Shown: one piece after another, positions 1 through 64,000 of the stretch
Layout: every line of letters begins with the position of its first letter
Position numbering within the stretch: the stretch's first letter is position 1
Sequence record: OR352938.1
Length of the DNA: 64,000 nt
From: Escherichia phage AV108
Strand: one strand, 5' to 3'
Notes under the pieces: model-generated
What the model saw: the letters and a program-made list of their open reading frames with translations, nothing else
Database searches by the model: none
Told to the model about the DNA's origin: nothing
Translations under genes and position numbers: made by a program

Positions 1-174
1 TTTTTGAAATTAATTCTGCTTTGATTTCGCAGAGAACATCTAAAGATTTCTCGTCACCCGCTTTTGCTGCTTCTGCTTGCATTTTTGAAATGGCTTCAAT
101 GTCAGTGCAATTATAAGCCGCTTGAACTTTAGCTATTGCGATGATTGCCGATTCGATGGTTAAGTGTTTCATGT
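1..174 (-). CDS. hypothetical protein, partial (3' end runs off the window start)
   Basis: ATG at 172-174 preceded by GGAG RBS and promoter at 205-234; frame open to position 1. Confidence 0.4.
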
Positions 175-204
175 TTGATTCTCCTTTCGTTTCGGTATGT
201 GTGC

Positions 205-234
205 ATTATAGGGGATCACCGATCCCCCTGTCAA
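205..234 (-). promoter_or_regulatory. sigma70-type early promoter (TTGACA-N18-TATAAT on minus strand)
   Basis: + strand attata at 205-210 and tgtcaa at 229-234; spacer is the palindrome GGGGGATCGGTGATCCCC with two GATC sites. Confidence 0.6.
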
Positions 235-241
235 CAATTTT

Positions 242-760
242 TTAGTTATTTTTTAATTGCTCATCTTGCAATAGGGCAATCACATGCTGGCGATGTTCTT
301 CCGATTGAGGCACACCGAAAAAGTTTGTTTTGTAGAAATACTCTAATCGGTCTTCTCGTGTGCTCTCTTCCATCATGATCGCGGGTAGTCCGAGATTTCG
401 GAAACGTCGCTTTTCTGCTGGCGTAAAATCACTGTAATACAACATAGAATCATCATTACAAGCAATGCTAAACTCATCCTTCATAAAGGAGAATATTGCG
501 TTTAAACGCTGTTTACCGTCCACGATTTCGATCTCATAGCGAGAGCCATCATCAATCTTAGCCATTGCGATAGCACCAACCGGAAAATCATTAATCAGGT
601 TTTCGATAAACATACGTTTGTTTTCGGTGTCCCATACTAAAGGACGCTGATAATCTGGGTTCATGTTGATATAGCCATCTTCTAACCATGCATCATAAAC
701 AGAGATGACAAAGTTTTTAGTATTGGTATAGTAACGGCGTTTAGGCGTTAAACGGTTCAT
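242..760 (-). CDS. DUF262/ParB-like nuclease-domain protein
   Basis: DGxQR-type motif (IVDGKQRLNAI); ORF track 242..796, likely start is the ATG at 758-760 (MNRLTPK) with AGGAGA RBS, abutting the upstream gene stop. Confidence 0.5.
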   Translation of the reverse strand: MNRLTPKRRYYTNTKNFVISVYDAWLEDGYINMNPDYQRPLVWDTENKRMFIENLINDFPVGAIAMAKIDDGSRYEIEIVDGKQRLNAIFSFMKDEFSIACNDDSMLYYSDFTPAEKRRFRNLGLPAIMMEESTREDRLEYFYKTNFFGVPQSEEHRQHVIALLQDEQLKNN

Positions 761-761
761 G

Positions 762-1094
762 TTATAGTCTCCTGAATGGATCATCACGTAAATCAATATC
801 TTTTAAGAACTCAACCCATGAATGCCGGATATTGTTCTTAATTCTCCAGATAAGCGCAGGGATTGAACGCTCTCCCATCTGGAAGTATGGATCATATGAT
901 CCGTATGCCCAATATGCTACTACAATTCCACAATCAGCGCAATAGTATTCTATTTCACTTGCTGGCGACCAAAGTCCATCAATATGATCGGTGATCTTGC
1001 TTTCGATGTTATGGCTATGACAATCAGGGCAACGGATGCAATGACCTTGTTTATCGTAATTTGACGTTAGCGAATACTTAAACAATCTCATCAT
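762..1094 (-). CDS. Cys/His-rich zinc-ribbon protein
   Basis: CxxC...CxxC pattern (CIRCPDC ... CADCG); start overlaps upstream stop (ATGA); function unknown. Confidence 0.5.
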   Translation of the reverse strand: MMRLFKYSLTSNYDKQGHCIRCPDCHSHNIESKITDHIDGLWSPASEIEYYCADCGIVVAYWAYGSYDPYFQMGERSIPALIWRIKNNIRHSWVEFLKDIDLRDDPFRRL

Positions 1095-1807
1095 AGATCC
1101 TTATTGGCTTCAAATACTGCCTTTGCGAATCCTCGCGGGGTAAGTGACCTTATAGTCTTTGTTTTCGTTCCTTTCCCGCCTAGCTTAGAATGCTGTTTAC
1201 TGTACCCTTTATTAATCTGCAACGGTTTCTTTTCTGGCATTATAAAGCCTTGTCCGGTCCATAAGCAAGTCTTTTTCGGGTACATATCACGGGCGGCGAT
1301 ATACTCAGGAAAAGTAGGATGTTTATCATCTTCCGGCAAATAACCGCCATATTCCCACGGATGGAACATGTAATCAGGCTTACGCCACATACTAGAGATA
1401 ACGCTTACAGGATTCTCTATCATGTAGGGAACTCCTAGCCATTCACCCAAATAAGCGGTTATTTTAGCTGCCCTTACATCATGAACTTGAATCAATGGTC
1501 CTTGTTCTAGTTTCTTTCGTTCAAAGTGCGCAGCGCCACTAACAGCTAAATTGGTGCACGGTGGGAATGCAAAGATAATATCCGGTTTCCCCCATTCAAG
1601 GTCCATTGCTCTTTCCAGCCAATTCAAATCAATCCATGTGTTTACATAGGTAATGTTTGGATGTTCAAATCTGGTATTATACTTTTTGTATGTACCGTGG
1701 TCGGCGTCATCCGCATTAAAGCAGACTACCTTATGACCTGCTTTAGCCCATTCTAGCCCCATTATCCCCGATCCGTCAAAGTTGCAGAATATTAATTTTT
1801 GTTTCAT
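1091..1807 (-). CDS. compact C5-cytosine methyltransferase-like protein
   Basis: motif I-like FDGSGIMG, motif IV-like FPPC, motif VI-like IENP, motif IX-like RSLTPR; only 238 aa with no obvious target-recognition domain. Confidence 0.5.
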   Translation of the reverse strand: MKQKLIFCNFDGSGIMGLEWAKAGHKVVCFNADDADHGTYKKYNTRFEHPNITYVNTWIDLNWLERAMDLEWGKPDIIFAFPPCTNLAVSGAAHFERKKLEQGPLIQVHDVRAAKITAYLGEWLGVPYMIENPVSVISSMWRKPDYMFHPWEYGGYLPEDDKHPTFPEYIAARDMYPKKTCLWTGQGFIMPEKKPLQINKGYSKQHSKLGGKGTKTKTIRSLTPRGFAKAVFEANKDL

Positions 1808-2049
1808 ATACGACCCTTTAACCCAGCACAGATTTTAGTCGGTTCTTTACCGTGCCACATTAAGTAAAGTCCGTTAATGCGACCTTGTTTTGTGTGTGAT
1901 TCTTTTCTGATCTTCTTATAGTGTCGTGCTTCCTCAACTGATTGTTTAGAATACCAATCATAAAGGAAGAGGCACAAAGGCCAACCATTAGCGGCCTTAA
2001 TGCAGTTATTAAGAAATTCCTTATTGCGTTTAATTAATTTTCTTTTCAC
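1804..2049 (-). CDS. hypothetical protein
   Basis: 81-aa ORF, start and stop coupled to neighbours by ATGA overlaps in the same operon. Confidence 0.45.
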   Translation of the reverse strand: MKRKLIKRNKEFLNNCIKAANGWPLCLFLYDWYSKQSVEEARHYKKIRKESHTKQGRINGLYLMWHGKEPTKICAGLKGRI

Positions 2050-2297
2050 GCTGCCCCCATTGGTTTGATAGTAACAGAATCTAAAAGACCTTTGTTAGCC
2101 AGTTCTCGGCAAGTTTTCAGATCCGCAACTTCCCAGCCAGCCGCAATCAGGTTATCAATCAGGCTGTTAGCAACTTCTTCGCTCATGAAAGAGCACTGTT
2201 TGCCGATGGTGTAGCGCACACGCTGTAATTTCAGTTTACGGAAGCCTTTAACGTTCAGGTCTTTAGCGATTTTCTTTGCGGTTTCGATGTTAACCAT
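2046..2297 (-). CDS. hypothetical protein
   Basis: 83-aa ORF; AGGAGAATCAAACA-ATG leader; promoter at 2338-2366. Confidence 0.5.
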   Translation of the reverse strand: MVNIETAKKIAKDLNVKGFRKLKLQRVRYTIGKQCSFMSEEVANSLIDNLIAAGWEVADLKTCRELANKGLLDSVTIKPMGAA

Positions 2298-2337
2298 TGT
2301 TTGATTCTCCTAAGTGGTATCTCGTCTTGATGGTTGT

Positions 2338-2366
2338 ATTGTAGGGGAGTTATCCTCCCCTGTCAA
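2338..2366 (-). promoter_or_regulatory. sigma70-type early promoter
   Basis: tgtcaa at 2361-2366 (TTGACA), TACAAT-like -10, 17-nt palindromic spacer GGGGAGGATAACTCCCC. Confidence 0.5.
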
Positions 2367-2380
2367 CACTTTTTATAAAA

Positions 2381-2548
2381 TTATTTGTTAATTTCTGGTG
2401 CGTTGCTAGGATAGTAACCTTCTTTAACTCCGAGGTATTTCGCAACCATCCCTACAATCTTCTGTGCTACTACAATGTCAAATTTAAGATAATCTTCGCC
2501 GTGGGTTTCAATGATATATGCTTCACATGCTGCTTTAGTCTCGAACAT
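2381..2548 (-). CDS. small protein (55 aa), copy 1 of a duplicated gene
   Basis: ATG at 2546-2548 with GGAGAATCAAA leader, TAA at 2381-2383; translates MFETKAACEAYIIETHGEDYLKFDIVVAQKIVGMVAKYLGVKEGYYPSNAPEINK; below the ORF-track size cutoff. Confidence 0.5.
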   Translation of the reverse strand: MFETKAACEAYIIETHGEDYLKFDIVVAQKIVGMVAKYLGVKEGYYPSNAPEINK

Positions 2549-2581
2549 TTTGATTCTCCTATTTAGTTTCGTTATGTGTGC

Positions 2582-2610
2582 ATTATAGGGGATCTCCCGA
2601 TCCCCGTCAA
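2582..2610 (-). promoter_or_regulatory. sigma70-type early promoter
   Basis: attata 2582-2587 and cgtcaa 2605-2610; spacer palindrome GGGGATCGGGAGATCCCC. Confidence 0.55.
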
Positions 2611-2624
2611 CAACTTTTTTAAAA

Positions 2625-2906
2625 TTATTCGTGATTAGTTTCGATGTTGTGTATTTTGCACCAGTTCAGCCAATCGCCAAGATCCTGATAGTTGATGCTT
2701 TTATCTGCTGCCATCGTTTTTGTCTTGATACCCATATGTGCGTTATGGGTAAGCATTTTTACAGTGAACTCAATTTTATCGCCTTTAGCTTTAACATCAA
2801 CCAGTTTGGTCCACTGGCTACCAGCGCCTCGAATGTTCATACCAACGATGTTTCCGATGTATGCTTCTTTGTTTTTCAGGATTTCGGTTGCTTTGATGAA
2901 TTTCAT
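2625..2906 (-). CDS. hypothetical protein
   Basis: 93-aa ORF with GGAGAATC RBS; own promoter at 2940-2968. Confidence 0.55.
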   Translation of the reverse strand: MKFIKATEILKNKEAYIGNIVGMNIRGAGSQWTKLVDVKAKGDKIEFTVKMLTHNAHMGIKTKTMAADKSINYQDLGDWLNWCKIHNIETNHE

Positions 2907-2939
2907 TTTTGATTCTCCAGTTCGTTTCGGTATGGGTGT

Positions 2940-2968
2940 ATTATGCTATGTTCTTACTTTGGTGTCAA
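2940..2968 (-). promoter_or_regulatory. sigma70-type early promoter
   Basis: tgtcaa 2963-2968, CATAAT-like -10 at 2940-2945. Confidence 0.5.
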
Positions 2969-2976
2969 CAACTTTT

Positions 2977-3246
2977 TTAGATATTTTCAGAAATAAATTT
3001 TAAAACTTGACGTAAATGTTTCTCATCTTTGATAGTCGCCGGAAGTTCTTCTTTTACTTCCTGTGCAAGATAGATATTTCCGTTCCAAGTGAAAGATCCG
3101 TCTTCGTTTACGCGATAGCTGAACATCCACTCGCAATCATTTTCGATTTCATATACACACAGAAGGGTGTAATCGTTAAAGCTATTGATTTCAAGGTCGA
3201 AGCCGTGACGTTTTGCAAAGTTGGTAGTGGTTTTAGTCAGCGCCAT
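2977..3246 (-). CDS. hypothetical protein
   Basis: 89-aa ORF, AGGAGAATCAAACA-ATG leader, promoter at 3287-3315. Confidence 0.55.
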   Translation of the reverse strand: MALTKTTTNFAKRHGFDLEINSFNDYTLLCVYEIENDCEWMFSYRVNEDGSFTWNGNIYLAQEVKEELPATIKDEKHLRQVLKFISENI

Positions 3247-3286
3247 TGTTTGATTCTCCTAAGTGGTATCTCGTTTCGATGGGTGT

Positions 3287-3315
3287 ATTATGCTATAGGC
3301 GTGATCTGGTGTCAA
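3287..3315 (-). promoter_or_regulatory. sigma70-type early promoter
   Basis: tgtcaa 3310-3315, CATAAT-like -10 3287-3292, 17-nt spacer. Confidence 0.5.
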
Positions 3316-3340
3316 CAACTTTTTTAATTTTTTGGAAATA

Positions 3341-3366
3341 AAAAAGCCGACACTAAGGTCGGCTAA
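3341..3366 (-). terminator. rho-independent terminator
   Basis: hairpin AGCCGAC-N6-GTCGGCT followed by a U-run on the minus-strand transcript, just downstream of the 3372..3680 stop. Confidence 0.6.
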
Positions 3367-3371
3367 TAAAA

Positions 3372-3680
3372 TCATTTAGACAAATAATCATTCAGTGCAA
3401 TCCGGTCGGCGTATGCTGGTGTTACGTCAATCGCAATCACTTTAACGCGTGCTTTCTTGCGACCTGGGTTTTCTCGTAACCAGTGCTCATGACCGTGAAC
3501 ATTTTTATACTTTGATGCTTCTTCAAATGTACGGATCGGACCTGGATAATCTGCGTAAAGGATCTCTAGGTCTTCGGTGATGTAAAAATATACATCATAA
3601 TTACTGTTCTCTAGTTTAAGCAGAGACTTTCTGAACATTGGGAGATTTTCGCGGGTAAATTCAAAGATATTATCTTTCAT
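3372..3680 (-). CDS. small protein, HxHxW/V-x-A-I-D-V paralog family member A
   Basis: 102 aa; GAGGA RBS; motifs HGHEHW and VIAIDV shared with five other ORFs in 4103-6778. Confidence 0.55.
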   Translation of the reverse strand: MKDNIFEFTRENLPMFRKSLLKLENSNYDVYFYITEDLEILYADYPGPIRTFEEASKYKNVHGHEHWLRENPGRKKARVKVIAIDVTPAYADRIALNDYLSK

Positions 3681-3733
3681 AGTATTATCCTCAATAGTTT
3701 GATGAAAAGGGGTGGGGCTTAACGCCCCGTATA

Positions 3734-4021
3734 TTAAAACAGTCCTTCCTGTACACCGTAGTAGAGTTCATCGCTGATAATTTCATTAATGCGACGGTGT
3801 GCATATTCCTGATTTGCGAAGTTATCAGCAAGTTCTACTTTAGTTTCGCCGTCATGAGTCCATTTAGTGATAACTTTACCATCTGCAAATTTGAAGTTGA
3901 ACTCTTTAGCTACTGCATCACGTACCAGACGTGCGAACTTGTTGTTACGGATTGCATTATCGGTTTCGTGTGCAGCGTGAGCGAATTTATTAACTTTCAG
4001 AGTGATAGTAATGTATGCCAT
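3734..4021 (-). CDS. hypothetical protein
   Basis: 95-aa ORF with GGAGAATCAAC leader; promoter at 4068-4096. Confidence 0.55.
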   Translation of the reverse strand: MAYITITLKVNKFAHAAHETDNAIRNNKFARLVRDAVAKEFNFKFADGKVITKWTHDGETKVELADNFANQEYAHRRINEIISDELYYGVQEGLF

Positions 4022-4067
4022 AAGTTGATTCTCCTAGTTAGAAAGTGTATCTCGTTTCGATGGGTGT

Positions 4068-4096
4068 ATTATGCTATACACCCGATCTTATGTCAA
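4068..4096 (-). promoter_or_regulatory. sigma70-type early promoter
   Basis: tgtcaa 4091-4096, CATAAT-like -10 4068-4073, 17-nt spacer. Confidence 0.5.
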
Positions 4097-4102
4097 CACT
4101 TT

Positions 4103-4381
4103 TTATAAAATAATTTTTTGATATTTTTCTATGATGTTTGTGTAGGTCACGTCAACCGCTAGCACCGTTGCTTCGAATCCACCGTTTAACCAATGGCTAT
4201 GATCATGATCGTGAAAGAAACCTAGACCAGTACGAAGACCTTCTTTATATTCGGAGCGTACATTTAGATCATCATCGATAAACAGATAAAACCATGAATT
4301 TTTACTAGGATTGATGATACAACCTTTCAGATTAGGGAGAATATCACGACTAAGAATAAACTTATCACCTACTTTGAGCAT
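4103..4381 (-). CDS. small protein, paralog family member B
   Basis: ORF track 4103..4471; likely start ATG 4379-4381 (MLKVGDK) with GAGGAA RBS; motifs HDHDHSHW and VLAVDV. Confidence 0.5.
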   Translation of the reverse strand: MLKVGDKFILSRDILPNLKGCIINPSKNSWFYLFIDDDLNVRSEYKEGLRTGLGFFHDHDHSHWLNGGFEATVLAVDVTYTNIIEKYQKIIL

Positions 4382-4404
4382 AATATTTTCCTCACTTATA
4401 AAGT

Positions 4405-4704
4405 TTAACTGTTGTTTTTCTCGTAATGCTGAATGCGTGCTTGATCTGCTTCCGCTGGTGATAGATTCCATGCAACCACTACAACTTCTGACGCATCGTC
4501 ATCCGTTTTTGATACCCAATGATTGTGATTCATACAGTTATTTGCTATCGAGTGAGCAAATGATTTCATCACTGGAGACGTATAATCATAGTAACGGATT
4601 TTCAGATTTTCATCAACGTACAAATAGATCGTATAAGGTTTATATTCAGTAACCAGTAACAGACAGTTACGCAATTCTGGGAAAATCTTTTTAGTTAATT
4701 TCAT
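4405..4704 (-). CDS. small protein, divergent paralog family member E
   Basis: ORF track 4405..4785; likely start ATG 4702-4704 (MKLTKK) with GAGGA RBS; motif NHNHW and VVVVAW. Confidence 0.45.
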   Translation of the reverse strand: MKLTKKIFPELRNCLLLVTEYKPYTIYLYVDENLKIRYYDYTSPVMKSFAHSIANNCMNHNHWVSKTDDDASEVVVVAWNLSPAEADQARIQHYEKNNS

Positions 4705-4705
4705 T

Positions 4706-4945
4706 TTATAATCCTCGGTCGCGGCTATAGTACACGGTACGCCATACAATTTCATGTTTCGTGTCGCTCCAGCACACGATCTCATTTACTCTTAAATCTT
4801 TGTTATCAACAAAAGATGAACATTGTGACGCTTCTTTCATCATTTTATCTGCTGTTTTCTCATCAAATACAGCACAGATTTCTTTATACACTCGATAATC
4901 TTTGAATTGACTCTGGATACCCATAATTAACACCATTCCAACCAA
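4706..4945 (-). CDS. small protein, member of a second tandem paralog pair
   Basis: SQFKDYRVYKEICAVFDEKTADKMMKEASQC resembles the neighbouring 4884..5147 product; exact start uncertain. Confidence 0.4.
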   Translation of the reverse strand: MVGMVLIMGIQSQFKDYRVYKEICAVFDEKTADKMMKEASQCSSFVDNKDLRVNEIVCWSDTKHEIVWRTVYYSRDRGL

Positions 4946-5147
4946 TTGTTTTTGAGAAAACGTTTATCCACTGTTGAGTGTAGCATGTTTCTTTCCATGA
5001 TACAATACGAGTAGAATAATGGTTTTTGTTTCCAGAAAAGGACGGGCATTTTGATGCATCTTCCATCATCTTTTCGGCGAACTCTGGTGCGTATACTCGC
5101 AGGATCTGTTGATATGCTTTGTATTCTTTAAATTTGCTCATAATCAT
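4884..5147 (-). CDS. small protein, member of a second tandem paralog pair
   Basis: SKFKEYKAYQQILRVYAPEFAEKMMEDASKC resembles the 4706..4945 product. Confidence 0.45.
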   Translation of the reverse strand: MIMSKFKEYKAYQQILRVYAPEFAEKMMEDASKCPSFSGNKNHYSTRIVSWKETCYTQQWINVFSKTIGWNGVNYGYPESIQRLSSV

Positions 5148-5406
5148 TCACTACCTTATCAGCTTCTTTTGTTGTTTTTACATCAACTGCGATAACTCGT
5201 AAAGGTTCGTCATGGTTCCACCAGTGGTCATGAATATCAGCTTGTGATTTATCACCAAAGGAATCACGAATATCATTTTTACATTTATAGCTAATGTGAC
5301 CTTCATAGTCAACATAAAGGTAATTATCGAAAATCGGCGTTTTTAAGATCATACCGAAAAATCTTTCTTTGTGTGTCTTATCCAGCGTTGCAGTAATTCG
5401 CATCAT
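5128..5406 (-). CDS. small protein, paralog family member C
   Basis: AAGAGGAA RBS; motifs HDHWW and VIAVDV. Confidence 0.5.
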   Translation of the reverse strand: MMRITATLDKTHKERFFGMILKTPIFDNYLYVDYEGHISYKCKNDIRDSFGDKSQADIHDHWWNHDEPLRVIAVDVKTTKEADKVVNDYEQI

Positions 5407-5418
5407 AATATATTCCTC

Positions 5419-5598
5419 TTAGAAAGGGATGGTCATTTCTTGAGCTTGTACATTCTCGTTAGGATTAAACTTCATCCAACCGATATTGTCTACCAGCATA
5501 TGCACATTTTTATCATATCCTACGTGGGTAGTCAATACTGTATGTGCTTTACCTTCAATGATGAGTTCCATGTACTTCTGAACTTCGATAGCTTTCAT
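5419..5598 (-). CDS. small protein (59 aa), below the ORF-track cutoff
   Basis: ATG 5596-5598 with GGAGAATCAAA leader, TAA 5419-5421; MKAIEVQKYMELIIEGKAHTVL...; promoter 5631-5659. Confidence 0.4.
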   Translation of the reverse strand: MKAIEVQKYMELIIEGKAHTVLTTHVGYDKNVHMLVDNIGWMKFNPNENVQAQEMTIPF

Positions 5599-5630
5599 TT
5601 TGATTCTCCGTTTGTTGTCTTGATGGGAGT

Positions 5631-5659
5631 ATCTTACTACTCCCTTTAATCATTGTCAA
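5631..5659 (-). promoter_or_regulatory. sigma70-type early promoter (variant spacer)
   Basis: tgtcaa 5654-5659, TAAGAT-like -10 inside palindrome GGGAGTAGTAAGATACTCCC. Confidence 0.45.
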
Positions 5660-5662
5660 CTA

Positions 5663-5830
5663 TTATTTGTTAATTTCTGGTGCGTTGCTCGGATAGTAAC
5701 CTTCTTTAACACCAAGATATTTTGCAACCATTCCGGTGATCTTCTGTGCTACTACGATATCGAATTTCAGGTAGTCTTCACCGTGGTTTGCTACAATGTA
5801 CGCTTCGCATTCTGCTTTAGTCTGGAACAT
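5663..5830 (-). CDS. small protein (55 aa), copy 2 of a duplicated gene
   Basis: MFQTKAECEAYIVANHGEDYLKFDIVVAQKITGMVAKYLGVKEGYYPSNAPEINK; about 80 percent nt identity to 2381..2548 including leader; ORF track lists 5663..5896. Confidence 0.5.
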   Translation of the reverse strand: MFQTKAECEAYIVANHGEDYLKFDIVVAQKITGMVAKYLGVKEGYYPSNAPEINK

Positions 5831-5864
5831 TTTTGATTCTCCTATATCTCGTTGGTATGTGTGC

Positions 5865-5893
5865 ATTATAGGGGATCGGTGATCCCCTGTCAA
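5865..5893 (-). promoter_or_regulatory. sigma70-type early promoter
   Basis: attata 5865-5870, tgtcaa 5888-5893, spacer palindrome GGGGATCACCGATCCCC. Confidence 0.6.
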
Positions 5894-5898
5894 CAACT

Positions 5899-6192
5899 TT
5901 ATAATGCTTTATATGCGTATTTCATAAATTTGTCTGCCACTTCATTGGCATGTTCAGATTCTACGCCTGATTCGAGAACAATAGCTAGGTCGGTTTCGTC
6001 ATTCCCGCCGTACCAATGATTTGATGTTCGATTTTTTTCAATTGGAAATTGGTCACTTTTATCTGTGCGACAAAATACATCTAAATGCTCGTCGATGTAA
6101 AAGATCCAATCTTCATAAAGAATAACGGTATTAGCAAGATTTTTATTGCCTTCAACGAAAGGTTCGGCTACAAACAAATTAGTATGTTCCAT
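5899..6192 (-). CDS. small protein, divergent paralog family member F
   Basis: ORF track 5899..6249; likely start ATG 6190-6192 (MEHTNLF) with GAGGAA RBS; motif SNHW and AIVLESG. Confidence 0.45.
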   Translation of the reverse strand: MEHTNLFVAEPFVEGNKNLANTVILYEDWIFYIDEHLDVFCRTDKSDQFPIEKNRTSNHWYGGNDETDLAIVLESGVESEHANEVADKFMKYAYKAL

Positions 6193-6208
6193 AGTATTTT
6201 CCTCAAAA

Positions 6209-6400
6209 TTATACAGCTTCGTAAACTTCCCAATGTCCAACACCAGCACGCTTAACGAAAAGGTTTTCTTTGATGTTATTCATAAACGTCTGGATGGATT
6301 TAATGCGATTTGAAGGTTTCCAGTCTTCGTTGGCATTGCGTCGATACATCATAACATTACCAGTTCGCTTATATTCAGCAACCATTTTAAGACCACACAT
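6209..6400 (-). CDS. hypothetical protein
   Basis: 63-aa ORF with GAGGA RBS at the correct spacing. Confidence 0.45.
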   Translation of the reverse strand: MCGLKMVAEYKRTGNVMMYRRNANEDWKPSNRIKSIQTFMNNIKENLFVKRAGVGHWEVYEAV

Positions 6401-6457
6401 AATATTATCCTCAATTTGTGGGAGAGTATTACCCCTCCCAATGATTGTTATGTTATA

Positions 6458-6778
6458 TCACACAAAATGGCGTGTCAATGCTTCTTTTGCGGTTCCGCTA
6501 AGACTTTCGATCTCTCCTGGCATAACATCAACCGCCAGAACTTCTACAACATCCTCGGACCCTAACCAGTGAGTATGACCTTTGTAGAACTTAATAACCA
6601 GACTACCTTCCTCGTCCCATTTAACGCTATCGCTAGCCCACCACACATCACCGTCGATAAAGTTGATGTAAAGCACACTACGCCACATTGAATTAATTAC
6701 TTTCAATACTGCGCCTTTCATCTCTTCCACGGTATGGTCTTCCATTTTGAAGACCTCACCTACCTGAACTTTTGCCAT
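6458..6778 (-). CDS. small protein, paralog family member D
   Basis: GAGAGGTG RBS; motifs HTHW and VLAVDV. Confidence 0.5.
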   Translation of the reverse strand: MAKVQVGEVFKMEDHTVEEMKGAVLKVINSMWRSVLYINFIDGDVWWASDSVKWDEEGSLVIKFYKGHTHWLGSEDVVEVLAVDVMPGEIESLSGTAKEALTRHFV

Positions 6779-6795
6779 TTAGTCACCTCTCTTTA

Positions 6796-6975
6796 TTACA
6801 TAACAATCACGCCAGCCGTTGAAAGTTGATGTTTCAACTGAGCATTTTCTGCTACCGTCAAATCAATGATTTCTTGTGACGCTGCAATCATATAGCCATT
6901 GGTGATATTGTTTTGCATCAGTTCAATGGTTTCTTCGTTGTAGCGGATTTTAGCGATGATTTCGTTGAAGTTCAT
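6796..6975 (-). CDS. small protein (59 aa), below the ORF-track cutoff
   Basis: ATG 6973-6975 with AGGAGAATCAATT leader, TAA 6796-6798; MNFNEIIAKIRYNEETIELMQ... Confidence 0.4.
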   Translation of the reverse strand: MNFNEIIAKIRYNEETIELMQNNITNGYMIAASQEIIDLTVAENAQLKHQLSTAGVIVM

Positions 6976-7009
6976 AATTGATTCTCCTAGTTCGTTTCGG
7001 TATGTGTGT

Positions 7010-7038
7010 AGTATAGGGGATCACCGATCCCCTGTCAA
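7010..7038 (-). promoter_or_regulatory. sigma70-type early promoter
   Basis: tgtcaa 7033-7038, TATACT-like -10 7010-7015, spacer palindrome GGGGATCGGTGATCCCC. Confidence 0.55.
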
Positions 7039-7050
7039 CAACTTTTTGAA

Positions 7051-7527
7051 TTATTTTTCTTGATGCTCGCGATCGTACTTTTCGAAATAAAATTCTACTG
7101 GCTGGTCGTGGATTGACAGCAAGCCAAAGCGTTTAGCCGCTCGCAATCCCATATTGCGCTGAATGTACTTCTGGAAGTTCTCGCGTATACACTTACGCCA
7201 GGATTCTAAGCCCATGCAGCTTTTATAAAGATTGCATTGCACACATGCCGGATTCATGTTATCAAGTATATCATGCTCCGGTTTATGCATTCCTACAACC
7301 TTATACTTCCACGATCCATCATCATTACGGGCAATTCGTCCATTTTCATCATAGACAACCTTTGAGCGTCGTAATACTGGTTTGATATGGTCTGCGTGCC
7401 AGCGATCCCCTAGTTCCTCGCCACAATAGGCACAACGTCCACCGTATTTCATTTTCAGGATCTGACGTTGCTCTTTCTTTGACAATTTTTTAGGTTTAGG
7501 GGCTTTCGCCCCTTCATTATCACACAT
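7051..7527 (-). CDS. HNH endonuclease-domain protein
   Basis: CxxC ... HADHIKP ... CVQCN zinc-finger HNH pattern; starts immediately after the ligase stop. Confidence 0.6.
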   Translation of the reverse strand: MCDNEGAKAPKPKKLSKKEQRQILKMKYGGRCAYCGEELGDRWHADHIKPVLRRSKVVYDENGRIARNDDGSWKYKVVGMHKPEHDILDNMNPACVQCNLYKSCMGLESWRKCIRENFQKYIQRNMGLRAAKRFGLLSIHDQPVEFYFEKYDREHQEK

Positions 7528-9016
7528 CGAATACCTCTTTTACTGTATTTGCAGCGGTCTTGTCGTAGCGAATACGTTTGATGATCGGGAGAAATAAAGA
7601 GAACTCCGGTTCATCTTCTTTACGTGATTTGCTGCGAATGTACCCGTTGCATGTCATCTCGATGACTTTTCCAATCAGGTTATGACGGTCAGCCCATAAC
7701 ATTTCTCGGTCAAGTTCATTTCGACGATCGAACGGAATTACACGTTCGATACCATCATCACCTTTTTCGGTTGTAGTGTCGGTTAATCCCGATCCGGTGT
7801 TAGTCATCATTCGTCCACACGCACTACGGACAGTAAAACCGCCTACCTTATTGGGGTCTTTACTATGCGGATATACATCAACAATTTCCGCGTCGAAGTC
7901 AATCACTTCTTTAAATTTAACCTGATCTTTACTACGGCGATCTTCAAATACACCATGTAAATTTTTAAGGATAATACCTTCTAAGCCCATGTTGACATAA
8001 CGATGATATACTTCGCGAGCTTCATCGATATTGTTAACTACAGTGTTTTCGATGATCTGAACACGAGGATCGTTAAGTTCTTCAACAATCTGTTTTAGTT
8101 CTTCAAATCGATCTTTATATTGCTTCGTTGCTTTCTCGTTTCCGTAGTACACATCACGGTCGATAACATCCCAGACAGTGTAAACAATACATTGGGCTTC
8201 TTCTTTTGGAATAGTTCCTTTCAGTGATTTGTTGAGGATACCATTTCCGGTCTGACGGTCTGCAACAACGGATTCTTTCACTGCTTCCGCTACTGGCGTT
8301 AATGGCATTTCCTCTTCTTCAAATATCCATGACAGAGTACCATCATAAACGCTCTCAACGAAGTTCTGCGCTGGTGTTTGCGAAAGGGTAGGCATATATA
8401 CCAATTCACCATCTAGAACAATTCCACGGCCTCGTAGACGCTCTAAAACCGCAAACAAATCATCAAGTCCTTGATAGGTATTACCTGAGCGGGTATAGAT
8501 TGCTAATGTTTCCCCGTCAATATCAGCCATACCACGAGCGCCATCGCTTTTAAGTTGTGCATACGCCGGATACTTGATATTAGCAATAGTCTTATCAGAA
8601 CATGACGATGCAAGGTGACACGGTTGCTGGGGGATCAGTTTCTTCCATACCTTGTTTGCAGTGGTAGCGGAACAACCACATTCCAGATCACGATTCAGGA
8701 CCATCATTGCAACTTTAGCATCATCTTCTGACAAGCAAGTCAGAGTATCGGTAACTAGCTGTAATGCTGCGTTACCAGTTACTTGACGCGTGGCAAGTTT
8801 ATTTTTAAAGACCTGTAATGCACCGGATAAAGACAATACAGACGAATAGCGAGATGGTTTATCGTATTTCTTTACGCCAAACGTAACCTGTTTGCAATAT
8901 GCCAGATAAAAGCATTCTTTCAGTGTTTCATTGCTTGCAGATTCTTTCAGGATCTTTTCTTTCAGCGATGTTTTGTCGGTCGCTGCAAGCTGGTTAATGA
9001 TATTAAGAATTGACAT
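7520..9016 (-). CDS. 30: ATP-dependent DNA ligase
   Basis: collinear with the T4 ligase sequence as recalled (KADGAR active-site region, EGIILKN, C-terminal TVKEVF); ATG at 9014-9016 with GAGGTG RBS, ORF track extends to a GTG at 9022. Confidence 0.9.
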   Translation of the reverse strand: MSILNIINQLAATDKTSLKEKILKESASNETLKECFYLAYCKQVTFGVKKYDKPSRYSSVLSLSGALQVFKNKLATRQVTGNAALQLVTDTLTCLSEDDAKVAMMVLNRDLECGCSATTANKVWKKLIPQQPCHLASSCSDKTIANIKYPAYAQLKSDGARGMADIDGETLAIYTRSGNTYQGLDDLFAVLERLRGRGIVLDGELVYMPTLSQTPAQNFVESVYDGTLSWIFEEEEMPLTPVAEAVKESVVADRQTGNGILNKSLKGTIPKEEAQCIVYTVWDVIDRDVYYGNEKATKQYKDRFEELKQIVEELNDPRVQIIENTVVNNIDEAREVYHRYVNMGLEGIILKNLHGVFEDRRSKDQVKFKEVIDFDAEIVDVYPHSKDPNKVGGFTVRSACGRMMTNTGSGLTDTTTEKGDDGIERVIPFDRRNELDREMLWADRHNLIGKVIEMTCNGYIRSKSRKEDEPEFSLFLPIIKRIRYDKTAANTVKEVFDV

Positions 9017-9482
9017 TTTCACCTCGTTTTGTTAAACGTTCACGAATATCATTGAGGATACTACAAAATTCCGATTCAGTCAATATAGTCTTTAACGGAT
9101 CAGTTCCACCTATGCTATGACGCAATTTCTTATTTCCGGTAGCGAGTAATGCTTTACAAAATTCTGGGTTATTCCGTGCCATCGTAACAAATGCCAGATG
9201 TACCAGTCTGTAATAATGCTCACTCATTCGATGAATAGGGCGACCCTGAAAATATAACATGTGATTCTCAATCTTTTCAGTTCTTCCGGTTCTTTTTGCT
9301 TTGCCACCGTGCATCAAAAAGATTTCTCTTTGTCTCTGAGGGTTCTTAAATCTTAGCCCCTGTAAAAATCCTTCTGTGCTGTTAATATCGCAACCAAATA
9401 GACGGAATGGTCTTTTATTGAAATTACTCAATTCACCCGATGGATAAGGTCCACCCGCATAGATATCAATTTCAGAAGTCAT
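9003..9482 (-). CDS. NADAR (YbiA/DUF1768-like) domain protein
   Basis: by-eye similarity to E. coli YbiA: SNFxxxPF, T.E...Q..KF, LLATG, GG.D...ILT...N.LG segments. Confidence 0.55.
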   Translation of the reverse strand: MTSEIDIYAGGPYPSGELSNFNKRPFRLFGCDINSTEGFLQGLRFKNPQRQREIFLMHGGKAKRTGRTEKIENHMLYFQGRPIHRMSEHYYRLVHLAFVTMARNNPEFCKALLATGNKKLRHSIGGTDPLKTILTESEFCSILNDIRERLTKRGENVNS

Positions 9483-9636
9483 TGAAACTAATCTCGCTAA
9501 TCAGAGAGAACGGATCATAATCGTCATTAGGAATATCGATAGTAATCGAATGAGGGTTTACCCATACACCAAACTGGTCTTCTTCGGTTAATACTTCGGT
9601 ATGGATTTCGTGGATGTTTACATTCATAGTTTTCAT
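9472..9636 (-). CDS. small protein (54 aa), below the ORF-track cutoff
   Basis: ATG 9634-9636 with AAGGAAA RBS; stop overlaps the NADAR start by 11 nt. Confidence 0.35.
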   Translation of the reverse strand: MKTMNVNIHEIHTEVLTEEDQFGVWVNPHSITIDIPNDDYDPFSLISEISFNDF

Positions 9637-9719
9637 AATAAAATTTCCTTAATAATCAATAACTTACAAAATCATATAGTCAAAATATAGGCGGGATTAT
9701 TTCCCGCCGTTTAAAATCA

Positions 9720-10043
9720 TTAACCGTAAACTACCACAATATTCTGTTTGTGTGTTACAGTCCATTTCAGGTCGATCTCTTCTTCCTTCTTAACGCCGTT
9801 AATAACGTCTGGATGAGGAACTTTATTCATCTTGCCATGTGGCAGTAGAACAGTTTTACCCAGCAATTCTTTATCTACAGTCTCGCCAATATCAATAATC
9901 TTACCTACCAGCGGAATCTCACCCATAGTGCGCTTTTGCTCAATAATGATCCCCATAGAGCTTTTTACTTCGGTCCCTGCGCTTTCTGCTTTCGCTTCGA
10001 TAATTACATAATCACCAAGTGCTTTAGGAGTTTTAACGGTCAT
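9720..10043 (-). CDS. 31: GroES-like co-chaperonin
   Basis: 107 aa, GDYVII ... VPHP pattern resembling T4 gp31; position between cd and 30 as in T4; followed by hairpin 9691-9710. Confidence 0.65.
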   Translation of the reverse strand: MTVKTPKALGDYVIIEAKAESAGTEVKSSMGIIIEQKRTMGEIPLVGKIIDIGETVDKELLGKTVLLPHGKMNKVPHPDVINGVKKEEEIDLKWTVTHKQNIVVVYG

Positions 10044-10084
10044 AATTTTATTACCTCTTCAAATCAATACAGTTTAACGATGAA

Positions 10085-10405
10085 TTATTTATAAATTTCG
10101 ACGATCTGCGCTGGAGTCAGCCCGTCCACATTAATCAGACTATCAAGCCCAAAACTACGGAAACCTTCAACTGCAATTTCATATACTGGCAAAGATGTTT
10201 CTGATTCTTTACGCGGTTTTTCAACATTCGGAACTAACCACTTTTCGTATGTTTCGAAAGGCATCAGTGCCGGATCTCGCGTGGCGATCATCTCGCGGAC
10301 AGTACCATCTTTCTTAGTAAACTGCAAAGAGTGAGTACCAACCGAAAACATTTTCTTTAGTGCTTCACGAAGTGCGATATTATCAATTTGTTCGGTCATT
10401 ATCAA
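10085..10405 (-). CDS. hypothetical protein
   Basis: 106-aa ORF between cd and 31. Confidence 0.45.
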   Translation of the reverse strand: MIMTEQIDNIALREALKKMFSVGTHSLQFTKKDGTVREMIATRDPALMPFETYEKWLVPNVEKPRKESETSLPVYEIAVEGFRSFGLDSLINVDGLTPAQIVEIYK

Positions 10406-10898
10406 TACCCTTCAAATCTGTCAATAATGCTTTTGGAATACGCGTGATCGTAATATCTGCATTATTCAGAATATCAGCCCAATCACGCCCACCATTTCGA
10501 TCATATGTGTCGCAATAGTATAGATATTTAATTCCACTGTTTGCAATTGCTTTAGCGCAATCTGGACACGGTGAAGCAGTACACCACATACTAGCGCCTT
10601 CAATCGATACACCGCTACGGGCAGCAAACAAAATAGCATTTAATTCAGCGTGGATCTCGTTTTTCTGTGACCATGCACTATGCTCTGGTCGTTTTTCTGG
10701 GATCATTTTGCCGTCATCATCCAGCCAACCGTTTTTATGTGCATGACAGCTACAATTTACTTGCCCTGCTGGAGTTCCGTTAAATCCAGTAGAAATGATT
10801 CGCCCGTCTTTTTCGATCAGTGCGCCTACCTTCCACGAAACACATTTAGAGTTCTTTGCGATCAGATAGGCGATCTGCATGTAAGTTTGTGACAACAT
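10383..10898 (-). CDS. cd: dCMP deaminase
   Basis: HAELNAI and SPCPDCAKAI zinc-binding deaminase motifs; collinear with T4 Cd as recalled. Confidence 0.85.
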   Translation of the reverse strand: MLSQTYMQIAYLIAKNSKCVSWKVGALIEKDGRIISTGFNGTPAGQVNCSCHAHKNGWLDDDGKMIPEKRPEHSAWSQKNEIHAELNAILFAARSGVSIEGASMWCTASPCPDCAKAIANSGIKYLYYCDTYDRNGGRDWADILNNADITITRIPKALLTDLKGIDNDRTN

Positions 10899-10919
10899 AA
10901 TATAATCCTCACATATTAA

Positions 10920-11123
10920 TTAACCGTATACGCGAAAGTATTCTACTGATCCGTCGCTATACTGTTTTACATTGAATGTATTCACACCATGATTATTTCT
11001 CATGATGACATATACACTGCGACGTTCATCGCTAAACGGCATAACTGGCGCTGGTTCAATATCAACACTAAAACCACGTTTAGCAAGTGCTTCGCCTAAT
11101 TGCTTGAGTTTATCGGTAAACAT
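10920..11123 (-). CDS. hypothetical protein
   Basis: 67-aa ORF between pseT and cd. Confidence 0.4.
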   Translation of the reverse strand: MFTDKLKQLGEALAKRGFSVDIEPAPVMPFSDERRSVYVIMRNNHGVNTFNVKQYSDGSVEYFRVYG

Positions 11124-12001
11124 TAAAATTCTCCGTAGTTAACCTGAAAACATTCTACACCAATTGAGCGGTACATGTCAACCACTTGATCACGGTCATC
11201 TACCGCCAAAACAACATGATAACGCGGTGCAATTTCAGAGAAGAAGATCTCTTTCTTCACTTCATGATCAGGACGACGATCATTAGTTTCACGTTGAAAG
11301 TGATCACTAGGTTCAATACCCTGTTCACGCAACCATTGCAGAGTATCTTCTTCGCAAACATCTTCGCGTCCTGAGCATGTAATGATACGATAACCATTAT
11401 CACGATACAGTTTAAGCATTTCGATCACTTGCGGACGCGGTTTATCTTCTTTGACCTTTGTCCAGTCAAACGGATGACGACCGCCCTTATCCGCTAATGT
11501 TCCATCAATATCAAAGATCACTGCCTTCGGCAGCATGGTATTCGGTTTGTATACTTCTTGACCCATATATTCCTGCATCAGATAAAATTGGTTGCGCAAA
11601 TGAGAAAGTGGGATTGCTTTCTCTCCGCGATAGAAATTACGTTTCTTTAGTGTCTCAAATGATTCATTGAACACTTGTTCAGTATACACCGCGTTAAATT
11701 CTTTTGCAAGTTCTTTGTAGAATACACGATGTTTTTCTTTCAGGTTAGTATCAGAGATAATGATACTAAATCCGCGTGATAGAGTCTCACGAGCAATCAT
11801 TCTCTGAATAGACTCTACCAGCTTTTCTTTTTCCTTAGTATACTTGTATTTCAAATGTGAGTCAACACCAAACAACATAAGACGAAGATCATCACGATTC
11901 ACATTACGATAATTACTAAACCGTTTACATGTTTCCATAGCCCATGTAGTTTTACCAGACCCAGAACAACCAACGGTTAAAATCACTTCACATTTCGGCA
12001 T
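11123..12001 (-). CDS. pseT: polynucleotide 5'-kinase/3'-phosphatase
   Basis: Walker A GCSGSGKTTWA, DxDGT phosphatase motif (VIFDIDGTLA), C-terminal GVECFQV; start taken at ATG 11999-12001 (MPKCEVIL) by alignment to T4 Pnk; ORF track 11123..12022. Confidence 0.9.
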   Translation of the reverse strand: MPKCEVILTVGCSGSGKTTWAMETCKRFSNYRNVNRDDLRLMLFGVDSHLKYKYTKEKEKLVESIQRMIARETLSRGFSIIISDTNLKEKHRVFYKELAKEFNAVYTEQVFNESFETLKKRNFYRGEKAIPLSHLRNQFYLMQEYMGQEVYKPNTMLPKAVIFDIDGTLADKGGRHPFDWTKVKEDKPRPQVIEMLKLYRDNGYRIITCSGREDVCEEDTLQWLREQGIEPSDHFQRETNDRRPDHEVKKEIFFSEIAPRYHVVLAVDDRDQVVDMYRSIGVECFQVNYGEF

Positions 12002-12333
12002 TATTTCTCCTTCGGTTTGCACCGTTCCTCATTAATTTCTTTTCGATAATAACACATGATCAACTTACTTTCAAGTGTATATCTCTTAATATCCGCAAGC
12101 CAGACTCTGAATTTTTGGGAGTCCTCCCACGACATAGAAACTCTAGGTTTACCGTCTATTGTATCCACTTTCAGGTCAATGTCAACTTTTTCTATTGGTG
12201 CTGGTAGTGGAGGATGTAATTTCGGTTCCTGTGAATAATGGTCCATTGTACACGAAGAAAGCGCAAATACAATAGGCACAGCGAAGACGTGGATTATGGC
12301 GGTCTGGAAATTCTTATGTGCTTTCTTAAACAT
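12001..12333 (-). CDS. o-spanin-like outer-membrane lipoprotein
   Basis: from ATG 12331-12333: MFKKAHK n-region, hydrophobic core, lipobox LSSC; lies next to pseT where T4 has its spanin pair; the ORF track extends upstream to 12453. Confidence 0.5.
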   Translation of the reverse strand: MFKKAHKNFQTAIIHVFAVPIVFALSSCTMDHYSQEPKLHPPLPAPIEKVDIDLKVDTIDGKPRVSMSWEDSQKFRVWLADIKRYTLESKLIMCYYRKEINEERCKPKEK

Positions 12334-12449
12334 CCAGTGTATCACGAAAATTGAAAACACCATCAGGATAATAATGCTTGCACCTATCCACAGATAATCA
12401 ACCAGATTAAAATTGCTTATCTGCTCTTGTGTAGGCAATATTTCTATGC

Positions 12450-12773
12450 TCATTTAGTAGCCTCCTTTAATTCTTCGGTAAACTCCTTAAATGAGTCATT
12501 AAGCTGTTTCTCTACCAACTTGGGTTTTTGTGCTACTACATAGCCTCGTGTAGCGTCTTTCATTGCTTTGTTTTGTTCTTCCGCAAACTTAGTTCTTATT
12601 CCATACATCTCCTTTTGTAGTGAGTCTACGACCTTCATCTTTTCATCGGTCTTTTTCTTATACTCTGTAAATTCCTGATTCAGTCGATCTACCTCCTTTT
12701 TATTTTCCCACCACATATTACCACCTACCCCTAGCAACACAGAGATGATAACAATGTATATCAGCTTTGACAT
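12450..12773 (-). CDS. i-spanin-like protein
   Basis: from ATG 12771-12773: N-terminal TM LIYIVIISVLLGVGG then charged coiled-coil-like sequence; ORF track 12450..12824. Confidence 0.5.
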   Translation of the reverse strand: MSKLIYIVIISVLLGVGGNMWWENKKEVDRLNQEFTEYKKKTDEKMKVVDSLQKEMYGIRTKFAEEQNKAMKDATRGYVVAQKPKLVEKQLNDSFKEFTEELKEATK

Positions 12774-12817
12774 ATTACCCCCAACGACAAAAGGCGGGGA
12801 ACTAGCCCCGCTTATTA

Positions 12818-13987
12818 TTACCAATCAATCTTATCAGCCGGAATAAGTTTCTTATAATTCCGTAGATAGTAAGTTTTCATTGAATCCAGAATACGGTCAT
12901 AATCAAGACCATCAAATGCAATCATCAGACACATGAAAATATATGCTTGTGCATCACCATGTTTACGTGATTCGATAGTCGCATTGGATGCATATGTCTT
13001 TCTGTCTTCTCCCGCGTGTGCGTTATAAAATTCTGTTGCTGTCGTGAAGGCATTGCGAAGAATAGACCTGAATGCTTCCTCGAATAGCTCGATTCGTTCC
13101 AGTGCTTCCGGTTCGCCTTCATATGCAGCACGCAAATCATCGGTTTCGCTTTCTACGACATAGTAGATCAGGTTATTAGGAAACATCGATGTGTTTTTAA
13201 TGTTATGCACACCAATATACCATTCACTCTTCACTTTGAACATTTGACCGTCTTTAGTGCGTGCAACAATTCCTTCGATACCTTCTGCGGTCCGAACTTC
13301 ATCAAGAATATTGCTAAAACGCGCTGAATCAACCTGTAACGCATTTACCAGATGAGAACGTAGGATTGCGTCAGCAAATAGCATTTGATGCGGTACGTAC
13401 TCTCCTGTGACGTTATGGCGTACATTCAGAAGTGTTAGCGACGGTTCAGAATATTCTACAACAATTCGGTTGCTGGGCGCTGTATATTCAAAGTTGAAAG
13501 TATAATCAGACCCAATATCAGCAATCTTAGCGCGTAGATCCGCATACTTCTCTGAATACAGAAGACCGTTTGCTCTCTCTGCCTGGCTTGAGTACAAGGC
13601 CGCTTTAGACTTCAACTGAACATAGCCGTTATCAATGTAGGTGCTTACTAGACTACCGTCCATTTTGTCCATGACCATTTCCACATCTTCCGGCTTAAAG
13701 CGAGCGCGATCATTCTCGCCTAAATTAAAAAACTTCTCCATAGGACGAGATGCAATGCGGACCGGACGACCTTTATCGTCAATTTCAAACATGATCCCGC
13801 GACACTCTAACGCATCTGGTTTATTCCACATTTCCGGTTTGCTCAAGTACAGATAACTAAAAATGCGCATACGGGTTTGCATCGCCGTAATTTCATCTTT
13901 GTAATAGAACGTATCAGATCCGTCACATAGTGCCATCAGATTTTTGAACAATGCTAAAACTTTTTTGTTGTTTTCTTTTGTTGACAT
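12818..13987 (-). CDS. rnlA: RNA ligase 1
   Basis: near-identical blocks to T4 Rnl1 as recalled: PDALECRGIMFE, PVRIASRPMEKFFNL, FNFEYTAPSNRIV. Confidence 0.9.
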   Translation of the reverse strand: MSTKENNKKVLALFKNLMALCDGSDTFYYKDEITAMQTRMRIFSYLYLSKPEMWNKPDALECRGIMFEIDDKGRPVRIASRPMEKFFNLGENDRARFKPEDVEMVMDKMDGSLVSTYIDNGYVQLKSKAALYSSQAERANGLLYSEKYADLRAKIADIGSDYTFNFEYTAPSNRIVVEYSEPSLTLLNVRHNVTGEYVPHQMLFADAILRSHLVNALQVDSARFSNILDEVRTAEGIEGIVARTKDGQMFKVKSEWYIGVHNIKNTSMFPNNLIYYVVESETDDLRAAYEGEPEALERIELFEEAFRSILRNAFTTATEFYNAHAGEDRKTYASNATIESRKHGDAQAYIFMCLMIAFDGLDYDRILDSMKTYYLRNYKKLIPADKIDW

Positions 13988-14384
13988 AATTTGTGTTCCA
14001 TTCTGGTTTAAATTTGGTGATCAAAACAGGTTCTTCGATATCGGCAGTGCTTATAATATCCTTACCCGTTGGATTCTCGATGTACAACTCAAAGCACTGT
14101 CGGTAATAGAATGTTACTGTCTTACCTTCCTCTAGCGCCTTATGAATATTCTTACTCTTGCGAGTATCCGCTGTTGGTGTTTGTCTGTTAATGCTAGTCC
14201 GGTAATAATTGATCCGCTTTCTGAGATTGACAGTCTGACCAATGTATACCAGTTCATCATCAACAACAATAGCGTAAAGAACATTTAAACGGTTCTTCTG
14301 AGGCGGCAGAATCACATCACCATCTTTACACTCTAAACATGAATATTTAACGAATCCATAGTTTTCTATTAGCTCATTAATCAT
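13923..14384 (-). CDS. denA: GIY-YIG nuclease, endonuclease II-like
   Basis: VLYAIVV-N6-VYIGQT followed by RKR; size and position after nrdB fit T4 denA; gene symbol by position. Confidence 0.5.
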   Translation of the reverse strand: MINELIENYGFVKYSCLECKDGDVILPPQKNRLNVLYAIVVDDELVYIGQTVNLRKRINYYRTSINRQTPTADTRKSKNIHKALEEGKTVTFYYRQCFELYIENPTGKDIISTADIEEPVLITKFKPEWNTNYVNKRKQQKSFSIVQKSDGTM

Positions 14385-14434
14385 TATCCTTTCCTCACGT
14401 CACAACAAAGGCGGGATTTCTCCCGCCCACCTTA

Positions 14435-14833
14435 TTAACTTTCCAGAATATCGCGAGCTTCGTTACGCTCCTTGATGATTTTCAGGACAAATTCCAGTTT
14501 TTCTTTGTTCAGCGTTCCATTTTCCATTGCTTCTTTGACGGTAAACACTCCGCCACCTTGCCCGTATACAGTGACAGTGATTTCACCTAACATCGTGGTA
14601 TGAAAACCGCCAATTTTCGGTGATTCGAAAGAAACAATTACCTCGCGAACAGTATTACCGTCGTTGATTTCTGAGAGGGTAATGTCGTTTTTGTAGGCGG
14701 TTGCTTTAACCATACGGATCAGCATAGTCTGATCTGGGGAGATGGTCATTTTGTCCATTGCATGTTGCAATGCAGCGTAACCGAAAACTTTAACGAAGTC
14801 CAGAACATCTTTGCGAGTTTGAAATTTAATCAT
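14435..14833 (-). CDS. hypothetical protein
   Basis: 132-aa ORF; hairpin 14411-14428 downstream. Confidence 0.5.
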   Translation of the reverse strand: MIKFQTRKDVLDFVKVFGYAALQHAMDKMTISPDQTMLIRMVKATAYKNDITLSEINDGNTVREVIVSFESPKIGGFHTTMLGEITVTVYGQGGGVFTVKEAMENGTLNKEKLEFVLKIIKERNEARDILES

Positions 14834-14903
14834 CTTGATACTCCTTAGTTGTTTTGGTATGGGAGTATCTTACTAAGTATCTTACTACTCCCCAACTGCT
14901 TTT

Positions 14904-15053
14904 TTATGCAACCGCAAACATCAACATTTGAACATTCTTGGCTGTCTGGCTTTCAAAGTTCTGACATTCTTTGATAATGTCCTCTACTTTCTCGCCGGAG
15001 ATCTCCGCGTAAGTTTCGATTGCCATTTTCAGTACCGCGTCAAAGTTGTTCAT
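14904..15053 (-). CDS. small protein (49 aa), below the ORF-track cutoff
   Basis: ATG 15051-15053 with GGAGAATCAA leader; promoter 15086-15114. Confidence 0.35.
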   Translation of the reverse strand: MNNFDAVLKMAIETYAEISGEKVEDIIKECQNFESQTAKNVQMLMFAVA

Positions 15054-15085
15054 TTGATTCTCCTTTGTTTCGTTTCGATGGGGGT

Positions 15086-15114
15086 ATATTAATACCCCCG
15101 TTATTCAGTGTCAA
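15086..15114 (-). promoter_or_regulatory. sigma70-type early promoter
   Basis: tgtcaa 15109-15114, TAATAT -10 inside palindrome GGGGGTATTAATATACCCCC. Confidence 0.5.
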
Positions 15115-15121
15115 CTACTTT

Positions 15122-15394
15122 TTACTTGTTGTATTCATTCCACCATTGGGTGAGCTTATCAATTATTTTTGTGTTTCTATCCAACTTATCCCACCGTTTT
15201 CGAGGGTTTATCAACCGTAATAGGTAAGGTGTACTTGTTAAGTGAACTCGGTCAATATAGTGATTGATGTACTGTTTTTCGATTCTAAGTTTCATCTTTT
15301 TACGATGAAAATATGCAATGACTTGTTCTTCTGTTTCCATATGTTCCTCCGTTTCGATGTGTATTATGCTATGGCAAGATCCGATTGTCAACAC
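15122..15394 (-). CDS. hypothetical protein
   Basis: ORF track 90 aa; the promoter at 15363-15391 lies inside the 5' end, so the real start is probably the internal METEEQ. Confidence 0.4.
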   Translation of the reverse strand: MLTIGSCHSIIHIETEEHMETEEQVIAYFHRKKMKLRIEKQYINHYIDRVHLTSTPYLLRLINPRKRWDKLDRNTKIIDKLTQWWNEYNK

Positions 15395-15438
15395 CCAATA
15401 ACAAAAAAGTCGCCACTATGGGCGACTTTGAACAAACA

Positions 15439-15915
15439 TTAATCATGACCGTGATTTGCAATGTCCGCTCGCGTCTTATCTTTGTGATTTCCTACGTCAA
15501 AGACACGATAACCATTTTCACGCAAAACTTTAATCACTTCTGGGTTATCCTCAAAGACTCCGACAACTTCATCTTTATCAAAGGATTTAATTACCTCTAA
15601 TTTGATGTGATAGTCTTTACGGGAATCGGTACGGCCTCTCATAAAGATTTTATCAAAACACACCCCGTTAGAAATTAACCAATCAATTGTTTCCATGTAA
15701 GCATGTGAACTTCGTCCGGTGAGGATGTAAATCAAATGCCCGTTGTCGGAAAGAGCATTAATAACACGAATTACATCGTAAATGGGGGAATCTCCCCCAC
15801 ATGCCTTGTTATATTCGATCCATGACTCGACTTTATCAAGATTTTCGGTTGGCATCTTTGCTAGTCGATGTGTTGGATCTGTGATCGTAAAATCTAAATC
15901 GACAAAATATATCAT
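15439..15915 (-). CDS. HAD-superfamily phosphatase-like protein
   Basis: N-terminal DxDxT motif (VDLDFTIT) and small size. Confidence 0.5.
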   Translation of the reverse strand: MIYFVDLDFTITDPTHRLAKMPTENLDKVESWIEYNKACGGDSPIYDVIRVINALSDNGHLIYILTGRSSHAYMETIDWLISNGVCFDKIFMRGRTDSRKDYHIKLEVIKSFDKDEVVGVFEDNPEVIKVLRENGYRVFDVGNHKDKTRADIANHGHD

Positions 15916-17078
15916 AGATATTTCCCGAATCGGTTGTAGTCGTCATCTGTTAAATCGGTATTAACCTGAGATACCAGATACATAATCTCTACTTCCTGCG
16001 CTGCATTCTGTACTTCGTCAGAGTTCAACCATTTACGCATCCACGGTAACGGATGACGACGAACACTAAACGGGCTTTTCAGTCCGGCAGCACGCATACG
16101 GGAATCTGCCAGGTATTCTACATAGGTTTTCAGAATTTCCGGTGACAGGTTAGGAATTGCCCCCATTGCGAATAGGTGGTCTACCCATTCTTTTTCTTGC
16201 TCGACAACATCCAGAAAGATTTTCGTTGCTTCGCCTTCAAGTTCTTCCGCAATCTGTTTCCACTCATCACCATCAACCCCCGTTTGCCATTGACGAATAA
16301 TGTATTGTGTGCCTTTTAAGTGAAGTTGTTCATCACGCGCAATAAATTTCATGATCTTCGCGTTACCTTCCAGTAAACCACGTTCGGCAAAGCTGAAAGT
16401 ACATGCAAAGGACACATAAAAACGAATTGCTTCCAGTGCATTGACGCAGTGTGCACACAGATAAATCGAAGCCATCAGATCTCGTTTTGTATCTTCAAAA
16501 AATCTTCTTGCATCATCTAATGCTGTCTGGTCGTCTCGTTCTTCCCAATAGCGGAGATCTTCTTTTGCATTCTCATACTTACGAATCCAATAAAGAACAT
16601 CATCATAATATTTCCCGATAGATTCCGCTCGCTTCATGATAGCAGGGTTATCGATGATCTGGTCGAACTCACTAGCCGGATCAATGAAACAGTTACGCAT
16701 AATGTGTGTATAGCTTCGGCTATGAATCGTTTCGCTGAATGTCCATGTTTGCAACCATGTATCGAGAGTTGGATCAGATACAATTGGACCAAATGCTGCG
16801 GACGGTGCGCGACCTTGAATAGAATCAAGTAATGTCTGATACTTCAAGTTTTCAGTAAAGAAACGCTTTTCAACGTCACCCATATTAAGATATTGAATAC
16901 GGTCGGTTGCAAGTGAAATTTCTTCGGGGCGCCAAAAAAATGACAGAGATTTTTCAATTAGTTCTTCAAATACTTGATGACGCTGAATGTCATAACGAGC
17001 GATACCTAAACCGCTACCCAGAAACATCGGTTCATTCATAATATCAACGTGTTCACGATTAAATACCGTATTTCCCAT
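15912..17078 (-). CDS. nrdB: ribonucleotide reductase small subunit
   Basis: collinear with T4 NrdB as recalled (VDIMNEPMF, ARYDIQRH, FFWRPEE); uninterrupted ORF, so no intron. Confidence 0.9.
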   Translation of the reverse strand: MGNTVFNREHVDIMNEPMFLGSGLGIARYDIQRHQVFEELIEKSLSFFWRPEEISLATDRIQYLNMGDVEKRFFTENLKYQTLLDSIQGRAPSAAFGPIVSDPTLDTWLQTWTFSETIHSRSYTHIMRNCFIDPASEFDQIIDNPAIMKRAESIGKYYDDVLYWIRKYENAKEDLRYWEERDDQTALDDARRFFEDTKRDLMASIYLCAHCVNALEAIRFYVSFACTFSFAERGLLEGNAKIMKFIARDEQLHLKGTQYIIRQWQTGVDGDEWKQIAEELEGEATKIFLDVVEQEKEWVDHLFAMGAIPNLSPEILKTYVEYLADSRMRAAGLKSPFSVRRHPLPWMRKWLNSDEVQNAAQEVEIMYLVSQVNTDLTDDDYNRFGKYL

Positions 17079-17753
17079 TCACATATTCCTCATTTTACAG
17101 TTATCAAAGTGCCATCGTAGAGCATTGCCTTTATTGGTAATTTTACCGCAATGCGGACAAGGATCTGCCACTGTTGCTTCCTTTGTCCTTTGTGCAATCA
17201 GCTTTATCATTTCCTCGCTATGTGGTATTCCTTTAGTTGGCGATGGTTTCCCAAACATAGGATTTTTACTTCCCATTCTAGCTTTTGAAATGTTTAACGC
17301 GTGCTCCTTTGTTTTTGGCTTACGCATTTTAGCTTTTGTCTCTTCTGATTTCAACACACCTTTCGAAGATTCGCTAATCTTTCTTCGCGTTTCTTCTTTC
17401 ATCGGCTTGCCCTTTCTTTGTTCAGAGATAAGTACCCTAGCTTGTTCATATACCCTAGACGAAACAATATAATCTCTTTTATTGGTCTTCGCATTTTTTG
17501 CTAAACACATCATACCAAATGCTTGTGCCATAGGTCCACCATGAATTTTTGCTAGCAGATGATGAATCACGAAATGTTCTTTTGCTGTCAAATCAATCAG
17601 GTTATCAACTTCATCACCGCCACCCATAGATCTCGGTAAAATATGATGTGTTTCCTTATATCCTTCAACGGTTCCTCTTATCTTTGCTTTTTCTATGATT
17701 GCGTCATGTAATTTTTGTAAGTTCATGAATAAATCCTCGTTTCTGTATACCAT
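17079..17753 (-). CDS. mobE: HNH homing endonuclease (MobE-like by position)
   Basis: HNH core THHILPRSMGGGDEVDNLIDLTAKEH; C-terminal basic repeats and CPHCG zinc knuckle; inserted between nrdA and nrdB exactly where T4 carries mobE. Confidence 0.6.
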   Translation of the reverse strand: MVYRNEDLFMNLQKLHDAIIEKAKIRGTVEGYKETHHILPRSMGGGDEVDNLIDLTAKEHFVIHHLLAKIHGGPMAQAFGMMCLAKNAKTNKRDYIVSSRVYEQARVLISEQRKGKPMKEETRRKISESSKGVLKSEETKAKMRKPKTKEHALNISKARMGSKNPMFGKPSPTKGIPHSEEMIKLIAQRTKEATVADPCPHCGKITNKGNALRWHFDNCKMRNM

Positions 17754-17823
17754 TATTTATCAGGTATCCAGAAGAAGGATTAATTCACCTCACCATTATC
17801 CTACAACCTCAAAACATTTATCA

Positions 17824-18027
17824 TCAGGAAGAATCGCCCATTCTACAACCGTATTCATCCTCGACGTAGTAGCAAGTCCCATCATGTCGAGCATCATATT
17901 CATCACCAACAACAAAGCTATCAGCTAGCTCAAAATCTACAGCAACACATTTTAATTTGGTCATAATAAAATCCTCACTTGTTTTTGATGGTTGTATTAT
18001 AGCGGGGATTTCTCCCCGCGTCAACAC
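17824..18027 (-). CDS. hypothetical small protein
   Basis: promoter 17996-18024 lies within the listed 5' end, so the likely start is the internal MTKLK. Confidence 0.35.
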   Translation of the reverse strand: MLTRGEIPAIIQPSKTSEDFIMTKLKCVAVDFELADSFVVGDEYDARHDGTCYYVEDEYGCRMGDSS

Positions 18028-18032
18028 TTATT

Positions 18033-20276
18033 TTACAGCTTGCAAGATGAGCACTCGCTAGCGTCTTCCGTACCATCAGCACCGTCGCGAACGTTCGCAT
18101 AATACAGGGTTTTCAGACCGTAATATTGAGCAAACAACATATCATCTAACACATCAGCAATATCGACTTTACCAGTCTTATAAGTGCTTGGATCGTATGA
18201 TGTATTGGAACTAATCGCCTGATCCACAAACTTCTGCATGATCGCTGCCAGTGTCAGATAAGGCTTGTTACCTTTCTTGATCAGTGTCCAAAGCAGGTCA
18301 ATAACATCAGCATTATTCTCTACGTTCGGAATAACCTGATTAAATTGCCCTTCTTTCGATCCTTTAACCGATACAATACCGCGAGGCGGTTCAATACCGT
18401 TTGTGCTGTTAGATACCTGAGAAGACGACTCACAAGGCATCAGAGCCGAAAGCGTACTGTTACGAATGCCATATTTTTTCAGGTCTTCGCGCAGTTCTTC
18501 CCAATCCATCTCATATACCGGATCAACCAGTTCATCTACTGTCTTTTTGTACCAGTCGATAGGCAGTTCACCGCGTCCATAACGTGTTTCGTGCATCAGT
18601 TCGCAAGCACCCTTCTCTTTAGCCAGTTGCACACTAGCCTTAATCAGAGCATATTGCAAGCGTTCAAACGTTTTATGCGTAAACTCGTTAGCGTCTTCAT
18701 ATGTGAAGAAATTATCCGCGAGATACGATGCAAAGTTAGTCACCCCAACACCCAGAGAGCGACGTTTTTTGGATGTCAGAGCTTGCTCTACAGGATAATC
18801 CTGGTAATCTAACAGGTTGTCAAGTGCACGCACCATAACCATAGCAATGCGTTCTACTTCTTCCATATTTTCGATATCAAAGTTTCCTAAAACATATGCT
18901 GCCAAAGTACATAGGCTGATCTCTGAATCATCACGACCCATCGGTTTTGTAGGCAGAGCAATTTCACAACACAGGTTGGATTGTTTAATCGGTGCTACAT
19001 TACGAATAAACGCCCCGTGATTGTTCATGTTGTCTGTGAACGTTGGGTAGATTCGACCAGTGTTAAAACGTTCAATTGCCACCGCTAAAAACAGGTCTTC
19101 GGCTTTAACACGAGTTTTACGAACACTCGGATCTTTTTCCAGTTTTTCGTAAAGCTGGCGGAAACCTTCCTCATCTCGGAAGTATAGATCCCACAACAAG
19201 CCACCTGCAACATCTGGACTAAACAGAGTAATGTAATCCCGTTTAAGGAATCGCTCTACCATCAGGTTATTAATCTGTACGCCGTAATCAAGATGACGAA
19301 TGCGGTTATCTTCCACCCCCTTATTGTTCTTTAACACAATCAGACTTTCAAACTCTAAATGCCACATTGGGTAATAGAGAGTCGCCGCCCCGCCACGAAT
19401 ACCGCCTTGTGAGCATGACTTAACGGCAGTCTGAAAATGTTTCCAGAATGGGATAACGCCAGTATGACGAACTTCACCATGCCCGATCTTAGATCCTTCC
19501 GCGCGAATCATGCCAGCGTTGATACCGATACCAGCACGCTTGCTAATATACTTGATGATTGCATTTGCTGTTTCGTTGATGCCCTGCAATGAGTCATCAC
19601 TTTCAATCACCACACACGAACTAAATTGGCGTGTTGGGGTACGCACACCTGCCATAATCGGAGTAGGCAGAGAGATTTGCTTATTCGCAACAGCATTATA
19701 AAAATCAATCACATGTTCAAGTCTATTTTCGGTCTCTTCTTGATGCAAGCACATACCGATCAGCATATACGCAAATTGCGGTGTTTCGATGATTTTCTTA
19801 GTGCTGCGATCCTGAACAAGATATTTCTCTTTTAACTGCATCGCACCAGCATAGGTCATTTTAAAATCAAGTTTATGGTCGATGAATTTCTCCAGATATT
19901 CCACTTCTTCACGGGAATACTTTTGCAGAATTTCGCGATCATATTTTCCGATTGCAATATTACGCTCAATATGGCTATAAAAATCAATAGGTTGGAATTG
20001 ACCGTATACTGATTTACGAAGCGCGAACATTGCAAGGTTACTTGCTACATATTGATAATCGGGTGTTTCTACCGTGATGTTATCTGCGGCGACCTTAATC
20101 AATACTTTCTGGATATCATTGGTAGACATACCTTCTGTCAGAAGTGGTTCAACCATATCAAACAATTCATATGGATCAACGTTATGACCTTCGGCTGCCG
20201 CTTCCAGAATTTTCATTACTTTTTCTTTTTCAAACGGAACAGTCAGACCGGAAGACTTAACAACATTTTTAATCAT
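18033..20276 (-). CDS. nrdA: ribonucleotide reductase large subunit
   Basis: 747 aa, long identical blocks to T4 NrdA as recalled (GVIPFWKHFQTAVKSCSQGGIRGGAAT, NSTLSALMPCESSSQVSNSTNG). Confidence 0.92.
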   Translation of the reverse strand: MIKNVVKSSGLTVPFEKEKVMKILEAAAEGHNVDPYELFDMVEPLLTEGMSTNDIQKVLIKVAADNITVETPDYQYVASNLAMFALRKSVYGQFQPIDFYSHIERNIAIGKYDREILQKYSREEVEYLEKFIDHKLDFKMTYAGAMQLKEKYLVQDRSTKKIIETPQFAYMLIGMCLHQEETENRLEHVIDFYNAVANKQISLPTPIMAGVRTPTRQFSSCVVIESDDSLQGINETANAIIKYISKRAGIGINAGMIRAEGSKIGHGEVRHTGVIPFWKHFQTAVKSCSQGGIRGGAATLYYPMWHLEFESLIVLKNNKGVEDNRIRHLDYGVQINNLMVERFLKRDYITLFSPDVAGGLLWDLYFRDEEGFRQLYEKLEKDPSVRKTRVKAEDLFLAVAIERFNTGRIYPTFTDNMNNHGAFIRNVAPIKQSNLCCEIALPTKPMGRDDSEISLCTLAAYVLGNFDIENMEEVERIAMVMVRALDNLLDYQDYPVEQALTSKKRRSLGVGVTNFASYLADNFFTYEDANEFTHKTFERLQYALIKASVQLAKEKGACELMHETRYGRGELPIDWYKKTVDELVDPVYEMDWEELREDLKKYGIRNSTLSALMPCESSSQVSNSTNGIEPPRGIVSVKGSKEGQFNQVIPNVENNADVIDLLWTLIKKGNKPYLTLAAIMQKFVDQAISSNTSYDPSTYKTGKVDIADVLDDMLFAQYYGLKTLYYANVRDGADGTEDASECSSCKL

Positions 20277-20344
20277 ATTACCTCACTTCATATTTTAGCA
20301 GGAACAAGTTTATCCTCCATATTGGGGGCTTTCGCCCCCTTTGT

Positions 20345-21577
20345 TTATACTGCCATTTGAGCGGTGATCGCTGGATGGCTTTGATAGTTGTGAATTTTAA
20401 AGTCTTTCGGAGTCTTTGTCAATACCTCATCTAAAGATTTAAATTCCGGCAACTCAATTGTTGGTTTATCAAACGGAACACGGCTTAACTGTTCCATAAC
20501 TTGATCAAAGTGGTTTTTGTAAATGTGAGTATCTCCACCAGAGAAAATCAGTTCTCCTACCTCAAGATCACACATTTTCGCTATGATGTGAGTTAACAGC
20601 GCATAGCTGGCAACATTAAAGGGCAAGCCCAAAAAGCTGTCTACGCTTCGCTGAAACCACATACAAGACAGTTTACCTTCATTGACGTAGAATTGCACGA
20701 AAGGATGACATACACCCAATACAGCATTATGTGTTCCTTGTACGTTCCATGAGTCAATAATGATCCGGCGATCCGTTGGATTGTTTTTAATTTGTTCAAT
20801 CACGTTTTGTAACTGGTCTTCCCAAATCTTCGGGCGATAGACATATTCTTCATCGTCTTTAGTGCTCGATGTGTCTACGTCCATACTAGCAAAGATCGTG
20901 GTATCTGGTGCTAAAATATCCCCACCCAGATAATCACTATCAAGTAGATAACCGAAATAACCATCATCTACCCATTCCTGGAATCCCCACAAGCAATATG
21001 CATCATTAACAAAATTAGATTGAGTCTTCCAGTGATCTGCTACTAAGAATTGATTATATTCAGAATCAAACTCTTCATAACGCATACCACGCCAGATAGC
21101 ACATAAACGGTCTTCTGTGTCGTTGGTTGGCGTAAAGTCTTCTACCCACGGGTGCTTAAATGTATGTGCATATTTGCTCTTAACGCGCTTAATTTTGATT
21201 TCACCGTGTGGATGAATCGGTTTGCGTCGCCATGCCATACCATACATATTGCCGACATTATAACCATTGAATCGCAAAGGATTCTTTTCTTTCATATCAA
21301 GACAGTTGCCGCGCCAAATGTCGAAGGCTTCTTCGTCAAACTTACCGCGTGTAATTTCCTGTAAGCGACGGCGGTCAAGTGATCCCTCCATAAACCATAG
21401 CAATTCGCCAATTACAGAGGCTGTAGCCATCTTTTTAGTGGTCAGTAATGGGAAACCCTTGCTTAAATCAATTCGCATCTCTGCGCCGAATTTAGAGAGC
21501 GTACCTACCCCCGTGCGGTCTTCACGAGGCCAGCCATTATCAAGAACATCACGCAACAGTTTCAAATATTCTTTCAT
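20345..21577 (-). CDS. td: thymidylate synthase with a large internal insertion
   Basis: TS motifs DRTGVGT, RRIIIDSWNV, CHPFVQFYV, GLPFNVASYALL, GGDTHIYKNH; about 115 extra residues between YGMAWR and EDQLQNV; continuous frame. Confidence 0.88.
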   Translation of the reverse strand: MKEYLKLLRDVLDNGWPREDRTGVGTLSKFGAEMRIDLSKGFPLLTTKKMATASVIGELLWFMEGSLDRRRLQEITRGKFDEEAFDIWRGNCLDMKEKNPLRFNGYNVGNMYGMAWRRKPIHPHGEIKIKRVKSKYAHTFKHPWVEDFTPTNDTEDRLCAIWRGMRYEEFDSEYNQFLVADHWKTQSNFVNDAYCLWGFQEWVDDGYFGYLLDSDYLGGDILAPDTTIFASMDVDTSSTKDDEEYVYRPKIWEDQLQNVIEQIKNNPTDRRIIIDSWNVQGTHNAVLGVCHPFVQFYVNEGKLSCMWFQRSVDSFLGLPFNVASYALLTHIIAKMCDLEVGELIFSGGDTHIYKNHFDQVMEQLSRVPFDKPTIELPEFKSLDEVLTKTPKDFKIHNYQSHPAITAQMAV

Positions 21578-21839
21578 CCCACATCCCCTTTTTCTTTGCT
21601 TTCTTACGCAGTTTTGCTACTGTCTCGCTAATGTTAATAAAAATATCGTCTGGACCGAATACAGTAACAGGTCTTGATATATCGCTATTTTCTTGTACAG
21701 GAAACCATGACGCTTTCGATTCATCATAGAGATATTGCAACCCGTAAAGATCTTCTGCTACTGCGTAGTTTTCATTGGTTGCCGACCATAATCGAATAAT
21801 ACTGATTTTCATTATTGTTCCCGTCCGCAGTGTAAACAC
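21549..21839 (-). CDS. hypothetical protein
   Basis: 96-aa ORF between frd and td, 3' end overlaps the td start. Confidence 0.4.
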   Translation of the reverse strand: MFTLRTGTIMKISIIRLWSATNENYAVAEDLYGLQYLYDESKASWFPVQENSDISRPVTVFGPDDIFINISETVAKLRKKAKKKGMWDERIFETVA

Positions 21840-21905
21840 CGACTACCAGCAAACATCAAAGATTCACCACAATGTTTGCACTCATAATCTGTCAGAATTT
21901 TCATG

Positions 21906-22487
21906 TTACGCCTTCTTACGTTCTAAAATTTGTTCGCTGATCAGGTAATCATCAAGGAAGTAATTATGTTCTTCTTTTGTTGTAAAATCAAAATATAATT
22001 CCTGAATCATTTCCTTAGAGATGCCAACATCATATTCAAACGGATCATTAATTCCTGATCGTTGAACATACGTTAACACAATACGGTCCGCAAAGTCAAC
22101 TGCTTTTTCAATCAGGGAAGGTCCGCCAATAACGCTTACCAAACCTTGCAATTTCTCTATGACTTCTAATAATTCCTTCAATCCACCATCATTAGTAATC
22201 GCGGTATACACATCTGGTTGGTCGCCGTTTTTTGCTTTCGGTGCTGGCTTACTGGTATCGGTGCTAACAACCACATTCACACGACCTTCCAGTGCTTTAG
22301 GGAGACTTTCAAAGGTATTACGTCCCATTACAACCGCCGCAAGATCAACATCTCCCATAGTGCGCATTTTAAAGTTTTCCATGTCCTTTTTGATTGGACG
22401 TCCCCACGGTAAACCGCCTTTAAAACCAAAAGCCCAATTTTCATCTGACATTTTAGTGTCACCAATCGCAAATACACATTGAATCAT
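21906..22487 (-). CDS. frd: dihydrofolate reductase
   Basis: DHFR N-terminal pattern (FGxxGGLPWG) and frd-td-nrdA order as in T4. Confidence 0.85.
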   Translation of the reverse strand: MIQCVFAIGDTKMSDENWAFGFKGGLPWGRPIKKDMENFKMRTMGDVDLAAVVMGRNTFESLPKALEGRVNVVVSTDTSKPAPKAKNGDQPDVYTAITNDGGLKELLEVIEKLQGLVSVIGGPSLIEKAVDFADRIVLTYVQRSGINDPFEYDVGISKEMIQELYFDFTTKEEHNYFLDDYLISEQILERKKA

Positions 22488-22502
22488 AATATAAATCTCC
22501 CA

Positions 22503-22832
22503 TCAAATCAGTTTGAAATAGTTTTCGTTTACATTTTCTTCTGTGATTGCTGTCTTAAATTCTTGACCGTTATCCTGTGTGATGAAATAACGGTCAGAAT
22601 AATCACGAAAACGTTTTAAGTGAGATACCCCAACATTAACACCATTTTCCCAGAAACGAAAGGTAATCATTTTTGGTTCATATCGATAGTCGCTGGTTAA
22701 CACAGTACCATCCCCGCGACGGGCTTCATAAACCGTAATACATTCACGATTAGCGGCTTTAAGGCATTCTTCAATAGTGCCGCACGAGATAATACTTACT
22801 TTTTCATCTACGATTTGTTCTACAGTCCACAT
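22503..22832 (-). CDS. hypothetical protein
   Basis: ORF track 22503..22865; the promoter 22864-22891 overlaps that start, likely start ATG 22830-22832 with GAGAGG RBS. Confidence 0.45.
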   Translation of the reverse strand: MWTVEQIVDEKVSIISCGTIEECLKAANRECITVYEARRGDGTVLTSDYRYEPKMITFRFWENGVNVGVSHLKRFRDYSDRYFITQDNGQEFKTAITEENVNENYFKLI

Positions 22833-22863
22833 AATATAATCCTCTCTTTGTTTCGATATGTGC

Positions 22864-22891
22864 ATTATACACTATTGCGTTACGCTGTCAA
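22864..22891 (-). promoter_or_regulatory. sigma70-type early promoter
   Basis: tgtcaa 22886-22891 and attata 22864-22869. Confidence 0.45.
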
Positions 22892-24058
22892 CTCTTTTTC
22901 AAAAGATTTTACGATATACATGATGGTGCTCAATTCGGACGGCGCTACTGTCTCTGTGTAGCCATCCGGCATATCTTCTTTCGAGATATAGGAAGTTTTA
23001 CCTTTCATTACTTCCTTGATTTTGTTCTCTAATTCTAAGATCTTTTGACCGTCTTGTAAAGTCAATTCATAAAAGATCTCATGATCGAACTTTGAAACAC
23101 GAGATTGGTTTCTCATGCGCTCATGTGTTTCTTTGTTTGTTATTCCAAATTTCACGCCAACAAAGGAATCATTGTTGGTTAATTTCTGTATATAAAGAGT
23201 TCCTGTCTTTAATGCCTGATAACCATGCTTAGAACACAACGGGCAGCGTGTTCCGCGATTAACAAAATTATCAATAGTTACATCCCATTCATGGTTACGT
23301 TCGCATGTCAGAAGTATTCTTGTTAATGCACCTTTCCACTTTCCTGAAATCCCAATAAATTTTAGTCTGTTGGTTTCGCATATTTTTTCAATTTGTTTTA
23401 ATCGGTCACTTTTTGTTATTGGTGCTGTTCCGCTACATTTGCGACACCGACGACCTAGTTTGAACTTATCATAACTTTGTTCGTAAATGTGATTATTAGG
23501 ACACTCAAATTTAAGTTTAGTTTTTGTTCCTCTCCATTCCCCAATTATACCCAAAAATTTATAATCTCCTTTATTTTCATTTATATAAGATAAGGAATCT
23601 TCTTTATCATGCATCTTGCCCCCGTTACATAAAGGACATCTTGTTTTTTGATGAATGAAATCTGTATATGTTGGTTGGTATGTGTGTCCGTTTGTACAGT
23701 TCATAATGAGTCTTGTTCTGCTATTTTTATACTCCCCACCAACAAAACCAACAAATACATCGTTTGTTTCTTGTTTTATTCTTTCTATCACATTGTTTGG
23801 GTTTAATCTTTGAGAATCAACCACACATTTCTTACACGAAACGTTTTTCCTGATATTTGCTAGAGTTGATGTGTATTCATGCTTGTTATTACATAATATA
23901 AGAGCTTTTGTTTTGAGACCAGACCATTCTCCAACAAACCCCATGAAAGAATAACCAACTTCCAAACATGAATTTTTTACAACATTTTCCCAATAGAAGG
24001 GAGTTTTCGTGTTTCCTTTTATTTCTATACTAATCTCATGTGCTTGACGTACTAACAT
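22880..24058 (-). CDS. four-repeat Cys/His module protein with a GIY-YIG-like C-terminal segment
   Basis: four tandem modules of about 65 aa of form F-x-G-(F/I)-x-G-(E/K)-(W/Y)-x(4)-(T/R)-x(4)-C-x(2,3)-H-x(14,15)-C-x(2)-C; C-terminal LYIQKL-N9-VGVKFGIT; start taken at ATG 24056-24058 with GGAGGA RBS; ORF track to 24103. Confidence 0.5.
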   Translation of the reverse strand: MLVRQAHEISIEIKGNTKTPFYWENVVKNSCLEVGYSFMGFVGEWSGLKTKALILCNNKHEYTSTLANIRKNVSCKKCVVDSQRLNPNNVIERIKQETNDVFVGFVGGEYKNSRTRLIMNCTNGHTYQPTYTDFIHQKTRCPLCNGGKMHDKEDSLSYINENKGDYKFLGIIGEWRGTKTKLKFECPNNHIYEQSYDKFKLGRRCRKCSGTAPITKSDRLKQIEKICETNRLKFIGISGKWKGALTRILLTCERNHEWDVTIDNFVNRGTRCPLCSKHGYQALKTGTLYIQKLTNNDSFVGVKFGITNKETHERMRNQSRVSKFDHEIFYELTLQDGQKILELENKIKEVMKGKTSYISKEDMPDGYTETVAPSELSTIMYIVKSFEKELTA

Positions 24059-24088
24059 ATTTTTATCCTCCGTTGTTTCGATGATTGT

Positions 24089-24116
24089 ATTATACATTAC
24101 CACATCAGCATGTCAA
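24089..24116 (-). promoter_or_regulatory. sigma70-type early promoter
   Basis: tgtcaa 24111-24116, attata 24089-24094. Confidence 0.45.
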
Positions 24117-24142
24117 TACATTTTCATAAAATTTTAGGCAAT

Positions 24143-24168
24143 AAAAAAAGCCTTCCCGAAGGAAGGCT
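24143..24168 (-). terminator. rho-independent terminator after gene 32
   Basis: hairpin AGCCTTCC-cgaa-GGAAGGCT followed by a U-run on the minus-strand transcript. Confidence 0.65.
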
Positions 24169-24178
24169 TTAAAATTCA

Positions 24179-25147
24179 TTACATCCCTAACAGAGCGTCA
24201 AGATCATCCAGATCAGAAGCGGAGGAAGTACCGCCACCCAGGTCCAGAGATGCCATCAGGTCATCAGCGGAAGAATCTAACGCCGTGCTAGCTGCGTTAA
24301 TACCAACTACAGTGCTAGCTGCGGTAGTACCAGCGTCGAATGCATTCATCTGTGCGTCAAAATCATCAAGCTGGCTGTTAATCGCTGCCGCAGCACTGGA
24401 AGCCGCAGCACCAGCTACCATAGAAACGCCCATAGTTTTCTTAAATTTGGTTTCCAGTTCATCGAACGGTTTAAACTGGCTAGGCGCTACAATCTCACTC
24501 AGATCAACCATGTTTTCCATCAGATATTTCTGATATGCTTCGTCTTCAATTTTCGGAAGCTGTGATTGCTGCATGAAACGAGAATCATCATAGTTCTGGT
24601 GTTTATCAACCTTCTTAGCTTTCAGGAGGAAGTTAGCACCGGAGAACACACAAGTTACATCTACCGGAACTTCGCCCATGTCGGTATTCACGTTCACCAT
24701 TGCAACGATCTTATCATAAATTTTCTGACCGAAGCGGAATTTGAATACCTTACCTTCATTTTCTGGTGCTTGAGGATCTTTCAGTACCAGAATGTTTGCG
24801 TAGTAAGACGCTTTACGCTTAATCAGTTGCCATTCGGTTTTATCGGTATTGTATAGGTCTTTTTCGTTAATATATTTGCACACAGGGCAAGAATCAAAAT
24901 CACCGTGGGTGCTGGAGCAGTTTTCCCAATACCATTTACCATTAACTTTGAAGGAATGGTTTACCAGTTTCACAATCGGCAGACCGTCTTCTGTCTTAGA
25001 CGGCAGGAAGCGAATCAGGGCTTCACCGTTACCTGCTGCATCAGTCTTAATCTTCCACTCTTTCGGATCTTCTTTGGAGAAACCGTTGCCACCTTTCAGT
25101 GCGGCCAGTTGAGCTTGTAGTTTGGAAGAATCTTGGCGTTTAAACAT
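24179..25147 (-). CDS. 32: single-stranded DNA-binding protein
   Basis: collinear with T4 gp32 as recalled ([40 protein letters not shown]); Ala/Ser/Asp-rich acidic tail; start at MFKRQ (25145-25147). Confidence 0.92.
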
Positions 25148-25207
25148 ATTCACTATTCCTTCTTTTGATTGATTTACTAGACTATTATACAGATTTAAGT
25201 TTACTTG

Positions 25208-25888
25208 TCAACTATTTGTTTCTGCTTTTAATTGAGATATTTCTTTACACTCTTTAACTACTTTAACAAATAATGCTCTTGCTTTTGCGGCGTCAATAAC
25301 AAGTAGTTTCTTGTACGCCTTCATTTTAACACTATAAGTTTGCCAAATCAAGTCTTTGGCTACCTTGTCGTGTTCGTCGATTATATTTAGAAAGCTATCT
25401 AACAACATAAACGACTCAAACGATATAATCCGATTTTGCAGTAGTTTAAAGATACCGCTAGTTTCGGTTGCGGGATTATATGTAATTAGCTCTTTAAGAG
25501 TAACCCCGCGTTTCTCTGAGAAGTATACAAGACTTTTAATGTCATCGTCAAATCGTGTTGCCGCATCAGTGATTTTACCGATGTACTCCATGTAAAACCC
25601 GTATGCGTCAACATCGGTGATTTCACCTACCCATGCATCGGTATTAGCTACCAGATTGCTTAAGAATAGGAAGTATAATTCTCTTAGATTGTACTTTTCC
25701 GCTAATTTTGCGAAATAATACTTATCTCTGCGTTTATTGAATGCGGCATCAGACAACCGCATCCTCCAATTGTATTTTACGCAATCATAACGCCCGTTCA
25801 TATGAGCTTTCATCATGCAATATAACATATACACAGATTTAGCATTAATTCGCATATCTGGATCTGGAGGAAGACGGTTTCTGATCAT
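25208..25888 (-). CDS. 59: helicase loader
   Basis: collinear with T4 gp59 as recalled (KSVYMLYCMMKAHMNGRYD, KYNWRMRLSDAAFNKRRDKYYF, IISFESFMLLDSFLNIIDEHD). Confidence 0.9.
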   Translation of the reverse strand: MIRNRLPPDPDMRINAKSVYMLYCMMKAHMNGRYDCVKYNWRMRLSDAAFNKRRDKYYFAKLAEKYNLRELYFLFLSNLVANTDAWVGEITDVDAYGFYMEYIGKITDAATRFDDDIKSLVYFSEKRGVTLKELITYNPATETSGIFKLLQNRIISFESFMLLDSFLNIIDEHDKVAKDLIWQTYSVKMKAYKKLLVIDAAKARALFVKVVKECKEISQLKAETNS

Positions 25889-25897
25889 ACATACCCC

Positions 25898-26167
25898 TTA
25901 AATATCGAGAGTGTTGGTCGGTTCGTCGATCACTCCCTTCCTGAGCGTTCTATTTACTATACATTCTTGTGTGATCTTGTCAATGATGGACACCGGAATA
26001 TATTTCTGATAGTGACCATATTCTATAGAGTTTTCCTCTACAAACTGAGTTGTCGCTTCAAGATAAGTCAATCCCTCTTCAACAACCAGTTTTTCGATTG
26101 CAAGACCGTTTGCTGTTTTATTCGCGGCTTTTACCGCATGTTCATTAAGCATTGAACACCCGATCAT
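25898..26167 (-). CDS. 33: late-transcription co-activator gp33-like protein
   Basis: LTYLEATTQFVEENSI ... YIPVSIIDKI resembles recalled T4 gp33; position between 59 and rnh; real start may lie upstream of the listed ATG. Confidence 0.5.
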   Translation of the reverse strand: MIGCSMLNEHAVKAANKTANGLAIEKLVVEEGLTYLEATTQFVEENSIEYGHYQKYIPVSIIDKITQECIVNRTLRKGVIDEPTNTLDI

Positions 26168-26420
26168 AGAGTTCTACTGCTTCATCGCGTTCTGCTTCGA
26201 AGGTTTCGCGCTGTTGCTGGTGATACAGTTTAAACAGAATGCCCCACATTTTACCATCTACGCCTAATTCTTCTTTAGCACGCTGTTTGATCTCTTTGAT
26301 CTTATCGCCGTATGCTTCTTGAATGGTTTTCTGATCGCTGGCTTCTTTAATCAGTTGTGCCAGGGTATTTCCGTGTACATTTTCATCGAATACTACTTTT
26401 TCTTTTTTCTGTTCAGTCAT
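26145..26420 (-). CDS. hypothetical protein (DsbA-like by position and size only)
   Basis: 91 aa, lysine/glutamate rich, sits where T4 has dsbA. Confidence 0.35.
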   Translation of the reverse strand: MTEQKKEKVVFDENVHGNTLAQLIKEASDQKTIQEAYGDKIKEIKQRAKEELGVDGKMWGILFKLYHQQQRETFEAERDEAVELYDRVFNA

Positions 26421-26425
26421 AATAT

Positions 26426-27025
26426 TTAACCCTCTTTCGTCATTAATTGAAAACCACGTTCAGCTTTTGAAATTTCGCTAGGACTTAAATCGTCACCAAC
26501 ATATTCTAGCATCATTTCTCGGATAATGTCAAGTGCTTTTTCATCACCTGATTTTAACTCGAACTCAAGTTCATAATGAGCAGTGTTTCCCAATCCTTCG
26601 CCTACTTTGCCATAATAGAAAGTGTCTTTGCACATTTCCACTATACCACAACCCATATCTAGAGTCAATGACTTGCGATATGTCATTACTTGCATTATTG
26701 CAGTGATATAGTCGGAGTTTACCCCTAGACTATCAATAAAATGGACGAACTCATCCCAATTTGAAAATGTCATTTCCTCGCGGTTGAATAGTCCAGATTC
26801 ATTATCACCCATTTTGACCATGATCTCTGATTTTCTACAGTCAAGTCGTGCATAAATTCCTTTTTGACGTAGCGCATGATCTTCGGTATCATAATAAAAT
26901 TCGTGTTTTAATATGTTATCTCGGTCTAAGAGATTGTACCCGTCATACATTGCCACCCACAAATCACAGATGGTTTCGACGCCAATTTGTGAGTGTGCAT
27001 AGTATTTTAATTCAAGTTCTTTCAT
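26426..27025 (-). CDS. CYTH-like (triphosphate tunnel metalloenzyme) domain protein
   Basis: N-terminal ExExK (MKELELKYY), later R-rich segment and ELEFELK acidic pair; length about 200 aa. Confidence 0.4.
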   Translation of the reverse strand: MKELELKYYAHSQIGVETICDLWVAMYDGYNLLDRDNILKHEFYYDTEDHALRQKGIYARLDCRKSEIMVKMGDNESGLFNREEMTFSNWDEFVHFIDSLGVNSDYITAIMQVMTYRKSLTLDMGCGIVEMCKDTFYYGKVGEGLGNTAHYELEFELKSGDEKALDIIREMMLEYVGDDLSPSEISKAERGFQLMTKEG

Positions 27026-27035
27026 GTGTCAACCC

Positions 27036-27983
27036 TTAGAACTCACCAATTTTCTGTAACATTTTAACTAACGCATTTGTTACAAAATAGTTATAAATTT
27101 TACCGCGTGGTGCTGGTTTAGATTTTTCCCATGCTAACAAAATTTCATATTCGATGTTATCAGGAATAAATTCAAAATCAATAAGTTCGCGGTTTTCGTC
27201 AAAGCGTCGTGCTTCTTCCTCTGTCATCAAAGACTTTGGATCTTCGGCATCGAAAATTTGCTCTAACCATTTGGTTGCAATTGGTTTAGCTCGTTCTCCT
27301 TCCAGTCGTGAGATAATGAAATCACTACGGCACTTGATAGAAGCTACACCGTCTTTTGCGTCACCCTTAACACATTTTACCATAAGGTCTTTGTAAGGGC
27401 TACCATATTTGCATTTCTTCCACGCTTTCTGTACTGGCGACCACTGTTTCACGTTTTTGTATTTGTGCAACTGTGTGTAGTCACCATCGCCGGAGTTGAT
27501 TAGCACCTGGCGACCTTCTACAGAAAACTTTTTAGTTAATACAGCGATTATATCATCCGCTTCAACTTTGTCAACCTTAATAACGTGATAAGGCATGTTC
27601 TCTTTAAACTCTTCGGTGATCTTATTGATCGCAGCAAAGATCATCTCCCAATCACGCGGATCTGCGTCTCGTTTTTCTTTACGGTTGCGTTTATAGTAAG
27701 GTGCGATATCACGTCGCCAGTAACCTTTGCTTGAATCAAAGGCAAGTACCGTAATTGGGTATTGCTCTTTGAATTTTGTCATATTATAACGCATGGTGTC
27801 AAGGATAAGATGACGGATCATACCTTCATTAATAGGATCTTCCGGTTTAAAGGTATGTGAGATAGTAGCAATCATAAGCTGCGACATATCAATCAAATGC
27901 ACACCTTCCGGCAGTTTATCTTCTGGATCATCGAAGAAATCATTAAGTGTAGCGGTCGTTTTTGTAAATGGGTTATACGTCAT
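27036..27983 (-). CDS. rnh: RNase H / flap endonuclease
   Basis: collinear with T4 RNase H as recalled (GYWRRD, YYKRNR, VEADDIIAVL, DGDYTQLHKYKNVKQWSP, PRGKIYNYF). Confidence 0.85.
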   Translation of the reverse strand: MTYNPFTKTTATLNDFFDDPEDKLPEGVHLIDMSQLMIATISHTFKPEDPINEGMIRHLILDTMRYNMTKFKEQYPITVLAFDSSKGYWRRDIAPYYKRNRKEKRDADPRDWEMIFAAINKITEEFKENMPYHVIKVDKVEADDIIAVLTKKFSVEGRQVLINSGDGDYTQLHKYKNVKQWSPVQKAWKKCKYGSPYKDLMVKCVKGDAKDGVASIKCRSDFIISRLEGERAKPIATKWLEQIFDAEDPKSLMTEEEARRFDENRELIDFEFIPDNIEYEILLAWEKSKPAPRGKIYNYFVTNALVKMLQKIGEF

Positions 27984-27985
27984 AA

Positions 27986-28171
27986 TTAAGTTCTCTCCAC
28001 TCTCACAACAACATATTCGCCAAACGAGTTAGATACTTCACGGTCATACCCGTACTTCTCCATAACTCGCAGAATTGCATTGTTTAATTCGGCGCGGAAA
28101 TAATTGTAATCCTTATCAGGGATTCTGTCAACTACCCATTTTGCACCTTCTGACAAATCAACTTTAACCAT
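27986..28171 (-). CDS. hypothetical protein
   Basis: 61-aa ORF upstream of rnh. Confidence 0.4.
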   Translation of the reverse strand: MVKVDLSEGAKWVVDRIPDKDYNYFRAELNNAILRVMEKYGYDREVSNSFGEYVVVRVERT

Positions 28172-28209
28172 AATATATCATCCTCTTTTGTTTCTATCAA
28201 GCCTTATTT

Positions 28210-28217
28210 TATAAATA
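28210..28217 (+). promoter_or_regulatory. T4-type late promoter (TATAAATA)
   Basis: exact TATAAATA 29 nt upstream of the gene 34 start, followed by AAGGAG RBS. Confidence 0.6.
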
Positions 28218-28245
28218 TGAACATACTATAAAAGGAGACCCAATA

Positions 28246-31200
28246 ATGGCAGATTTTTCTCAACATTTCAAGGCCACATTTGGCTTTGACGCTGGTAATG
28301 AAAAGGTCGTCAATGTAGCATACGCAGATAAAAACACATCAACGGATGCGGTCAACGTTGAATTTTTCAATTACCATAATGGCATTACTCAGTATGACAC
28401 AACTCGCGGTTATGATCAATACGGAACTACAATCTATCAAAACCGTCCGTATTATGCAAAAGAAGATATCACAAAGCCAGCAGGTGATTTTGACCCGACT
28501 AAATGGCAAGCACTGCGCACGGACCCACGTTGGGATTATATTGCAGCAACTTCCGGTGATACTCCTTTACAGTCTGGTGATTATATCGCAGCAGATGGTC
28601 AATTTGCAAACTTGACTTTCTCTATGCCAACTAAACCAGCAGAGGGAGACACTATAACAGTAAAAGATATCGGTGGCAAGTGTGGTGTTAACGAATTATC
28701 GTTCTTGAGTACAGGACATGAGTTTTACCATAACGGTAATGTGTACAACCGAAAATGGTATTGCACTACCCCGTATGCAATGAACTATTTCATCTTTGTT
28801 CGTAATCGTTGGCATGTTTATCAGACAGGAACAGAGCCACGCGGTGTGTACGCACAGCCAGCGATTGATGCTATTCAAATGCAGAATGGTGATCAGGTAT
28901 TTCGTCGTAGTTCGTTGGGTAATATTACCTTAGTGCTTCCTAAGTTTGCCAACAATGGCGACATGATCCAGACTACAGACCTTGACGGATTAACCGCAAC
29001 CAACCACGTTACGGTTAAAGTTCATGAGCACGCAGAAGAACAATCAATTGGCACGTCCGGTCTAAAAGAGATTATCGGTAAGCGTAGCGGTCATGGTGTA
29101 TTCATCTTTGACAAGACGGAAAACTTATGGCGTTTGTGGGATGGTGATCAGTCTGTTCGTCTTAAACCGATCATCGATGACACTCGCTTGCAACCTAATA
29201 GCTATGTTGCTGTATTTGGTGATCGTGATGTTACTCTGACGCTGCCGACCAATGTCGAGCCGGGTGATCGTATTCAAGTTTCTATGCAGTATATGAACGG
29301 AAACCAGAATTGCCGTATTATCGCCGCCACAGAGGATACAAAAATCCTTATGCAGAAAAACATGGTTCAGTTTCCTAAGCGTAGCGAGTACCCATTCAAT
29401 GGGACCGATACATGGACGGGAGTATCTGAATTGTCTTTCAACGCTGCAAATGATTATGTACCTTATCTGGAGTTCTCTTATTCAGAAGGTGATGATGGTA
29501 AGAAATACTGGTTGGTGGCACATGCTCACCCGATTGTAGAACGAGTAGATCCGACTCGTAAAGATCGTGTTGGTGTAATTGCACTGGCTACCCAAACTGA
29601 AACGAATAAAAACCATGAAGAGAATCCTAGCGACGAAGTTGCAGTAACACCAAAAATGCTGGCTAATAAAACCGCCAACGAAACTCGACGCGGTATTGCT
29701 CGCATTGCGACTCAAGCGGAAACGCATCAAGATACTGGTTCCAACTTCCTGGATGATGTTATCGTTACGCCTAAAAAGTTAAATGACTGTGTTGCTACCG
29801 AAGCCCGTCGTGGTGTGATGGAAATTGCAACCCAGCACGAAACCAATGAAGGTTTAGACGATACCCGCGCTATTACTCCTAAGAAATTAGAAGAACGTCG
29901 CGCTTCCGAAGATCTCGCTGGTATTGCTGAAATTGTTCAGGCTGGCGGCAGTGCTGCCGCTCGACGTGGCGAAGCTGGTACAGGGATCTATAACATCAAT
30001 GACCATGCTAAAATTGTTACGCCAAAAAACATCAACGAAGTCAAGGCGACCGAAACTTCCCGTGGTGTTGGCTATCTGGCAACTGACGCGGAAGTGCAAG
30101 GGGCTACAGAATCAACCCCGCAAGATGCTTTACTCATCACGACTCGCACGCTAACGAAACGTACTGCTACCGAATCGCGCACTGGTATCGCTGAAATTGC
30201 AACTCAGGAAGAAACAAACTTAGGTCAAAGTGATAACCATATCATCACGCCTAAAAAGTTGCATACTCGCCGCGCAACGGAAACTTTACACGGTTTAGCA
30301 GAAATTGCAACTCAGCCGGAATTTGACGCAGGTCGTGACGATGATCGCATTTCTACCCCATTGAAGATTAAAACCTTCTTTGAGAATGCACAGCGTTTGA
30401 AAGTAGATCCGACTCAGGGGCTTAACCTTACTGGTGATTTGTGGCAAGGTATCATGATCAGCGGTCTGGATGCAACCGAAGATACAAAAGGTGTCGCTAA
30501 AGTTGCGACTACTCAGCTTACTGACGCTGGTCAAGATGATACTACAATCATCACGCCTAAAAAGCTGCAAGGCAAAAAGGCCACCGAAGGTAAAGAAGGT
30601 ATTATCCGAGTTGGTACTCAAGCCGAAACCGTGGCTGGTATTATGGACAATGTAGCAATTTCTCCGAAGAACTTCAAATATGTTGTTCAGACAGAGGATA
30701 CATGGAAAGCAACCGAAGCGCGTCGTGGATTCTTGAAAGTTGCTACTCAGGAAAACTGTTTTGTTGGTGATAATCTGCAAGGTTCTACTCAAGAACTAGG
30801 AAACTACCAGCATGACGGAATTGCTGTTACCCCTAAAGGATTAAACTACGCACTTGCTAATTTCTTACCTAAGATGGCAACCGCTCAGAATAGTTTGAAA
30901 TTGGGTAACGTAGAGGCCTCTAAATGGGCGCGTAGAGACATTGATCAGACCATAGAGAGCAATTACACGTTTAATAAAAACGTTAACGTGAAGGGCGATT
31001 TAGAGTGCTTAAAATCAGGTTCCTTTGAAACTCTGTCTGTGACTAAGAACTCGACCGATGTTCCGAGTAATGGTCATCTGGTGTTGGGTGAGCGTGGAGT
31101 TGACGGTCACACCGGAATTACTCTGCATGGCACAACCGCATCGGAAGGCATGAAAAACTCTTGGTCTATTATCGTTGGTGGTACTGGAACAGCGCAAGTT

Positions 31201-31986
31201 GTTGATAGTGATGCTATCGCTTTCGGTAAAATCAATGATGGTGGAGTCGTTGAGCATTACGCCTTTGCTATGAAACACAATGGCGACGCGACAGCATATA
31301 GAGACTTTATTGCAGGTCGTAACCTGTATGCGAAACAAGGCGGTTTATACATTGTTGACCAGTCTAATCCGGCAATGACTCGTTCCTCAGATGGTATGCT
31401 GAATATCGGTCACGGTGGAAGTGTTAACATCAAGGCAGGTCATCAAACGTTAACTACAGAGATCGCCGGACAGAAATATCAGATCGTACACGCAGGAAAC
31501 GCCGACGAAGTTCTTAACCGTCAGTTTGTTAAGAATGCTGGCGATACAATGGTCGGTAAGCTGACTATGGATAATGCGCCTATTGTTTCTGTTAAGCATG
31601 AAGCTAGCGCGGCAACCGCTCCGGCAATCGGTAACATCGGTTTCTGGAATATGCGAGTTACTACCCAGAACATCAAAGAAACTTATCCAGAGAAGAAAAA
31701 CGGTACTCTGATGCAATGGGGTACTGACGCGGACGGGCTTACCCAGCTTTGGTCCCCTGATGGTACTCATAAACATTATATCCGTTCCGGTACTGGTGGT
31801 CAATGGACCGCATGGGGTGAAATTTACACCAAACAGAATAAGCCTACCGCTCAGGAAATCGGGGCAGTAGTTGCAGAAGGTGGTTTAATGAACTCTATGA
31901 CGGTTCGTGATTGGATCAAAGTTGGTAATGTTAAAATCATCGCCAATAATCTGACTCGTACCGTAGACTTTATCTGGGAAGACTAA
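28246..31986 (+). CDS. 34: long tail fiber proximal subunit
   Basis: 1246 aa; collinear with T4 gp34 as recalled, including the repeated ATQxETNxG ... ITPKKL modules and C-terminal RDWIKVGNVKI. Confidence 0.92.
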   Translation: MADFSQHFKATFGFDAGNEKVVNVAYADKNTSTDAVNVEFFNYHNGITQYDTTRGYDQYGTTIYQNRPYYAKEDITKPAGDFDPTKWQALRTDPRWDYIAATSGDTPLQSGDYIAADGQFANLTFSMPTKPAEGDTITVKDIGGKCGVNELSFLSTGHEFYHNGNVYNRKWYCTTPYAMNYFIFVRNRWHVYQTGTEPRGVYAQPAIDAIQMQNGDQVFRRSSLGNITLVLPKFANNGDMIQTTDLDGLTATNHVTVKVHEHAEEQSIGTSGLKEIIGKRSGHGVFIFDKTENLWRLWDGDQSVRLKPIIDDTRLQPNSYVAVFGDRDVTLTLPTNVEPGDRIQVSMQYMNGNQNCRIIAATEDTKILMQKNMVQFPKRSEYPFNGTDTWTGVSELSFNAANDYVPYLEFSYSEGDDGKKYWLVAHAHPIVERVDPTRKDRVGVIALATQTETNKNHEENPSDEVAVTPKMLANKTANETRRGIARIATQAETHQDTGSNFLDDVIVTPKKLNDCVATEARRGVMEIATQHETNEGLDDTRAITPKKLEERRASEDLAGIAEIVQAGGSAAARRGEAGTGIYNINDHAKIVTPKNINEVKATETSRGVGYLATDAEVQGATESTPQDALLITTRTLTKRTATESRTGIAEIATQEETNLGQSDNHIITPKKLHTRRATETLHGLAEIATQPEFDAGRDDDRISTPLKIKTFFENAQRLKVDPTQGLNLTGDLWQGIMISGLDATEDTKGVAKVATTQLTDAGQDDTTIITPKKLQGKKATEGKEGIIRVGTQAETVAGIMDNVAISPKNFKYVVQTEDTWKATEARRGFLKVATQENCFVGDNLQGSTQELGNYQHDGIAVTPKGLNYALANFLPKMATAQNSLKLGNVEASKWARRDIDQTIESNYTFNKNVNVKGDLECLKSGSFETLSVTKNSTDVPSNGHLVLGERGVDGHTGITLHGTTASEGMKNSWSIIVGGTGTAQVVDSDAIAFGKINDGGVVEHYAFAMKHNGDATAYRDFIAGRNLYAKQGGLYIVDQSNPAMTRSSDGMLNIGHGGSVNIKAGHQTLTTEIAGQKYQIVHAGNADEVLNRQFVKNAGDTMVGKLTMDNAPIVSVKHEASAATAPAIGNIGFWNMRVTTQNIKETYPEKKNGTLMQWGTDADGLTQLWSPDGTHKHYIRSGTGGQWTAWGEIYTKQNKPTAQEIGAVVAEGGLMNSMTVRDWIKVGNVKIIANNLTRTVDFIWED

Positions 31987-31991
31987 TTAAA

Positions 31992-32007
31992 GGGGGCGAA
32001 AGCCCCC
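31992..32007 (+). other. intercistronic GNRA-tetraloop hairpin GGGGGCGAAAGCCCCC
   Basis: perfect 6-bp stem with GAAA loop between genes 34 and 35; the same 16-mer recurs in mRNA sense at 20324-20339 and in part at 7499-7512. Confidence 0.5.
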
Positions 32008-32019
32008 TATGGGGTTATT

Positions 32020-33159
32020 ATGACACAAGATATAGAATTACGCAATACTGGAATTAGGTTTGCGCATTTCGACGAAGACTCTGCGACATTTACCAGCATT
32101 TCAGAAAATAACTCTGTGATGTATAAGCTGGAAGTGCGCGGATCTAATGCGGATTCTACCAAACCAGCAAGGATTAGATTTAATGGAGTGGAGATCGTTG
32201 GCACTGGCTATGAAAATGGCCTAAATTTTAAAGTTCTTACTCCAACTGGACAACTACACGAAGAAAAGGTATTCTATGGTCGCGGTGCTGTTTTGGCAAT
32301 GCGTGATTATCTTTCTTTGCTGAAAGGTGACTATATCATTGCGATGGCAACGCATGGAGAATTGTTTGCAGATCCGATCAGTGATGGTGTATTCTCTAAG
32401 CTGGGATCTGTATCATTCCCGAATCACATTTTGCTACAGCAAATGCCTCGTGTATCATATGCAGCAATTTATTCTACTAAAATGGGTAAAATTGTGTGCG
32501 AAGGGATGCAAGCAACTCACGGGGAAGGACAAGATTCATCTATACAAATTGAGAAAGTCTATGATACTATAGATGATCTTGCTATAACAGGAACACCACA
32601 ACGATTTTTAGATTATCCGGTTGAGTATGTTAGCGAAGATGCCGAACATTTCGAGCTAATACAATGGCCTCATGATGAGACCAGCGCCCCACTTGAGGAT
32701 TTTAACATAAAGGCAGGTGACAAACTATCAATATCCTTTGAATTGTTCCGTGATAGTGCCGCAGCCGCAGCCAACGTAACAGCGCGTTTCTATCACAACT
32801 ACTTCACCGATGGACAATATCAAACTGGTGTTCGATACAATGCCAGCAAAAAAGACCAATGGGAAAAGTTTGAAGCCGTCTATACCGTACCGGAAGGAGT
32901 TGATAGTGTAGTAACTGGTTGTATCAGATATCCAACCAACTCCAATGAAGGTATTGTTAAAATTAGAAACATACTAATAACGCCGATCAGTGGAGTCGTC
33001 AAAACTACTGGTCCTACTTCATTTGGTGTTAATGGTGTTAGAACAACTCATATTCAGGATAACGGTGATTTTACTAACCCTGTAATGAGTCTTCTTAAAC
33101 TACCCAGAGATAATAAACACATCACATCCAACAACTTTAAAGAGTTCGATGTTGATTAA
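32020..33159 (+). CDS. 35: long tail fiber hinge protein
   Basis: 379 aa, by size and position between 34 and 36. Confidence 0.7.
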   Translation: MTQDIELRNTGIRFAHFDEDSATFTSISENNSVMYKLEVRGSNADSTKPARIRFNGVEIVGTGYENGLNFKVLTPTGQLHEEKVFYGRGAVLAMRDYLSLLKGDYIIAMATHGELFADPISDGVFSKLGSVSFPNHILLQQMPRVSYAAIYSTKMGKIVCEGMQATHGEGQDSSIQIEKVYDTIDDLAITGTPQRFLDYPVEYVSEDAEHFELIQWPHDETSAPLEDFNIKAGDKLSISFELFRDSAAAAANVTARFYHNYFTDGQYQTGVRYNASKKDQWEKFEAVYTVPEGVDSVVTGCIRYPTNSNEGIVKIRNILITPISGVVKTTGPTSFGVNGVRTTHIQDNGDFTNPVMSLLKLPRDNKHITSNNFKEFDVD

Positions 33160-33169
33160 CATTTTTAAC

Positions 33170-33200
33170 AAGCCGATCCATGTGGTCGGCTTTATTTTTA
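33170..33200 (+). terminator. rho-independent terminator after gene 35
   Basis: hairpin AGCCGA-N9-TCGGCT followed by TTTATTTTT. Confidence 0.55.
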
Positions 33201-33320
33201 TACAGTTGGTTAAATTGTAACCAAAACGAAGAAAGATCTTTAGAATAATAGAAAATTTGTTTCGGTTAAAAAGTAGTCAGTGCCTACGGCACGTCGCGAA
33301 GCGATATTTTGTTAACATTC

Positions 33321-33328
33321 TATAAATA
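33321..33328 (+). promoter_or_regulatory. T4-type late promoter (TATAAATA)
   Basis: exact TATAAATA 33 nt upstream of the gene 36 start. Confidence 0.6.
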
Positions 33329-33361
33329 CTCGGAACTATAACTAATTTTTGAGGTTACTTT

Positions 33362-34852
33362 ATGGCAGATTTGAAATATGGATCTACTGTAGGTGGATCT
33401 CCCATTTGGACGCAAGGAAACTTGACGATCCAGCCAGCGGGGGATCAGCTTTTCTACAAAGGTCATAAAATCTATACCGCTTTTGATAGACCTTCGGCTA
33501 CCGATTTTGATGCTGTTAGTGCATCCGAAGGTGGCACATTTCAAAAGCAAGTTCATTTCGAGGAAGGTTTAAGCGTAGGTAGCGCATCGGCTGGAGAAAC
33601 CAAAAAGAATGGTATCTTTAAAGGTCAGAGCGACGCTGCTAATTTTGACGGCGTAAGCTGGGGTTTGCATTCATGGAAGTCAATCGGCTTTGTTAATGCC
33701 CGTGATGGCGTTATTATGGCGTATATTGACACCACAACGGGCGAATTTAAGTCTAAAGGGACTATCGAAGGGACAACCATTAAAGACACAGGTCAACGTG
33801 TCTATAGCCCTGTTAATAAACCAACGAATAATGATTTGGATTTAGTTTCCCGTCGCGGTGATACTCTCTCAGGAACGTATAATTTAAACACTGTCACTGT
33901 TAAACTATCGGTTGATTCGAAATTAATTGCAAGGGAACGTGATTTAATTAATTTTGATGCGACTAAGATCTATTATGGTAACGTTCTTGATACGTTGGTC
34001 TTCCGAAGTAAAGATGAGCCTACCATTTTTGTTAATGGCAGAGAAGGTCGTTTTTATCACACCAACAATAAACCAACTAAAGACGATGTTGGACTAGGCA
34101 ATGTCACCAATGATGCACAGGTTAAACGTGCTGGTGATATTATGGAAGGTAACTTGCAAGCGCCTAGAATGTTGGCGACAAACGATCCCGCTGGTCCTAA
34201 TGAATTGGTTCGTTTGAGCTACTTTGAGAAAAAATCAATGGTGGCAAATCCAACCATCATTGGAAATGTTGATTGGAACACTCTTATTAATCGCGGTATC
34301 TATCGTGTGGAAAATGCTGGGTCTGGTACTAATAAACCGTCTGATAGCTATTATAACGGCGTTTTGATGGTATATCGCCCAGAAGATGCGGTCGGTACTC
34401 GTCGAATTGTTCAGGTGTATTATCCTGAATCTATTGACCATCCTATGTGCTGGCGTTCGTGTTCTAATGAATCCTGGACTGCATGGAACTATGTAGATCA
34501 CCGTAAATTAGCCGATATTCGCTATGTTAACGTAACTGGCGATACCATGACAGGACCGTTAACTGTTCCGGCTGCAAATGGCGTTAGAACAGCTAAAACT
34601 AACTATAACGGGGATAACTGTTATGCGGCGTTAAGCGGTGCTGATGGTACTGCTATGATTCACCGCATTAGTGATATTAAAGGGACCGAAAAGCTGGGGA
34701 TCACCCACGACTCAAAGGTCGTGTTTTTCCGTTCTAGAAACAATACTCAAACCGTGGACCGCTATCAGCTTTATCATGAAGGTAATAAACCTACTCCGGC
34801 TGATGTTGGAGCGGTTCCACTTAATGCGGTGATTGATTTTGGTACTTTCTAA
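33362..34852 (+). CDS. 36: long tail fiber distal subunit (small), enlarged
   Basis: N-terminus MADLKYGSTVGGSPIWTQGN matches T4 gp36 as recalled; 496 aa against 221 aa in T4. Confidence 0.8.
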   Translation: MADLKYGSTVGGSPIWTQGNLTIQPAGDQLFYKGHKIYTAFDRPSATDFDAVSASEGGTFQKQVHFEEGLSVGSASAGETKKNGIFKGQSDAANFDGVSWGLHSWKSIGFVNARDGVIMAYIDTTTGEFKSKGTIEGTTIKDTGQRVYSPVNKPTNNDLDLVSRRGDTLSGTYNLNTVTVKLSVDSKLIARERDLINFDATKIYYGNVLDTLVFRSKDEPTIFVNGREGRFYHTNNKPTKDDVGLGNVTNDAQVKRAGDIMEGNLQAPRMLATNDPAGPNELVRLSYFEKKSMVANPTIIGNVDWNTLINRGIYRVENAGSGTNKPSDSYYNGVLMVYRPEDAVGTRRIVQVYYPESIDHPMCWRSCSNESWTAWNYVDHRKLADIRYVNVTGDTMTGPLTVPAANGVRTAKTNYNGDNCYAALSGADGTAMIHRISDIKGTEKLGITHDSKVVFFRSRNNTQTVDRYQLYHEGNKPTPADVGAVPLNAVIDFGTF

Positions 34853-34862
34853 TTTTAGCGGG

Positions 34863-34882
34863 GATTATCTCCCCGCTTTTCT
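34863..34882 (+). other. stem-loop between genes 36 and 37
   Basis: AGCGGGGA-ttat-CTCCCCGCT then U-run; gene 37 has no TATAAATA of its own. Confidence 0.45.
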
Positions 34883-34922
34883 AAATAATATTATTCTAAT
34901 AACCGTTTAAGGATTTTATAAA

Positions 34923-37844
34923 ATGGCAGATTTAAGCAGAATCCAATTTAAACGCACTAGCACTAAAGGTCGTAAACCGGATGCTAGTACGATGAATCCG
35001 GGGGAATTGGCAATCAACCTTGCGGATCAATATCTTCTTACTAAAAATGATTCCGGTGATATTATCAATTTAAGTTGTCCTCCGGTGTATGACCGCGATG
35101 TTACAATGGCGGGTAAGGTTAAAGGTAATAATTATATCTTAAGTAAAACCGCTAACTATCTGGAAGATCAGACAGCGAGAGATCTTAACTACTTTGGCGC
35201 TTTCCGTACCAATGGTCTTGATGGTCTTCTCGAACTCACGCTAAACGTTCCTCACTCTTACGGCGTCCAACATGGTCGAGGATTTACTTTCCAATATGGG
35301 CACACTGGATCGCGTGTAGAAACTTATGGATACAATAAAGAAGGTCAAAAAGCATTTAGCTATAAAATGTATCACGAAGGTGATAAACCTACTCCCTCAG
35401 AATTGAACGTTTATAGCAAACAAGAAATTGACAGAATGTTTATTAAAAACGTTAAAATGTCTGTTCCTTCCGGTGACGCAACTCGTGGTTACTTTAAGAT
35501 CGCGACCGCAATGATTCCTCAGAATAATGGTCGAATGGCATTTTTACGGATTTACGGCGGAAACGGATATAATGTTAACTCCTACGATCAGGTGGAGTTC
35601 CTTGAAATTGTGATTCGTGGTGGTAATAATAACCCTAAAGGTGTTAGTATTGCTGCATATCGTCGTAATTCTTTGAACGTCCATGAAGTATTTGCAATTA
35701 ATACTTCCGGTGATAACTATGACATTTATGTTAACTATGGTCGTTACACCGATAACGTTATTGTAGAGTTTGGAAAAACTGTTGATGTTGCATTGACTGT
35801 TCACGATGTTCCTGAATTTTCGGCGACTAAACCCGCAACCGGAACTAAATTTGATGCTCGTGTTATTACGATGTTCAACACCGAAAACAAAGCCGGAACG
35901 TTGATGTTTGATAATAACGGTCAAGGAACATATGATATTATCAGCTTGAATAACTCGACTGATATCAATAAAAAATATCTTCGTAAGTTTCGTAGCAAAT
36001 CCACAGAAACAATATGGCATGAGGTTGTCGAGGGTAGCGTATATCGTTTAGCTACTGGCGTTACTGATCAGTCAGACCAACTAAAAATTGATTTTAATGG
36101 GGTTACTGTAAATCGTCTTTTCGTTAAGGGAAATAATGCTATCAGAATGGAGCGTAGAGACGGACAAAGTAATTACCTAGAATTTTATGATTATCGTTCC
36201 GGTGCTAACCGCCGTCAAGGTTATCTAGGGTATGGTGACGGTACTACTAACACCGTACAGTTAGTAAATGAATTAACGGAAGGTAATAACTCATTAAGAC
36301 TGGATGATACTGGTCAGGTTACGTTGTCTGTAGGCAAAACAAAAATTGTATATACCAACGGACAATATTATTCCGCTAACTCTGATGCATATCGTATGAT
36401 CTATGGCAATTACGGTGCATTCTGGCGCAATGACGGGACTAAAGTTTATCTTCTTTCCACCGAAGAAAATGACCATTTTGGTGGATGGAACGGCAACCGA
36501 CCATTCATTTACGATTTGACGACTGGTAAAGTTACTTTAGGTGGTGACGGTAACGAAGGTGCATTAGTTCTTGAAAGAGATAGCCGTGCTGCTAGATTTG
36601 CTGGCGACATTTACGTTGGCAAAGGGATGTTAACATTTGATGCCGGACGATTAAATTCTCGTGATTACTTCCGGTTTAACCATTGGGGCGATAGCAATAA
36701 CGCTCGTGATAACATCTTACAGCTTGACGATAGCAAAGGCGCACACTTCACCACTGAACGTACTTTAGCAACTGGTGCAATTAAAACTAAATTCTTCGGT
36801 GATTTGGAATCTGCTGGTCAAATTAAATGGGGTAAAGGGACCGCCACATCTACGTTTACTCTACGTGTATGGGGTAACGATAGTCGTAAACAAATATTTG
36901 AATGCGGCGATGAAAGCGGGTGGCATTGGTATACCCAACGAGCGGGGGGTCCTGGTACAAATGATATTATATTCAATGTTAACGGGAAATTTCAATCTCA
37001 GGGTTTTGAGACTTCCGGTAATATTAAGATAACTGGTCCAGACCTTGAGTTTCGTCGCACTGGTAATAAGCATATCTGGTTTAGAGATCCAAACGGCTTA
37101 GAGTTAGGCGTGATGTACTGCGATGATGCTGGTGCTATTCGCTTCCGTGGTCAGAAACAAGCCCAGTCGTGGAAATTTGCAGATAAAATGATCCAGTTGG
37201 AATCTGGTACTGTATCCGGTGGCGGTAATGGCCTGATTCGTGGTGAAGTTGCTGGCGGTAGTTGGGCTAGCTGGCGTGACCGTGCTGCTGGCCTTATGGT
37301 TGGGTGTCCTCAATCAACCAATTCCGCTCATAACATCTGGAAAGCTACTCATTGGGGTAAATATCACATCGCAGCAATGGGTGTACACGTTCCTAGCGGT
37401 ACTATCGGTAATGCTATAGCTCGCCTAAACGTTCATGACGCCAACTTTGACTTTAGCGCCTCCGGTGACATGTCGGCAGGGCGTAACGGTTCGTTTAACG
37501 ATGTGTACATTCGTTCTGATGCTCGCCTGAAAATCAATAAGGAAGAGTATAAAGAGAATGCCACCGATAAAGTTAATCGCTTGACGGTATACACCTATGA
37601 CAAGGTTAAATCTTTAACCGACCGTACTGTCATTGCTCATGAAGTTGGTATTATTGCTCAGGATCTTGAAAAAGAATTGCCGGAAGCCGTAACAACTTCT
37701 AAGATCGGAGATCCAGATAATCCAGAAGAGATCTTAACAATTTCTAACTCTGCTGTCAACGCTCTTTTAATTAAGGCGTTTCAGGAAATGAGCGAAGAAT
37801 TGAAAGCCGTTAAAGCTGAACTAGCGGAACTTAAAAAGAATTAA
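34923..37844 (+). CDS. 37: long tail fiber distal subunit (large), with a C-terminal chaperone-like domain
   Basis: N-terminus MADLSRIQFKRTSTKGRKP matches T4 gp37 as recalled; C-terminal 130 aa carry an SDARLK motif and coiled-coil tail like peptidase S74 intramolecular chaperones. Confidence 0.85.
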   Translation: MADLSRIQFKRTSTKGRKPDASTMNPGELAINLADQYLLTKNDSGDIINLSCPPVYDRDVTMAGKVKGNNYILSKTANYLEDQTARDLNYFGAFRTNGLDGLLELTLNVPHSYGVQHGRGFTFQYGHTGSRVETYGYNKEGQKAFSYKMYHEGDKPTPSELNVYSKQEIDRMFIKNVKMSVPSGDATRGYFKIATAMIPQNNGRMAFLRIYGGNGYNVNSYDQVEFLEIVIRGGNNNPKGVSIAAYRRNSLNVHEVFAINTSGDNYDIYVNYGRYTDNVIVEFGKTVDVALTVHDVPEFSATKPATGTKFDARVITMFNTENKAGTLMFDNNGQGTYDIISLNNSTDINKKYLRKFRSKSTETIWHEVVEGSVYRLATGVTDQSDQLKIDFNGVTVNRLFVKGNNAIRMERRDGQSNYLEFYDYRSGANRRQGYLGYGDGTTNTVQLVNELTEGNNSLRLDDTGQVTLSVGKTKIVYTNGQYYSANSDAYRMIYGNYGAFWRNDGTKVYLLSTEENDHFGGWNGNRPFIYDLTTGKVTLGGDGNEGALVLERDSRAARFAGDIYVGKGMLTFDAGRLNSRDYFRFNHWGDSNNARDNILQLDDSKGAHFTTERTLATGAIKTKFFGDLESAGQIKWGKGTATSTFTLRVWGNDSRKQIFECGDESGWHWYTQRAGGPGTNDIIFNVNGKFQSQGFETSGNIKITGPDLEFRRTGNKHIWFRDPNGLELGVMYCDDAGAIRFRGQKQAQSWKFADKMIQLESGTVSGGGNGLIRGEVAGGSWASWRDRAAGLMVGCPQSTNSAHNIWKATHWGKYHIAAMGVHVPSGTIGNAIARLNVHDANFDFSASGDMSAGRNGSFNDVYIRSDARLKINKEEYKENATDKVNRLTVYTYDKVKSLTDRTVIAHEVGIIAQDLEKELPEAVTTSKIGDPDNPEEILTISNSAVNALLIKAFQEMSEELKAVKAELAELKKN

Positions 37845-37885
37845 GGAAAATCCCAGGGAAGGGAAACTACTAAGGAGAAACGGCT

Positions 37886-38125
37886 ATGGTCTATAATATC
37901 GTCATTGGTGCTTTGTCTAGTTTCGGAATGAAACTATTATCAAAGTTAATTAGTGAAAAGATGCTCACTAAAATTTTCTTCTATTGCGCTCGTCGTCTTG
38001 CGGCCTATACCAATACGCCAATTGATGATCGTTTCGTGGAAGAACTTTATAAGGAGTTTAATAAAGATCAGTCAGAAGATAGTAACGAGCAAGATAAACC
38101 TAGTGATAGTCAAGTACCTAAATAA
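37886..38125 (+). CDS. hypothetical small protein at the gene 38 position
   Basis: 79 aa, AAGGAG RBS, hydrophobic N-terminus; no resemblance to T4 gp38 seen. Confidence 0.4.
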   Translation: MVYNIVIGALSSFGMKLLSKLISEKMLTKIFFYCARRLAAYTNTPIDDRFVEELYKEFNKDQSEDSNEQDKPSDSQVPK

Positions 38126-38158
38126 GAGTACACTGTCATAGTTATCTTAGGGCATTAT

Positions 38159-38815
38159 ATGCAAGTTTCTGAAAAAGGGAAAGACTTTGCTATCTCAAAT
38201 GTCCTGCGCGCTATTTTCACAACTAAAAGCACGGAGTTGCTCGTACTTCGTGTTTTTGCTGCCGTCGTGTTGTCCATATTGGCATTTGTCGTTTATAGTA
38301 AAAACGAGTTATTTGCGCTTTATAAAGAGACTCGTTATGAGACTTATGCTCACATTCTCCAGGTAGAGAAAGACCGCAATTTTGATAATGCAGCACAGGA
38401 GCAGTTACAGATAGTTCATGTGTCGGCTGATGCCGATTTTTCTGCTGTTTTTAGTTTTCGTCCGAAAAACCTAAACTATTTTGTTGATTTGGTGGCATAT
38501 GAAGGAAAGCTACCGCATACAATCGATGAAAAAAATTTAGGCGGATTCCCTATCAATAAAACGAGTGAAGAATATCGTAGGCATCTTTTAGGTAAATCAT
38601 ATTTTACCGATAAAGATTTCCAGTATATTCCATCAAGAGAAAAGAAATTAGAGAATATCGATATAGGTTTCATGTATTCTTGTCCTATATTCAATCTCGA
38701 TAATGTCTATTCTGGTAGTATCGCCATTTCATGGAAGAATAAACCGGATATTGACATTGAGAATTTAGATACTCTTTGCAATCAATCTGCCAGAATCCTC
38801 GGAAGGATTAGATAA
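38159..38815 (+). CDS. t: holin
   Basis: 218 aa, collinear with T4 holin T as recalled (EQLQIVHVSADADFSAVFSFRPKNLNYFVDLVAYEGKLP, MYSCPIFNLDNVY, ARILGR). Confidence 0.88.
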   Translation: MQVSEKGKDFAISNVLRAIFTTKSTELLVLRVFAAVVLSILAFVVYSKNELFALYKETRYETYAHILQVEKDRNFDNAAQEQLQIVHVSADADFSAVFSFRPKNLNYFVDLVAYEGKLPHTIDEKNLGGFPINKTSEEYRRHLLGKSYFTDKDFQYIPSREKKLENIDIGFMYSCPIFNLDNVYSGSIAISWKNKPDIDIENLDTLCNQSARILGRIR

Positions 38816-38821
38816 CTTAAA

Positions 38822-38852
38822 GGGGAAGCCTTTCGGCCTCCCCTTCTTTTTA
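38822..38852 (+). terminator. terminator between convergent genes
   Basis: GGGGAAGCC-tttc-GGCCTCCCC hairpin with flanking T/A runs between t (+) and the minus-strand ORF ending at 38850. Confidence 0.55.
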
Positions 38853-39098
38853 TTGGCGCATAGACGCGCCTGAATCGCATTTTGACGCTGTATGATGAAA
38901 ACAGGTAGCGTACCAGTCATCGGCTTGTTTGTCTTCGTCAGAAAACGCGTAATTGCGTTGTATGCCGTTTTCTACTTTGACCAGTGCAATAGCTGTTTCT
39001 GGAAGATCAATCAATCGGACAAAATCGCCATCTTCCCATTCTACACGAGCAATATCATAACCCATCTCAAAATAAACAATCGCTTGCTCTAATCTCAT
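38850..39098 (-). CDS. hypothetical protein
   Basis: 82-aa ORF, last gene of the minus-strand early block. Confidence 0.4.
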   Translation of the reverse strand: MRLEQAIVYFEMGYDIARVEWEDGDFVRLIDLPETAIALVKVENGIQRNYAFSDEDKQADDWYATCFHHTASKCDSGASMRQ

Positions 39099-39445
39099 TC
39101 TGGAAACTTCCCGTAAACATTCTCTGCCAACTTACGTGCATCGCTAATAATATCTTTCATGTGATGGTCGTATTGCTTTGCCATAATAAGAATACAATCA
39201 ATGAAGAATGAATAACGTCTAGAATTTACTAAAAAGTTTTTACCTAGTGAATCAAACGGATCTGGATCATCAAGTTCGATAGATTCTCTAACTTTAGACA
39301 ATTCTTTCATTACAAGGTTTACATCGTTTATAATATCTTTTGATTTATATGCGCCTTTCTTTAACAATATGGCGGTCAATTCTGACGCAGTTTCTTGAAA
39401 TTCTTTCTGATAAGCTGAGTTTACATCATCATCGATATTAAACAT
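39095..39445 (-). CDS. hypothetical protein, tandem paralog 1
   Basis: starts MFNIDDD and ends ENVYGKFPE, like the neighbouring 39455..39787 product. Confidence 0.5.
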   Translation of the reverse strand: MFNIDDDVNSAYQKEFQETASELTAILLKKGAYKSKDIINDVNLVMKELSKVRESIELDDPDPFDSLGKNFLVNSRRYSFFIDCILIMAKQYDHHMKDIISDARKLAENVYGKFPE

Positions 39446-39454
39446 AATCGCCTC

Positions 39455-39787
39455 TCAAATATTGCCGTAAATGTTTTCAGTCATGGTTCTTGCTTCTTCC
39501 AGCATTTTGGTCATGCTCATGGTGTAGTTGTTATCTCGTACAGACTTAATAACGACAAGCAAGGAATCTAGGAAAACTTTATATACTCTCCATTTTACGC
39601 TATTGTTGAATAGTTTTATATCTTCTACTTTATCGATCAGATAACCTAAAACAGATAGCGCCTCGTTCACTTCTTCCGTTACTTTACTGCCACTAAACCA
39701 GATGGGGTAAAGCTGGATTGACAGCGACCGTGCTGCCTCTTTCAGTTCGGTCGCCTTCCATGATTCATATTGATCAAAGTTAAACAT
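39455..39787 (-). CDS. hypothetical protein, tandem paralog 2
   Basis: starts MFNFDQ and ends ENIYGNI; similar length to paralog 1. Confidence 0.5.
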   Translation of the reverse strand: MFNFDQYESWKATELKEAARSLSIQLYPIWFSGSKVTEEVNEALSVLGYLIDKVEDIKLFNNSVKWRVYKVFLDSLLVVIKSVRDNNYTMSMTKMLEEARTMTENIYGNI

Positions 39788-39799
39788 TATAGAATACCA

Positions 39800-40132
39800 T
39801 TACAGATGAAAACCTGTTACGATCACCGCATCGATCATACCGCTAGGAATAAACGGTTCGCCCTCTTTTATTTCAACTTTGAATTGATGCCATTTCGCTA
39901 ATACTTCTTCCGGTACACCCAGCGATTTGGCGTCTGCTTTAGTTTCATCCATAATCCAACTAGGCTGCATGAGAGCATAGTTTACATAGTCCATTTCTGG
40001 GGTCATGTCATCAATGTTAATATATTTGCAGTTGACGCGTTTCAGAATTTCAAATTCTTTATTGTCAACCTGTACCATGTATAATTCAGTAGTTTCTGGA
40101 ATCAGTTCCCACACAATCAGTACATTTTTCAT
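39800..40132 (-). CDS. hypothetical protein
   Basis: 110-aa ORF. Confidence 0.45.
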   Translation of the reverse strand: MKNVLIVWELIPETTELYMVQVDNKEFEILKRVNCKYINIDDMTPEMDYVNYALMQPSWIMDETKADAKSLGVPEEVLAKWHQFKVEIKEGEPFIPSGMIDAVIVTGFHL

Positions 40133-40140
40133 AGTTCACC

Positions 40141-40509
40141 TCACTTAACAAAGATTTTCTTTAATGCTTTCAGGATCGTTGCTTCCGGCGCTTCTTCCGG
40201 TGGAGGAAGCAATTCTACCACTTCCTCTTCCAACTCGATATAGTCTACCAGATATTCTACATAGAATGCAAGTGCTTCCATGAAATTAGATGCTACATCC
40301 GATTCACCACAAGCGCCTACATGCATTGTATAAACATCACTGCGATCAAGTTTGTGGATGCTTCCCAGATAGTTTCGGTTATACCAAACTTCCCACACTT
40401 TCAGCTTTCCGGTTTTAGTCGCTGTTTTATAATCGGTTTCGTAATGATGCAATTGACGTTGCAGATCATTGATAATAACACATTTTTCGTAATTGTTTTG
40501 AATTTCCAT
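40141..40509 (-). CDS. hypothetical protein
   Basis: 122-aa ORF with acidic Pro/Glu-rich C-terminus. Confidence 0.45.
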   Translation of the reverse strand: MEIQNNYEKCVIINDLQRQLHHYETDYKTATKTGKLKVWEVWYNRNYLGSIHKLDRSDVYTMHVGACGESDVASNFMEALAFYVEYLVDYIELEEEVVELLPPPEEAPEATILKALKKIFVK

Positions 40510-40519
40510 GATGTAATCC

Positions 40520-40711
40520 TCACTTATCGTTAAGAAGTTCTAAAACCTTCTGTCGTACTTTATCAATATTAGTTGATTCAAAAACTGTACGGTATCCCCA
40601 GCTTTGACCGTATGAGCGCGAGCAATCCCCATATCCCCATTGTTCAACCTGATAATATTCAAGGAATGGATGTTGTCGAACTATGATACCATCGCGATTA
40701 AAAATTACCAT
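40520..40711 (-). CDS. hypothetical protein
   Basis: 63-aa ORF. Confidence 0.35.
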   Translation of the reverse strand: MVIFNRDGIIVRQHPFLEYYQVEQWGYGDCSRSYGQSWGYRTVFESTNIDKVRQKVLELLNDK

Positions 40712-40734
40712 GATATAATCCTCACGTCAACAAC

Positions 40735-41016
40735 TTATTTTCTGTTGTACTTCTGCCACTTTCTGTAATACTGCTTGTAAAATTGTTTAATGTTTGGTGG
40801 TTCGTCACTATACATGTTATCAACCATCATGTCAATAAGACCTTCCGGTGTTTGATAGTTACCCGCTCGAATGAGTTCCTTAATCAAAAGATCTTGTGCC
40901 GCTTTATACTTGACAATAACAACTGTCTTTTCTGCCTTTCCAATTCCGATCCGGTCGTTAGCTCTCATAGCATCCCACCAATCTTTTTTAAACTTCATGT
41001 TGTTAAATTTCATCAT
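40735..41016 (-). CDS. hypothetical protein
   Basis: 93-aa ORF abutting the stop of the upstream gene. Confidence 0.45.
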   Translation of the reverse strand: MMKFNNMKFKKDWWDAMRANDRIGIGKAEKTVVIVKYKAAQDLLIKELIRAGNYQTPEGLIDMMVDNMYSDEPPNIKQFYKQYYRKWQKYNRK

Positions 41017-41816
41017 TAACCCTTCTTATATTCGCAAACATATTGAGTACCATAATCATAGCTAATGCGACCTTTCTCGATGACTTCAAAGCGGATTTCA
41101 TCGTTTTCCCCTACCCACATTTTGTACTCGTTGAAGTATCCTGCTACATCCGGTTTGCTCATACCAACAACCATATTTTTATATTGTTTGCTGCGTGTCA
41201 GATTTGATTTAAACACTTCGCGCTCATCAACATATACGAAAGAAGACAATTCACCTTCGGTCATGGTCATTTTCAGCTTGCCGCCCTTATTGCCATAAGT
41301 AGAGTTGCCATACAATGGATCTTTGCGGCTGTCTGTTTCAATACCATCAATGATTTTCCATGTAAATTTTGCAATGCACTGATAAGTGATAGATCCAGAG
41401 ATTTTCTCTTCTTTCTTCTGTTCTTCCACCACTTTTTCTTCCTGTTTCGGTTGTTCTTCTTCAACCTTCGCAGAAGTCTCTGAATCGCTTTCTGACGCGG
41501 TTTCTTCTTTAGGTAATACATTCATCAAGTTTTGGATTTGAGCGTTGTATACAGCCTCCAGTGGCTGAATCTGCCCGATATTGATCATTGTGTCACGAAC
41601 AGTTTTATTCCAGTTTCGTTGCTCTTGTTTCAGAGACGGATCAATCTTAACAGCCTTAACATACACCTCATGAAGTTTAGAGTCCAGTGCGGAGATAGAC
41701 TCATTAGCACAAATAAACTTCTCTGATTTGGTAGTAGCTTTAGCGCAATCAAAGGACGCAGCGTTAGCACCGAAAGCAGTAGCAGAAAGAACGATAGCAG
41801 CGATAATGTTTTTCAT
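41016..41816 (-). CDS. secreted DUF1311 (LprI-like N-terminal domain) protein
   Basis: signal peptide MKNIIAAIVLSATAFGANA; FDCAKATTKSEKFICANESISALDSKLHEVY and EQRNWNKTVRD fit the DUF1311 signature; acidic linker; promoter 41850-41878. Confidence 0.55.
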   Translation of the reverse strand: MKNIIAAIVLSATAFGANAASFDCAKATTKSEKFICANESISALDSKLHEVYVKAVKIDPSLKQEQRNWNKTVRDTMINIGQIQPLEAVYNAQIQNLMNVLPKEETASESDSETSAKVEEEQPKQEEKVVEEQKKEEKISGSITYQCIAKFTWKIIDGIETDSRKDPLYGNSTYGNKGGKLKMTMTEGELSSFVYVDEREVFKSNLTRSKQYKNMVVGMSKPDVAGYFNEYKMWVGENDEIRFEVIEKGRISYDYGTQYVCEYKKG

Positions 41817-41849
41817 AATATATTCCTCAATGTTTTTCTTGATGGGAGT

Positions 41850-41878
41850 ATCTTACTACTCCCTTAATCCGGTGTCAA
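41850..41878 (-). promoter_or_regulatory. sigma70-type early promoter (variant spacer)
   Basis: tgtcaa 41873-41878; -10 inside palindrome GGGAGTAGTAAGATACTCCC. Confidence 0.45.
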
Positions 41879-41885
41879 CTACTTT

Positions 41886-42098
41886 TTAATTTTTACCCGC
41901 TCGTGCATTAATACGCATTTTCTGCATAGCCATGATCTGGTTTACTGCTTCTTCTTTACGTTCTTGCGTGATAACGTGACCAGATTCAGCAAACTCTCCC
42001 GCAACTTCTTCTACGATCTCGCGAACTTGAGAACGTCCAAAGATGCGGTTTCCTTCGTAGCTCATAAATTCAGTCACTACTTGCTCAATAGATTTCAT
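41886..42098 (-). CDS. hypothetical protein
   Basis: ORF track 41886..42143; likely start ATG 42096-42098 (MKSIEQ) with AAGGAGAATCAC leader; promoter 42127-42155. Confidence 0.45.
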   Translation of the reverse strand: MKSIEQVVTEFMSYEGNRIFGRSQVREIVEEVAGEFAESGHVITQERKEEAVNQIMAMQKMRINARAGKN

Positions 42099-42126
42099 GT
42101 GATTCTCCTTTAGTTTGGTATGGGAG

Positions 42127-42155
42127 TATAATACTACTCCCATTTCTTTACGTCA
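42127..42155 (-). promoter_or_regulatory. sigma70-type early promoter
   Basis: cgtcaa 42150-42155, TATTAT -10 inside palindrome GGGAGTAGTATTATACTCCC. Confidence 0.45.
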
Positions 42156-42159
42156 ACAA

Positions 42160-42390
42160 CTATTTTAAATTATTTTCGACCTTCATCCATTCCGCGTATT
42201 CTTGCGCGGCTACTTTCGGATTTAGTCCGTCTTCGTACATTGCTTCAAGTAATTCTTCGTCGGTGGGCTTATATCCTAGATAAGCCTCCACCTGATTTTT
42301 CCAAATTTTATACCAGTTCATATTATCACCAATCAAGAGCGCGTGTCTCTGCGTCTTCCCATGCTTGATCCATAACAGCCTTGAAAACAT
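42160..42390 (-). CDS. hypothetical protein
   Basis: 76-aa ORF; real start may be the internal MNWYK at 42321. Confidence 0.35.
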   Translation of the reverse strand: MFSRLLWIKHGKTQRHALLIGDNMNWYKIWKNQVEAYLGYKPTDEELLEAMYEDGLNPKVAAQEYAEWMKVENNLK

Positions 42391-42598
42391 ATTCTAGAGT
42401 ATCATCTTTAGAGAATCCGAAGACCTTAGACGGGATATCTTCAATTGCTACTCCCGCAACTTCTGCATTACGCGCTTGGCAATAATGCAACTCTAAGTTA
42501 TCGAGATAGCGACCGCCTAATTTATCCATATCATCCCAGCATTTCCAGTAACCTACTTGATCTGCAATTGCTAACACTTTGCTGTTTTTGTTGCTCAT
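42326..42598 (-). CDS. hypothetical protein
   Basis: ORF track 42326..42661; likely start ATG 42596-42598 (MSNKNSK) with AAGGAGAATCAAAG leader; promoter 42630-42658. Confidence 0.45.
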   Translation of the reverse strand: MSNKNSKVLAIADQVGYWKCWDDMDKLGGRYLDNLELHYCQARNAEVAGVAIEDIPSKVFGFSKDDTLEYVFKAVMDQAWEDAETRALDW

Positions 42599-42672
42599 CT
42601 TTGATTCTCCTTTTGTTTGGTATGGGTGTATTATGCAATGCTGGATTTGTGAAGTCAACAACTTTTTAAAAT

Positions 42673-42698
42673 AAAAAAGCCGACCACAAGGATCGGCT
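42673..42698 (-). terminator. rho-independent terminator
   Basis: AGCCGATCC-N5-GGTCGGCT hairpin then U-run on the minus transcript, downstream of the 42709..43101 stop. Confidence 0.55.
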
Positions 42699-42708
42699 TA
42701 ATAATCAG

Positions 42709-43101
42709 TTACTTACTAAATTTCTTTTTGGCTTCGTCTACTGCATGAGATGCCAGTACCGCAGCCGCATGTGCACTTTTATCTGTGTTACATAGAACAC
42801 CCAGATAAACATCACGCCAAAGTTTAATCATCTCGTAGATCATATCAATATCATTTTCTTGTTTGTTGGTGATGCTATTCGTCGTTATCTGGTAAGGTAA
42901 CGGCTTAATCTGTACTGGTTCCGCCATCGGGCTAAACGGTTTCTGATCAGTCATCGGATTAATTGGTGGCGATGTTTTCCATACGTCATTATTCCACGGT
43001 TTAATCGTTGTATCGTAAAGTTTATAAGGATTTTTGTCCGGGTCAACCATCCATGCATGATGAGTACCCAAACCATTTGAAGTGATGCGTCGTTCAGTCA
43101 T
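42709..43101 (-). CDS. hypothetical protein
   Basis: 130-aa ORF. Confidence 0.5.
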   Translation of the reverse strand: MTERRITSNGLGTHHAWMVDPDKNPYKLYDTTIKPWNNDVWKTSPPINPMTDQKPFSPMAEPVQIKPLPYQITTNSITNKQENDIDMIYEMIKLWRDVYLGVLCNTDKSAHAAAVLASHAVDEAKKKFSK

Positions 43102-43104
43102 AAT

Positions 43105-43308
43105 TTATTTCCTCTCTGAAAATTCTTTCATCAAGCTGTCGATCTTTGCTCTGTGTTCTGGTGTGTTTGTTATCTCTGCTAACTTATTCAGAGATTCAAT
43201 AGTGATCCGGTTGGCTTCTTCCATAGTCTCAACGACCATTGGCACAATCTTTTTATTGTTGTACACAAATGCAATATAACCGCCTTCTGGATATTCTTTC
43301 ATAATCAA
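43105..43308 (-). CDS. hypothetical protein
   Basis: 67-aa ORF directly downstream of gene 52. Confidence 0.4.
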   Translation of the reverse strand: MIMKEYPEGGYIAFVYNNKKIVPMVVETMEEANRITIESLNKLAEITNTPEHRAKIDSLMKEFSERK

Positions 43309-44666
43309 CCCTTCTTAAGTTCTTTAAGATCTTTCTTATATTCCTTCATTGCTGTCGTCTTTGTCCAATACTCATATTCACTATGATGTTTATCGGCATC
43401 TTTGACCAGTCGATCATACTCTTCTTGAGTAACGCTATACAATGGCATAGAAACTAGCTTATCGGCGTATGGACGCAGTTTTTCGTGTCCATTGATGGAT
43501 TGCATTACCTCGGCCTTTTTCTTGCCCTGTAGCTCGATTTCGCCCTTAATTACGCGGTCGATAAATTCAGCTTTAGCCATTGCATAATTGTATGCTTCCA
43601 GCGTTTCCGCTTGCATCAATTCAATGCGTTTATCTACATAGCCTAATCGGATTTCGACGAATCGACGGATCAGATCGCTCGCTTTCTCGAATACTTCTAC
43701 TAAACCACGTTCGTTAACTACTACGATATTCTGGGCTACTAACTGCGTTAGTTTAAAATCCTTCATGATTTGCTCATGTCGAGCGGATTCATCTTCGCTT
43801 TTGAAATAATCGCGTTTCAGTGTTACTTCAAATCTGAATCCGTCCTTAGAGCAACGGTCATTATACGATACAATCAGATCTTTTTCTTCCAGTGCATCAA
43901 GTACCGCTACATATTCTTCACGGTCGAACTTATAAGGAACTTCTGATATTGTCAGCTTAGTCTTGCCGTTTAGTTCATATGTACCCTCAAGAATCACACC
44001 ATCGCGATCATCTCGCGGGATAACTTTACCCGTGAATTTCGGGAATTGAACACTAGGTTCTTTATCCAGTTTTCCGGCAAGTGCTAGCTCTGTGCATTCA
44101 ATGAGGCTTTCCAGTGAATGCGGTAAAATGTCAGTTTTATACCCTGTAGCAATACCACTAATACCATTAGCCAATACCATTGGCACAACTGGCAAGTAGA
44201 ACGCTGGCGGGATGTGTTCCAGATCTTCGTGCTTGGGTGCGCAATTCATATCTTTATAGATTTTAAAGAAGTTTTCATGCACGCGAGCAAAGATATAACG
44301 TGCCGCACCTGCTTTCTGGACTAAACGCGATCCGAAGTTACCTTGACCGTCAAGCAGTGGAGTATTATTGCTCCATGTATTCGCCATAAGTGATCCGGCT
44401 TCTACGGCATTAGTTTCCCCGTGGTGATACCCCAACTCAGCGACACCAGATCCAATATCTGCCATCTTACGGAATTTCTTACGGTCGCCTTTACTCTTTT
44501 GCAAAGCACATTCCATAACAAAGCGTTGCACTGGTTTAAGACCATCAACTAATTGAGGAATCCCGCGTTCCTCAGCAGAATAGATCGCATATTCCTTAGC
44601 TTCATTATGTACAATGCTTTCAAAGCTGCGGTAAGTAACTGATTTATTCATCTTCACCTCATACAC
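43305..44666 (-). CDS. 52: topoisomerase II medium subunit (GyrA-like)
   Basis: collinear with T4 gp52 as recalled (DGLKPVQRFV, LLDGQGNFGSR, AARYIFAR, PAFYLPVVP). Confidence 0.9.
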   Translation of the reverse strand: MYEVKMNKSVTYRSFESIVHNEAKEYAIYSAEERGIPQLVDGLKPVQRFVMECALQKSKGDRKKFRKMADIGSGVAELGYHHGETNAVEAGSLMANTWSNNTPLLDGQGNFGSRLVQKAGAARYIFARVHENFFKIYKDMNCAPKHEDLEHIPPAFYLPVVPMVLANGISGIATGYKTDILPHSLESLIECTELALAGKLDKEPSVQFPKFTGKVIPRDDRDGVILEGTYELNGKTKLTISEVPYKFDREEYVAVLDALEEKDLIVSYNDRCSKDGFRFEVTLKRDYFKSEDESARHEQIMKDFKLTQLVAQNIVVVNERGLVEVFEKASDLIRRFVEIRLGYVDKRIELMQAETLEAYNYAMAKAEFIDRVIKGEIELQGKKKAEVMQSINGHEKLRPYADKLVSMPLYSVTQEEYDRLVKDADKHHSEYEYWTKTTAMKEYKKDLKELKKG

Positions 44667-45021
44667 GCTTACAAATCACATTCTTTACTTTATCAGATTT
44701 ATCAGCCCAATCCAATAGCCATTTTAACGGAAGGATTGAAACAATAAACGGGGCAGCAATCAAAGCAAACATGATACACCGGATAATCAGGAAAGTGCAA
44801 GTAACAAAGCTAGCGATACTGATCCCGACAAAACAAAATACCATAGAAAACAGAGTAATGATATAGAAAGGCCAGAATACCCACTCCCGCATCTTAACGC
44901 CTTTGTATTCTCTGAATTGCTTAAAATCTACAAACAACTCTCGGATAGACGCGTACAGGACCGAAAAATCATCTTTCATTGCTCTGAATGAGCAATCTTC
45001 TATTTTAGAATGACCTAGCAT
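44659..45021 (-). CDS. membrane protein
   Basis: two or three hydrophobic helices; exact start uncertain. Confidence 0.4.
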   Translation of the reverse strand: MLGHSKIEDCSFRAMKDDFSVLYASIRELFVDFKQFREYKGVKMREWVFWPFYIITLFSMVFCFVGISIASFVTCTFLIIRCIMFALIAAPFIVSILPLKWLLDWADKSDKVKNVICKRV

Positions 45022-45023
45022 TA

Positions 45024-45317
45024 TTAACCGCCTTTCATCATTGATACTGGAATTGTTTTCTGATTTGTGTATAATTGGCCTACTTCAATTTTTTCTTGAA
45101 TCACCACGACGTTACAATATCCACTATCTTTAAGTTTTCTGATAATGACTCGCTTTTGTTCGTCGGTGATAGGATTGACTGTTCTCACCAATTCACCGCA
45201 AATAATAGCACCATCTTTACAATTACCAGTAACTTTCATGCTACGACCGTGAACAACAACCACATCACCGTAAATCACATTTTCGTCGTCGTATTTGGTA
45301 ATAACCGTGACCGTCAT
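45024..45317 (-). CDS. hypothetical protein
   Basis: 97-aa ORF; hairpin GGCCGC-gcaaa-GCGGCC just upstream at 45330-45350. Confidence 0.45.
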   Translation of the reverse strand: MTVTVITKYDDENVIYGDVVVVHGRSMKVTGNCKDGAIICGELVRTVNPITDEQKRVIIRKLKDSGYCNVVVIQEKIEVGQLYTNQKTIPVSMMKGG

Positions 45318-45362
45318 AATGTATTCCCTCTAAGAAAGGCCGCGCAAAGCGGCCTATGTTTA

Positions 45363-45695
45363 TTATTGTTCTACAGTATAACCGTTGTTTTCAAGCCATG
45401 CAATAACAATCTTTTCGCCAATTTCATCGAGCATTTCATCAGAGCCATATTCTTTGATGAAAATCGATGGATCGTTATTGCTTACTACGTGCTGGATCAC
45501 AACATGTTCAGGAATTGCGTCTAGCAGTTCGCTATGATCATACTCATTAACGATATCTTCAACACTAACATTATTAACCAAATCAACATCATCCATAGTC
45601 ACAGTAACGCGACCGGACGGACGCAATGAATATTGGCTACTTTCAACTTCAACATGTGCACTTTCGCAAGTAACTTTCATATCAACCATAATCAA
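45363..45695 (-). CDS. strongly acidic small protein (DNA-mimic candidate)
   Basis: 110 aa with about 23 Asp/Glu against about 5 Lys/Arg. Confidence 0.45.
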   Translation of the reverse strand: MIMVDMKVTCESAHVEVESSQYSLRPSGRVTVTMDDVDLVNNVSVEDIVNEYDHSELLDAIPEHVVIQHVVSNNDPSIFIKEYGSDEMLDEIGEKIVIAWLENNGYTVEQ

Positions 45696-45703
45696 TTCCT
45701 CTG

Positions 45704-46705
45704 TTAGTAATGGCTAAAACCTTCGGTCACATCTTCAACCACATAGTAACGATGACAGCGCATTTTGGCATTTGCATAATCTTTCGGGATACTTACAACG
45801 TGACGCGGATCAACTTTGCATTTAATGATTCGGCCTCGTCCACCGCCATAGTGAGGAATATAGTGTTTCGCTGCAACGTGGAGGCCATTAGAGCAAGTGC
45901 GATCATCATCTGGGTCCACGTCTTTACGCTTCATTTTAACCGTGCGCCCTGGGCTATTATCAAACGTATGCGTAAAGAAATCTTTATAATCAACATCAAC
46001 ACGTTTCCATGCATAGAAACAACCATCTTCCCCGATCTCAATGTCGTTGTGCTCTAAGAAGTCAAACAGACGATCTACGGCCTTACGGCTAGGGTTTTTC
46101 TTGCACTTCTCAAAGAAGTTCAGATAGTGCGTATATGGCTTATTCTCTTTAATCGACTCCACAACTCGACGAGTCAGATTATTATCAAGAACAATATTAT
46201 GATAATACACAATACCATTTTCGATACGGAAAGCGCCGTGATAATATACTTCAACCGCTTTCTTAATGTCAATCAGCGTAATTGCTTTAATAAAATCATT
46301 CTGCTTAACTGCTTCCAGTGCTTCATTAAAGTTAACATGCGACGGATCAGCAGTATAAACAATGTCACCACATGTAATAGTAATAAACTTAGTTGAGGCT
46401 ATTGCTACGATTTTTGAGGAAGTAGTCACGGGCTTTTTTGCGCGTTCACCGCCTTTTCCTTTACTGGTTTTACGGCGTGCTTTACGTTTTTCTAGTGCCT
46501 TGCGGCCTTCCGCTACTGCGTCTTTCTGGATCAATAATACACGGGAGGCAGTGCGACGAGATACACCAAATGCTGCCGCAAGTGCTTCGCGGGTAGTAAA
46601 CTTACCTTCGCCCCACTGTTTAGCCAGTTTGATTTGTTTCGCAGAATCCAGGCATTGAACGTTACGGTCAGAGACGGTGATTTTTGCTTTAGTCATAGTA
46701 TTCAT
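45704..46705 (-). CDS. rIIB: rIIB membrane-associated protein
   Basis: C-terminal blocks match T4 rIIB as recalled (SRKAVDRLFDFL, NDIEIGEDGCFYAWK, FDNSPGRTVKM, VVSIPKDYANAKMR, YVVEDVTE). Confidence 0.88.
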   Translation of the reverse strand: MNTMTKAKITVSDRNVQCLDSAKQIKLAKQWGEGKFTTREALAAAFGVSRRTASRVLLIQKDAVAEGRKALEKRKARRKTSKGKGGERAKKPVTTSSKIVAIASTKFITITCGDIVYTADPSHVNFNEALEAVKQNDFIKAITLIDIKKAVEVYYHGAFRIENGIVYYHNIVLDNNLTRRVVESIKENKPYTHYLNFFEKCKKNPSRKAVDRLFDFLEHNDIEIGEDGCFYAWKRVDVDYKDFFTHTFDNSPGRTVKMKRKDVDPDDDRTCSNGLHVAAKHYIPHYGGGRGRIIKCKVDPRHVVSIPKDYANAKMRCHRYYVVEDVTEGFSHY

Positions 46706-46758
46706 TCCTCTATTAGTTGGGCGACTATCGCCGCCCGATTCACATCATTATACCAGAA

Positions 46759-46890
46759 TTATTTTGCTTCGACAACCTTTCGGATTGTGCGGTCTGATAC
46801 ATTATAGATTCGTGCCAGTTCGCCTTTAGTCAAGCCGCGAGCGTATTGTTTACGGATGGTTTCTTTCTGGATAGCGGTCAGTTTAGTCAT
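46759..46890 (-). CDS. small helix-turn-helix protein (43 aa) between rIIA and rIIB
   Basis: ATG 46888-46890 with AAGAGGTG RBS; MTKLTAIQKETIRKQYARGLTKGELARIYNVSDRTIRKVVEAK; below the ORF-track cutoff. Confidence 0.45.
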   Translation of the reverse strand: MTKLTAIQKETIRKQYARGLTKGELARIYNVSDRTIRKVVEAK

Positions 46891-46901
46891 AATATCACCT
46901 C

Positions 46902-49010
46902 TTAAAATTTAACATTCTTAACCAGTTTCATAAAGTCTTGTGCGCGTTTGTCGTTATGCAGAATACGATACCAGTTATCTACAATATCATACAGTAACGG
47001 GCTATTATCTTTAAACTTCGCACAAACTGCTTTAATTCGTTCGTTTGCTGCCGTGAATTTTTCATCACAGATCTTTTTAGTTTCTTCGTCCATAATCCAA
47101 CGAGTATGAAGGAGTAACTTGGAAACCTCTTTATTATAATGACGACCGTACAGTCTGTCAATAAATTCTGGAACACAGCGTTCTAGTTCATCGTCATGAA
47201 ACAACATAGTGATCACACCCAGATATTCGCCATACCCCAGATGATTGGTCTTAACCTTCTTAGCCAGACCAGCCAGCTTACCGCGAACAAATTCTAGCGC
47301 ACATTCCAATTGTTCGTCAACGAGATATTTTTGTGTCTCGTTACGAGTAATAATATACTTTGTTACCCCGAAGTAGTCAAGCGCCGTGTGTAATGTATTT
47401 TCACTATAGATCGATTTACGACTACGGCTTTCGAATGCATCACCTACGCGGAACATGTGCAAGCCTGATAACTCGCGAATCTCTGCCGCTTTCATGTGAT
47501 GGCTGGTTTTATGCCAACTGTCACCAATCTTTTCCATAATATACACGTTAGGCAGCTTAGGAGTCGCTTCACGTTGTGTACGCTCGGTCTTCTCCGGTTT
47601 AACTGCTTTAGCACGCAGATCATCGGCCTCTGATACTTTAATAACGGTCATTTCAGAATCATCATAATACTGTTTGATGTACTCGAAAGTCTCCATATGT
47701 TTTTCGTTGTTCTGACGGAACACCAGTACCTTTTTATTGATGCCGTATTCCTGGACCATGCCGTTAAGAGTCAGTGCACGCAGTTTCGGTTTATCGGTAT
47801 CATCAATAAGACACGTAATATCTTCTTTATGCATCCATACAAAATGCGTAATATTGTATTGACTGCTAACGAAAGCAGGTCGCAATTTGCTGATTGTGTG
47901 TCGATGATGATACAGAGTATACACCTGACCTTCTACGTCATTAGGCGAATCTTTACCCGCATTCACAAACTTATTATAGATTGCTACCGGATCATCCCAC
48001 TGTCCGATCTTACCCATCTTGCTAATAATATTGCGTTGCGTCGATGAATACTCGCTCATAAATTGCGCAAGTTTACGCTCTGTTTTAATGTTGGCGATCT
48101 TCTCTTTAACCTTTTCCAACATCATTTCATTGATTTCTGCAATGCGTTTTTCGATGTTCGCTTTAGTCTCAATTGACAAGTGAACTTCTTCACGCGATGG
48201 CATCAGGTCCAGATCACCCAACTCAAAATTAATGTAAATGGTCTGGTGCTGGCGGTTTACAGCTTCTAACCATGTTCCGCGAACATATTCATACGGGATC
48301 GGATACTGGATCTTACCCATGATTGCATATACGACATAGGAATCGTTGTCACGCCCATTACACACATAATAATTATCAAAGCTAGGGAAATAATTAATTT
48401 CGATTGCATTGATATTTGGTTTGTGTTCCCCAAAGTGACGCAGTACAAATTGCGCTTCTCTATGCCATGTCTGAATATCTTTTTCTTTCACTGGAATAGT
48501 GATTTTCAGACCATTGTCTTCATAGGTCGGTTCGTCAAAAATCTGCACCATTTTCGGCATAGAGTTTTGCACAAATGCCGTAAAGCCATAAGCGCGACCA
48601 TTGTAATAGTTTACGATTGTAAAGGTGTCGGTATAGCTATAAGCAGACTTCGCACCCAAACCAAAAGACCCGATATAGTCATTAGTCTGGTCTTTTGTTG
48701 ATTCAAAGTAAACCGTAAACAGTTGTTCTAATTCTTTCTTAGACGGAATACCAGTACCATAATCACGCACAGAAAAATACGGTTCGATTGCAGTCGGTAA
48801 ATGAATATCAAACGGACGATCTAAGGTTCCGGCTTCTTTGTGAGTGTCGGTAGCATTGCACGAATACTCACGGACGCAAGCACGTTCACAATATTGATAA
48901 GTGTTCTTAGAAAGCACCATAAAAGCCTTGCTACTTGCTTTCAGTGAAAAATCAACCGCACCGCTCAAGTCACTGCCAAATACTTCTTCATTATCAATAT
49001 GCATTTTCAT
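46902..49010 (-). CDS. rIIA: rIIA protein
   Basis: collinear with T4 rIIA as recalled (EPYFSVRDYGTGIPS, FTVYFESTKDQTNDYIGSFGLG, YGFTAF); 702 aa. Confidence 0.88.
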   Translation of the reverse strand: MKMHIDNEEVFGSDLSGAVDFSLKASSKAFMVLSKNTYQYCERACVREYSCNATDTHKEAGTLDRPFDIHLPTAIEPYFSVRDYGTGIPSKKELEQLFTVYFESTKDQTNDYIGSFGLGAKSAYSYTDTFTIVNYYNGRAYGFTAFVQNSMPKMVQIFDEPTYEDNGLKITIPVKEKDIQTWHREAQFVLRHFGEHKPNINAIEINYFPSFDNYYVCNGRDNDSYVVYAIMGKIQYPIPYEYVRGTWLEAVNRQHQTIYINFELGDLDLMPSREEVHLSIETKANIEKRIAEINEMMLEKVKEKIANIKTERKLAQFMSEYSSTQRNIISKMGKIGQWDDPVAIYNKFVNAGKDSPNDVEGQVYTLYHHRHTISKLRPAFVSSQYNITHFVWMHKEDITCLIDDTDKPKLRALTLNGMVQEYGINKKVLVFRQNNEKHMETFEYIKQYYDDSEMTVIKVSEADDLRAKAVKPEKTERTQREATPKLPNVYIMEKIGDSWHKTSHHMKAAEIRELSGLHMFRVGDAFESRSRKSIYSENTLHTALDYFGVTKYIITRNETQKYLVDEQLECALEFVRGKLAGLAKKVKTNHLGYGEYLGVITMLFHDDELERCVPEFIDRLYGRHYNKEVSKLLLHTRWIMDEETKKICDEKFTAANERIKAVCAKFKDNSPLLYDIVDNWYRILHNDKRAQDFMKLVKNVKF

Positions 49011-49024
49011 AATATAATCCTCAC

Positions 49025-49282
49025 TTAATTAAAATCTTCTTTGTCCATCTCTGCGTAGATTGCATCCCACGCCCATAAATCAATAAACGCATTATATGTC
49101 ACGGTGCAATCGTTGTCAATCACTTCTTTCGCATATTTCTTGATGTTTTCGTAGGAAACTTGCGGATCAATTTTGTGTTTACGAAGGTGTGTATATTCAT
49201 ACCTCAAACATTTCATAAACAGGTCCATCGATTTCTTTTCTCGATGAGACTTGGCGATCAGAAAATCAAAACTTCGACTCAT
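49025..49282 (-). CDS. hypothetical protein
   Basis: 85-aa ORF with AAGGAG RBS. Confidence 0.5.
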   Translation of the reverse strand: MSRSFDFLIAKSHREKKSMDLFMKCLRYEYTHLRKHKIDPQVSYENIKKYAKEVIDNDCTVTYNAFIDLWAWDAIYAEMDKEDFN

Positions 49283-49292
49283 TTTCTACTCC

Positions 49293-49487
49293 TTATACAT
49301 TTTCAATCACCCATTGCAGATGGGCTTCTGCGTCAACCAGTTCAGCTCGGCTTTTCTCTAAGCACTTGCTGTATTCTTTACGTTCCCAATCAGCAATTTC
49401 GTTTTTCAGGACTTCTTCATAGTAAGCAATTACGCCTTTCAGGTCTGAAACTTTACGGCTTGCCAGTTCGATGTAATGGTTACGCAT
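49293..49487 (-). CDS. hypothetical protein
   Basis: 64-aa ORF with AGGAGAATCAAA leader; promoter 49704-49732. Confidence 0.45.
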   Translation of the reverse strand: MRNHYIELASRKVSDLKGVIAYYEEVLKNEIADWERKEYSKCLEKSRAELVDAEAHLQWVIENV

Positions 49488-49703
49488 TTTGATTCTCCTT
49501 TGTTACTAGATAACGAATTTGGTCTTGCATTGCGATCAGTTCCCAGCGTGCTACTTTCATCATAGAAACTGACTCTTTGAACATAATATTAGCTTTTTCC
49601 TTTTCCCCTGTCAAGTAGATTTCTGCAATTTTTCACAAAATTTTTGAGTTTCTTCATTCTTAAACGGTTTCATATAAGTCAACCTTTTGTTTTCGATGGG
49701 GAT

Positions 49704-49732
49704 ATTATGATATATCCCCGATCCAGTGTCAA
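49704..49732 (-). promoter_or_regulatory. sigma70-type early promoter
   Basis: tgtcaa 49727-49732, CATAAT -10, palindromic spacer GGGGATAT...ATATCCCC. Confidence 0.5.
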
Positions 49733-49740
49733 CGGATTTT

Positions 49741-50040
49741 TTAATCTTTTTTCAGTGCATCCATTACTCGCTCTGCGATCAGTTCTCTTAAGCACTGATA
49801 ACCATGATATTTGATGGCAATGTCACGCAGATCATTAACCAGTTCCCGTACTTCATGGTCTTTCAGATCGTCTCTGTATTTCGATTTAATCGTATCTTTA
49901 GGTGGATTGCGGATAACCTGAAAACCTTGTTCTGCAATCACTGCGGCTTCGCGCTGGCGTTCATGTTGTACTGTATTTTTGATCAGGTCTGCTTCCATGA
50001 ACTTTGTCATACTCATCATCATGTTATTCTTTTTGCTCAT
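49741..50040 (-). CDS. hypothetical protein
   Basis: ORF track 49741..50121 overlaps the gene 39 stop; likely start ATG 50038-50040 (MSKKNN) with GAGGA RBS. Confidence 0.45.
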   Translation of the reverse strand: MSKKNNMMMSMTKFMEADLIKNTVQHERQREAAVIAEQGFQVIRNPPKDTIKSKYRDDLKDHEVRELVNDLRDIAIKYHGYQCLRELIAERVMDALKKD

Positions 50041-50105
50041 TATTAAATCCTCATAAAAGAAAAGGGAGACTCCCATTATAGAGAATCTCCCTTGTATGTC
50101 AAGTG

Positions 50106-51929
50106 TTATGATTGCATCCAAATTTTGCGTTGATCTGCATCTTCACTATAGAGCAAATCGAATAGCTCTTTATAGTTTTCCGGTAACGTGATGATCTCCA
50201 TTACAGGATCGTTGATCACGCGATGATAATCGGATTCTGTGAGCGATGCCAACCCTTTGATATATCGAATGTTATAACCTTTGATATTATCTCGGTCGTT
50301 CTCGAAATCTTCTAGGTCATAATACCATCGAACATCATCACCTTTCTTTGGTTCCGCAATGATAATAGGTGTTTTGATAAACCTGATTCGTCCATCTTCG
50401 AACAATTCAGGCCAACGTGCAAAGAAAGAGATCAGACTAGGTTTAATAGACCCGATCCCGTCAGTATCAGCGTCTGTCATAATCGCAATATTTTTGTATT
50501 GCATAACTTCCAATGCATCAACACCAAATTGCAAGCCAGTGATCGCCATGATGTTAAAAATTTCGGCGTTCTTAACGATCTTTGCCTCCGGTTGTTCCCA
50601 CGTTGTAAGAGTTTTGCCTCGCAACGGGAAACCGCCATGTAAATCTTGATCACGTACAGAGATCAGATAGTTGATTGCGGAATCACCTTCTGTCAAAAAC
50701 AGGGTAGTTTCTGCGTCAGTTCCAATAAGGTTAGCTTTAACGTGTTTTGCTACCTTAGCCCGTTTCGCTGCCTTCGCTGCCTTAGTCGCTGCCGCTTTAT
50801 CTGCTGCCTCTTTGCGTGCCAGGACTACAGCAATAATAGGCATAATAATGTTTTCTTTCTTCGCAATGACTTTAGCCAGCTTTTTAAAATCAAGATCAAT
50901 ATGACGCTTGATATCACCAGTTGGATTAGTCAAGCGTTCTTTTGTCTGTGAATCAAAACGGAGGTTAGGCAATTCACGAACAATCAAAATACAGGTCAAT
51001 CCAGACTTAACCGCAGCTTTAGTAACATCAACCTTATATTCTTTCTTGATTCGTTTTACAATCTCTTCACAAAGATCATCTGTCACGTAGTCTACGTGTG
51101 TTCCCCCGTTTTTGGTAAACAGACCATTAGCAAAGGATACTGATTTAAAACCTTCTCCCTCGACCGCCGGAACTAGAGCAAGTGAAAAGTTTTTATCTTC
51201 AATGACAAACGGATCATCATTGTATAGTTTAGCATAATCCTTGAACTTACTAACAATACGTTTACCATTAAACTTAAACGTGATCTTAGGAAAGATTACG
51301 CTCAATGATTGCAGACGATCATGAACAATATCTAAAACAGAGTTGTCCATCATATAACCTTCGAAGTGGTCGAAGTCTGGGCAAAATGTAACCTTTGTTC
51401 CCTTCAATTTTGATGGTTTTGACGACCATGTGATATTTTCAGCGCCGTTTGTGCACTGTACGGTCATTTCTGTTTCGCCGTCACATGTTACACCAGTAAA
51501 CCAATCGCTAAAGAAATTTGACAACGACGACCCCACACCGTTCATCCCTTGCGTTAATCGATTGGTATCATCAAAGTTAGACCCTGCTTTTGTTCGTGTC
51601 CATGCGGCTACAGGTTGCGGAATCTGCGTACCCTCTGGGGTAGTAACCATATGTTGAGGAATACCGCGACCATTGTCTGTTACCGTAACAATATTGTTTT
51701 GGATATCGACGCTAATCACATTGGCAAATTCAAAGTTAGTGCGGATCGCCTCGTCTACAGAGTTGTCGATGATCTCATCAATGATTTTAACCAGTCCAGG
51801 AACATATGAAATTTTTGTCCACTTACCGAACAGGAAACGTTGATGTTCTTCGTAAGTTGTTGATCCTATGTACATTCCTGCACGCTTAAGGACATGTTCA
51901 CGATCAGATAAAATGCGAAACTCACTCAT
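50106..51929 (-). CDS. 39: topoisomerase II large subunit (GyrB-like ATPase), fused 39+60 form
   Basis: N-terminus MSEFRILSDREHVLKRAGMYIGS matches T4 gp39 as recalled; 607 aa single frame covers what T4 splits into genes 39 and 60. Confidence 0.9.
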   Translation of the reverse strand: MSEFRILSDREHVLKRAGMYIGSTTYEEHQRFLFGKWTKISYVPGLVKIIDEIIDNSVDEAIRTNFEFANVISVDIQNNIVTVTDNGRGIPQHMVTTPEGTQIPQPVAAWTRTKAGSNFDDTNRLTQGMNGVGSSLSNFFSDWFTGVTCDGETEMTVQCTNGAENITWSSKPSKLKGTKVTFCPDFDHFEGYMMDNSVLDIVHDRLQSLSVIFPKITFKFNGKRIVSKFKDYAKLYNDDPFVIEDKNFSLALVPAVEGEGFKSVSFANGLFTKNGGTHVDYVTDDLCEEIVKRIKKEYKVDVTKAAVKSGLTCILIVRELPNLRFDSQTKERLTNPTGDIKRHIDLDFKKLAKVIAKKENIIMPIIAVVLARKEAADKAAATKAAKAAKRAKVAKHVKANLIGTDAETTLFLTEGDSAINYLISVRDQDLHGGFPLRGKTLTTWEQPEAKIVKNAEIFNIMAITGLQFGVDALEVMQYKNIAIMTDADTDGIGSIKPSLISFFARWPELFEDGRIRFIKTPIIIAEPKKGDDVRWYYDLEDFENDRDNIKGYNIRYIKGLASLTESDYHRVINDPVMEIITLPENYKELFDLLYSEDADQRKIWMQS

Positions 51930-52028
51930 TATTAAACCTCTTCATAACATAACCATAACTTACTGCAACCGCCACAAAGACGGCTGCAACAATCATATTA
52001 AAAATTGAGTGATTGTCAAGTATATGAC

Positions 52029-52202
52029 TCATGACACGCGCACATTTTTATCATAGTACCCGCCATTAATCCCGCGCGGGGCAGTTAATCCCTGTTTGCA
52101 TTCTTTACCACATTCAGGGCATTCTGCCTTTTCACGTTCGGAAATTTTGCGGATTTTCTGAAATTGACCGTGTTCTTCACAAGAATAATCATATAATGGC
52201 AT
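52029..52202 (-). CDS. FmdB-type zinc-ribbon protein
   Basis: MPLYDYSCEEHGQF ... CPECG; likely start ATG 52200-52202 with AAGGGGA RBS; ORF track 52029..52283. Confidence 0.5.
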   Translation of the reverse strand: MPLYDYSCEEHGQFQKIRKISEREKAECPECGKECKQGLTAPRGINGGYYDKNVRVS

Positions 52203-52203
52203 A

Positions 52204-52872
52204 TTATCCCCTTTGTTTCTTAACTGAATTTGGATCTGGATTTTCGGGCAAGTCTTCCAGACCCATAGCATAACGTTGTGCATAGATTAGCATAAGAATA
52301 TCGCGAGCGCAATCATGAATTGCATCATGCGCGATAAACCCGTCTAGCGTACCCATTGGTAACGGGCATTCACACATACCACGATGCATCAATGTACGCT
52401 CAATGGCGGTGCGAACGTCTCGGATGTTCCAGAATCGCACAGGTTCAAGATTGAACGTCTCACGGGTATTGTGTGCACGGCGGATCATATCAACTAGTAA
52501 CGGAATATCAAACGCATTACCGCGTGACCACATTACTGATTTAACCGGATCTACCCCTACGGCTTCACAGAATGCGTTAAAACGCGCTAAACCTTCTTTA
52601 GTTGATACTTCCGTACCATTTGTGATTAATTGCTTTCTCATGCCTTCTGAGGCGGTATTCTTCCACCATTCAACCACACCATGATCAAAGATCCTTACAC
52701 CTTTCTGGGAAGGAATATCAAATTTTACCAGAAAGGAATTGTCAACCAGTTCTTTAAATGTAGGTGGATTGTGCGGATCTTCTTTAAATCCGATTGCCGC
52801 CATATTGATCACCGCCCCATCAGGCGGATAACCTAAACTTTCAAAGTCAATCATTAAATCCACTGGAAGCAT
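52204..52872 (-). CDS. dexA: exonuclease A (DEDD 3'-5' exonuclease)
   Basis: collinear with T4 DexA as recalled (IDFESLG, VEWWKN, FDIPLLVDMIRR, GTLDGFIAHDAIHDCARDILMLIYAQRYAMGLED). Confidence 0.88.
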   Translation of the reverse strand: MLPVDLMIDFESLGYPPDGAVINMAAIGFKEDPHNPPTFKELVDNSFLVKFDIPSQKGVRIFDHGVVEWWKNTASEGMRKQLITNGTEVSTKEGLARFNAFCEAVGVDPVKSVMWSRGNAFDIPLLVDMIRRAHNTRETFNLEPVRFWNIRDVRTAIERTLMHRGMCECPLPMGTLDGFIAHDAIHDCARDILMLIYAQRYAMGLEDLPENPDPNSVKKQRG

Positions 52873-52873
52873 T

Positions 52874-53125
52874 TTAAATATCCTCCGCGATGTGTCGGAA
52901 CAACTCCAGGTCGTTTTTATCTAACACTAGATTGCATTTGGTTGACCGATAATTGCAAACATTAATCAGTAAACTTTCCATCGCCTGTACCGACTGTACT
53001 TTATGTCGAAAAGACATTACATGTTGTGCATAATCAGCGTGAATTTTATCACGATGGAATGTTACGATGGCATCTAAACATAACAGTTTATCAAGTTCAT
53101 CAATAATCATCATATCAGGAACCAC
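52874..53125 (-). CDS. hypothetical protein
   Basis: 83-aa ORF abutting dexA. Confidence 0.4.
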   Translation of the reverse strand: MVPDMMIIDELDKLLCLDAIVTFHRDKIHADYAQHVMSFRHKVQSVQAMESLLINVCNYRSTKCNLVLDKNDLELFRHIAEDI

Positions 53126-53282
53126 GCTTAGTGAAGTGATCTATCATGGAATTAATACAATCGGCCTCGCTGATTCCAGATATACCCCATCCGTAGTTAC
53201 CCCACCTGAAATGCATGTATACACATTCGCCATGATACGATACTTTCACTTCGTCAAATTCTGGGATACTTCGCATAATCAT
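53115..53282 (-). CDS. hypothetical small protein
   Basis: ATG 53280-53282 with GAGGAA RBS; the ORF-track entry 53115..53297 uses an upstream TTG. Confidence 0.4.
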   Translation of the reverse strand: MIMRSIPEFDEVKVSYHGECVYMHFRWGNYGWGISGISEADCINSMIDHFTKRGS

Positions 53283-53293
53283 AATAATATTCC

Positions 53294-53375
53294 TCAAATA
53301 TAGTCTACACGATACCGTGCACGGGTAACACCCACATATAATAACTGCATTGCCAATTCAAAGTCAACATTATCT
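53294..53375 (-). other. dda: dda C-terminal segment (helicase motif VI) in the -1 frame
   Basis: frame starting at the G of the dda stop reads DNVDFELAMQLLYVGVTRARYRVDYI then stop. Confidence 0.6.
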
Positions 53376-54675
53376 AAGGGGTATACAGGAACACGCGGTC
53401 TACGCTGATTCCTTGTGACTTATGAATAGTGCAAGCTGGTAATGCTTTTACATTCAAGAACATACGCTTCATCGTCCAGAAAGAATCCCAATCCGGTTTA
53501 AAATTCGGATTCTCTTTCTTCATTTCGCGATATTGTCCGGCGACCGTATTCAGATAGATAGAGAAAATGTTCTTCTGACGTTGTTCTGTCAGAATGTTGA
53601 TTTCTACTAAATCTGGTTTATCTGTAGTGATTCCGACTGCATCTAAACCGACTTTCTGATTTAGGATTTCTTTGTCTTCGTCATCATCGACGCTTTCCAC
53701 TTTCAGAGTATAGCCTAAAACTGGTTGCGGATCTACCCCCGTGCAACGTAATGTAAATTCGCGCGGTATAACCTCTTTAACTCGGATCATCTCACCATTG
53801 TTAAAAATAACATTGGGGATCTTCTTCCCGCGTTCATCTCGCAGATATTCGATCAATGGTTCCTGAGTAACCAGAATTTCATCTACAATCACTGGTTCAT
53901 CGGTGTTATAAACGCGCTTACGTACAATTTCATTGAGTTTTTCGACGCTCTTGTTAGTGTAGGCCAGAATACGGTTTTCTAGAAGGTCTTCCGGCGTTTT
54001 AACGGTTTCGAAATAATGCTTCATAAACTCCGGCAGAGTTGAGCTATGGAATACACCCTCGTTACCGCACTGCTTTTCGAATACCCATTTACCATTACGG
54101 ACAGCGGTCGCCACATCAATTATTGGCGCATTAGATCGTTTAATCTCTGTAAGTTCTACATTCTGAAACCTTTCATCGGTGAAGAAAGGAGAGATCGACG
54201 TTGCGCCGCTCGGATCAACTGGTCGTAACTGGTACAGATCACCCACGGCAATAATAACAATTCGACCGTTGATACTCTTCATGAGAATATCAAATAGTTT
54301 CTTATCGACCATACTCGCTTCATCAACAATGATGATCTGAACATCATCTAGCTTAGGAGTATCTTTTTGCTCAAATACTTGAGTATCTTCATAGTTGGTC
54401 GGGTTTAGTCGCAGTAGTGCATGTAAAGTAAATGCTTGACGACCTACCGCTTTACTCAAAACTTTTTTAGCCTGGTGGGTAGGCGTTGCCAAAACCACAC
54501 CAGTTACACCACGGCGGACCATTTCCTGAACAATGAATTTCATCATTGCGGTTTTACCAGTACCCGCCGCACCACGGACAGTTGTATGCTTCTTTTGTTC
54601 AATGCGTTTCATTAGAACATCAAAAGCATGTTTTTGCCCGTCTGTTAACATATCGAAAGTTAATACTCTGCTCAT
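53374..54675 (-). CDS. dda: Dda SF1B DNA helicase, main frame ending before motif VI
   Basis: collinear with T4 Dda as recalled (GAAGTGKT, ATPTHQAKK, IIVDEASM, ELTEIKRSNAPIIDVATAVRNGKW, TIHKSQG); main frame stops after VDRVFLYTP. Confidence 0.85.
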   Translation of the reverse strand: MSRVLTFDMLTDGQKHAFDVLMKRIEQKKHTTVRGAAGTGKTAMMKFIVQEMVRRGVTGVVLATPTHQAKKVLSKAVGRQAFTLHALLRLNPTNYEDTQVFEQKDTPKLDDVQIIIVDEASMVDKKLFDILMKSINGRIVIIAVGDLYQLRPVDPSGATSISPFFTDERFQNVELTEIKRSNAPIIDVATAVRNGKWVFEKQCGNEGVFHSSTLPEFMKHYFETVKTPEDLLENRILAYTNKSVEKLNEIVRKRVYNTDEPVIVDEILVTQEPLIEYLRDERGKKIPNVIFNNGEMIRVKEVIPREFTLRCTGVDPQPVLGYTLKVESVDDDEDKEILNQKVGLDAVGITTDKPDLVEINILTEQRQKNIFSIYLNTVAGQYREMKKENPNFKPDWDSFWTMKRMFLNVKALPACTIHKSQGISVDRVFLYTP

Positions 54676-54989
54676 TATCCTAAAATCCTCACCTTGCGAA
54701 CACAGATAGTATTGAGTTCTCGCCGTACCCGTTCTTTTTCATATTCAGGAATTTTATATTCGATACCATCCCGAACAATTTCAGAAGACCGGATTATGCC
54801 AAATTTTCGTTTAGGTACAACCTTGTATTTCGGTTCACCCGCCAATAGACTCTCACAATAATCTATCTGATCACACATTGACGCTAACGCAGCATCATGT
54901 GTTTCGCAAGTTAGGACGCGACCTTTCGCGTCCACTGAGTATTGAAAGAATCCGTCTTTATCACGATAACATACAGCAAATACATGCAT
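54675..54989 (-). CDS. hypothetical protein
   Basis: 104-aa ORF coupled to dda. Confidence 0.45.
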   Translation of the reverse strand: MHVFAVCYRDKDGFFQYSVDAKGRVLTCETHDAALASMCDQIDYCESLLAGEPKYKVVPKRKFGIIRSSEIVRDGIEYKIPEYEKERVRRELNTICVRKVRILG

Positions 54990-55744
54990 TATAAACCTAC
55001 CTTCGCTTTCATCAATTCAATCCACGACGCATCAATCGGAAGCCCGTATTTCACGCGTTCTTTTTGTGCTGGCGTTAAGTTCTCATACTTAGAAAGAGAT
55101 TCAATCAAAACGCTGGTATATTTTAGCACGATTTCGGTATTGTTTGCAATAGCCTTAAGTTTTTCTTCTTTCTTGTTGATTTCGCTAAGGGCTTGCTTGA
55201 GATCTGCAATTTTCTGATAACGTTCTTCCATACGGAAGAGAGTATTTTTAATCGCTCGCTCGGCTGCCTCTGCTTTCTCCGGTTCGTTGTGTTTTTTATG
55301 GCGCTCGATTGCTAATTTCTTTTCTTCGATTGCCATTTCCTGATTTTTGATGCGATTCTCGTTAAGTTCGATCCACTCGATGTACTTCGCACGTAGGGCA
55401 ATTTCATCATCAGAAAGTTTACCTTTAGTTCCCAGTTCCTGGATCTCTTTAAGAGATTCGATAGTGTGATTGCCACGGAAAGAATTATATTTCAGTTTAA
55501 CCGGAATTACATTGCCATCAACATATCCCAGATTGCAATCAATGCGCTCTAAGGAGAGTCCGTCATCACCTTCACCAAACGCTTCACCTGAATATGCGCA
55601 ATGAGTCTGACGGTAAATGTTACGCACAGTGACTAAGCTCATAGAGAAGTCTTTGTTGCGACGTGAAGCGCCAGCCATGATAGAGTTCAGACGGAAAACA
55701 ACCAGCGCCAATTCTTCGTTAGATTTAAAAGCAAACAGTTTCAT
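54989..55744 (-). CDS. hypothetical protein with Cys-containing N-terminal domain and coiled-coil C-terminus
   Basis: 251 aa; HCAYSGE ... ERIDCNLGY ... KYNSFRGN loosely HNH-like but lacks the catalytic His; size and position after dda would also fit T4 srd, unverified. Confidence 0.45.
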   Translation of the reverse strand: MKLFAFKSNEELALVVFRLNSIMAGASRRNKDFSMSLVTVRNIYRQTHCAYSGEAFGEGDDGLSLERIDCNLGYVDGNVIPVKLKYNSFRGNHTIESLKEIQELGTKGKLSDDEIALRAKYIEWIELNENRIKNQEMAIEEKKLAIERHKKHNEPEKAEAAERAIKNTLFRMEERYQKIADLKQALSEINKKEEKLKAIANNTEIVLKYTSVLIESLSKYENLTPAQKERVKYGLPIDASWIELMKAKVGL

Positions 55745-55773
55745 AATTGATTCTCCTTAGTTGGTATGTGTGT

Positions 55774-55802
55774 ATTATTGTCTATCTGGTTTGTGCTGTC
55801 AA
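55774..55802 (-). promoter_or_regulatory. sigma70-type early promoter
   Basis: tgtcaa 55797-55802, AT-rich -10. Confidence 0.4.
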
Positions 55803-55805
55803 CAC

Positions 55806-56309
55806 TTAAATTAAAGAAAATTTGTAAATCTCTATCAGATCGCCGTTACACGCGTAAACTTCCTCGATCTCATCAAGGATCATGGTCGTCCCTGTCTTGT
55901 ATATGCACTCGCGCTCATCTGCCAACATAGCATACAAAGACAGTCGAGTAGTCGGATTGTCATACTCTTTAGACACCACTCGGTCAATAGCATGTTCGTA
56001 ATAATTCATGCAAGGCTTGGTAGGTTTTATTGCAATAATCTTTCCTGTTGCATAAACATCGGTTGCAAAGTCCTCTGCTGTTGATTGCAGTGGCGTAAAG
56101 CTCATAGGACGCTCTACAACGAAAGAATCACCTACAATTAAGGTATCCAGCTTACGACCTTCTCTTTTGCTCACACCGCGATACAAGGCTTCATGATGCA
56201 CTAACCGTTCAGTCTTTTCGATCAATCCATTAAGGATCGACATATCGATATTTTCTTTAGAGTTCATCACTTCATCAATGATGTTAAGTTCTTCTGGTGT
56301 AAATTGCAT
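55806..56309 (-). CDS. ADP-ribosyltransferase-like protein (ModA/ModB-like R-S-ExE pattern)
   Basis: YRG ... STAED ... DERE spacing fits arginine-specific ADP-ribosyltransferases; position between dda and 56 as for T4 modA/modB. Confidence 0.4.
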   Translation of the reverse strand: MQFTPEELNIIDEVMNSKENIDMSILNGLIEKTERLVHHEALYRGVSKREGRKLDTLIVGDSFVVERPMSFTPLQSTAEDFATDVYATGKIIAIKPTKPCMNYYEHAIDRVVSKEYDNPTTRLSLYAMLADERECIYKTGTTMILDEIEEVYACNGDLIEIYKFSLI

Positions 56310-56316
56310 AATAAAA

Positions 56317-56342
56317 AAGCCTCCAATCTTTCGACAGGAGGC
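56317..56342 (-). promoter_or_regulatory. 5' leader hairpin enclosing the RBS of the ADP-ribosyltransferase-like gene
   Basis: GCCUCC-N12-GGAGGC in mRNA sense; the GGAGG RBS is the 3' arm, followed by UUUUUUAUU-AUG. Confidence 0.4.
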
Positions 56343-56371
56343 ATAATAAAACCATTATAGAGTAGTGTCAA
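56343..56371 (-). promoter_or_regulatory. sigma70-type early promoter
   Basis: tgtcaa 56366-56371, TATTAT -10 at 56343-56348. Confidence 0.45.
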
Positions 56372-56378
56372 CTAATTT

Positions 56379-56897
56379 TTAGTAGCCGCGTTCTTGACGG
56401 GCGAAGTTTTCAGCATTTTTCAGATAGTACAGCTTGAAGATATCCTTAGCGGTTAAACCTAAGCCCAGCATTTTAATCAGCACAAAATGCCAGATATCGA
56501 TCAATTCCATCACAATTTCGGTTTTATCGTCATCTGACAGATCAGCAAATTTACGCGCTCGTGCTTCGCCGTGGTTCTTCTTCCACACTTTAGTAATTGC
56601 GCTTGCATCTTTGCCATTTGACATGCCACCCAGGGCAACATAAAGTTCTCGTGTCTCGTCGTCGATTGCGTCATCCCACAACTTCATCCAGTCAAGGATC
56701 TCCCCGCAAGTTTCCAGCTTATCAGGATGCATTACCCACTCAAATTTATCAGCTAGTGCGACCTGTAATCCTTTTTGCATATCTAACATTACTTGCAGCG
56801 GATCTTTACCGCTAGTGATTGCCTCGGAATACGCAATACCAGCTTTAGACATAGTTTCATCATTAACAAGACCAGCACAAGAATTAAATTCACTCAT
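56379..56897 (-). CDS. 56: dCTP pyrophosphatase-like all-alpha NTP pyrophosphohydrolase
   Basis: MazG-like ELIDIWHFVL helix, about 172 aa from ATG 56895-56897 with GAGAGG RBS; position next to 61 as T4 gene 56; ORF track to 56960. Confidence 0.6.
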   Translation of the reverse strand: MSEFNSCAGLVNDETMSKAGIAYSEAITSGKDPLQVMLDMQKGLQVALADKFEWVMHPDKLETCGEILDWMKLWDDAIDDETRELYVALGGMSNGKDASAITKVWKKNHGEARARKFADLSDDDKTEIVMELIDIWHFVLIKMLGLGLTAKDIFKLYYLKNAENFARQERGY

Positions 56898-56907
56898 AAT
56901 AAACCTC

Positions 56908-57471
56908 TCAAATAACATTAAACACTGCAAATTCACCGTGATACTTATACGCATAGTCATTATATACTATTGCGGCGTCTATTTCTAGGTCAAATTGTCC
57001 TATATAGACTTTATTTCCTTCATTGTCCCTTATCTGGGCGACCCATTTACCCGAACGACTATTATAATGCACTCCTTTAAAATTGCTAGTTTTAGTTTGG
57101 TTGTTTCTTCTCATATTTTGGGTATTCTGTTTTTGTGTCGCCTCTCTTAAGTTTGGAGGATCGTTGTTCTCTGGATTCCCGTCAATATGGTCAATGACAG
57201 GTGGGCAATACCCATGCTCTAAGAAGAATACTATTCTATGCACAAGCTCAAAATATTGTTTTCCTTCAAAAGAAAATGAGACTTTTAGGTGTCCGGCTGT
57301 GACTTTAGATACCTTTACTATATCACCAACCTTATAAAACTGGCCTTCTTTCGTCGTTCGGCTTGCTTTGCTGTTTGTTTTATGAATCAATATACCCCTT
57401 TCGTGTCTATATCTTCGACGTATTTCATCCTTTAATTCATCGCTCCATTCTTTGGCTTTCCTTACCCTCAC
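56908..57471 (-). CDS. HNH endonuclease with AP2 DNA-binding domain
   Basis: HNH core VHRIVFFLEHGYCPPVIDHIDGNPENN ... NLREATQKQN; AP2-like FKGVHYNSRSGKWVAQI ... YIGQFD ... AAIVYNDYA. Confidence 0.65.
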   Translation of the reverse strand: MRVRKAKEWSDELKDEIRRRYRHERGILIHKTNSKASRTTKEGQFYKVGDIVKVSKVTAGHLKVSFSFEGKQYFELVHRIVFFLEHGYCPPVIDHIDGNPENNDPPNLREATQKQNTQNMRRNNQTKTSNFKGVHYNSRSGKWVAQIRDNEGNKVYIGQFDLEIDAAIVYNDYAYKYHGEFAVFNVI

Positions 57472-57488
57472 AATACAACCCTCATTAA

Positions 57489-58517
57489 TTAAAATTTACA
57501 ATATTTCATAAACCGCATTTTAGCCATCAGACCTTGTACGGTGTTCTCTTTGATATATTCCATGATCTGGTCGCGTGTAGCGCCCTCGTCCTGAATCATG
57601 GCGTTAACGTCTTTAGAATGCCACGGGCAACGATCCCACAATACAATCTTTTCCCCTGCATTGATAAACTTTTCCAGTCGGTGCATTGTATCGGCAGACC
57701 GTGGTTCCGCATCAAGTACAAACACTCGCTGGTCTGGGAAAGGGATTTCATCTAATCCCAAAGTACCGCCAGTAATTGCACACCCGTTATCAATAAACAA
57801 TGAATCGATCGGACCTTCTAAGAAATACACTGGTTTACTCGGATCGGCGCGTTCAAGACCATAGACCTTACTCGCTAACTCGTGAGTTTTAATCGTCATA
57901 TATTTGGTCTTTCCGTAATCCTTTCTCAATGCTCGCCCCTGAATGGATTCTATCTTGTTCTCGCGGTTAAAGATAGGAATCACTAAACGCGGTTCAGGTT
58001 GTGGATTCTTGAAAGTATCCGCCTTAATGTGATTTGCTACCTTTTGCCATTCTCTCGTGAAATACAGAAGATCCCATTTATCGTGAGGAATACAGCGATC
58101 ACTGACATACTTTATTATAGGATGATTAGCCGGAAGAGTATCTAATCTCTCGCAGAAAGGCAATGTTTGCACTTTCTTAATCTCCGGCTTTTCTACCTTT
58201 TTCAGTGGCTTGAACGTGGTGTTCTTGTGGTCGCCTTGTTCCTTCCGTCGTTCCATAAGCCATTCCCTGAATAGGTCCGGCTTATACTGTTTGAGAAATT
58301 CACCTAACGGCTGATTGTAGTTACAGTTGAAACAGCCGCAACGCAAACTATCCTTATAGGTATAGATACGGAATCGCGCCATTGTGCTATTCTTTTTGGA
58401 ATCTCCGCAGATCGGACAACTTGCTACTAACGTAAATGAGTTAGTATGTAACCGCTTGAAATTTCGTTCGCCGTATATGGCTTTTTCCGCTATTTCATAA
58501 TCTGCGTAGTAAATCAT
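57489..58517 (-). CDS. 61: DNA primase
   Basis: 342 aa as T4 gp61; zinc ribbon CPICGDS ... CGCFNCNY and TOPRIM-like region. Confidence 0.85.
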   Translation of the reverse strand: MIYYADYEIAEKAIYGERNFKRLHTNSFTLVASCPICGDSKKNSTMARFRIYTYKDSLRCGCFNCNYNQPLGEFLKQYKPDLFREWLMERRKEQGDHKNTTFKPLKKVEKPEIKKVQTLPFCERLDTLPANHPIIKYVSDRCIPHDKWDLLYFTREWQKVANHIKADTFKNPQPEPRLVIPIFNRENKIESIQGRALRKDYGKTKYMTIKTHELASKVYGLERADPSKPVYFLEGPIDSLFIDNGCAITGGTLGLDEIPFPDQRVFVLDAEPRSADTMHRLEKFINAGEKIVLWDRCPWHSKDVNAMIQDEGATRDQIMEYIKENTVQGLMAKMRFMKYCKF

Positions 58518-58526
58518 AATAACCTC

Positions 58527-58730
58527 TTATAGCTCAAATTTCATGAAAGTTCCTACACTTTCATTTTCATTCTCTCCGTTTTCATCTAAGCCAAATTTGT
58601 AGACACTACCATCTGGCGATGTGTAAGAGAATACACGAAAACGGCCTACCGGATCAAGTTCCATGAACTCATATTCTTTTCCGGCTTCAAAAAGTGCATA
58701 TGTGCTTTTAAGACATTTCATCGTAATCAT
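58527..58730 (-). CDS. hypothetical protein
   Basis: 67-aa ORF. Confidence 0.4.
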   Translation of the reverse strand: MITMKCLKSTYALFEAGKEYEFMELDPVGRFRVFSYTSPDGSVYKFGLDENGENENESVGTFMKFEL

Positions 58731-59050
58731 TTAAGTGCCACCGACAACAGAATGAGAACTACACCAACATACATTGTGATCTCGGATAACTTTTCTGTTT
58801 TTGTTTTGTGTCCAGATAATCCGAAAACAACAACACCGATAATAGCGGACAGCAAGCCAACGATAAACATGATGATACTAAGCACCGTCTTTCTCCTTTT
58901 TGCGTTTTTCTTTACCCGCTACACTAGGTCCACGATTGGTAATAGATCCGTTCGTTTCACCTGCTGCGATTTTCTCAGGATTGCCGCCAGCATCGCCAGC
59001 GGTCATATCTTCTTTGAGTTTATTTTCTTCAACAAACTGTTTAAATCCAA

Positions 59051-59428
59051 TCATAGAATAATCTCTTTCAGTAAGTCAACAATCTGGTCTTTCGTCAGTT
59101 TATCCTGATTCTCTACAATCTTGATAACACAAGCATTAACATCTTTTCGAGTCACGCGGGAGATCGTTTTAATACGATGAAACGGTTCGTAGAAATATAC
59201 TGCTTCATTATAGAGAGCGGATACTTTACGACGCATTTGATCTTTATCTGACAAGAAAACAAGTGCTGTTTTATGACCTTCTACACCCGCCACGTTATAT
59301 AGTTCAGCAACACCCCAGCGACCTTCCGGTTCAATCATTCCGGCGTGTTTACCGTCGATAAAAATAAGAATATCTCCGTTGAATGCGGTTTTGAATGCTA
59401 CATCTTCCGGCGTAATCATATTTTTCAT
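59051..59428 (-). CDS. hypothetical protein
   Basis: 125-aa ORF between 41 and 61. Confidence 0.45.
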   Translation of the reverse strand: MKNMITPEDVAFKTAFNGDILIFIDGKHAGMIEPEGRWGVAELYNVAGVEGHKTALVFLSDKDQMRRKVSALYNEAVYFYEPFHRIKTISRVTRKDVNACVIKIVENQDKLTKDQIVDLLKEIIL

Positions 59429-59458
59429 AATATAGTCTCCTTAGAGTTTCATTATAGA

Positions 59459-60094
59459 TCAAGCGAATGTAGAAAGCAAATGTTTTGTTTCTTTCAGTTG
59501 TCGTTCAAGATCTTTGCGTTTCTCTTTAAGTTGCATTTTAGCATTATTTCGCTGTTTTTCAACATCTTTATCAATGCTCTTATTCCAGTTATCAATATCA
59601 GAATAAGTTGGCATACCCAATTCTAGACCTAATGCGGTTGGATACAGGGTAACAGTCCATAAACCGCTAATCTTCTTAAATAGGTCTGGGTGTAGTGTAC
59701 TATCTACATCTTCCGGTGTCAACTCTTTTTCTTCTTTCAGTGGTGGGATCTCGTCATATGGTTCCAGTGCATTTACTTTAATATCAGATACCTCATCAAA
59801 GAATCCGCGTACATCCGCAGGAAATACACAAGCAATTTCCCAACCGTGATCACGCAGAGAAGTAATATTTTTCACTCCCCCACCATGTGTGATGATTGAT
59901 GTGACATTGCCATCAAGGTCCACCGAATTTACGAGAAATGGCTTATCGTCTGTCAGATCATTATAAAACTGTGCTTCGGCTGTAGTCATCTCCAGAAACA
60001 GATCTCGGATCGGACGACCATCAGGTGCGTTACCTTCCTTGAGAGTATAAAAGCGACTTACGATCCATTTTGGCGGTAAAGCATTAGCGATCAT
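59459..60094 (-). CDS. hypothetical protein
   Basis: 211-aa ORF with an ITHGGGV motif and a Lys/Glu-rich C-terminal tail. Confidence 0.45.
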   Translation of the reverse strand: MIANALPPKWIVSRFYTLKEGNAPDGRPIRDLFLEMTTAEAQFYNDLTDDKPFLVNSVDLDGNVTSIITHGGGVKNITSLRDHGWEIACVFPADVRGFFDEVSDIKVNALEPYDEIPPLKEEKELTPEDVDSTLHPDLFKKISGLWTVTLYPTALGLELGMPTYSDIDNWNKSIDKDVEKQRNNAKMQLKEKRKDLERQLKETKHLLSTFA

Positions 60095-60144
60095 GTTATA
60101 TCTCCTATCAAATCATTCACCAGCGCCCCGCAGGGCGCATTTTA

Positions 60145-61557
60145 TTAGAAAGTCATGTTATTTGCTAGCTCGTCGAGTTTTTCTCGTTTCTCGGCTTGCT
60201 GTGCGCTTTGTGGTTTAACTTGTGCATTCTCCTGATCTGCGATCTGGTTTGGTACTTCATACCAACGCTGATTGCCTTTCTTCACACCAACGTTAAACCG
60301 TGAATAATAGTTCTTGTCACCGTAACGAGACTTGATCTGCTTCATGAGTTGGACGCCCATTTTAGCCAGGTCTTCGGTTTCGATAACACCCAACATAAAG
60401 TCGGCAGTAGCCGGAAGACCTGCTGATTCAGCGGTATCACTCATGTTAAGGTCGGAAGCATCCCAACCCGCGCGGGTAGTCTGTGCCGCAGTCCAACCAA
60501 CAACATCCCACTTAACAAAAAATCCTCGCAGTTCTTCCGCAATCGCCTTAACTAGTGTGTAACTATTTTCAGAGTATACACGCAAGCGAGACGATGCGCA
60601 AATCCCCAGATAGTCAACAATCACAACATCAGGTTTAAACTGTTTCTTGAGTCGCAATTCATTCATTAACGCCTCAAAGTGATTGGAGTTCGCGCCACCA
60701 GTCGGATACTGCTTGATCATCAATTTTCCAACCGGACGATCTCCGATCTTCTTATTCTTAACACGCTTCATGCGTGCGGAATATTCCGCAAAAGAAACAT
60801 TACCATTATCCAATTCATCTAATGTAATGTCAAGCAAGTTTGCGTCGATACGTTTTGCTACTACATGCTCCGCCATCTCCATTGAGATATACAATACATC
60901 ATAACCACATTCCATATAATCCGCAGCAAGAGAACACAAGCCAAGCGATTTACCAACGTTTACACCAGCAAGCAACACATTTAGCGTTTTTCTTTCCGCC
61001 CCTCCTTTCGTGATTTTATTCAACATCGGCAGCTTAAACGGGATCTTATTCGCCTTAGTCTGATATAGCAAGAATCGTTTTTCAAAGTCATTAAACCAGT
61101 CATGACCTACATCAGAATCAAACGTAATGGATAGTGCTTCCTGCATGATCTCAGGAATAGCACCCTCACTCGGCAATTTCTTATTCTGTTTCTCTTTTGG
61201 TAGTTGTGCGTTCGCCTGAATCTCTAGCGCCCGTGACATTGCATTATACATAGCGCGGTCACGAATAAATTTTTCGGTTTCCTTCATTAACCAATCAAGG
61301 TCTTCCGGTGTATTCTCCAGCGAATCGAGAAGAGTTTTCGCCCCTTCATATGTTGTCTGATTTCCTCTCTCCTTGTCTAAAGCAATCTGTAATGCAGTTG
61401 GCGTAGGAATATTGGAATATTCGTCTACGTGCTTTTTAATCAGCTTATAAATCAGTTTTTCTTCGTCTTCGGTGAAGTAGTCCGCTTTAAGGTGAGGCCA
61501 TACATTCGTAAAGAATGCGCCATTGTAAATCAACTGTGAAAAGATAGTTTTAATCAT
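60145..61557 (-). CDS. 41: replicative DNA helicase (DnaB-like)
   Basis: long identical blocks to T4 gp41 as recalled (VPFKL, LNKITKGGAE, LNVLLAGVNVGKSLGLCSLAADY, VLYISMEMAE, ESAGLPATADFML, SRYGDKN). Confidence 0.92.
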   Translation of the reverse strand: MIKTIFSQLIYNGAFFTNVWPHLKADYFTEDEEKLIYKLIKKHVDEYSNIPTPTALQIALDKERGNQTTYEGAKTLLDSLENTPEDLDWLMKETEKFIRDRAMYNAMSRALEIQANAQLPKEKQNKKLPSEGAIPEIMQEALSITFDSDVGHDWFNDFEKRFLLYQTKANKIPFKLPMLNKITKGGAERKTLNVLLAGVNVGKSLGLCSLAADYMECGYDVLYISMEMAEHVVAKRIDANLLDITLDELDNGNVSFAEYSARMKRVKNKKIGDRPVGKLMIKQYPTGGANSNHFEALMNELRLKKQFKPDVVIVDYLGICASSRLRVYSENSYTLVKAIAEELRGFFVKWDVVGWTAAQTTRAGWDASDLNMSDTAESAGLPATADFMLGVIETEDLAKMGVQLMKQIKSRYGDKNYYSRFNVGVKKGNQRWYEVPNQIADQENAQVKPQSAQQAEKREKLDELANNMTF

Positions 61558-61871
61558 ACATAGCCCCCAACTACACGCATAACAAAGGTCTTGAGTTTAT
61601 ACCAGAAAGTTTCTTTTTTCAACTTTTCTTCTGCTTCTTTGATCTGCGCGGTTAACGCCTTAATGACGTGTGGATATACCACATCACGATCTGACGGCGT
61701 GGAGTAGTCGACCACAATACCTTTAGTGTCTGGATCGTATTCAACATTATGAATATAGACAATATGATGCTCTCCCTCTTCATCAACAATTATCAATTCC
61801 TGAATAACTGTCTTCATTGCTTCTTGAATCAAGCTGTGTGCTTCTTCTAAACTTGTTGGTTTCTTATCCAT
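61554..61871 (-). CDS. hypothetical protein at the gene 40 position
   Basis: 105-aa ORF between uvsX and 41; assignment by position only. Confidence 0.4.
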   Translation of the reverse strand: MDKKPTSLEEAHSLIQEAMKTVIQELIIVDEEGEHHIVYIHNVEYDPDTKGIVVDYSTPSDRDVVYPHVIKALTAQIKEAEEKLKKETFWYKLKTFVMRVVGGYV

Positions 61872-61926
61872 AATATAATCCTCTCTAGATATGAAAAAGG
61901 GGCACGTAGCCCCTTTACTACCATTG

Positions 61927-62997
61927 TTATGCTAACATATCTTCGATTTCTTTGTCAACTGCTTCGTCGCTGATCACTTGCCCCAGCTTATAATGATCGT
62001 TGATTGCTTCGTTAAACTTATCGTTTGTCAGAAGTGGTTTCCAGAACTCAATGCTATTGGTTTCTTTAGCACGGAACTTGCGTTCTTCGGTTTCCATCTC
62101 TCCGGTCTCGGTATTCAGGATTGAACGAGAATACCAGCCGTTTGACGGTTTCACTACCCAGCCTAACTCTACAGCCAACTCCAGCAAACCGGAATAAGGA
62201 TCGATGCCACCGCTAAATGTTACGCTAATCGGGAACTTAGATTTTTCTTTAACGGTTCGTGATTTTTCCGCATTCAGGATAAAATCATAACCAGTAATTT
62301 CGGTTCCTTCTTTCTGCTGACGACGACCAATAATGAAAACTTCATTGGCTGAATACATCGCGCCAGTACCGCCGGACATAACGGTCTTACTAAACATTTC
62401 TTGCGTTTCGTAAGTGTGGTTAATAGCGATGCACGGGATATCATTCATAGTCAGATACGGCGTAACCATACGGAACAAGCCTTTAAGTGCTTTCGCTCGC
62501 GTCATATCCTGTGCGGATTTCTCATTAATCGCGTCTTCAACTTCTTTTTTACTTGCTAAGTTACCGATTGAGTCAATAAAGATGATCACTTTATCTTCAC
62601 GGGTAATTTGCTCAAGCTGGTTCATGATTTCAAATTTAAGTTCTTCGATGTTCTTGATTGGAACATGCACCACGCGATCAGGATCTACACCCATAGATTC
62701 CAGATATGCGGAAGTAATGCCAAACTCAGAATCAAAGAACAAGCACGCCGCATCAGGATTCTGTTTCATGTATGAACTAACACAAGTTAATCCCATGTTT
62801 GATTTAAAGTGCTTAGATGGACCAGCAAAGAAAATCAGACCAGATTGAAAGCCTTTTTTAAGATCACCTGAAAACGCAATATTCAGCATCGGGATCTTAG
62901 TGCGAGTATTTGTTTTTTCGTTAAAGAAGCTGGATTTAGACAGTACCGCAGTAGTTTTCAGGGTAGAGTTCTTTTTCAGTTTTTCCAGTACAGACAT
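61927..62997 (-). CDS. uvsX: UvsX recombinase (RecA-like)
   Basis: collinear with T4 UvsX as recalled (RTKIPMLNIAFSG, GPSKHFKSN, CIAINHTYETQEMFSKTVM, KSRTVKEKSKF). Confidence 0.9.
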   Translation of the reverse strand: MSVLEKLKKNSTLKTTAVLSKSSFFNEKTNTRTKIPMLNIAFSGDLKKGFQSGLIFFAGPSKHFKSNMGLTCVSSYMKQNPDAACLFFDSEFGITSAYLESMGVDPDRVVHVPIKNIEELKFEIMNQLEQITREDKVIIFIDSIGNLASKKEVEDAINEKSAQDMTRAKALKGLFRMVTPYLTMNDIPCIAINHTYETQEMFSKTVMSGGTGAMYSANEVFIIGRRQQKEGTEITGYDFILNAEKSRTVKEKSKFPISVTFSGGIDPYSGLLELAVELGWVVKPSNGWYSRSILNTETGEMETEERKFRAKETNSIEFWKPLLTNDKFNEAINDHYKLGQVISDEAVDKEIEDMLA

Positions 62998-63008
62998 TAT
63001 TAATACCT

Positions 63009-63236
63009 CTATTCAGTTAATCCGTAATACTTTAATTGCTTCATTGTTATTCGATCTTTGTAGTGCTCTTGAATTAACTTTTTCATCGCATCAACATCGA
63101 TCGTCACAAATACTTCGTTGCTGTGATTTCCGTGAACTTTCTTGAAATGCTCTATGCCTTCCTCACGTTCACGTTTAATCTTTTCAATGTCTCTCATAGT
63201 ATATTTCTCACGTTGGCGGGTATCGTCACCCAACAC
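63009..63236 (-). CDS. hypothetical protein
   Basis: 75-aa ORF, the only gene between 43 and uvsX; hairpin GGCGGGT-N13-ACCCGCC at 63215-63241. Confidence 0.4.
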   Translation of the reverse strand: MLGDDTRQREKYTMRDIEKIKREREEGIEHFKKVHGNHSNEVFVTIDVDAMKKLIQEHYKDRITMKQLKYYGLTE

Positions 63237-63258
63237 CCGCCATTATACACACTTTATC

Positions 63259-64000
63259 TTAAATGTCAAACAGGTCAGTCAGAGAAGCAACTTTTTCATA
63301 TTGCAGCTTTGCAGCCGTGGTAATGTTCTCCAGTGGTTTGACGAAAGTCTTATTAAACAACAAAGGCCAGTCTAACCACTTTAACACCTCTGATTCAATT
63401 TCTGGTGGAATACGAGTACCAGACAACCAACCAAAACAGATTTCTCCAAACGGATTTCGATCTTTAAGCGGTACAATCATAACCTTCTCGCCTTCACGAA
63501 TCGGATCTAGTCCGAATTTTCGAGCATTACGATTATAACACAATACACTCTTAACCGCATACGGACAACCCTTAATCGGATACCCGTTTGAATCGCTGTA
63601 TTTCTGTAGGTTGTTTGCAGATGATACCGCAGCAACCTCAAGATAGTCAAGTTTTCTAAACTCTTGCTCAAAAATACCGTAGTATTCCTGCAATGACTCT
63701 TCCCCTTCCTGCAACATACGGCGAATACATTCTTTCAGTGATTTCTGACATGCTTTAGGGGTAGAGCTACGTTGCGTTTCCAATCCCATGATTTTTAGCT
63801 TAGGTTCAGCAAAGCGCGTTCCTTCCATATCCCAAACATTAAGAGCATAGCGTTTTTTACCCGTCCAGAATCCACCGATACCCGCAGATTTCAACGGAGG
63901 ACCAGCAATTGCCTCACGGTCCATAAACATCAAGTGCTCGTAGTTGTTCATGTACTCGCATAACTCGCGATATCCCTTGTCGATAATAGGTTCCATTCGA
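63259..64000 (-). CDS. 43: DNA polymerase, C-terminal part (5' end outside the window)
   Basis: matches the recalled T4 gp43 C-terminus (GIGGFWTGKKRYALNVWDMEGTR, AEPKLKIMGLETQ, NPFGE) ending in a clamp-binding-type tail KVASLTDLFDI. Confidence 0.85.
   Translation of the reverse strand, partial: RMEPIIDKGYRELCEYMNNYEHLMFMDREAIAGPPLKSAGIGGFWTGKKRYALNVWDMEGTRFAEPKLKIMGLETQRSSTPKACQKSLKECIRRMLQEGEESLQEYYGIFEQEFRKLDYLEVAAVSSANNLQKYSDSNGYPIKGCPYAVKSVLCYNRNARKFGLDPIREGEKVMIVPLKDRNPFGEICFGWLSGTRIPPEIESEVLKWLDWPLLFNKTFVKPLENITTAAKLQYEKVASLTDLFDI

Follow-up and report, generated by a model that had tools for sequence, protein, structure and literature searches.

We describe here a disrupted dda helicase gene in Escherichia phage AV108 (OR352938). 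The gene lies within the window, the 64,000-nt stretch of this record that was analysed, and when aligned with its relatives its lesion is a 10-nt deletion private to AV108. We consider it likely that the deletion is real, and that the gene is a loss-of-function allele, or young pseudogene, of a dispensable gene. The deletion shifts the dda frame and creates a TAG at the junction, yielding a predicted 433-residue protein that ends after motif V. Such a protein lacks the last 30 of 463 residues, and with them motif VI and the catalytic arginine it contains. By alignment the gene is a dda orthologue by descent, yet it does not encode a complete Dda.

The window and the dda reading frames

The window belongs to a Krischvirus, an RB49-like member of the T4-type phages, with 96–99% identity to its relatives by megablast. 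Several features set it apart from phage KFS-EC. The distal long-tail-fibre protein (34923–37844, plus strand; 973 residues, gp37-like) forms a 90% cluster by itself, and for most of its length it shares just ~45% identity with the KFS-EC protein. Set in a backbone that is otherwise 97–98% identical, it is by this comparison a highly divergent predicted receptor-binding module. KFS-EC has a homing-endonuclease gene between gene 40 and uvsX that the window lacks at 61871–61930; its only relative in the window is 39% identical and lies near nrdB (17421–17726). For several more of the small ORFs and HNH genes of KFS-EC there is no match in the window, which is typical mobile-gene mosaicism. We also note two paralogous 55-residue ORFs on the minus strand (2384–2548 and 5666–5830), with ~89% protein identity and 3.3 kb apart, in the block of small early genes.

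AV108 dda is on the minus strand, and its neighbourhood is that of annotated relatives, with srd and a small ORF upstream, and small ORFs and dexA downstream. The frame-0 ORF (53374–54675) starts at an ATG at 54675 and stops at a TAG at 53376–53374, just past motif V; it encodes 433 residues and is seen in the ORF list, in the Pfam matches and as an exact match to the deposited protein WPK33447.1; the window's tail-fibre proteins trace to AV108 as well. The product ends in ...TIHKSQGISVDRVFLYTP, followed by the TAG. It contains Walker A (GAAGTGKT) and motif II (VDEASM) of RecA-like domain 1A, and matches Pfam families AAA_30 (103 bits), AAA_19 (90 bits) and PIF1, together with the Dda SH3-like 2B domain (PF18343, SH3_14) at residues 259–411 (56.6 bits, cut-off 25). 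The last helicase motif in frame is motif V, TIHKSQG (53410–53430, minus strand), which aligns to TFHKAQG of T4 Dda.

Motif VI, YVGVTRAR with its conserved arginine (53315–53338, minus strand), aligns to YVGVTRGR of T4 Dda and is not in the same frame as motifs I–V, being situated in the -1 frame beyond the TAG. This frame runs without a stop from 53419 as far as a TGA at 53296–53294 and reads ...PVYP then LDNVDFELAMQLLYVGVTRARYRVDYI up to the stop, with motif VI inside; its full reading is ...PVYPLDNVDFELAMQLLYVGVTRARYRVDYI. The part stranded by the lesion (53294–53377, minus strand) is a leucine followed by DNVDFELAMQLLYVGVTRARYRVDYI and the TGA, recognised by translation, by tblastn and by a weak match of the 32-residue piece to the end of UvrD_C_2. 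Its Asp codon, GAT, has the G of the TAG (53374) as its first base. A tblastn search with the intact Dda of a relative returns a second HSP, in the shifted frame, covering residues 432–463 (E = 2.8e-11), and the 78 nt past the junction are identical to phage G2494, so the resemblance of the -1 frame to Dda is not due to chance. UvrD_C_2 (PF13538) is absent from the truncated protein and present in the intact G2494 orthologue (residues 414–458, 34.6 bits), whereas AAA_30, AAA_19, the Dda SH3 domain and PIF1 are common to both.

Residues 5–463 of the G2494 orthologue are colinear with T4 Dda (PDB 3UPU, E = 1.6e-124), an SF1B 5'-3' DNA helicase. AV108 shares motifs I–V and the SH3 2B domain with T4 Dda and with the Krischvirus orthologues (e.g. 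RB49 NP_891582, 463 residues), but differs from all of them in that its frame stops past motif V, leaving motif VI and the C-terminal 30 residues out of frame. The original prediction of a dda frame that stops right after motif V, with the C-terminus and motif VI encoded in the -1 frame from the G of the stop codon, is thus borne out, as is its assignment of motifs V and VI, both motifs being colinear with T4 Dda in the alignment.

The stranded C-terminus brings with it neither a usable start codon nor a Shine-Dalgarno sequence, and its separate expression can be set aside. There is no ATG, GTG or TTG in the -1 frame between the TAA at 53422–53420 and the junction. The first candidate starts, a TTG at 53356 and an ATG at 53350, lack a Shine-Dalgarno sequence and would give a peptide of only ~20 residues.

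The 10-nt deletion and its consequence

Alignment with G2494, kvi, RB49, JSE and FL37, in each of which dda is a single 1392-nt ORF encoding 463 residues, places the lesion precisely. Ten nucleotides of the coding strand, GCATGTGTAC, which in the relatives sit between CCCCTT and AGATAA, are gone between positions 53375 and 53376 (minus strand), with the net effect of a -1 frame. The premature TAG is made by the junction itself (T|AG), and at this position the relatives read YTP-CMCT-DNVDFELAMQ. To explain the split frame, the original prediction offered three options: loss of a single base, a pseudogene or programmed -1 frameshifting. The category of frameshift mutation or pseudogene stands, but the size of the lesion does not, with 10 nt rather than one missing relative to the five aligned phages.

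A broader comparison gives the same picture. An 81-nt query with the junction at its centre matches a span of 91 nt in all 58 Krischvirus records, and therefore all of them carry the 10 nt. Dda is in one frame in each of these 58 genomes of the phage collection, so the comparison with related phages that had been proposed at the outset finds dda intact throughout and the lesion private to AV108. All 14 other sequences listed for the Dda 90% cluster (40 of 177 members) are 463 residues long. The exact AV108 junction has no match in IMG/VR, JGI metagenomes or GTDB genomes. AV108 dda thus has both features of a frameshift allele: the orthologues of close relatives are intact, and the length of its indel is not a multiple of three.

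How the 10 nt were lost is less readily explained. There is no microhomology at the ends of the deletion, and a simple slippage mechanism does not explain it. Replication slippage at a nearby imperfect repeat, noted by eye (TGTATAC/TGTGTAC), predicts a loss of 15 nt, not 10. We also note that on the opposite strand the deleted 10-mer directly adjoins AAGGGG, which offers possible NGG PAMs and would fit nuclease-induced repair; we regard this adjacency as a coincidence.

The consequence for the protein can be judged from another SF1B helicase. The motif VI arginine of BsPif1 makes contact with the gamma-phosphate of ATP, as do the arginine fingers in RecD2 and PcrA, and it was shown by mutagenesis to be needed for ATP hydrolysis and unwinding (PMC4824106). 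Given this role, the 433-residue product should be catalytically dead, and we expect it to have neither ATPase nor helicase activity. Dda is an accessory helicase, which would account for the viability of AV108, and the essential replication genes encoding the gp41 helicase, gp61 primase, gp59, gp32, uvsX and the topoisomerase subunits are intact in the window. That dda would be dispensable for phage growth is supported by the T4 literature, in which dda indel escapers form plaques (PMC13275509).

Consensus error and recoding as alternatives

A plausible concern is that dda is intact in the phage, and that the 10 nt were lost during assembly and consensus calling in CLC, or that the stock was mixed and a minority allele was called. 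The deletion is unique relative to 58 relatives, and the truncated protein is found on one NCBI contig only (166,043 bp), the exact-protein contig look-up being otherwise empty, both of which are compatible with an error confined to this record. The general quality of the assembly was assessed by translating every annotated KFS-EC CDS of the syntenic region and searching it against the AV108 window. Every large or essential gene is full length and in a single frame: the topoisomerase subunits, rIIA and rIIB, gp41, gp61, uvsX, gp32, gp59, nrdA and nrdB, td, ligase and tail fibres 34–36. Frame breaks occur in three genes only, dda and two small hypothetical ORFs, and ~100 other genes in the window are intact.

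The two small ORFs are both on the minus strand. One encodes a 64-residue hypothetical protein (49593–49682; homologue of KFS-EC gp164 and kvi_144) and has lost one nucleotide in an A-run near 49628–49640 (A5 vs A6); the extra A is present in 53 of 55 relatives, and the AV108 ORFs at this position are only 23 and 44 residues long. The other, encoding a 55-residue hypothetical protein (17796–18027; homologue of KFS-EC gp121 and kvi_100), has an extra base at 17847/17848 that alters its C-terminus (GGTTGT vs GGTGT), and none of 58 relatives has this base. As two further private 1-nt frame-breaks in small conserved ORFs, these lend some weight to consensus error.

The distribution of private variants points the other way. 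Comparison of the AV108 window with KFS-EC, kvi and vB_Eco_SAP identifies 468 window-private substitutions and 20 small indels, the dda deletion among them. Seventeen of the private indels are not a multiple of three in length, and 13 of these fall in non-coding sequence, which makes up ~17% of the window (binomial p ~1e-7). Frame-changing indels thus avoid coding sequence, whereas random consensus errors would mostly hit it, which indicates purifying selection on real variation. This depletion suggests that the assembly is generally accurate and that the deletion is probably real; together with the ~100 intact genes it also excludes a generally noisy assembly. Moreover, the loss of 10 nt in non-repetitive, non-homopolymer sequence is atypical of sequencing or assembly errors. 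Deep coverage is usual when purified phage is sequenced as Illumina 2x250 reads, and is to be expected here. Purified AV108 was sequenced in this way, with Illumina MiSeq 2x250 (Nextera XT), de novo assembly in CLC Genomics Workbench and annotation with RAST (PMC10844046). On balance we find a consensus or stock artefact unlikely, and the comparative data suggest that the deletion is probably present in the phage DNA and not just in the consensus.

A different proposal accepts the deletion and supposes that translation overcomes it. The mRNA reads UAU ACC CCU UAG AUA in frame 0 at the junction, in agreement with the originally proposed junction of CCC-CUU-AG (A CCC CUU AG), and C_CCU_UAG (53374–53380, minus strand) is a candidate slip site at which peptidyl-tRNA-Pro could re-pair from CCU to CCC while the TAG occupies the A site, and so give functional levels of a 460-residue Dda, whether incidentally or by programming. 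Cognate pairing would be retained after the slip, the -1 frame is open across motif VI to the normal stop, and the product would read YTP-L-DNVDF in place of YTP-CMCT-DNVDF, with a loop one residue shorter than that of T4 Dda. C_CC.U is one of six tetramers whose shifting in E. coli is detectable when a strong pseudoknot is present; it rises well clear of background only next to that of IS3, and without a stimulator its shifting is close to background, at about 0.1% (PMC4066793). The mean for Z_ZZ.N tetramers without a stimulator is similarly near the control level (0.147%, vs 0.112% for controls with no motif; PMC4066793).

The AV108 junction has little to raise it above that level. The hallmarks of a programmed FRAMESHIFTING, a heptamer, a stimulator and a conserved two-frame layout, are all missing at the dda junction. 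There is no X_XXY_YYZ heptamer and no efficient tetramer such as A_AAG, only C_CCU; no GGAGG or other Shine-Dalgarno-like element was seen by eye in the 30 nt upstream of the slip site; and the 96 nt from the slip site fold at -22.7 kcal/mol with z = -1.14, equalled by 30 of 200 shuffled sequences. The two-frame layout is found in none of the 58 relatives, and because it is private to AV108 nothing has evolved to use it. The dnaX site (A_AAA_AAG) and the -1 sites of IS3 and IS911 resemble AV108 in having protein parts in two overlapping frames and in permitting tRNA re-pairing, but AV108 lacks their heptamer, stimulator and conservation, and its expected efficiency is approximately that of background. 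We therefore reject the programmed -1 frameshift put forward in the original prediction, on conservation (all 58 relatives being in a single frame), motif and stimulator, and regard rescue of functional Dda by any form of slippage at the TAG as very improbable. Traces of the 460-residue protein are possible, although there is no reason to think that they amount to more than noise. If recoding did occur, the peptide YTPLDNVDFELAMQ would mark the -1 product. A real, private deletion that inactivates dda remains the reading we favor.

Origin and significance of the allele

The loss of dda has a counterpart in laboratory phages that escape the defence system DRT1. Activation of DRT1 requires Dda, which is necessary but not sufficient, and the tested phages without Dda are insensitive; all five independent T4 escapers of DRT1 carried unique dda indels, with the protein mutated or truncated (PMC13275509, Neville et al. 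2026). These escapers show directly that a T4-type phage survives indels in dda and can even benefit from them, and since dda can be lost in this way a defence-escape origin for the AV108 allele is possible. The two situations are alike in that a small indel alters or truncates Dda and the T4-type phage stays viable, although the T4 escapers were selected experimentally on a defined defence (PMC13275509), whereas AV108 is an environmental isolate whose allele is read from a deposited consensus sequence. Retron-Eco11 was also considered as a precedent for Dda as a trigger and was rejected, the relevant paper being concerned with UvsW and D10, not Dda.

The history of the isolate allows for such an origin. 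AV108 came from pig waste and was enriched overnight with ESBL10, an ESBL strain of E. coli, as host; plaque purification followed on the same strain (PMC10844046). That the phage was recovered only once it had been enriched on a wild strain of E. coli makes defence escape plausible. The allele is also probably recent, as it is private to AV108. One could then propose, as a refinement of the loss-of-function reading, that ESBL10 or a natural host has a Dda-dependent defence such as DRT1, that loss of Dda permits plaquing, and that the truncation is a naturally captured escape allele selected during the enrichment on ESBL10. However, neutral loss of an accessory gene, or mutation during propagation of the stock, fits equally well, and this is a single event without recurrence, so we hold the escape proposal to be doubtful and speculative. 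Were it true, AV108 would exemplify trigger loss in the field, and sensing that depends on Dda would reach beyond T4 to the RB49-like phages.

The finding is mostly a matter of annotation. The depositors' label for the 433-residue stub is "DNA helicase" (WPK33447.1, Escherichia phage AV108), and the helicase goes unmentioned in the AV108 paper (PMC10844046). The annotation of OR352938 wrongly presents dda as a complete DNA helicase. The gene is disrupted and lacks motif VI, it carries no recoding signal, and genome scans should not take its layout for recoding. A modest biological interest comes from the finding that T4 dda indels lead to escape from DRT1. A fresh dda knockout in a natural isolate would provide a cheap test of whether Dda-dependent immunity shapes environmental T4-like biocontrol phages.

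Follow-up and report, generated by a model that had tools for sequence, protein, structure and literature searches.

In the T4 genes e (lysozyme), soc, 49 and I-TevI, the translation initiation region (TIR) is sequestered in read-through RNA and is freed by an internal late promoter located in the 5' strand of the masking helix (PMC3014915). The Shine-Dalgarno (SD) sequence of these genes lies in the 3' strand of the helix; the longer transcripts are silent, a transcript without the 5' strand is translatable, and the internal promoters are late (gp55, TATAAATA), with the gate delaying expression. A related arrangement built on an early promoter is described here for the leader of a modB-type ADP-ribosyltransferase gene. 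T4 makes ModB as an early protein (PMC9697503); the enzyme links RNA chains to proteins of the host (PMC10468400) and is toxic or lethal when over-expressed (PMC3014915).

The promoter-early stem-loop (PeSL) cassettes, another closely related system, were described in the same phage group as the element analysed here (Arbiol et al. 2010, PMC2839356; Comeau et al. 2014, PMC4122927). RB49 and phi1 carry about 50 of these cassettes each, which combine a near-consensus early promoter with a stem-loop, end in an SD and an ATG and fall into five subclasses by the position of the stem, one of them being 'downstream of the -10' (PMC2839356). The stem-loop has been proposed to halt upstream transcription; that of PeSL 211/210 matched rrnB T1 as a terminator in a reporter, another cassette gave strong lacZ expression, and PeSLs are known to recombine and to form mini-circles (PMC2839356). 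Translation is never discussed in the two PeSL papers (0 occurrences in PMC2839356 and PMC4122927). For the corresponding locus of RB49, Nolan et al. 2006 listed a TransTerm terminator at 9430-9453 with a confidence of 100, designated 'modB<--56' and overlapping the early promoter Pe:9496. Promoter-coupled terminators of bacteria (Fletcher et al. 2026 preprint, 10.64898/2026.08.19.745784) likewise pack a terminator and the next promoter into a few dozen shared bp, where the two can affect each other. Termination in these occurs about 10 bp upstream of the start, their stem supplying the -35 and their T-tract the spacer, unlike the modB element, in which the predicted start lies inside the terminator hairpin and termination is expected about 20-25 nt downstream of the start.

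The window considered in the present analysis is the whole stretch of 64,000 nucleotides from Escherichia phage AV108 (OR352938.1). The region is 88-99.5% identical to Krischvirus genomes (RB49, phi1, GEC-3S and the TB34 relatives), and the genes on its minus strand are arranged in the order 61, an HNH/AP2 gene, 56, the intergenic element, the modB-type gene, srd, a Y01A-family gene and dda. The primase gene 61 occupies 57489-58517 (minus strand). Gene 56, a dCTPase/dUTPase ORF at 56379-56897 on the same strand (Pfam dUTPase_2, 1.5e-5), is labelled dCTPase in the annotations of TB34, Makalu_003, GEC-3S and phi1 and forms the upstream transcription unit whose transcripts would reach the hairpin. 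The modB-type gene (55806-56309, minus strand; ATG at 56309-56307) encodes a ModA/ModB-type protein of 167 amino acids that matches PHROG 832, 'RNA polymerase ADP-ribosylase' (1e-20), shares 33% identity with T4 ModB, the YRG and SFT motifs being aligned, and carries ERE at residues 132-134 of its translation (R-S-ExE-type catalytic motifs). A Pfam-A search with the protein itself returned no match, and PF26816 (Mod_ADP_RT) was found on its homologues. The label 'ADP-ribosyltransferase-like', under which the first-pass annotation had listed the gene, is justified. The adjacency of 56 and modB is unlike the gene order of T4, and the junction is specific to Krischvirus; modB itself is a conserved gene.

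The HNH and AP2 homing-endonuclease gene situated between 61 and 56 (187 amino acids; 56908-57471, minus strand; Pfam HNH_3 9e-14, AP2 7e-7) is confined to the closest relatives TB34, SAP, G2494, ELT3, phiS and KFS-EC. It is missing from RB49, phi1, GEC-3S and others, whose matches begin at query base 110.

The minus strand of 56307-56381 reads TAA-aaaattag-TTGACA-N17-TATTAT-GCCTCC-t-GTC-GAAA-GAT-t-GGAGGC-TTTTTTATT-ATG, beginning with the stop codon of gene 56 (56381-56379). Directly 5' of the -35 lies the A/T-rich stretch AAAAATTAG (56372-56380; 8 of 9 positions A/T), shorter than in the classical PeSL copies of the window. The -35 hexamer TTGACA (56366-56371) is invariant across the orthologous loci and is followed after 17 nt by the -10 hexamer TATTAT (56343-56348), with the variants TATGAT and TATTGT in the orthologous loci L011 and L005, respectively. 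The earlier placement of a promoter at 56343-56371 is therefore borne out: TTGACA-17-TATTAT matches at 11 of 12 positions and is the top promoter-like match of an 8-kb scan. An alternative promoter based on the perfect TATAAT at 56354-56359 was rejected, as this hexamer is only 6 nt from TTGACA, has no suitably spaced -35 and is lost in L011.

The 5' arm GCCUCC (56337-56342), which is anti-SD-like, occupies promoter positions -6 to -1. It is followed by an inner hairpin (56325-56336) predicted by folding, consisting of a U.U mismatch, a 3-bp stem GUC/GAU with a G.U pair and a GAAA tetraloop, and then by the 3' arm GGAGGC (56319-56324), which contains the SD GGAGG (56320-56324). The U-tract UUUUUUAUU (56310-56318) serves both as the terminator tail and as the SD-AUG spacer of 10 nt. 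The leader noted earlier, GCCUCC-N12-GGAGGC-UUUUUUAUU-AUG, is reproduced exactly on the minus strand. A search of Rfam gave nothing but a chance snoRNA match (E = 0.76).

By sigma-70 spacing, transcription is predicted to start at T56336 (7 nt after the -10) or G56335 (8 nt), that is 1-2 nt beyond the last base of the 5' arm, and a pyrimidine-purine step is found 7-8 nt past the -10 in every sequence variant. The RB49 early-promoter model Pe:9496 gives the same position by its numbering, 9446-9496 corresponding to 56335-56385 of the window (RB49 coordinate = window - 46889). The first-pass annotation had placed the start inside the 5' arm. The position is thus shifted just past the arm, and the consequence drawn for freeing the RBS is unchanged, because the 5' arm would still be absent from the own-promoter transcript.

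At -15.1 kcal/mol, the fold of the 33-nt hairpin segment is more stable than those of its dinucleotide shuffles (-5.0 +/- 2.0 kcal/mol; z = -4.99; equalled by 0 of 200), in agreement with the earlier statement that the SD GGAGG forms the 3' arm of a stable stem. The pattern GCCTCC-N(4-20)-GGAGGC occurs once in the window as compared to 0.00 times in 100 shuffles. Folding of both transcript forms further upholds, in silico, the proposal that the read-through hairpin masks the RBS and that the own transcript frees the SD. The pairing probability of the SD in read-through RNA is 1.00; the AUG is unpaired in the Krischvirus read-through fold, the stem covering the SD alone. RNA from 56335 has weak alternative pairings and is less structured than shuffles, and its MFE of -2.3 kcal/mol compares with about -16 kcal/mol for the read-through form, a contrast seen in all five sequence variants.

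The opening energy of the modB-type gene is 10.4 kcal/mol (median 4.8; rank 6 of 102 in the window), and the difference between read-through and own-promoter RNA, 7.5 kcal/mol, is the largest among the 18 promoter-proximal genes of the window. Of the promoter-proximal genes looked at, in the window as well as in 50 kb of phi1, only the modB-type gene uses its SD as the 3' arm of a stem. A second candidate of this kind at 49741-50076 was discarded, its start codon having been mis-called; the true ATG at 50040 has its own SD and belongs to a PeSL of the classical kind, whose loop holds the -10.

A GC-rich stem followed by a U-tract is the textbook form of an intrinsic terminator. The modB-leader stem, with six GC-rich pairs and a 3-bp inner stem followed by U6AUU, has this canonical layout; termination ahead of the AUG is thus expected for most gene-56 transcripts, with only residual read-through left for masking to act on. 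If termination is efficient, masking would have little to add. The annotations of related genomes point the same way, the U-tract UUUUUUAUU falling within the terminator features annotated at the modB leader of Makalu_003 and TB34, and the promoter being annotated in GEC-3S with TTGACA as a minus_35_signal. An opposite-strand terminator in TB34 was dismissed as an artefact of strand assignment, as there is no convergent plus-strand gene and the plus-strand tail is not U-rich. A simple terminator scan with a loop limit of 3-8 nt passed over the modB-leader hairpin.

The element resembles the PeSLs in bringing together, in one short intergenic region, a near-consensus counterpart of TTGACA-N17-TATAAT, an A/T-rich upstream region, a stable stem-loop and an SD with ATG. 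The stem begins at the first base after the -10, as in the subclass 'downstream of the -10'. Typical PeSL stems have the form G(n)-loop-C(n) and are placed between or over the hexamers with the SD outside, whereas the modB stem is reversed, with a C-rich 5' arm and a G-rich 3' arm, and holds the SD inside. The element thus fits the PeSL class as an atypical member. There is no second copy of its stem sequence in the window.

Classical PeSLs with G-rich/C-rich stems are also found on the minus strand of the window (2298-2370, 2549-2620, 5831-5900, 6976-7050, 41817-41885, 42099-42160 and 50041-50110). The stem lies between the hexamers at -35 and -10 upstream of the genes at 2046, 2381, 5663 and 6796, and over the -10, with the -10 in the loop, upstream of those at 41016 and 41886 and the gene starting at 50040. 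A leader type ACACACATACC...TAGGAGAATCAA lies 3' of the classical PeSLs, several being near-identical and placed ahead of small ORFs without assigned function. At 63198-63250 (minus strand), ahead of the ORF 63009-63197, the promoter TTGACA-16-TATAAT (12 of 12) is directly followed by a 12-bp GC-rich hairpin GGCGGGUGUUGG...ACCCGCC, which the predicted start would also split and which does not have the SD in its 3' arm.

Conservation was examined among the Krischvirus genomes, in which the modB-leader region is nearly invariant, and in diverged loci retrieved by protein and pattern scans of IMG/VR, a metagenome scan and a protein search. Three of these loci were informative, namely L006, L012 and L011, with ModB protein identities of 75%, 74% and 63%, respectively; the other matches of the pattern scan were unrelated GC-rich sequences and were set aside. 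All three retain TTGACA with a -10 spaced at 17 nt, and have kept the stem, a GNRA loop and the U-tract as well. The tetraloop is GAAA or GAGA in all variants (both GNRA), and the U-tract of every orthologue consists of T5-T7 followed by (A/G)TT.

In L011, GCCUCC/GGAGGC is replaced by GCCCCC/GGGGGC, a compensatory change from U-A to C-G that keeps the helix and weakens the SD to GGGGG. The TATAAT of the spacer is gone in this locus and the -10 spaced at 17 nt is retained. Covariation within the genus-level group amounts to this one compensatory pair. The bases flanking the inner stem (56325/56336) vary together among the relatives, being U.U, C.U or C.C in most sequences and A-U only in L012 and L011; this symmetric mismatch sits at the predicted transcription start. 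Of the two strands, the gene-sense one folds better owing to its G.U pair and asymmetric mismatches, which points to a structure acting at the RNA level. The changes in the orthologues argue for a functional helix in the sense-strand RNA, and on their own would fit termination and masking alike.

Leaders of modB were also compared across other T4-like phages by per-sequence folding, an AUG-anchored table of pairs and an alignment-free swap of 5' and 3' halves. The modB gene of T4 has the same architecture without sequence similarity: its promoter reads G-TTTACT-N17-TATGAT, the -10 and the bases following it form the 5' arm, and the 3' arm is CGGAGGCUAUCAUG. The hairpin core folds at -15.7 kcal/mol (z = -4.4), and the predicted own-promoter RNA is unstructured (-1.2 kcal/mol). 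Promoter-embedded modB hairpins are found as well in JS98, MX01 (Dhakavirus), S16 (Gelderlandvirus), myPSH1140 (Karamvirus), MY02, pzk-kv8 (Marfavirus), X20 (Winklervirus), PEi26 (Kanagawavirus), RB69 (Mosigvirus), SP18 (Gaprivervirus) and phiE142 (Carettavirus). In T4 and these phages, representing ten genera, the modB promoter is GTTTAC(A/T)-N16/17-TAnnAT with the -10 and the discriminator as the 5' arm, and the hairpins (-18 to -26 kcal/mol) cover both the SD and the AUG and have no U-tract.

The arms of these hairpins covary between genera, the 5' and 3' arms being TAGCTTC and GGAGGCTA in T4, TGACCTC and GGAGGTCA in JS98, GTATCTC and GGAGATAC in MY02, and TAGTCTTC and GGAGACTA in X20. Positions -11 to -1 from the AUG are all paired in nearly all of the 11 sequences, with 2-5 pair types each. 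When the 5' half of each leader was joined to the 3' halves of other phages, the chimeras folded at a mean of -11.8 kcal/mol (sd 4.6) as compared to -20.5 kcal/mol for the native leaders; the 7% of chimeras that were as stable as native came mostly from within the close group of T4, S16 and myPSH1140. A consensus from RNAalifold on a MAFFT alignment of the leaders was abandoned as meaningless, the arms being out of register.

On the scale of opening energy (-15 to +3, read-through RNA), T4 modB, at 16.5 kcal/mol, ranks first of the 84 genes in the first 50 kb, where gene 49 has 15.6, I-TevII 13.0 and soc 7.7 kcal/mol against a median of 4.9 kcal/mol; from its own promoter the opening cost of modB is 2.6 kcal/mol. 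No such helix is seen at modA genes with a promoter of their own (RB69, JS98 and MX01). The hairpins of the ten genera and the contrast with modA thus make the promoter-embedded mask a specific and conserved property of modB leaders. T4 motB.2 (MT984581.1; start 8147, minus strand) has a second promoter-embedded mask, with the promoter GTTTACT-N17-TACTAT, in which the spacer is the 5' arm, the loop contains the -10 and the SD GAGGA lies at the end of the 3' arm; its opening energy is 16.4 kcal/mol in read-through RNA as compared to 4.2 kcal/mol from its own promoter.

The Tevenvirinae modB leaders share with that of Krischvirus an early promoter that directly adjoins or overlaps the 5' arm, GGAG(G) in the 3' arm and a predicted start by which the 5' arm would be lost. 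They differ in that their stems are longer (10-19 bp) and include the -10 and the AUG, and in that the upstream gene is modA.2 and not 56. As these stems have no U-tract, they would be pure masks and not terminators. The Krischvirus element, as judged from this comparison, appears to be a shortened modB mask with an added U-tract; the likeness between the Tevenvirinae and Krischvirus hairpins could also have arisen by convergence, since any such arm has to complement GGAGG. The T4 reviews and the ModB literature searched make no mention of a modB hairpin; the older T4 mapping literature may contain one.

Taken with the observed anatomy, folding energies, conservation and covariation, the most favoured reading, to which a probability of roughly two in three is assigned, is that of an interleaved terminator and early promoter, by which upstream RNAs would be terminated, read-through RNA would be masked and ModB would be made only from its own promoter. 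A polymerase arriving from gene 56 would transcribe the whole GCCUCC...GGAGGC hairpin and U6AUU, and most gene-56 transcripts would terminate in the U-tract, 1-9 nt before the AUG. The residual read-through RNA would have its SD locked in a stem of -14 to -15 kcal/mol and would be translated poorly. Initiation at TTGACA-17-TATTAT would begin 7-8 nt past the -10, just 3' of the 5' arm, and the resulting transcript, lacking that arm, would form neither the terminator nor the mask and would expose a free GGAGG. With own-promoter RNA free and upstream RNA terminated or masked, ModB would therefore come only from its own early promoter. Where transcription starts, how efficiently it terminates and how strongly translation is affected enter this scheme as estimates from the sequence; no transcriptome paper for Krischvirus was found in the literature searched, and the modB start is a prediction.

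The main alternative, conceivable if unlikely, is that the element is a PeSL terminator/promoter cassette and nothing more, in which the hairpin stops gene-56 transcription and protects the 3' end of the mRNA, the overlap with the SD being due to compaction and the masking not being under selection. The U-tract present in every orthologue, the long SD-AUG spacing of 10 nt, as if set by the tail, and the compensatory change in L011, which gives up SD quality for the stem, are all in keeping with such a cassette, as are the existing prediction of the RB49 hairpin as a terminator and the many other PeSLs of the window whose stem-loops are clear of the SD. However, the polarity of the modB stem is opposite to the G(n)-loop-C(n) usual in RB49 and phi1, the use of the SD as the 3' arm is unique among the promoter-proximal genes examined, and TIR-masking hairpins free of a U-tract occupy the same promoter-relative place before modB in ten other genera, which speaks against such a cassette alone.

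A role of the palindrome in the DNA itself, as a recombination hot spot for the shuffling of PeSL modules or as a site for a dimeric protein with the RNA structure incidental, is highly improbable. PeSL recombination and mini-circles have been demonstrated (PMC2839356), the 56-modB junction is peculiar to Krischvirus, and a homing-endonuclease gene has been inserted just upstream in the closest relatives only; yet the sense-strand RNA is favoured by its G.U pair and asymmetric mismatches, a GNRA loop persists as GAAA or GAGA, the compensatory change keeps the pairing and not the sequence, and the window offers no other copy of the stem as a recombination partner. Very little weight can likewise be given to a promoter that is unused or starts upstream of the stem, in which case modB would be expressed only by read-through of the terminator and the hairpin would act as an attenuator of a 56-modB operon. 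The score of the RB49 early-promoter HMM is modest here (11.3 as compared to 28.9 for the neighbouring srd promoter), but the hexamers match at 11 of 12 positions with the ideal spacing of 17 nt and are conserved where the spacer is not, and the pyrimidine-purine step recurs 7-8 nt after the -10 in every variant. With its mRNA both terminated and masked, moreover, an early enzyme would be left without a productive message. The DNA-level role and the inactive promoter are accordingly considered less likely than the interleaved terminator and early promoter.

The likeness to the T4 lysozyme gene put forward in the first-pass annotation holds for the geometry of the gate, with the SD in the 3' strand of the helix and a transcript without the 5' strand predicted to be translatable, and does not extend to the promoter, which is early sigma-70 and not late. 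The modB element further differs from the gates of e, soc, 49 and I-TevI in having a U-tract with expected termination and in pairing the SD but not the AUG. No TATAAATA late promoter is present on the minus strand between 56310 and 64000, and a late promoter inside or upstream of the hairpin was ruled out, there being no TATAAATA on the minus strand downstream of position 10093. With an early promoter and no late promoter upstream, the temporal logic would therefore be 'early only' and not 'late only'. The benefit of a 'promoter choice' is not obvious, since the upstream and the internal promoters are both of the early sigma-70 type. The earlier suggestion that translation is coupled to the choice of promoter is partly supported, by the masking logic in silico, the compensatory change in the orthologue and the modB hairpins of ten other genera; it was incomplete in overlooking the intrinsic terminator, the membership in the PeSL class and the early type of the promoter.

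Two other leaders in these phages have folds reminiscent of T4 masks. The leader (17727-17790, minus strand) of a seg-like homing-endonuclease gene (ORF 17079-17726; PHROG 655, 9e-56) holds its SD GAGGA in a long hairpin, has the second highest opening energy in the window (15.2 kcal/mol) and a loop, GATAAATAAT, resembling the late promoter TATAAATA; it looks like the RBS sequestration of homing endonucleases of the I-TevI / mobE type. Gene 49 of phi1 (endonuclease VII; NC_009821.1, start 39229, minus strand) shows an ACCUUC-UUU-GGAGGGU pairing over the SD (probability of being paired 0.80), which suggests that the RBS mask of T4 gene 49 has been retained in the RB49 group.

For the window itself the message is a modest one, a regulatory cassette having been correctly spotted that was partly annotated before. 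The terminator and PeSL annotation at the locus was known; the early-promoter version of the gate and its conservation before modB across the T4-like phages are new. The gate is not a new principle and represents instead a coherent and testable regulatory design on an enzyme of current interest. The 60-bp Krischvirus combination of terminator, promoter and RBS mask is in addition a natural insulator part for phage and synthetic-biology designs.

Across the T4-like phages, there is an even chance that modB is placed under a conserved 'early-only' gate, in which the -10 and the discriminator double as the anti-TIR strand and later, longer transcripts are silent, the RB49 lineage having fused a terminator to it in a 33-nt element. 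If true, such a gate would be the temporal mirror image of those of lysozyme, soc and I-TevI, and would widen a classic regulatory principle of T4 from late to early promoters. With its conservation in eleven genera and its covarying arms, the idea lends itself to a direct test in T4, a phage with easy genetics. No description of limits on the dose or timing of ModB was found in the literature searched; ModB being early and lethal when over-expressed, there is a plausible reason for its insulation, and a cis gate that makes translation depend on a single promoter would account for a brief, self-limiting burst of ModB synthesis.

Follow-up and report, generated by a model that had tools for sequence, protein, structure and literature searches.

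We hold with high confidence that the Krischvirus phage analysed here joins gene 43 and uvsX at a compact junction, lacks the hydroxymethylcytosine (hmC) module of T4 genome-wide rather than carrying it relocated, uses ordinary cytosine, and has retained a general nucleotide module. The missing module would comprise gp42, the glucosyltransferases, Alc, DenB and Arn, and the gene block would be missing because these phages use ordinary cytosine. Gene content, synteny, the Td residues and restriction-site avoidance come from the present analysis, and the canonical cytosine of RB49 and TB34 is taken from the literature.

The window, by which we mean the whole 64-kb stretch of DNA analysed out of a genome of ∼164 kb, matched 58 phage records at 90–99% identity, all of them RB49-like (Krischvirus) where taxonomy was shown and including RB49, Phi1, JSE, GEC-3S, ECD7 and Cognac. 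Cognac and RB49 aligned with the window at 94–99% identity across most of the 64 kb, bar a few mobile or variable segments, and the gene order of the window agrees with the Phi1 annotation. By sequence, with matches to Krischvirus genomes at 97–99%, the source of the window is assigned to Krischvirus, as a ‘pseudo-T-even’ coliphage of the RB49/Phi1/JSE type and a relative of T4. Genome-wide absence of a gene was read from the closest complete relatives (94–99% identical). Segments of the window that are missing from both Cognac and RB49 include, for example, homing endonucleases and an ORF with a CapR domain.

All genes around the junction lie on the minus strand of the ORF list, namely gene 61 (57489..58517), followed after several small ORFs by gene 41 (60145..61557) and gene 40 (61554..61871), then uvsX (61927..62997), which encodes a RecA-like recombinase recognised by tblastn against T4 UvsX and by the uvsX annotation of the relatives, and the 3′ part of gene 43 (63259..64000), which encodes the C-terminal part of the DNA polymerase, runs off the window end and is annotated as gene 43 at the matching position in Phi1, RB49 and Cognac. 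The gap from the gene 43 stop (63259) to the uvsX start (62997) measures 261 bp and contains a perfect σ70 promoter, followed by a strong stem-loop, and a single small gene. A single small ORF in this interval had been described in the initial annotation, and indeed the only minus-strand ORF of at least 30 aa in the gap is that at 63009..63236, with 75 aa when read from a GTG. The junction is kept in 58 of 58 Krischvirus genomes in the database, and the copy in the window is 100% identical to that of Cognac. No material difference was found at the 43–ORF025–uvsX locus of RB49, Phi1 and JSE, which has the same order, the 62-aa ORF and the early promoter (annotated as such in RB49).

The T4 record gives the order 43–imm.1–imm–42–b-gt–segA–uvsX–40–41, in agreement with the T4 map from which the comparison had started, with imm, gene 42 and the beta-glucosyltransferase gene between 43 and uvsX. 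Although the flanking genes 43, uvsX, 40 and 41 are orthologous in T4 and the window and share order and orientation (UvsX being 64% identical), the T4 interval spans ∼3.6 kb and carries five accessory genes, including those of dCMP hydroxymethylase and beta-glucosyltransferase, whereas here 261 bp hold a single unrelated gene of 62 aa. No homologues of the five T4 interval genes (imm.1, imm, 42, beta-gt and segA) were detected in the Krischvirus sequences searched.

The predicted early σ70 promoter of the junction (TTGACA–16 nt–TATAAT, 63242..63269, minus strand) matched the consensus at 12 of 12 positions in the promoter scan, its −35 hexamer reaching into the final codons of gene 43. In the RB49 record, the corresponding −35 and −10 carry the label ‘hypothetical early promoter’, and neither hexamer varies among seven genomes. 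Directly after the −10, at the 5′ end of the predicted ORF025–uvsX transcript, RNA folding placed a stem-loop (63214..63242, minus strand) with the 12-pair core GGCGGGUGUUGG, loop GUGAC and CGAUACCCGCC, whose folding energy of −22.2 kcal/mol (z −4.8) was equalled by 0 of 200 shuffled sequences and whose sequence is identical across the seven genomes. A role of this stem-loop as the gene 43 terminator was considered and rejected; since no U-run lies 3′ of it and it was not called in the terminator scan, we treat it as a 5′-UTR structure. A promoter-early stem-loop (PeSL) has been described in RB49 and Phi1, in which a near-perfect σ70 promoter and a stem-loop of G-run, loop and C-run precede an accessory ORF. 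The junction combines a perfect promoter with a G-rich/C-rich stem-loop, but here the stem-loop is downstream of the −10; at 234..205, 2366..2338 and 5893..5865 the window has further such elements, in which the stem-loop falls within the −35/−10 spacer.

The small gene behind this promoter, ORF025, is the homologue of RB49p025 and Phi1 ORF025 (phi1p025), and is read here as a 62-aa protein from the ATG start of the RB49 and Phi1 annotations (63009..63197, minus strand). Because the GTG at 63236 sits inside the stem-loop and both RB49 and Phi1 are annotated from the ATG, the 62-aa reading is preferred, and the 75-aa extension is probably not translated. A purine-rich stretch lies 5′ of the ATG at 63197 and 3′ of the stem-loop, and we read it as a weak ribosome-binding site. 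ORF025 was assigned to PHROG 12120 (E 4e-42) and is present in 58 of 58 Krischvirus records with 97–100% nucleotide identity, and all five sites that vary among seven genomes fall at third codon positions, three being synonymous and two conservative Asp/Glu swaps. Taking PHROG membership, conservation in 58 genomes and third-position-only variation together, we regard ORF025 as a real gene. It would probably encode a genus-specific early host-takeover or accessory protein that is co-transcribed with uvsX–40–41.

The opposite reading, that the small ORF arose by chance and that the interval is simply a regulatory spacer, could appeal to the shortness of ORF025 and to its isolation. Among 5.8 billion proteins, its relatives form only four protein clusters, each at least 94% identical, with no homologue outside Krischvirus; no Pfam match was obtained with either the 62-aa or the 75-aa form; and the charged, predicted helical protein gave only low-confidence helices in single-sequence AlphaFold2 (pLDDT 66, pTM 0.32). 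Retention in every one of the 58 genomes, the confinement of variation to third codon positions, and an ATG preceded by a purine-rich stretch behind a dedicated promoter all speak against a chance ORF, which we consider highly unlikely.

The genes of hmC synthesis and glucosylation were then sought beyond the junction by tblastn with T4 proteins from the T4 record against the window, the complete genome of Cognac as the closest relative, and the complete genome of RB49. No significant match in these three sequences was obtained for gp42, alpha-gt, beta-gt, Alc, DenB, Arn, Ndd, IpI, Imm or Imm.1; the glucosyltransferases had no match below E = 1, DenB had none at E up to 10, and the best Alc match reached E 0.6. 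All controls were found in the same searches, i.e. gp56 (51% identity), DenA (49%), Cd (56%), Frd (36%), gp1 (36%), Dam (46%), UvsX (64%) and Td. In addition, a Pfam scan covered ∼60 of the larger unnamed ORFs, taken from Cognac and from the window-specific set. Among these ∼60, neither a glycosyltransferase nor a second thymidylate-synthase-like protein, TET/JBP protein or Pfam-recognisable C5-methylase was recognised, and ∼18 matched no Pfam family.

The sole weak match of gp42 (E 0.015) was the td homologue (20345..21577, minus strand, 410 aa), the only gene of the thymidylate synthase family, which matches PF00303 in two stretches at E 1e-84 and with 284 bits against a cut-off of 24. This protein shares 46–48% identity with T4 Td and E. 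coli ThyA versus 24% with gp42, and it keeps both the catalytic Cys (VCHPF) and the dUMP-specifying Asn of GLPFNVASY, a position where gp42 reads RND in the alignment and which we take to be E. coli N177 in our own numbering. On this Asn/Cys signature and the identity pattern, the possibility that the td homologue is a disguised gp42 was rejected, and the gene reads as that of a true dUMP-type thymidylate synthase with no hidden hydroxymethylase. Td also carries an insertion of ∼130 aa, for which the insert alone had no Pfam match at E up to 10. It was not read as an intein, inspection having revealed no His-Asn-Cys/Ser/Thr junction.

The initial annotation had proposed that the modification genes might sit elsewhere in the genome, and neither the tblastn searches of the window, Cognac and RB49 nor the Pfam scan of ∼60 ORFs produced a candidate in support of this. 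One could still argue that gene 42 and the glucosyltransferase genes are present in this particular isolate within the ∼100 kb outside the window, given that T4-like genomes are mosaic, that 64 kb was sampled, and that the window has segments missing from Cognac and RB49. However, two complete close relatives have no hmC genes and the literature reports none in the whole genus; Alc and DenB, the companions of hmC in T4, are missing as well by tblastn in the window, Cognac and RB49; and the window itself displays the restriction-site avoidance typical of unmodified DNA, with 12 of 36 C-containing palindromes eliminated. Such an isolate-specific location is thus given almost no credence, and genome-wide absence is retained as our reading.

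In contrast to the missing block, genes that serve hmC DNA in T4 have been kept. The gene 56-like ORF noticed in the initial annotation (56379..56897, minus strand) proved to be a homologue of T4 gene 56, predicted to encode an all-alpha NTP pyrophosphohydrolase (dCTPase-dUTPase in T4) with 51% identity to T4 gp56 over the full length of 172 aa (E 3e-61), a Pfam dUTPase_2 match and membership in PHROG 173. The denA-like ORF (13923..14384, minus strand), which would encode the GIY-YIG endonuclease II, was borne out likewise, with 50% identity to T4 DenA (E 1e-47) and assignment to PHROG 1111, the Pfam GIY-YIG match (E 1.5e-4) falling just under the family cut-off. Further along the minus strand lie cd for dCMP deaminase (10383..10898; 56% identity to T4 Cd, Pfam dCMP_cyt_deam_1) and frd for dihydrofolate reductase (21906..22487; 36% identity to T4 Frd, Pfam DHFR_1), and an orthologue of gp1, the dNMP kinase, with 36% identity is encoded in Cognac and RB49 at a place outside the window. 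Genes 56, denA, cd, td and frd together with gene 1 would constitute a general module for nucleotide supply and host-DNA breakdown, in which gp56 would supply dUMP and remove dUTP, Cd and Td would lead on to dTMP with Frd acting in the same dTMP line, and DenA would nick the host DNA. Such a gp56/Cd/Td/Frd supply line to dTMP should need no hmC.

By established T4 genetics, replication would fail in a phage that broke down its dCTP while lacking gp42. Because such a phage cannot afford this loss, Krischvirus gp56 is predicted to leave dCTP intact in vivo and to work mainly as a dUTPase or under regulation. The acidic motifs DDExRE and ELxDIxHF, which we take as metal-binding, are common to the Krischvirus and T4 proteins, and a PDB sequence search with gp56 returned no relevant structure on which specificity residues could be mapped. 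A useful comparison is T4GT7, an engineered T4 with cytosine DNA whose genotype comprises 42am, 56am, a deletion of the rIIB–denB region and alc, denA not being among the listed mutations. T4GT7 and Krischvirus are alike in having no gp42, no DenB and no Alc while keeping DenA, but T4GT7 needs gene 56 inactivated whereas Krischvirus keeps an intact gp56 orthologue. An intact gp56 in a cytosine-DNA phage would therefore imply a shifted specificity or regulation. Since the T4GT7 genotype lists no denA mutation, DenA appears compatible with a cytosine genome and, by analogy, would be tolerable on the cytosine DNA of Krischvirus. The paradox implicit in the initial annotation, namely the retention of 56 and denA in a phage that has no 42, is real, and it has already been described for RB49-type phages.

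Hypermodification of every cytosine makes a phage insensitive to most type II restriction enzymes, whereas unmodified DNA places it under selection against the sites of these enzymes. By comparing observed with expected counts (O/E), we found that the 6-bp palindromes containing C are depleted to 0.58 in the window, 0.61 in Cognac and 0.62 in RB49, versus 0.93 in T4, and that the palindromes of A and T only stand at 0.87–0.89 in Krischvirus versus 0.94 in T4. The depletion is extreme at individual sites: GAATTC occurs 0 times against 46 expected in the complete Cognac genome but 56 against 56 in T4, and AAGCTT 0 against 39 in Cognac but 72 against 76 in T4, and complete Cognac has one GGATCC for 36 expected and no TCCGGA (65 expected), CTGCAG (13), GGTACC (22) or CCATGG (21). 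Among the C-containing palindromes with at least eight occurrences expected, 40% are nearly eliminated, versus 0.4% of the non-palindromic hexamers and 0% in T4; in the window alone, 12 of the 36 C-containing palindromes are eliminated. Concomitantly, the O/E of CCWGG and CCSGG is ∼0.4 in Krischvirus versus ∼1.1 in T4. Because C-containing palindromes are so strongly depleted, unlike in T4, the lineage has evolved with restriction-sensitive, unmodified DNA. Such near-total loss of many type II sites could be used to predict the cytosine status of a phage from its sequence alone.

The literature leads to the same reading. Table 4 of Petrov et al. 2010 lists the RB49 type without 42, denB and alc and with 56 and denA. 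Yaung et al. 2014 found RB49 without the hydroxymethylase and beta-gt, and RB49 DNA to be cut by HpaII and NheI. A study in Front Microbiol 2021 assigned to the RB49 and RB43 groups only the homologues of DenA and dCTPase-dUTPase, with no base-synthesis genes, and the same absence is stated for Krischvirus in a 2025 review. A 2026 paper from Durham determined TB34 DNA to be canonical by HPLC-MS and reported Krischvirus to be without homologues of the hmdCMP synthase or glucosyltransferase. As to the alternative suggested in the initial annotation, namely a different cytosine chemistry, it stands in so far as the base is ordinary cytosine, judging by the RB49/TB34 digests and HPLC-MS together with site avoidance, and falls in so far as an exotic base was meant. 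Ordinary cytosine in the RB49 group has been known for >20 years and, as the literature already documents both the absence of the hmC genes and the retention of 56 and denA, the present finding is a correct rediscovery.

One report dissents from this picture. In the 2026 paper, the Krischvirus SAP is described as containing hmdC and alpha-gentiobiosyl-mdC and as BrxU-sensitive, while TB34, 99.96% identical to it, has canonical DNA; its authors found no genes responsible for the SAP modification. A pairwise comparison of the two genomes showed that 66 bases differ and that SAP has one 83-bp intergenic tandem duplication. About 42 of the differences are single-base changes of homopolymer length, 14 have CC[T]GG in place of CC[C]GG, or the complementary swap (CCWGG for CCSGG), eight are single-base insertions within GGTCTA/TAGACC, and two or three are of other kinds. 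When 24 non-homopolymer sites were checked, Cognac, RB49, Phi1 or the window agreed with SAP at most of the locatable ones, and the TB34 record contains many split genes. The differences are thus assembly artefacts of TB34, and the two genomes are effectively identical, so that no difference in modification can be traced to their sequences. Moreover, seven T6-like Tequatrovirus phages from the same collection have the very profile of SAP (∼1/3 hmdC and 2/3 alpha-gentiobiosyl-mdC), and we read this match as a sign that the lysate behind the SAP chemistry was probably mixed or mislabelled.

If the report is instead taken at face value, Krischvirus, or some isolates of it, would make hmC or glucosyl-hmC by enzymes unrelated to gp42 and to the known DNA glycosyltransferases, and the lack of the 42/beta-gt block would in that case point to a pathway yet to be discovered, not to plain cytosine. 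HPLC-MS and BrxU sensitivity have indeed been reported for SAP, and many Krischvirus ORFs have no recognisable domain. Such a cryptic pathway is nevertheless difficult to reconcile with the effective identity of SAP to the canonical-cytosine TB34, with a base profile equal to that of the T6-like phages of its own collection, with the strong site avoidance of the lineage that hypermodified T4 does not have, and with the cutting of RB49 DNA by HpaII and NheI, so that we judge it very improbable and keep to ordinary cytosine. Given the site-loss signature and the SAP/TB34 identity, the published claim of a hypermodified Krischvirus merits re-examination before a hunt for a new pathway.

Ordinary cytosine in bulk would be compatible with methylation at a few sites, and the window offers a single candidate for an enzyme that modifies cytosine, a putative minimal C5-cytosine-methyltransferase-like protein of 238 aa (1091..1807, minus strand), proposed from its motif cores and structural model. 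UniRef and NCBI give the large family to which it belongs the name cytosine-5 DNA methyltransferase, and a cytosine-methyltransferase homologue has been noted for the RB49 and RB43 groups (Front Microbiol 2021). The core residues of its FDGSG, FPPCT, IENP and RSLTPRG motifs (FxGSG, PPCT, ENP and RSLxxRG) are invariant in 26 homologues, and its AlphaFold2 model is confident (pLDDT 91), with the catalytic domains of DNMT3A, DNMT3B and DNMT1 as the best PDB folds at E 1e-6, the TM-scores being only 0.45–0.51. The protein itself had no match in Pfam and NCBIfam; NCBIfam likewise gave no match for a GmrSD_N-like ORF. A methyltransferase of the NPPF type is encoded between genes 8 and 9.

Given this gene, limited and site-specific cytosine methylation is possible: the bulk cytosine would be canonical, with a few cytosines methylated by the putative enzyme at 1091..1807. 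Its conserved motif cores, the confident model with its DNMT-like best matches and the naming of its family all favour such a scenario, as does the TB34 assembly, in which 14 of 32 CCSGG sites are miscalled as CCWGG, a type of error that base methylation causes. Together with miscalls at 8 of 51 GGTCTA sites, these errors resemble methylation-induced basecalling errors and hint that the enzyme at 1091..1807 and the NPPF-type methyltransferase could methylate specific sites, but they could also reflect basecaller bias. Also to be set against it are the missing Pfam/NCBIfam match and modest TM-scores, the 238-aa length, into which no clear target-recognition domain fits, the avoidance of CCSGG itself (O/E 0.4), which is at odds with a protected site, and the HPLC-MS of TB34, which detected no modified base, although 64 of ∼33,000 cytosines might escape detection. 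We therefore regard site-specific methylation as a tentative and rather doubtful addition to canonical bulk cytosine. The Krischvirus pattern of DenA and dCTPase-dUTPase homologues, absent base-synthesis genes, a cytosine-methylase homologue and generalised transduction is also reported for the RB43-type phages (Pseudotevenvirus); these belong to a different genus, and their methylase, RB43ORF127c, is full-length by its match to the Pfam C-5 DNA methylase family (E 1e-117), in contrast to the minimal 238-aa form found here.

Restriction-site avoidance was found to be strong throughout the window and in three relatives, namely Cognac (L005 and L010-L012), the closest complete relative, RB49 (L006-L009) and SAP (L014-L017). 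Many C-containing 6-bp palindromes (GAATTC, AAGCTT, GGATCC, TCCGGA, CTGCAG, GGTACC, CCATGG, AGCGCT and CAGCTG) are missing, and the same holds for sites that are not palindromes, among them CTGAAG (0 versus 16 expected in the window), which we take to be the Eco57I/AcuI site, and also ACTGGG and RCCGGY. No avoidance is seen for GATC and GGTCTA. T4 differs in lacking such avoidance, with the exception of GATC (129 versus 389 expected).

The window encodes a predicted minimal C5-cytosine-methyltransferase-like protein of 238 aa (1091..1807, minus strand) with conserved FxGSG, PPC, ENP and RSLxxRG motif cores; its family is very large, with phage and prophage members, and the catalytic domains of DNMT3A, DNMT3B and DNMT1 are its top structural matches. 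Beyond the window, Cognac has a gene between genes 8 and 9, in its late structural region, for an amino-methyltransferase of 279 aa (L010:27797-28636, plus strand) with an NPPF motif and Pfam MTS, Eco57I and N6_Mtase matches, whose RB49 counterpart is annotated as ‘putative methyltransferase’ (NP_891714); a phage Dam is present as well. By comparing TB34 (OX001802.1, L018-L021) with SAP (OZ034687.1, L014-L017), we observed systematic errors in the published TB34 assembly, i.e. homopolymer deletions, CCSGG read as CCWGG at 14 of 32 sites, and insertions in 8 of 51 GGTCTA sites. Many TB34 genes (nrdB, frd, topoisomerase large subunit, gene 43, uvsX, uvsW and others) are split because of these errors, and the motif-specific ones may be due to the phage DNA being methylated at particular sites.

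Adjoining the C5-methyltransferase-like gene is a gene (242..796, minus strand) whose product matches GmrSD_N in Pfam (E 7e-20) and shares with the GmrSD type IV restriction enzymes only their N-terminal DUF262 domain, accompanied by a small zinc-ribbon ORF (762..1094, minus strand); speculatively, the GmrSD_N protein might target the modified DNA of competing T-even phages. An 83-bp duplication lies directly 3′ of this gene in SAP.

Free-standing homing-endonuclease genes occupy variable positions. In the window, genes 56 and 61 are separated by an HNH_3+AP2 ORF (56908..57471, minus strand), whereas Cognac has an ORF of the same size (187 aa) beyond gene 61, on its opposite flank, and in SAP and TB34 gene 61 has one such ORF on each flank. 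Likewise, a NUMOD3 ORF adjoins nrdB in the window (17079..17753, minus strand) but not in Cognac and RB49. Gene 43 of Cognac is interrupted by an inserted segment with a 274-aa ORF (L005:16373-20165), and a gene-43 intron has been reported in JSE; gene 43 is uninterrupted in Phi1, RB49 and SAP, and the window stops short of the split point seen in Cognac.

In the thymidylate synthase (20345..21577, minus strand), roughly 130 extra residues (about 125-253) are inserted in frame into a surface loop leading from the YG.QWR motif to the next conserved helix; neither a Pfam match nor intein-like junctions were found for this insertion, which is kept in Cognac, RB49, SAP and TB34. Three RB49-type PeSL elements (234..205, 2366..2338 and 5893..5865, all minus strand) combine a G-run/loop/C-run hairpin with a consensus promoter, the hairpin sitting within the −35/−10 spacer (for example TTGACAGGGGGATCGGTGATCCCCTATAAT), whereas that of the ORF025 promoter, which precedes the 62-aa gene between gene 43 and uvsX, lies downstream of the −10.
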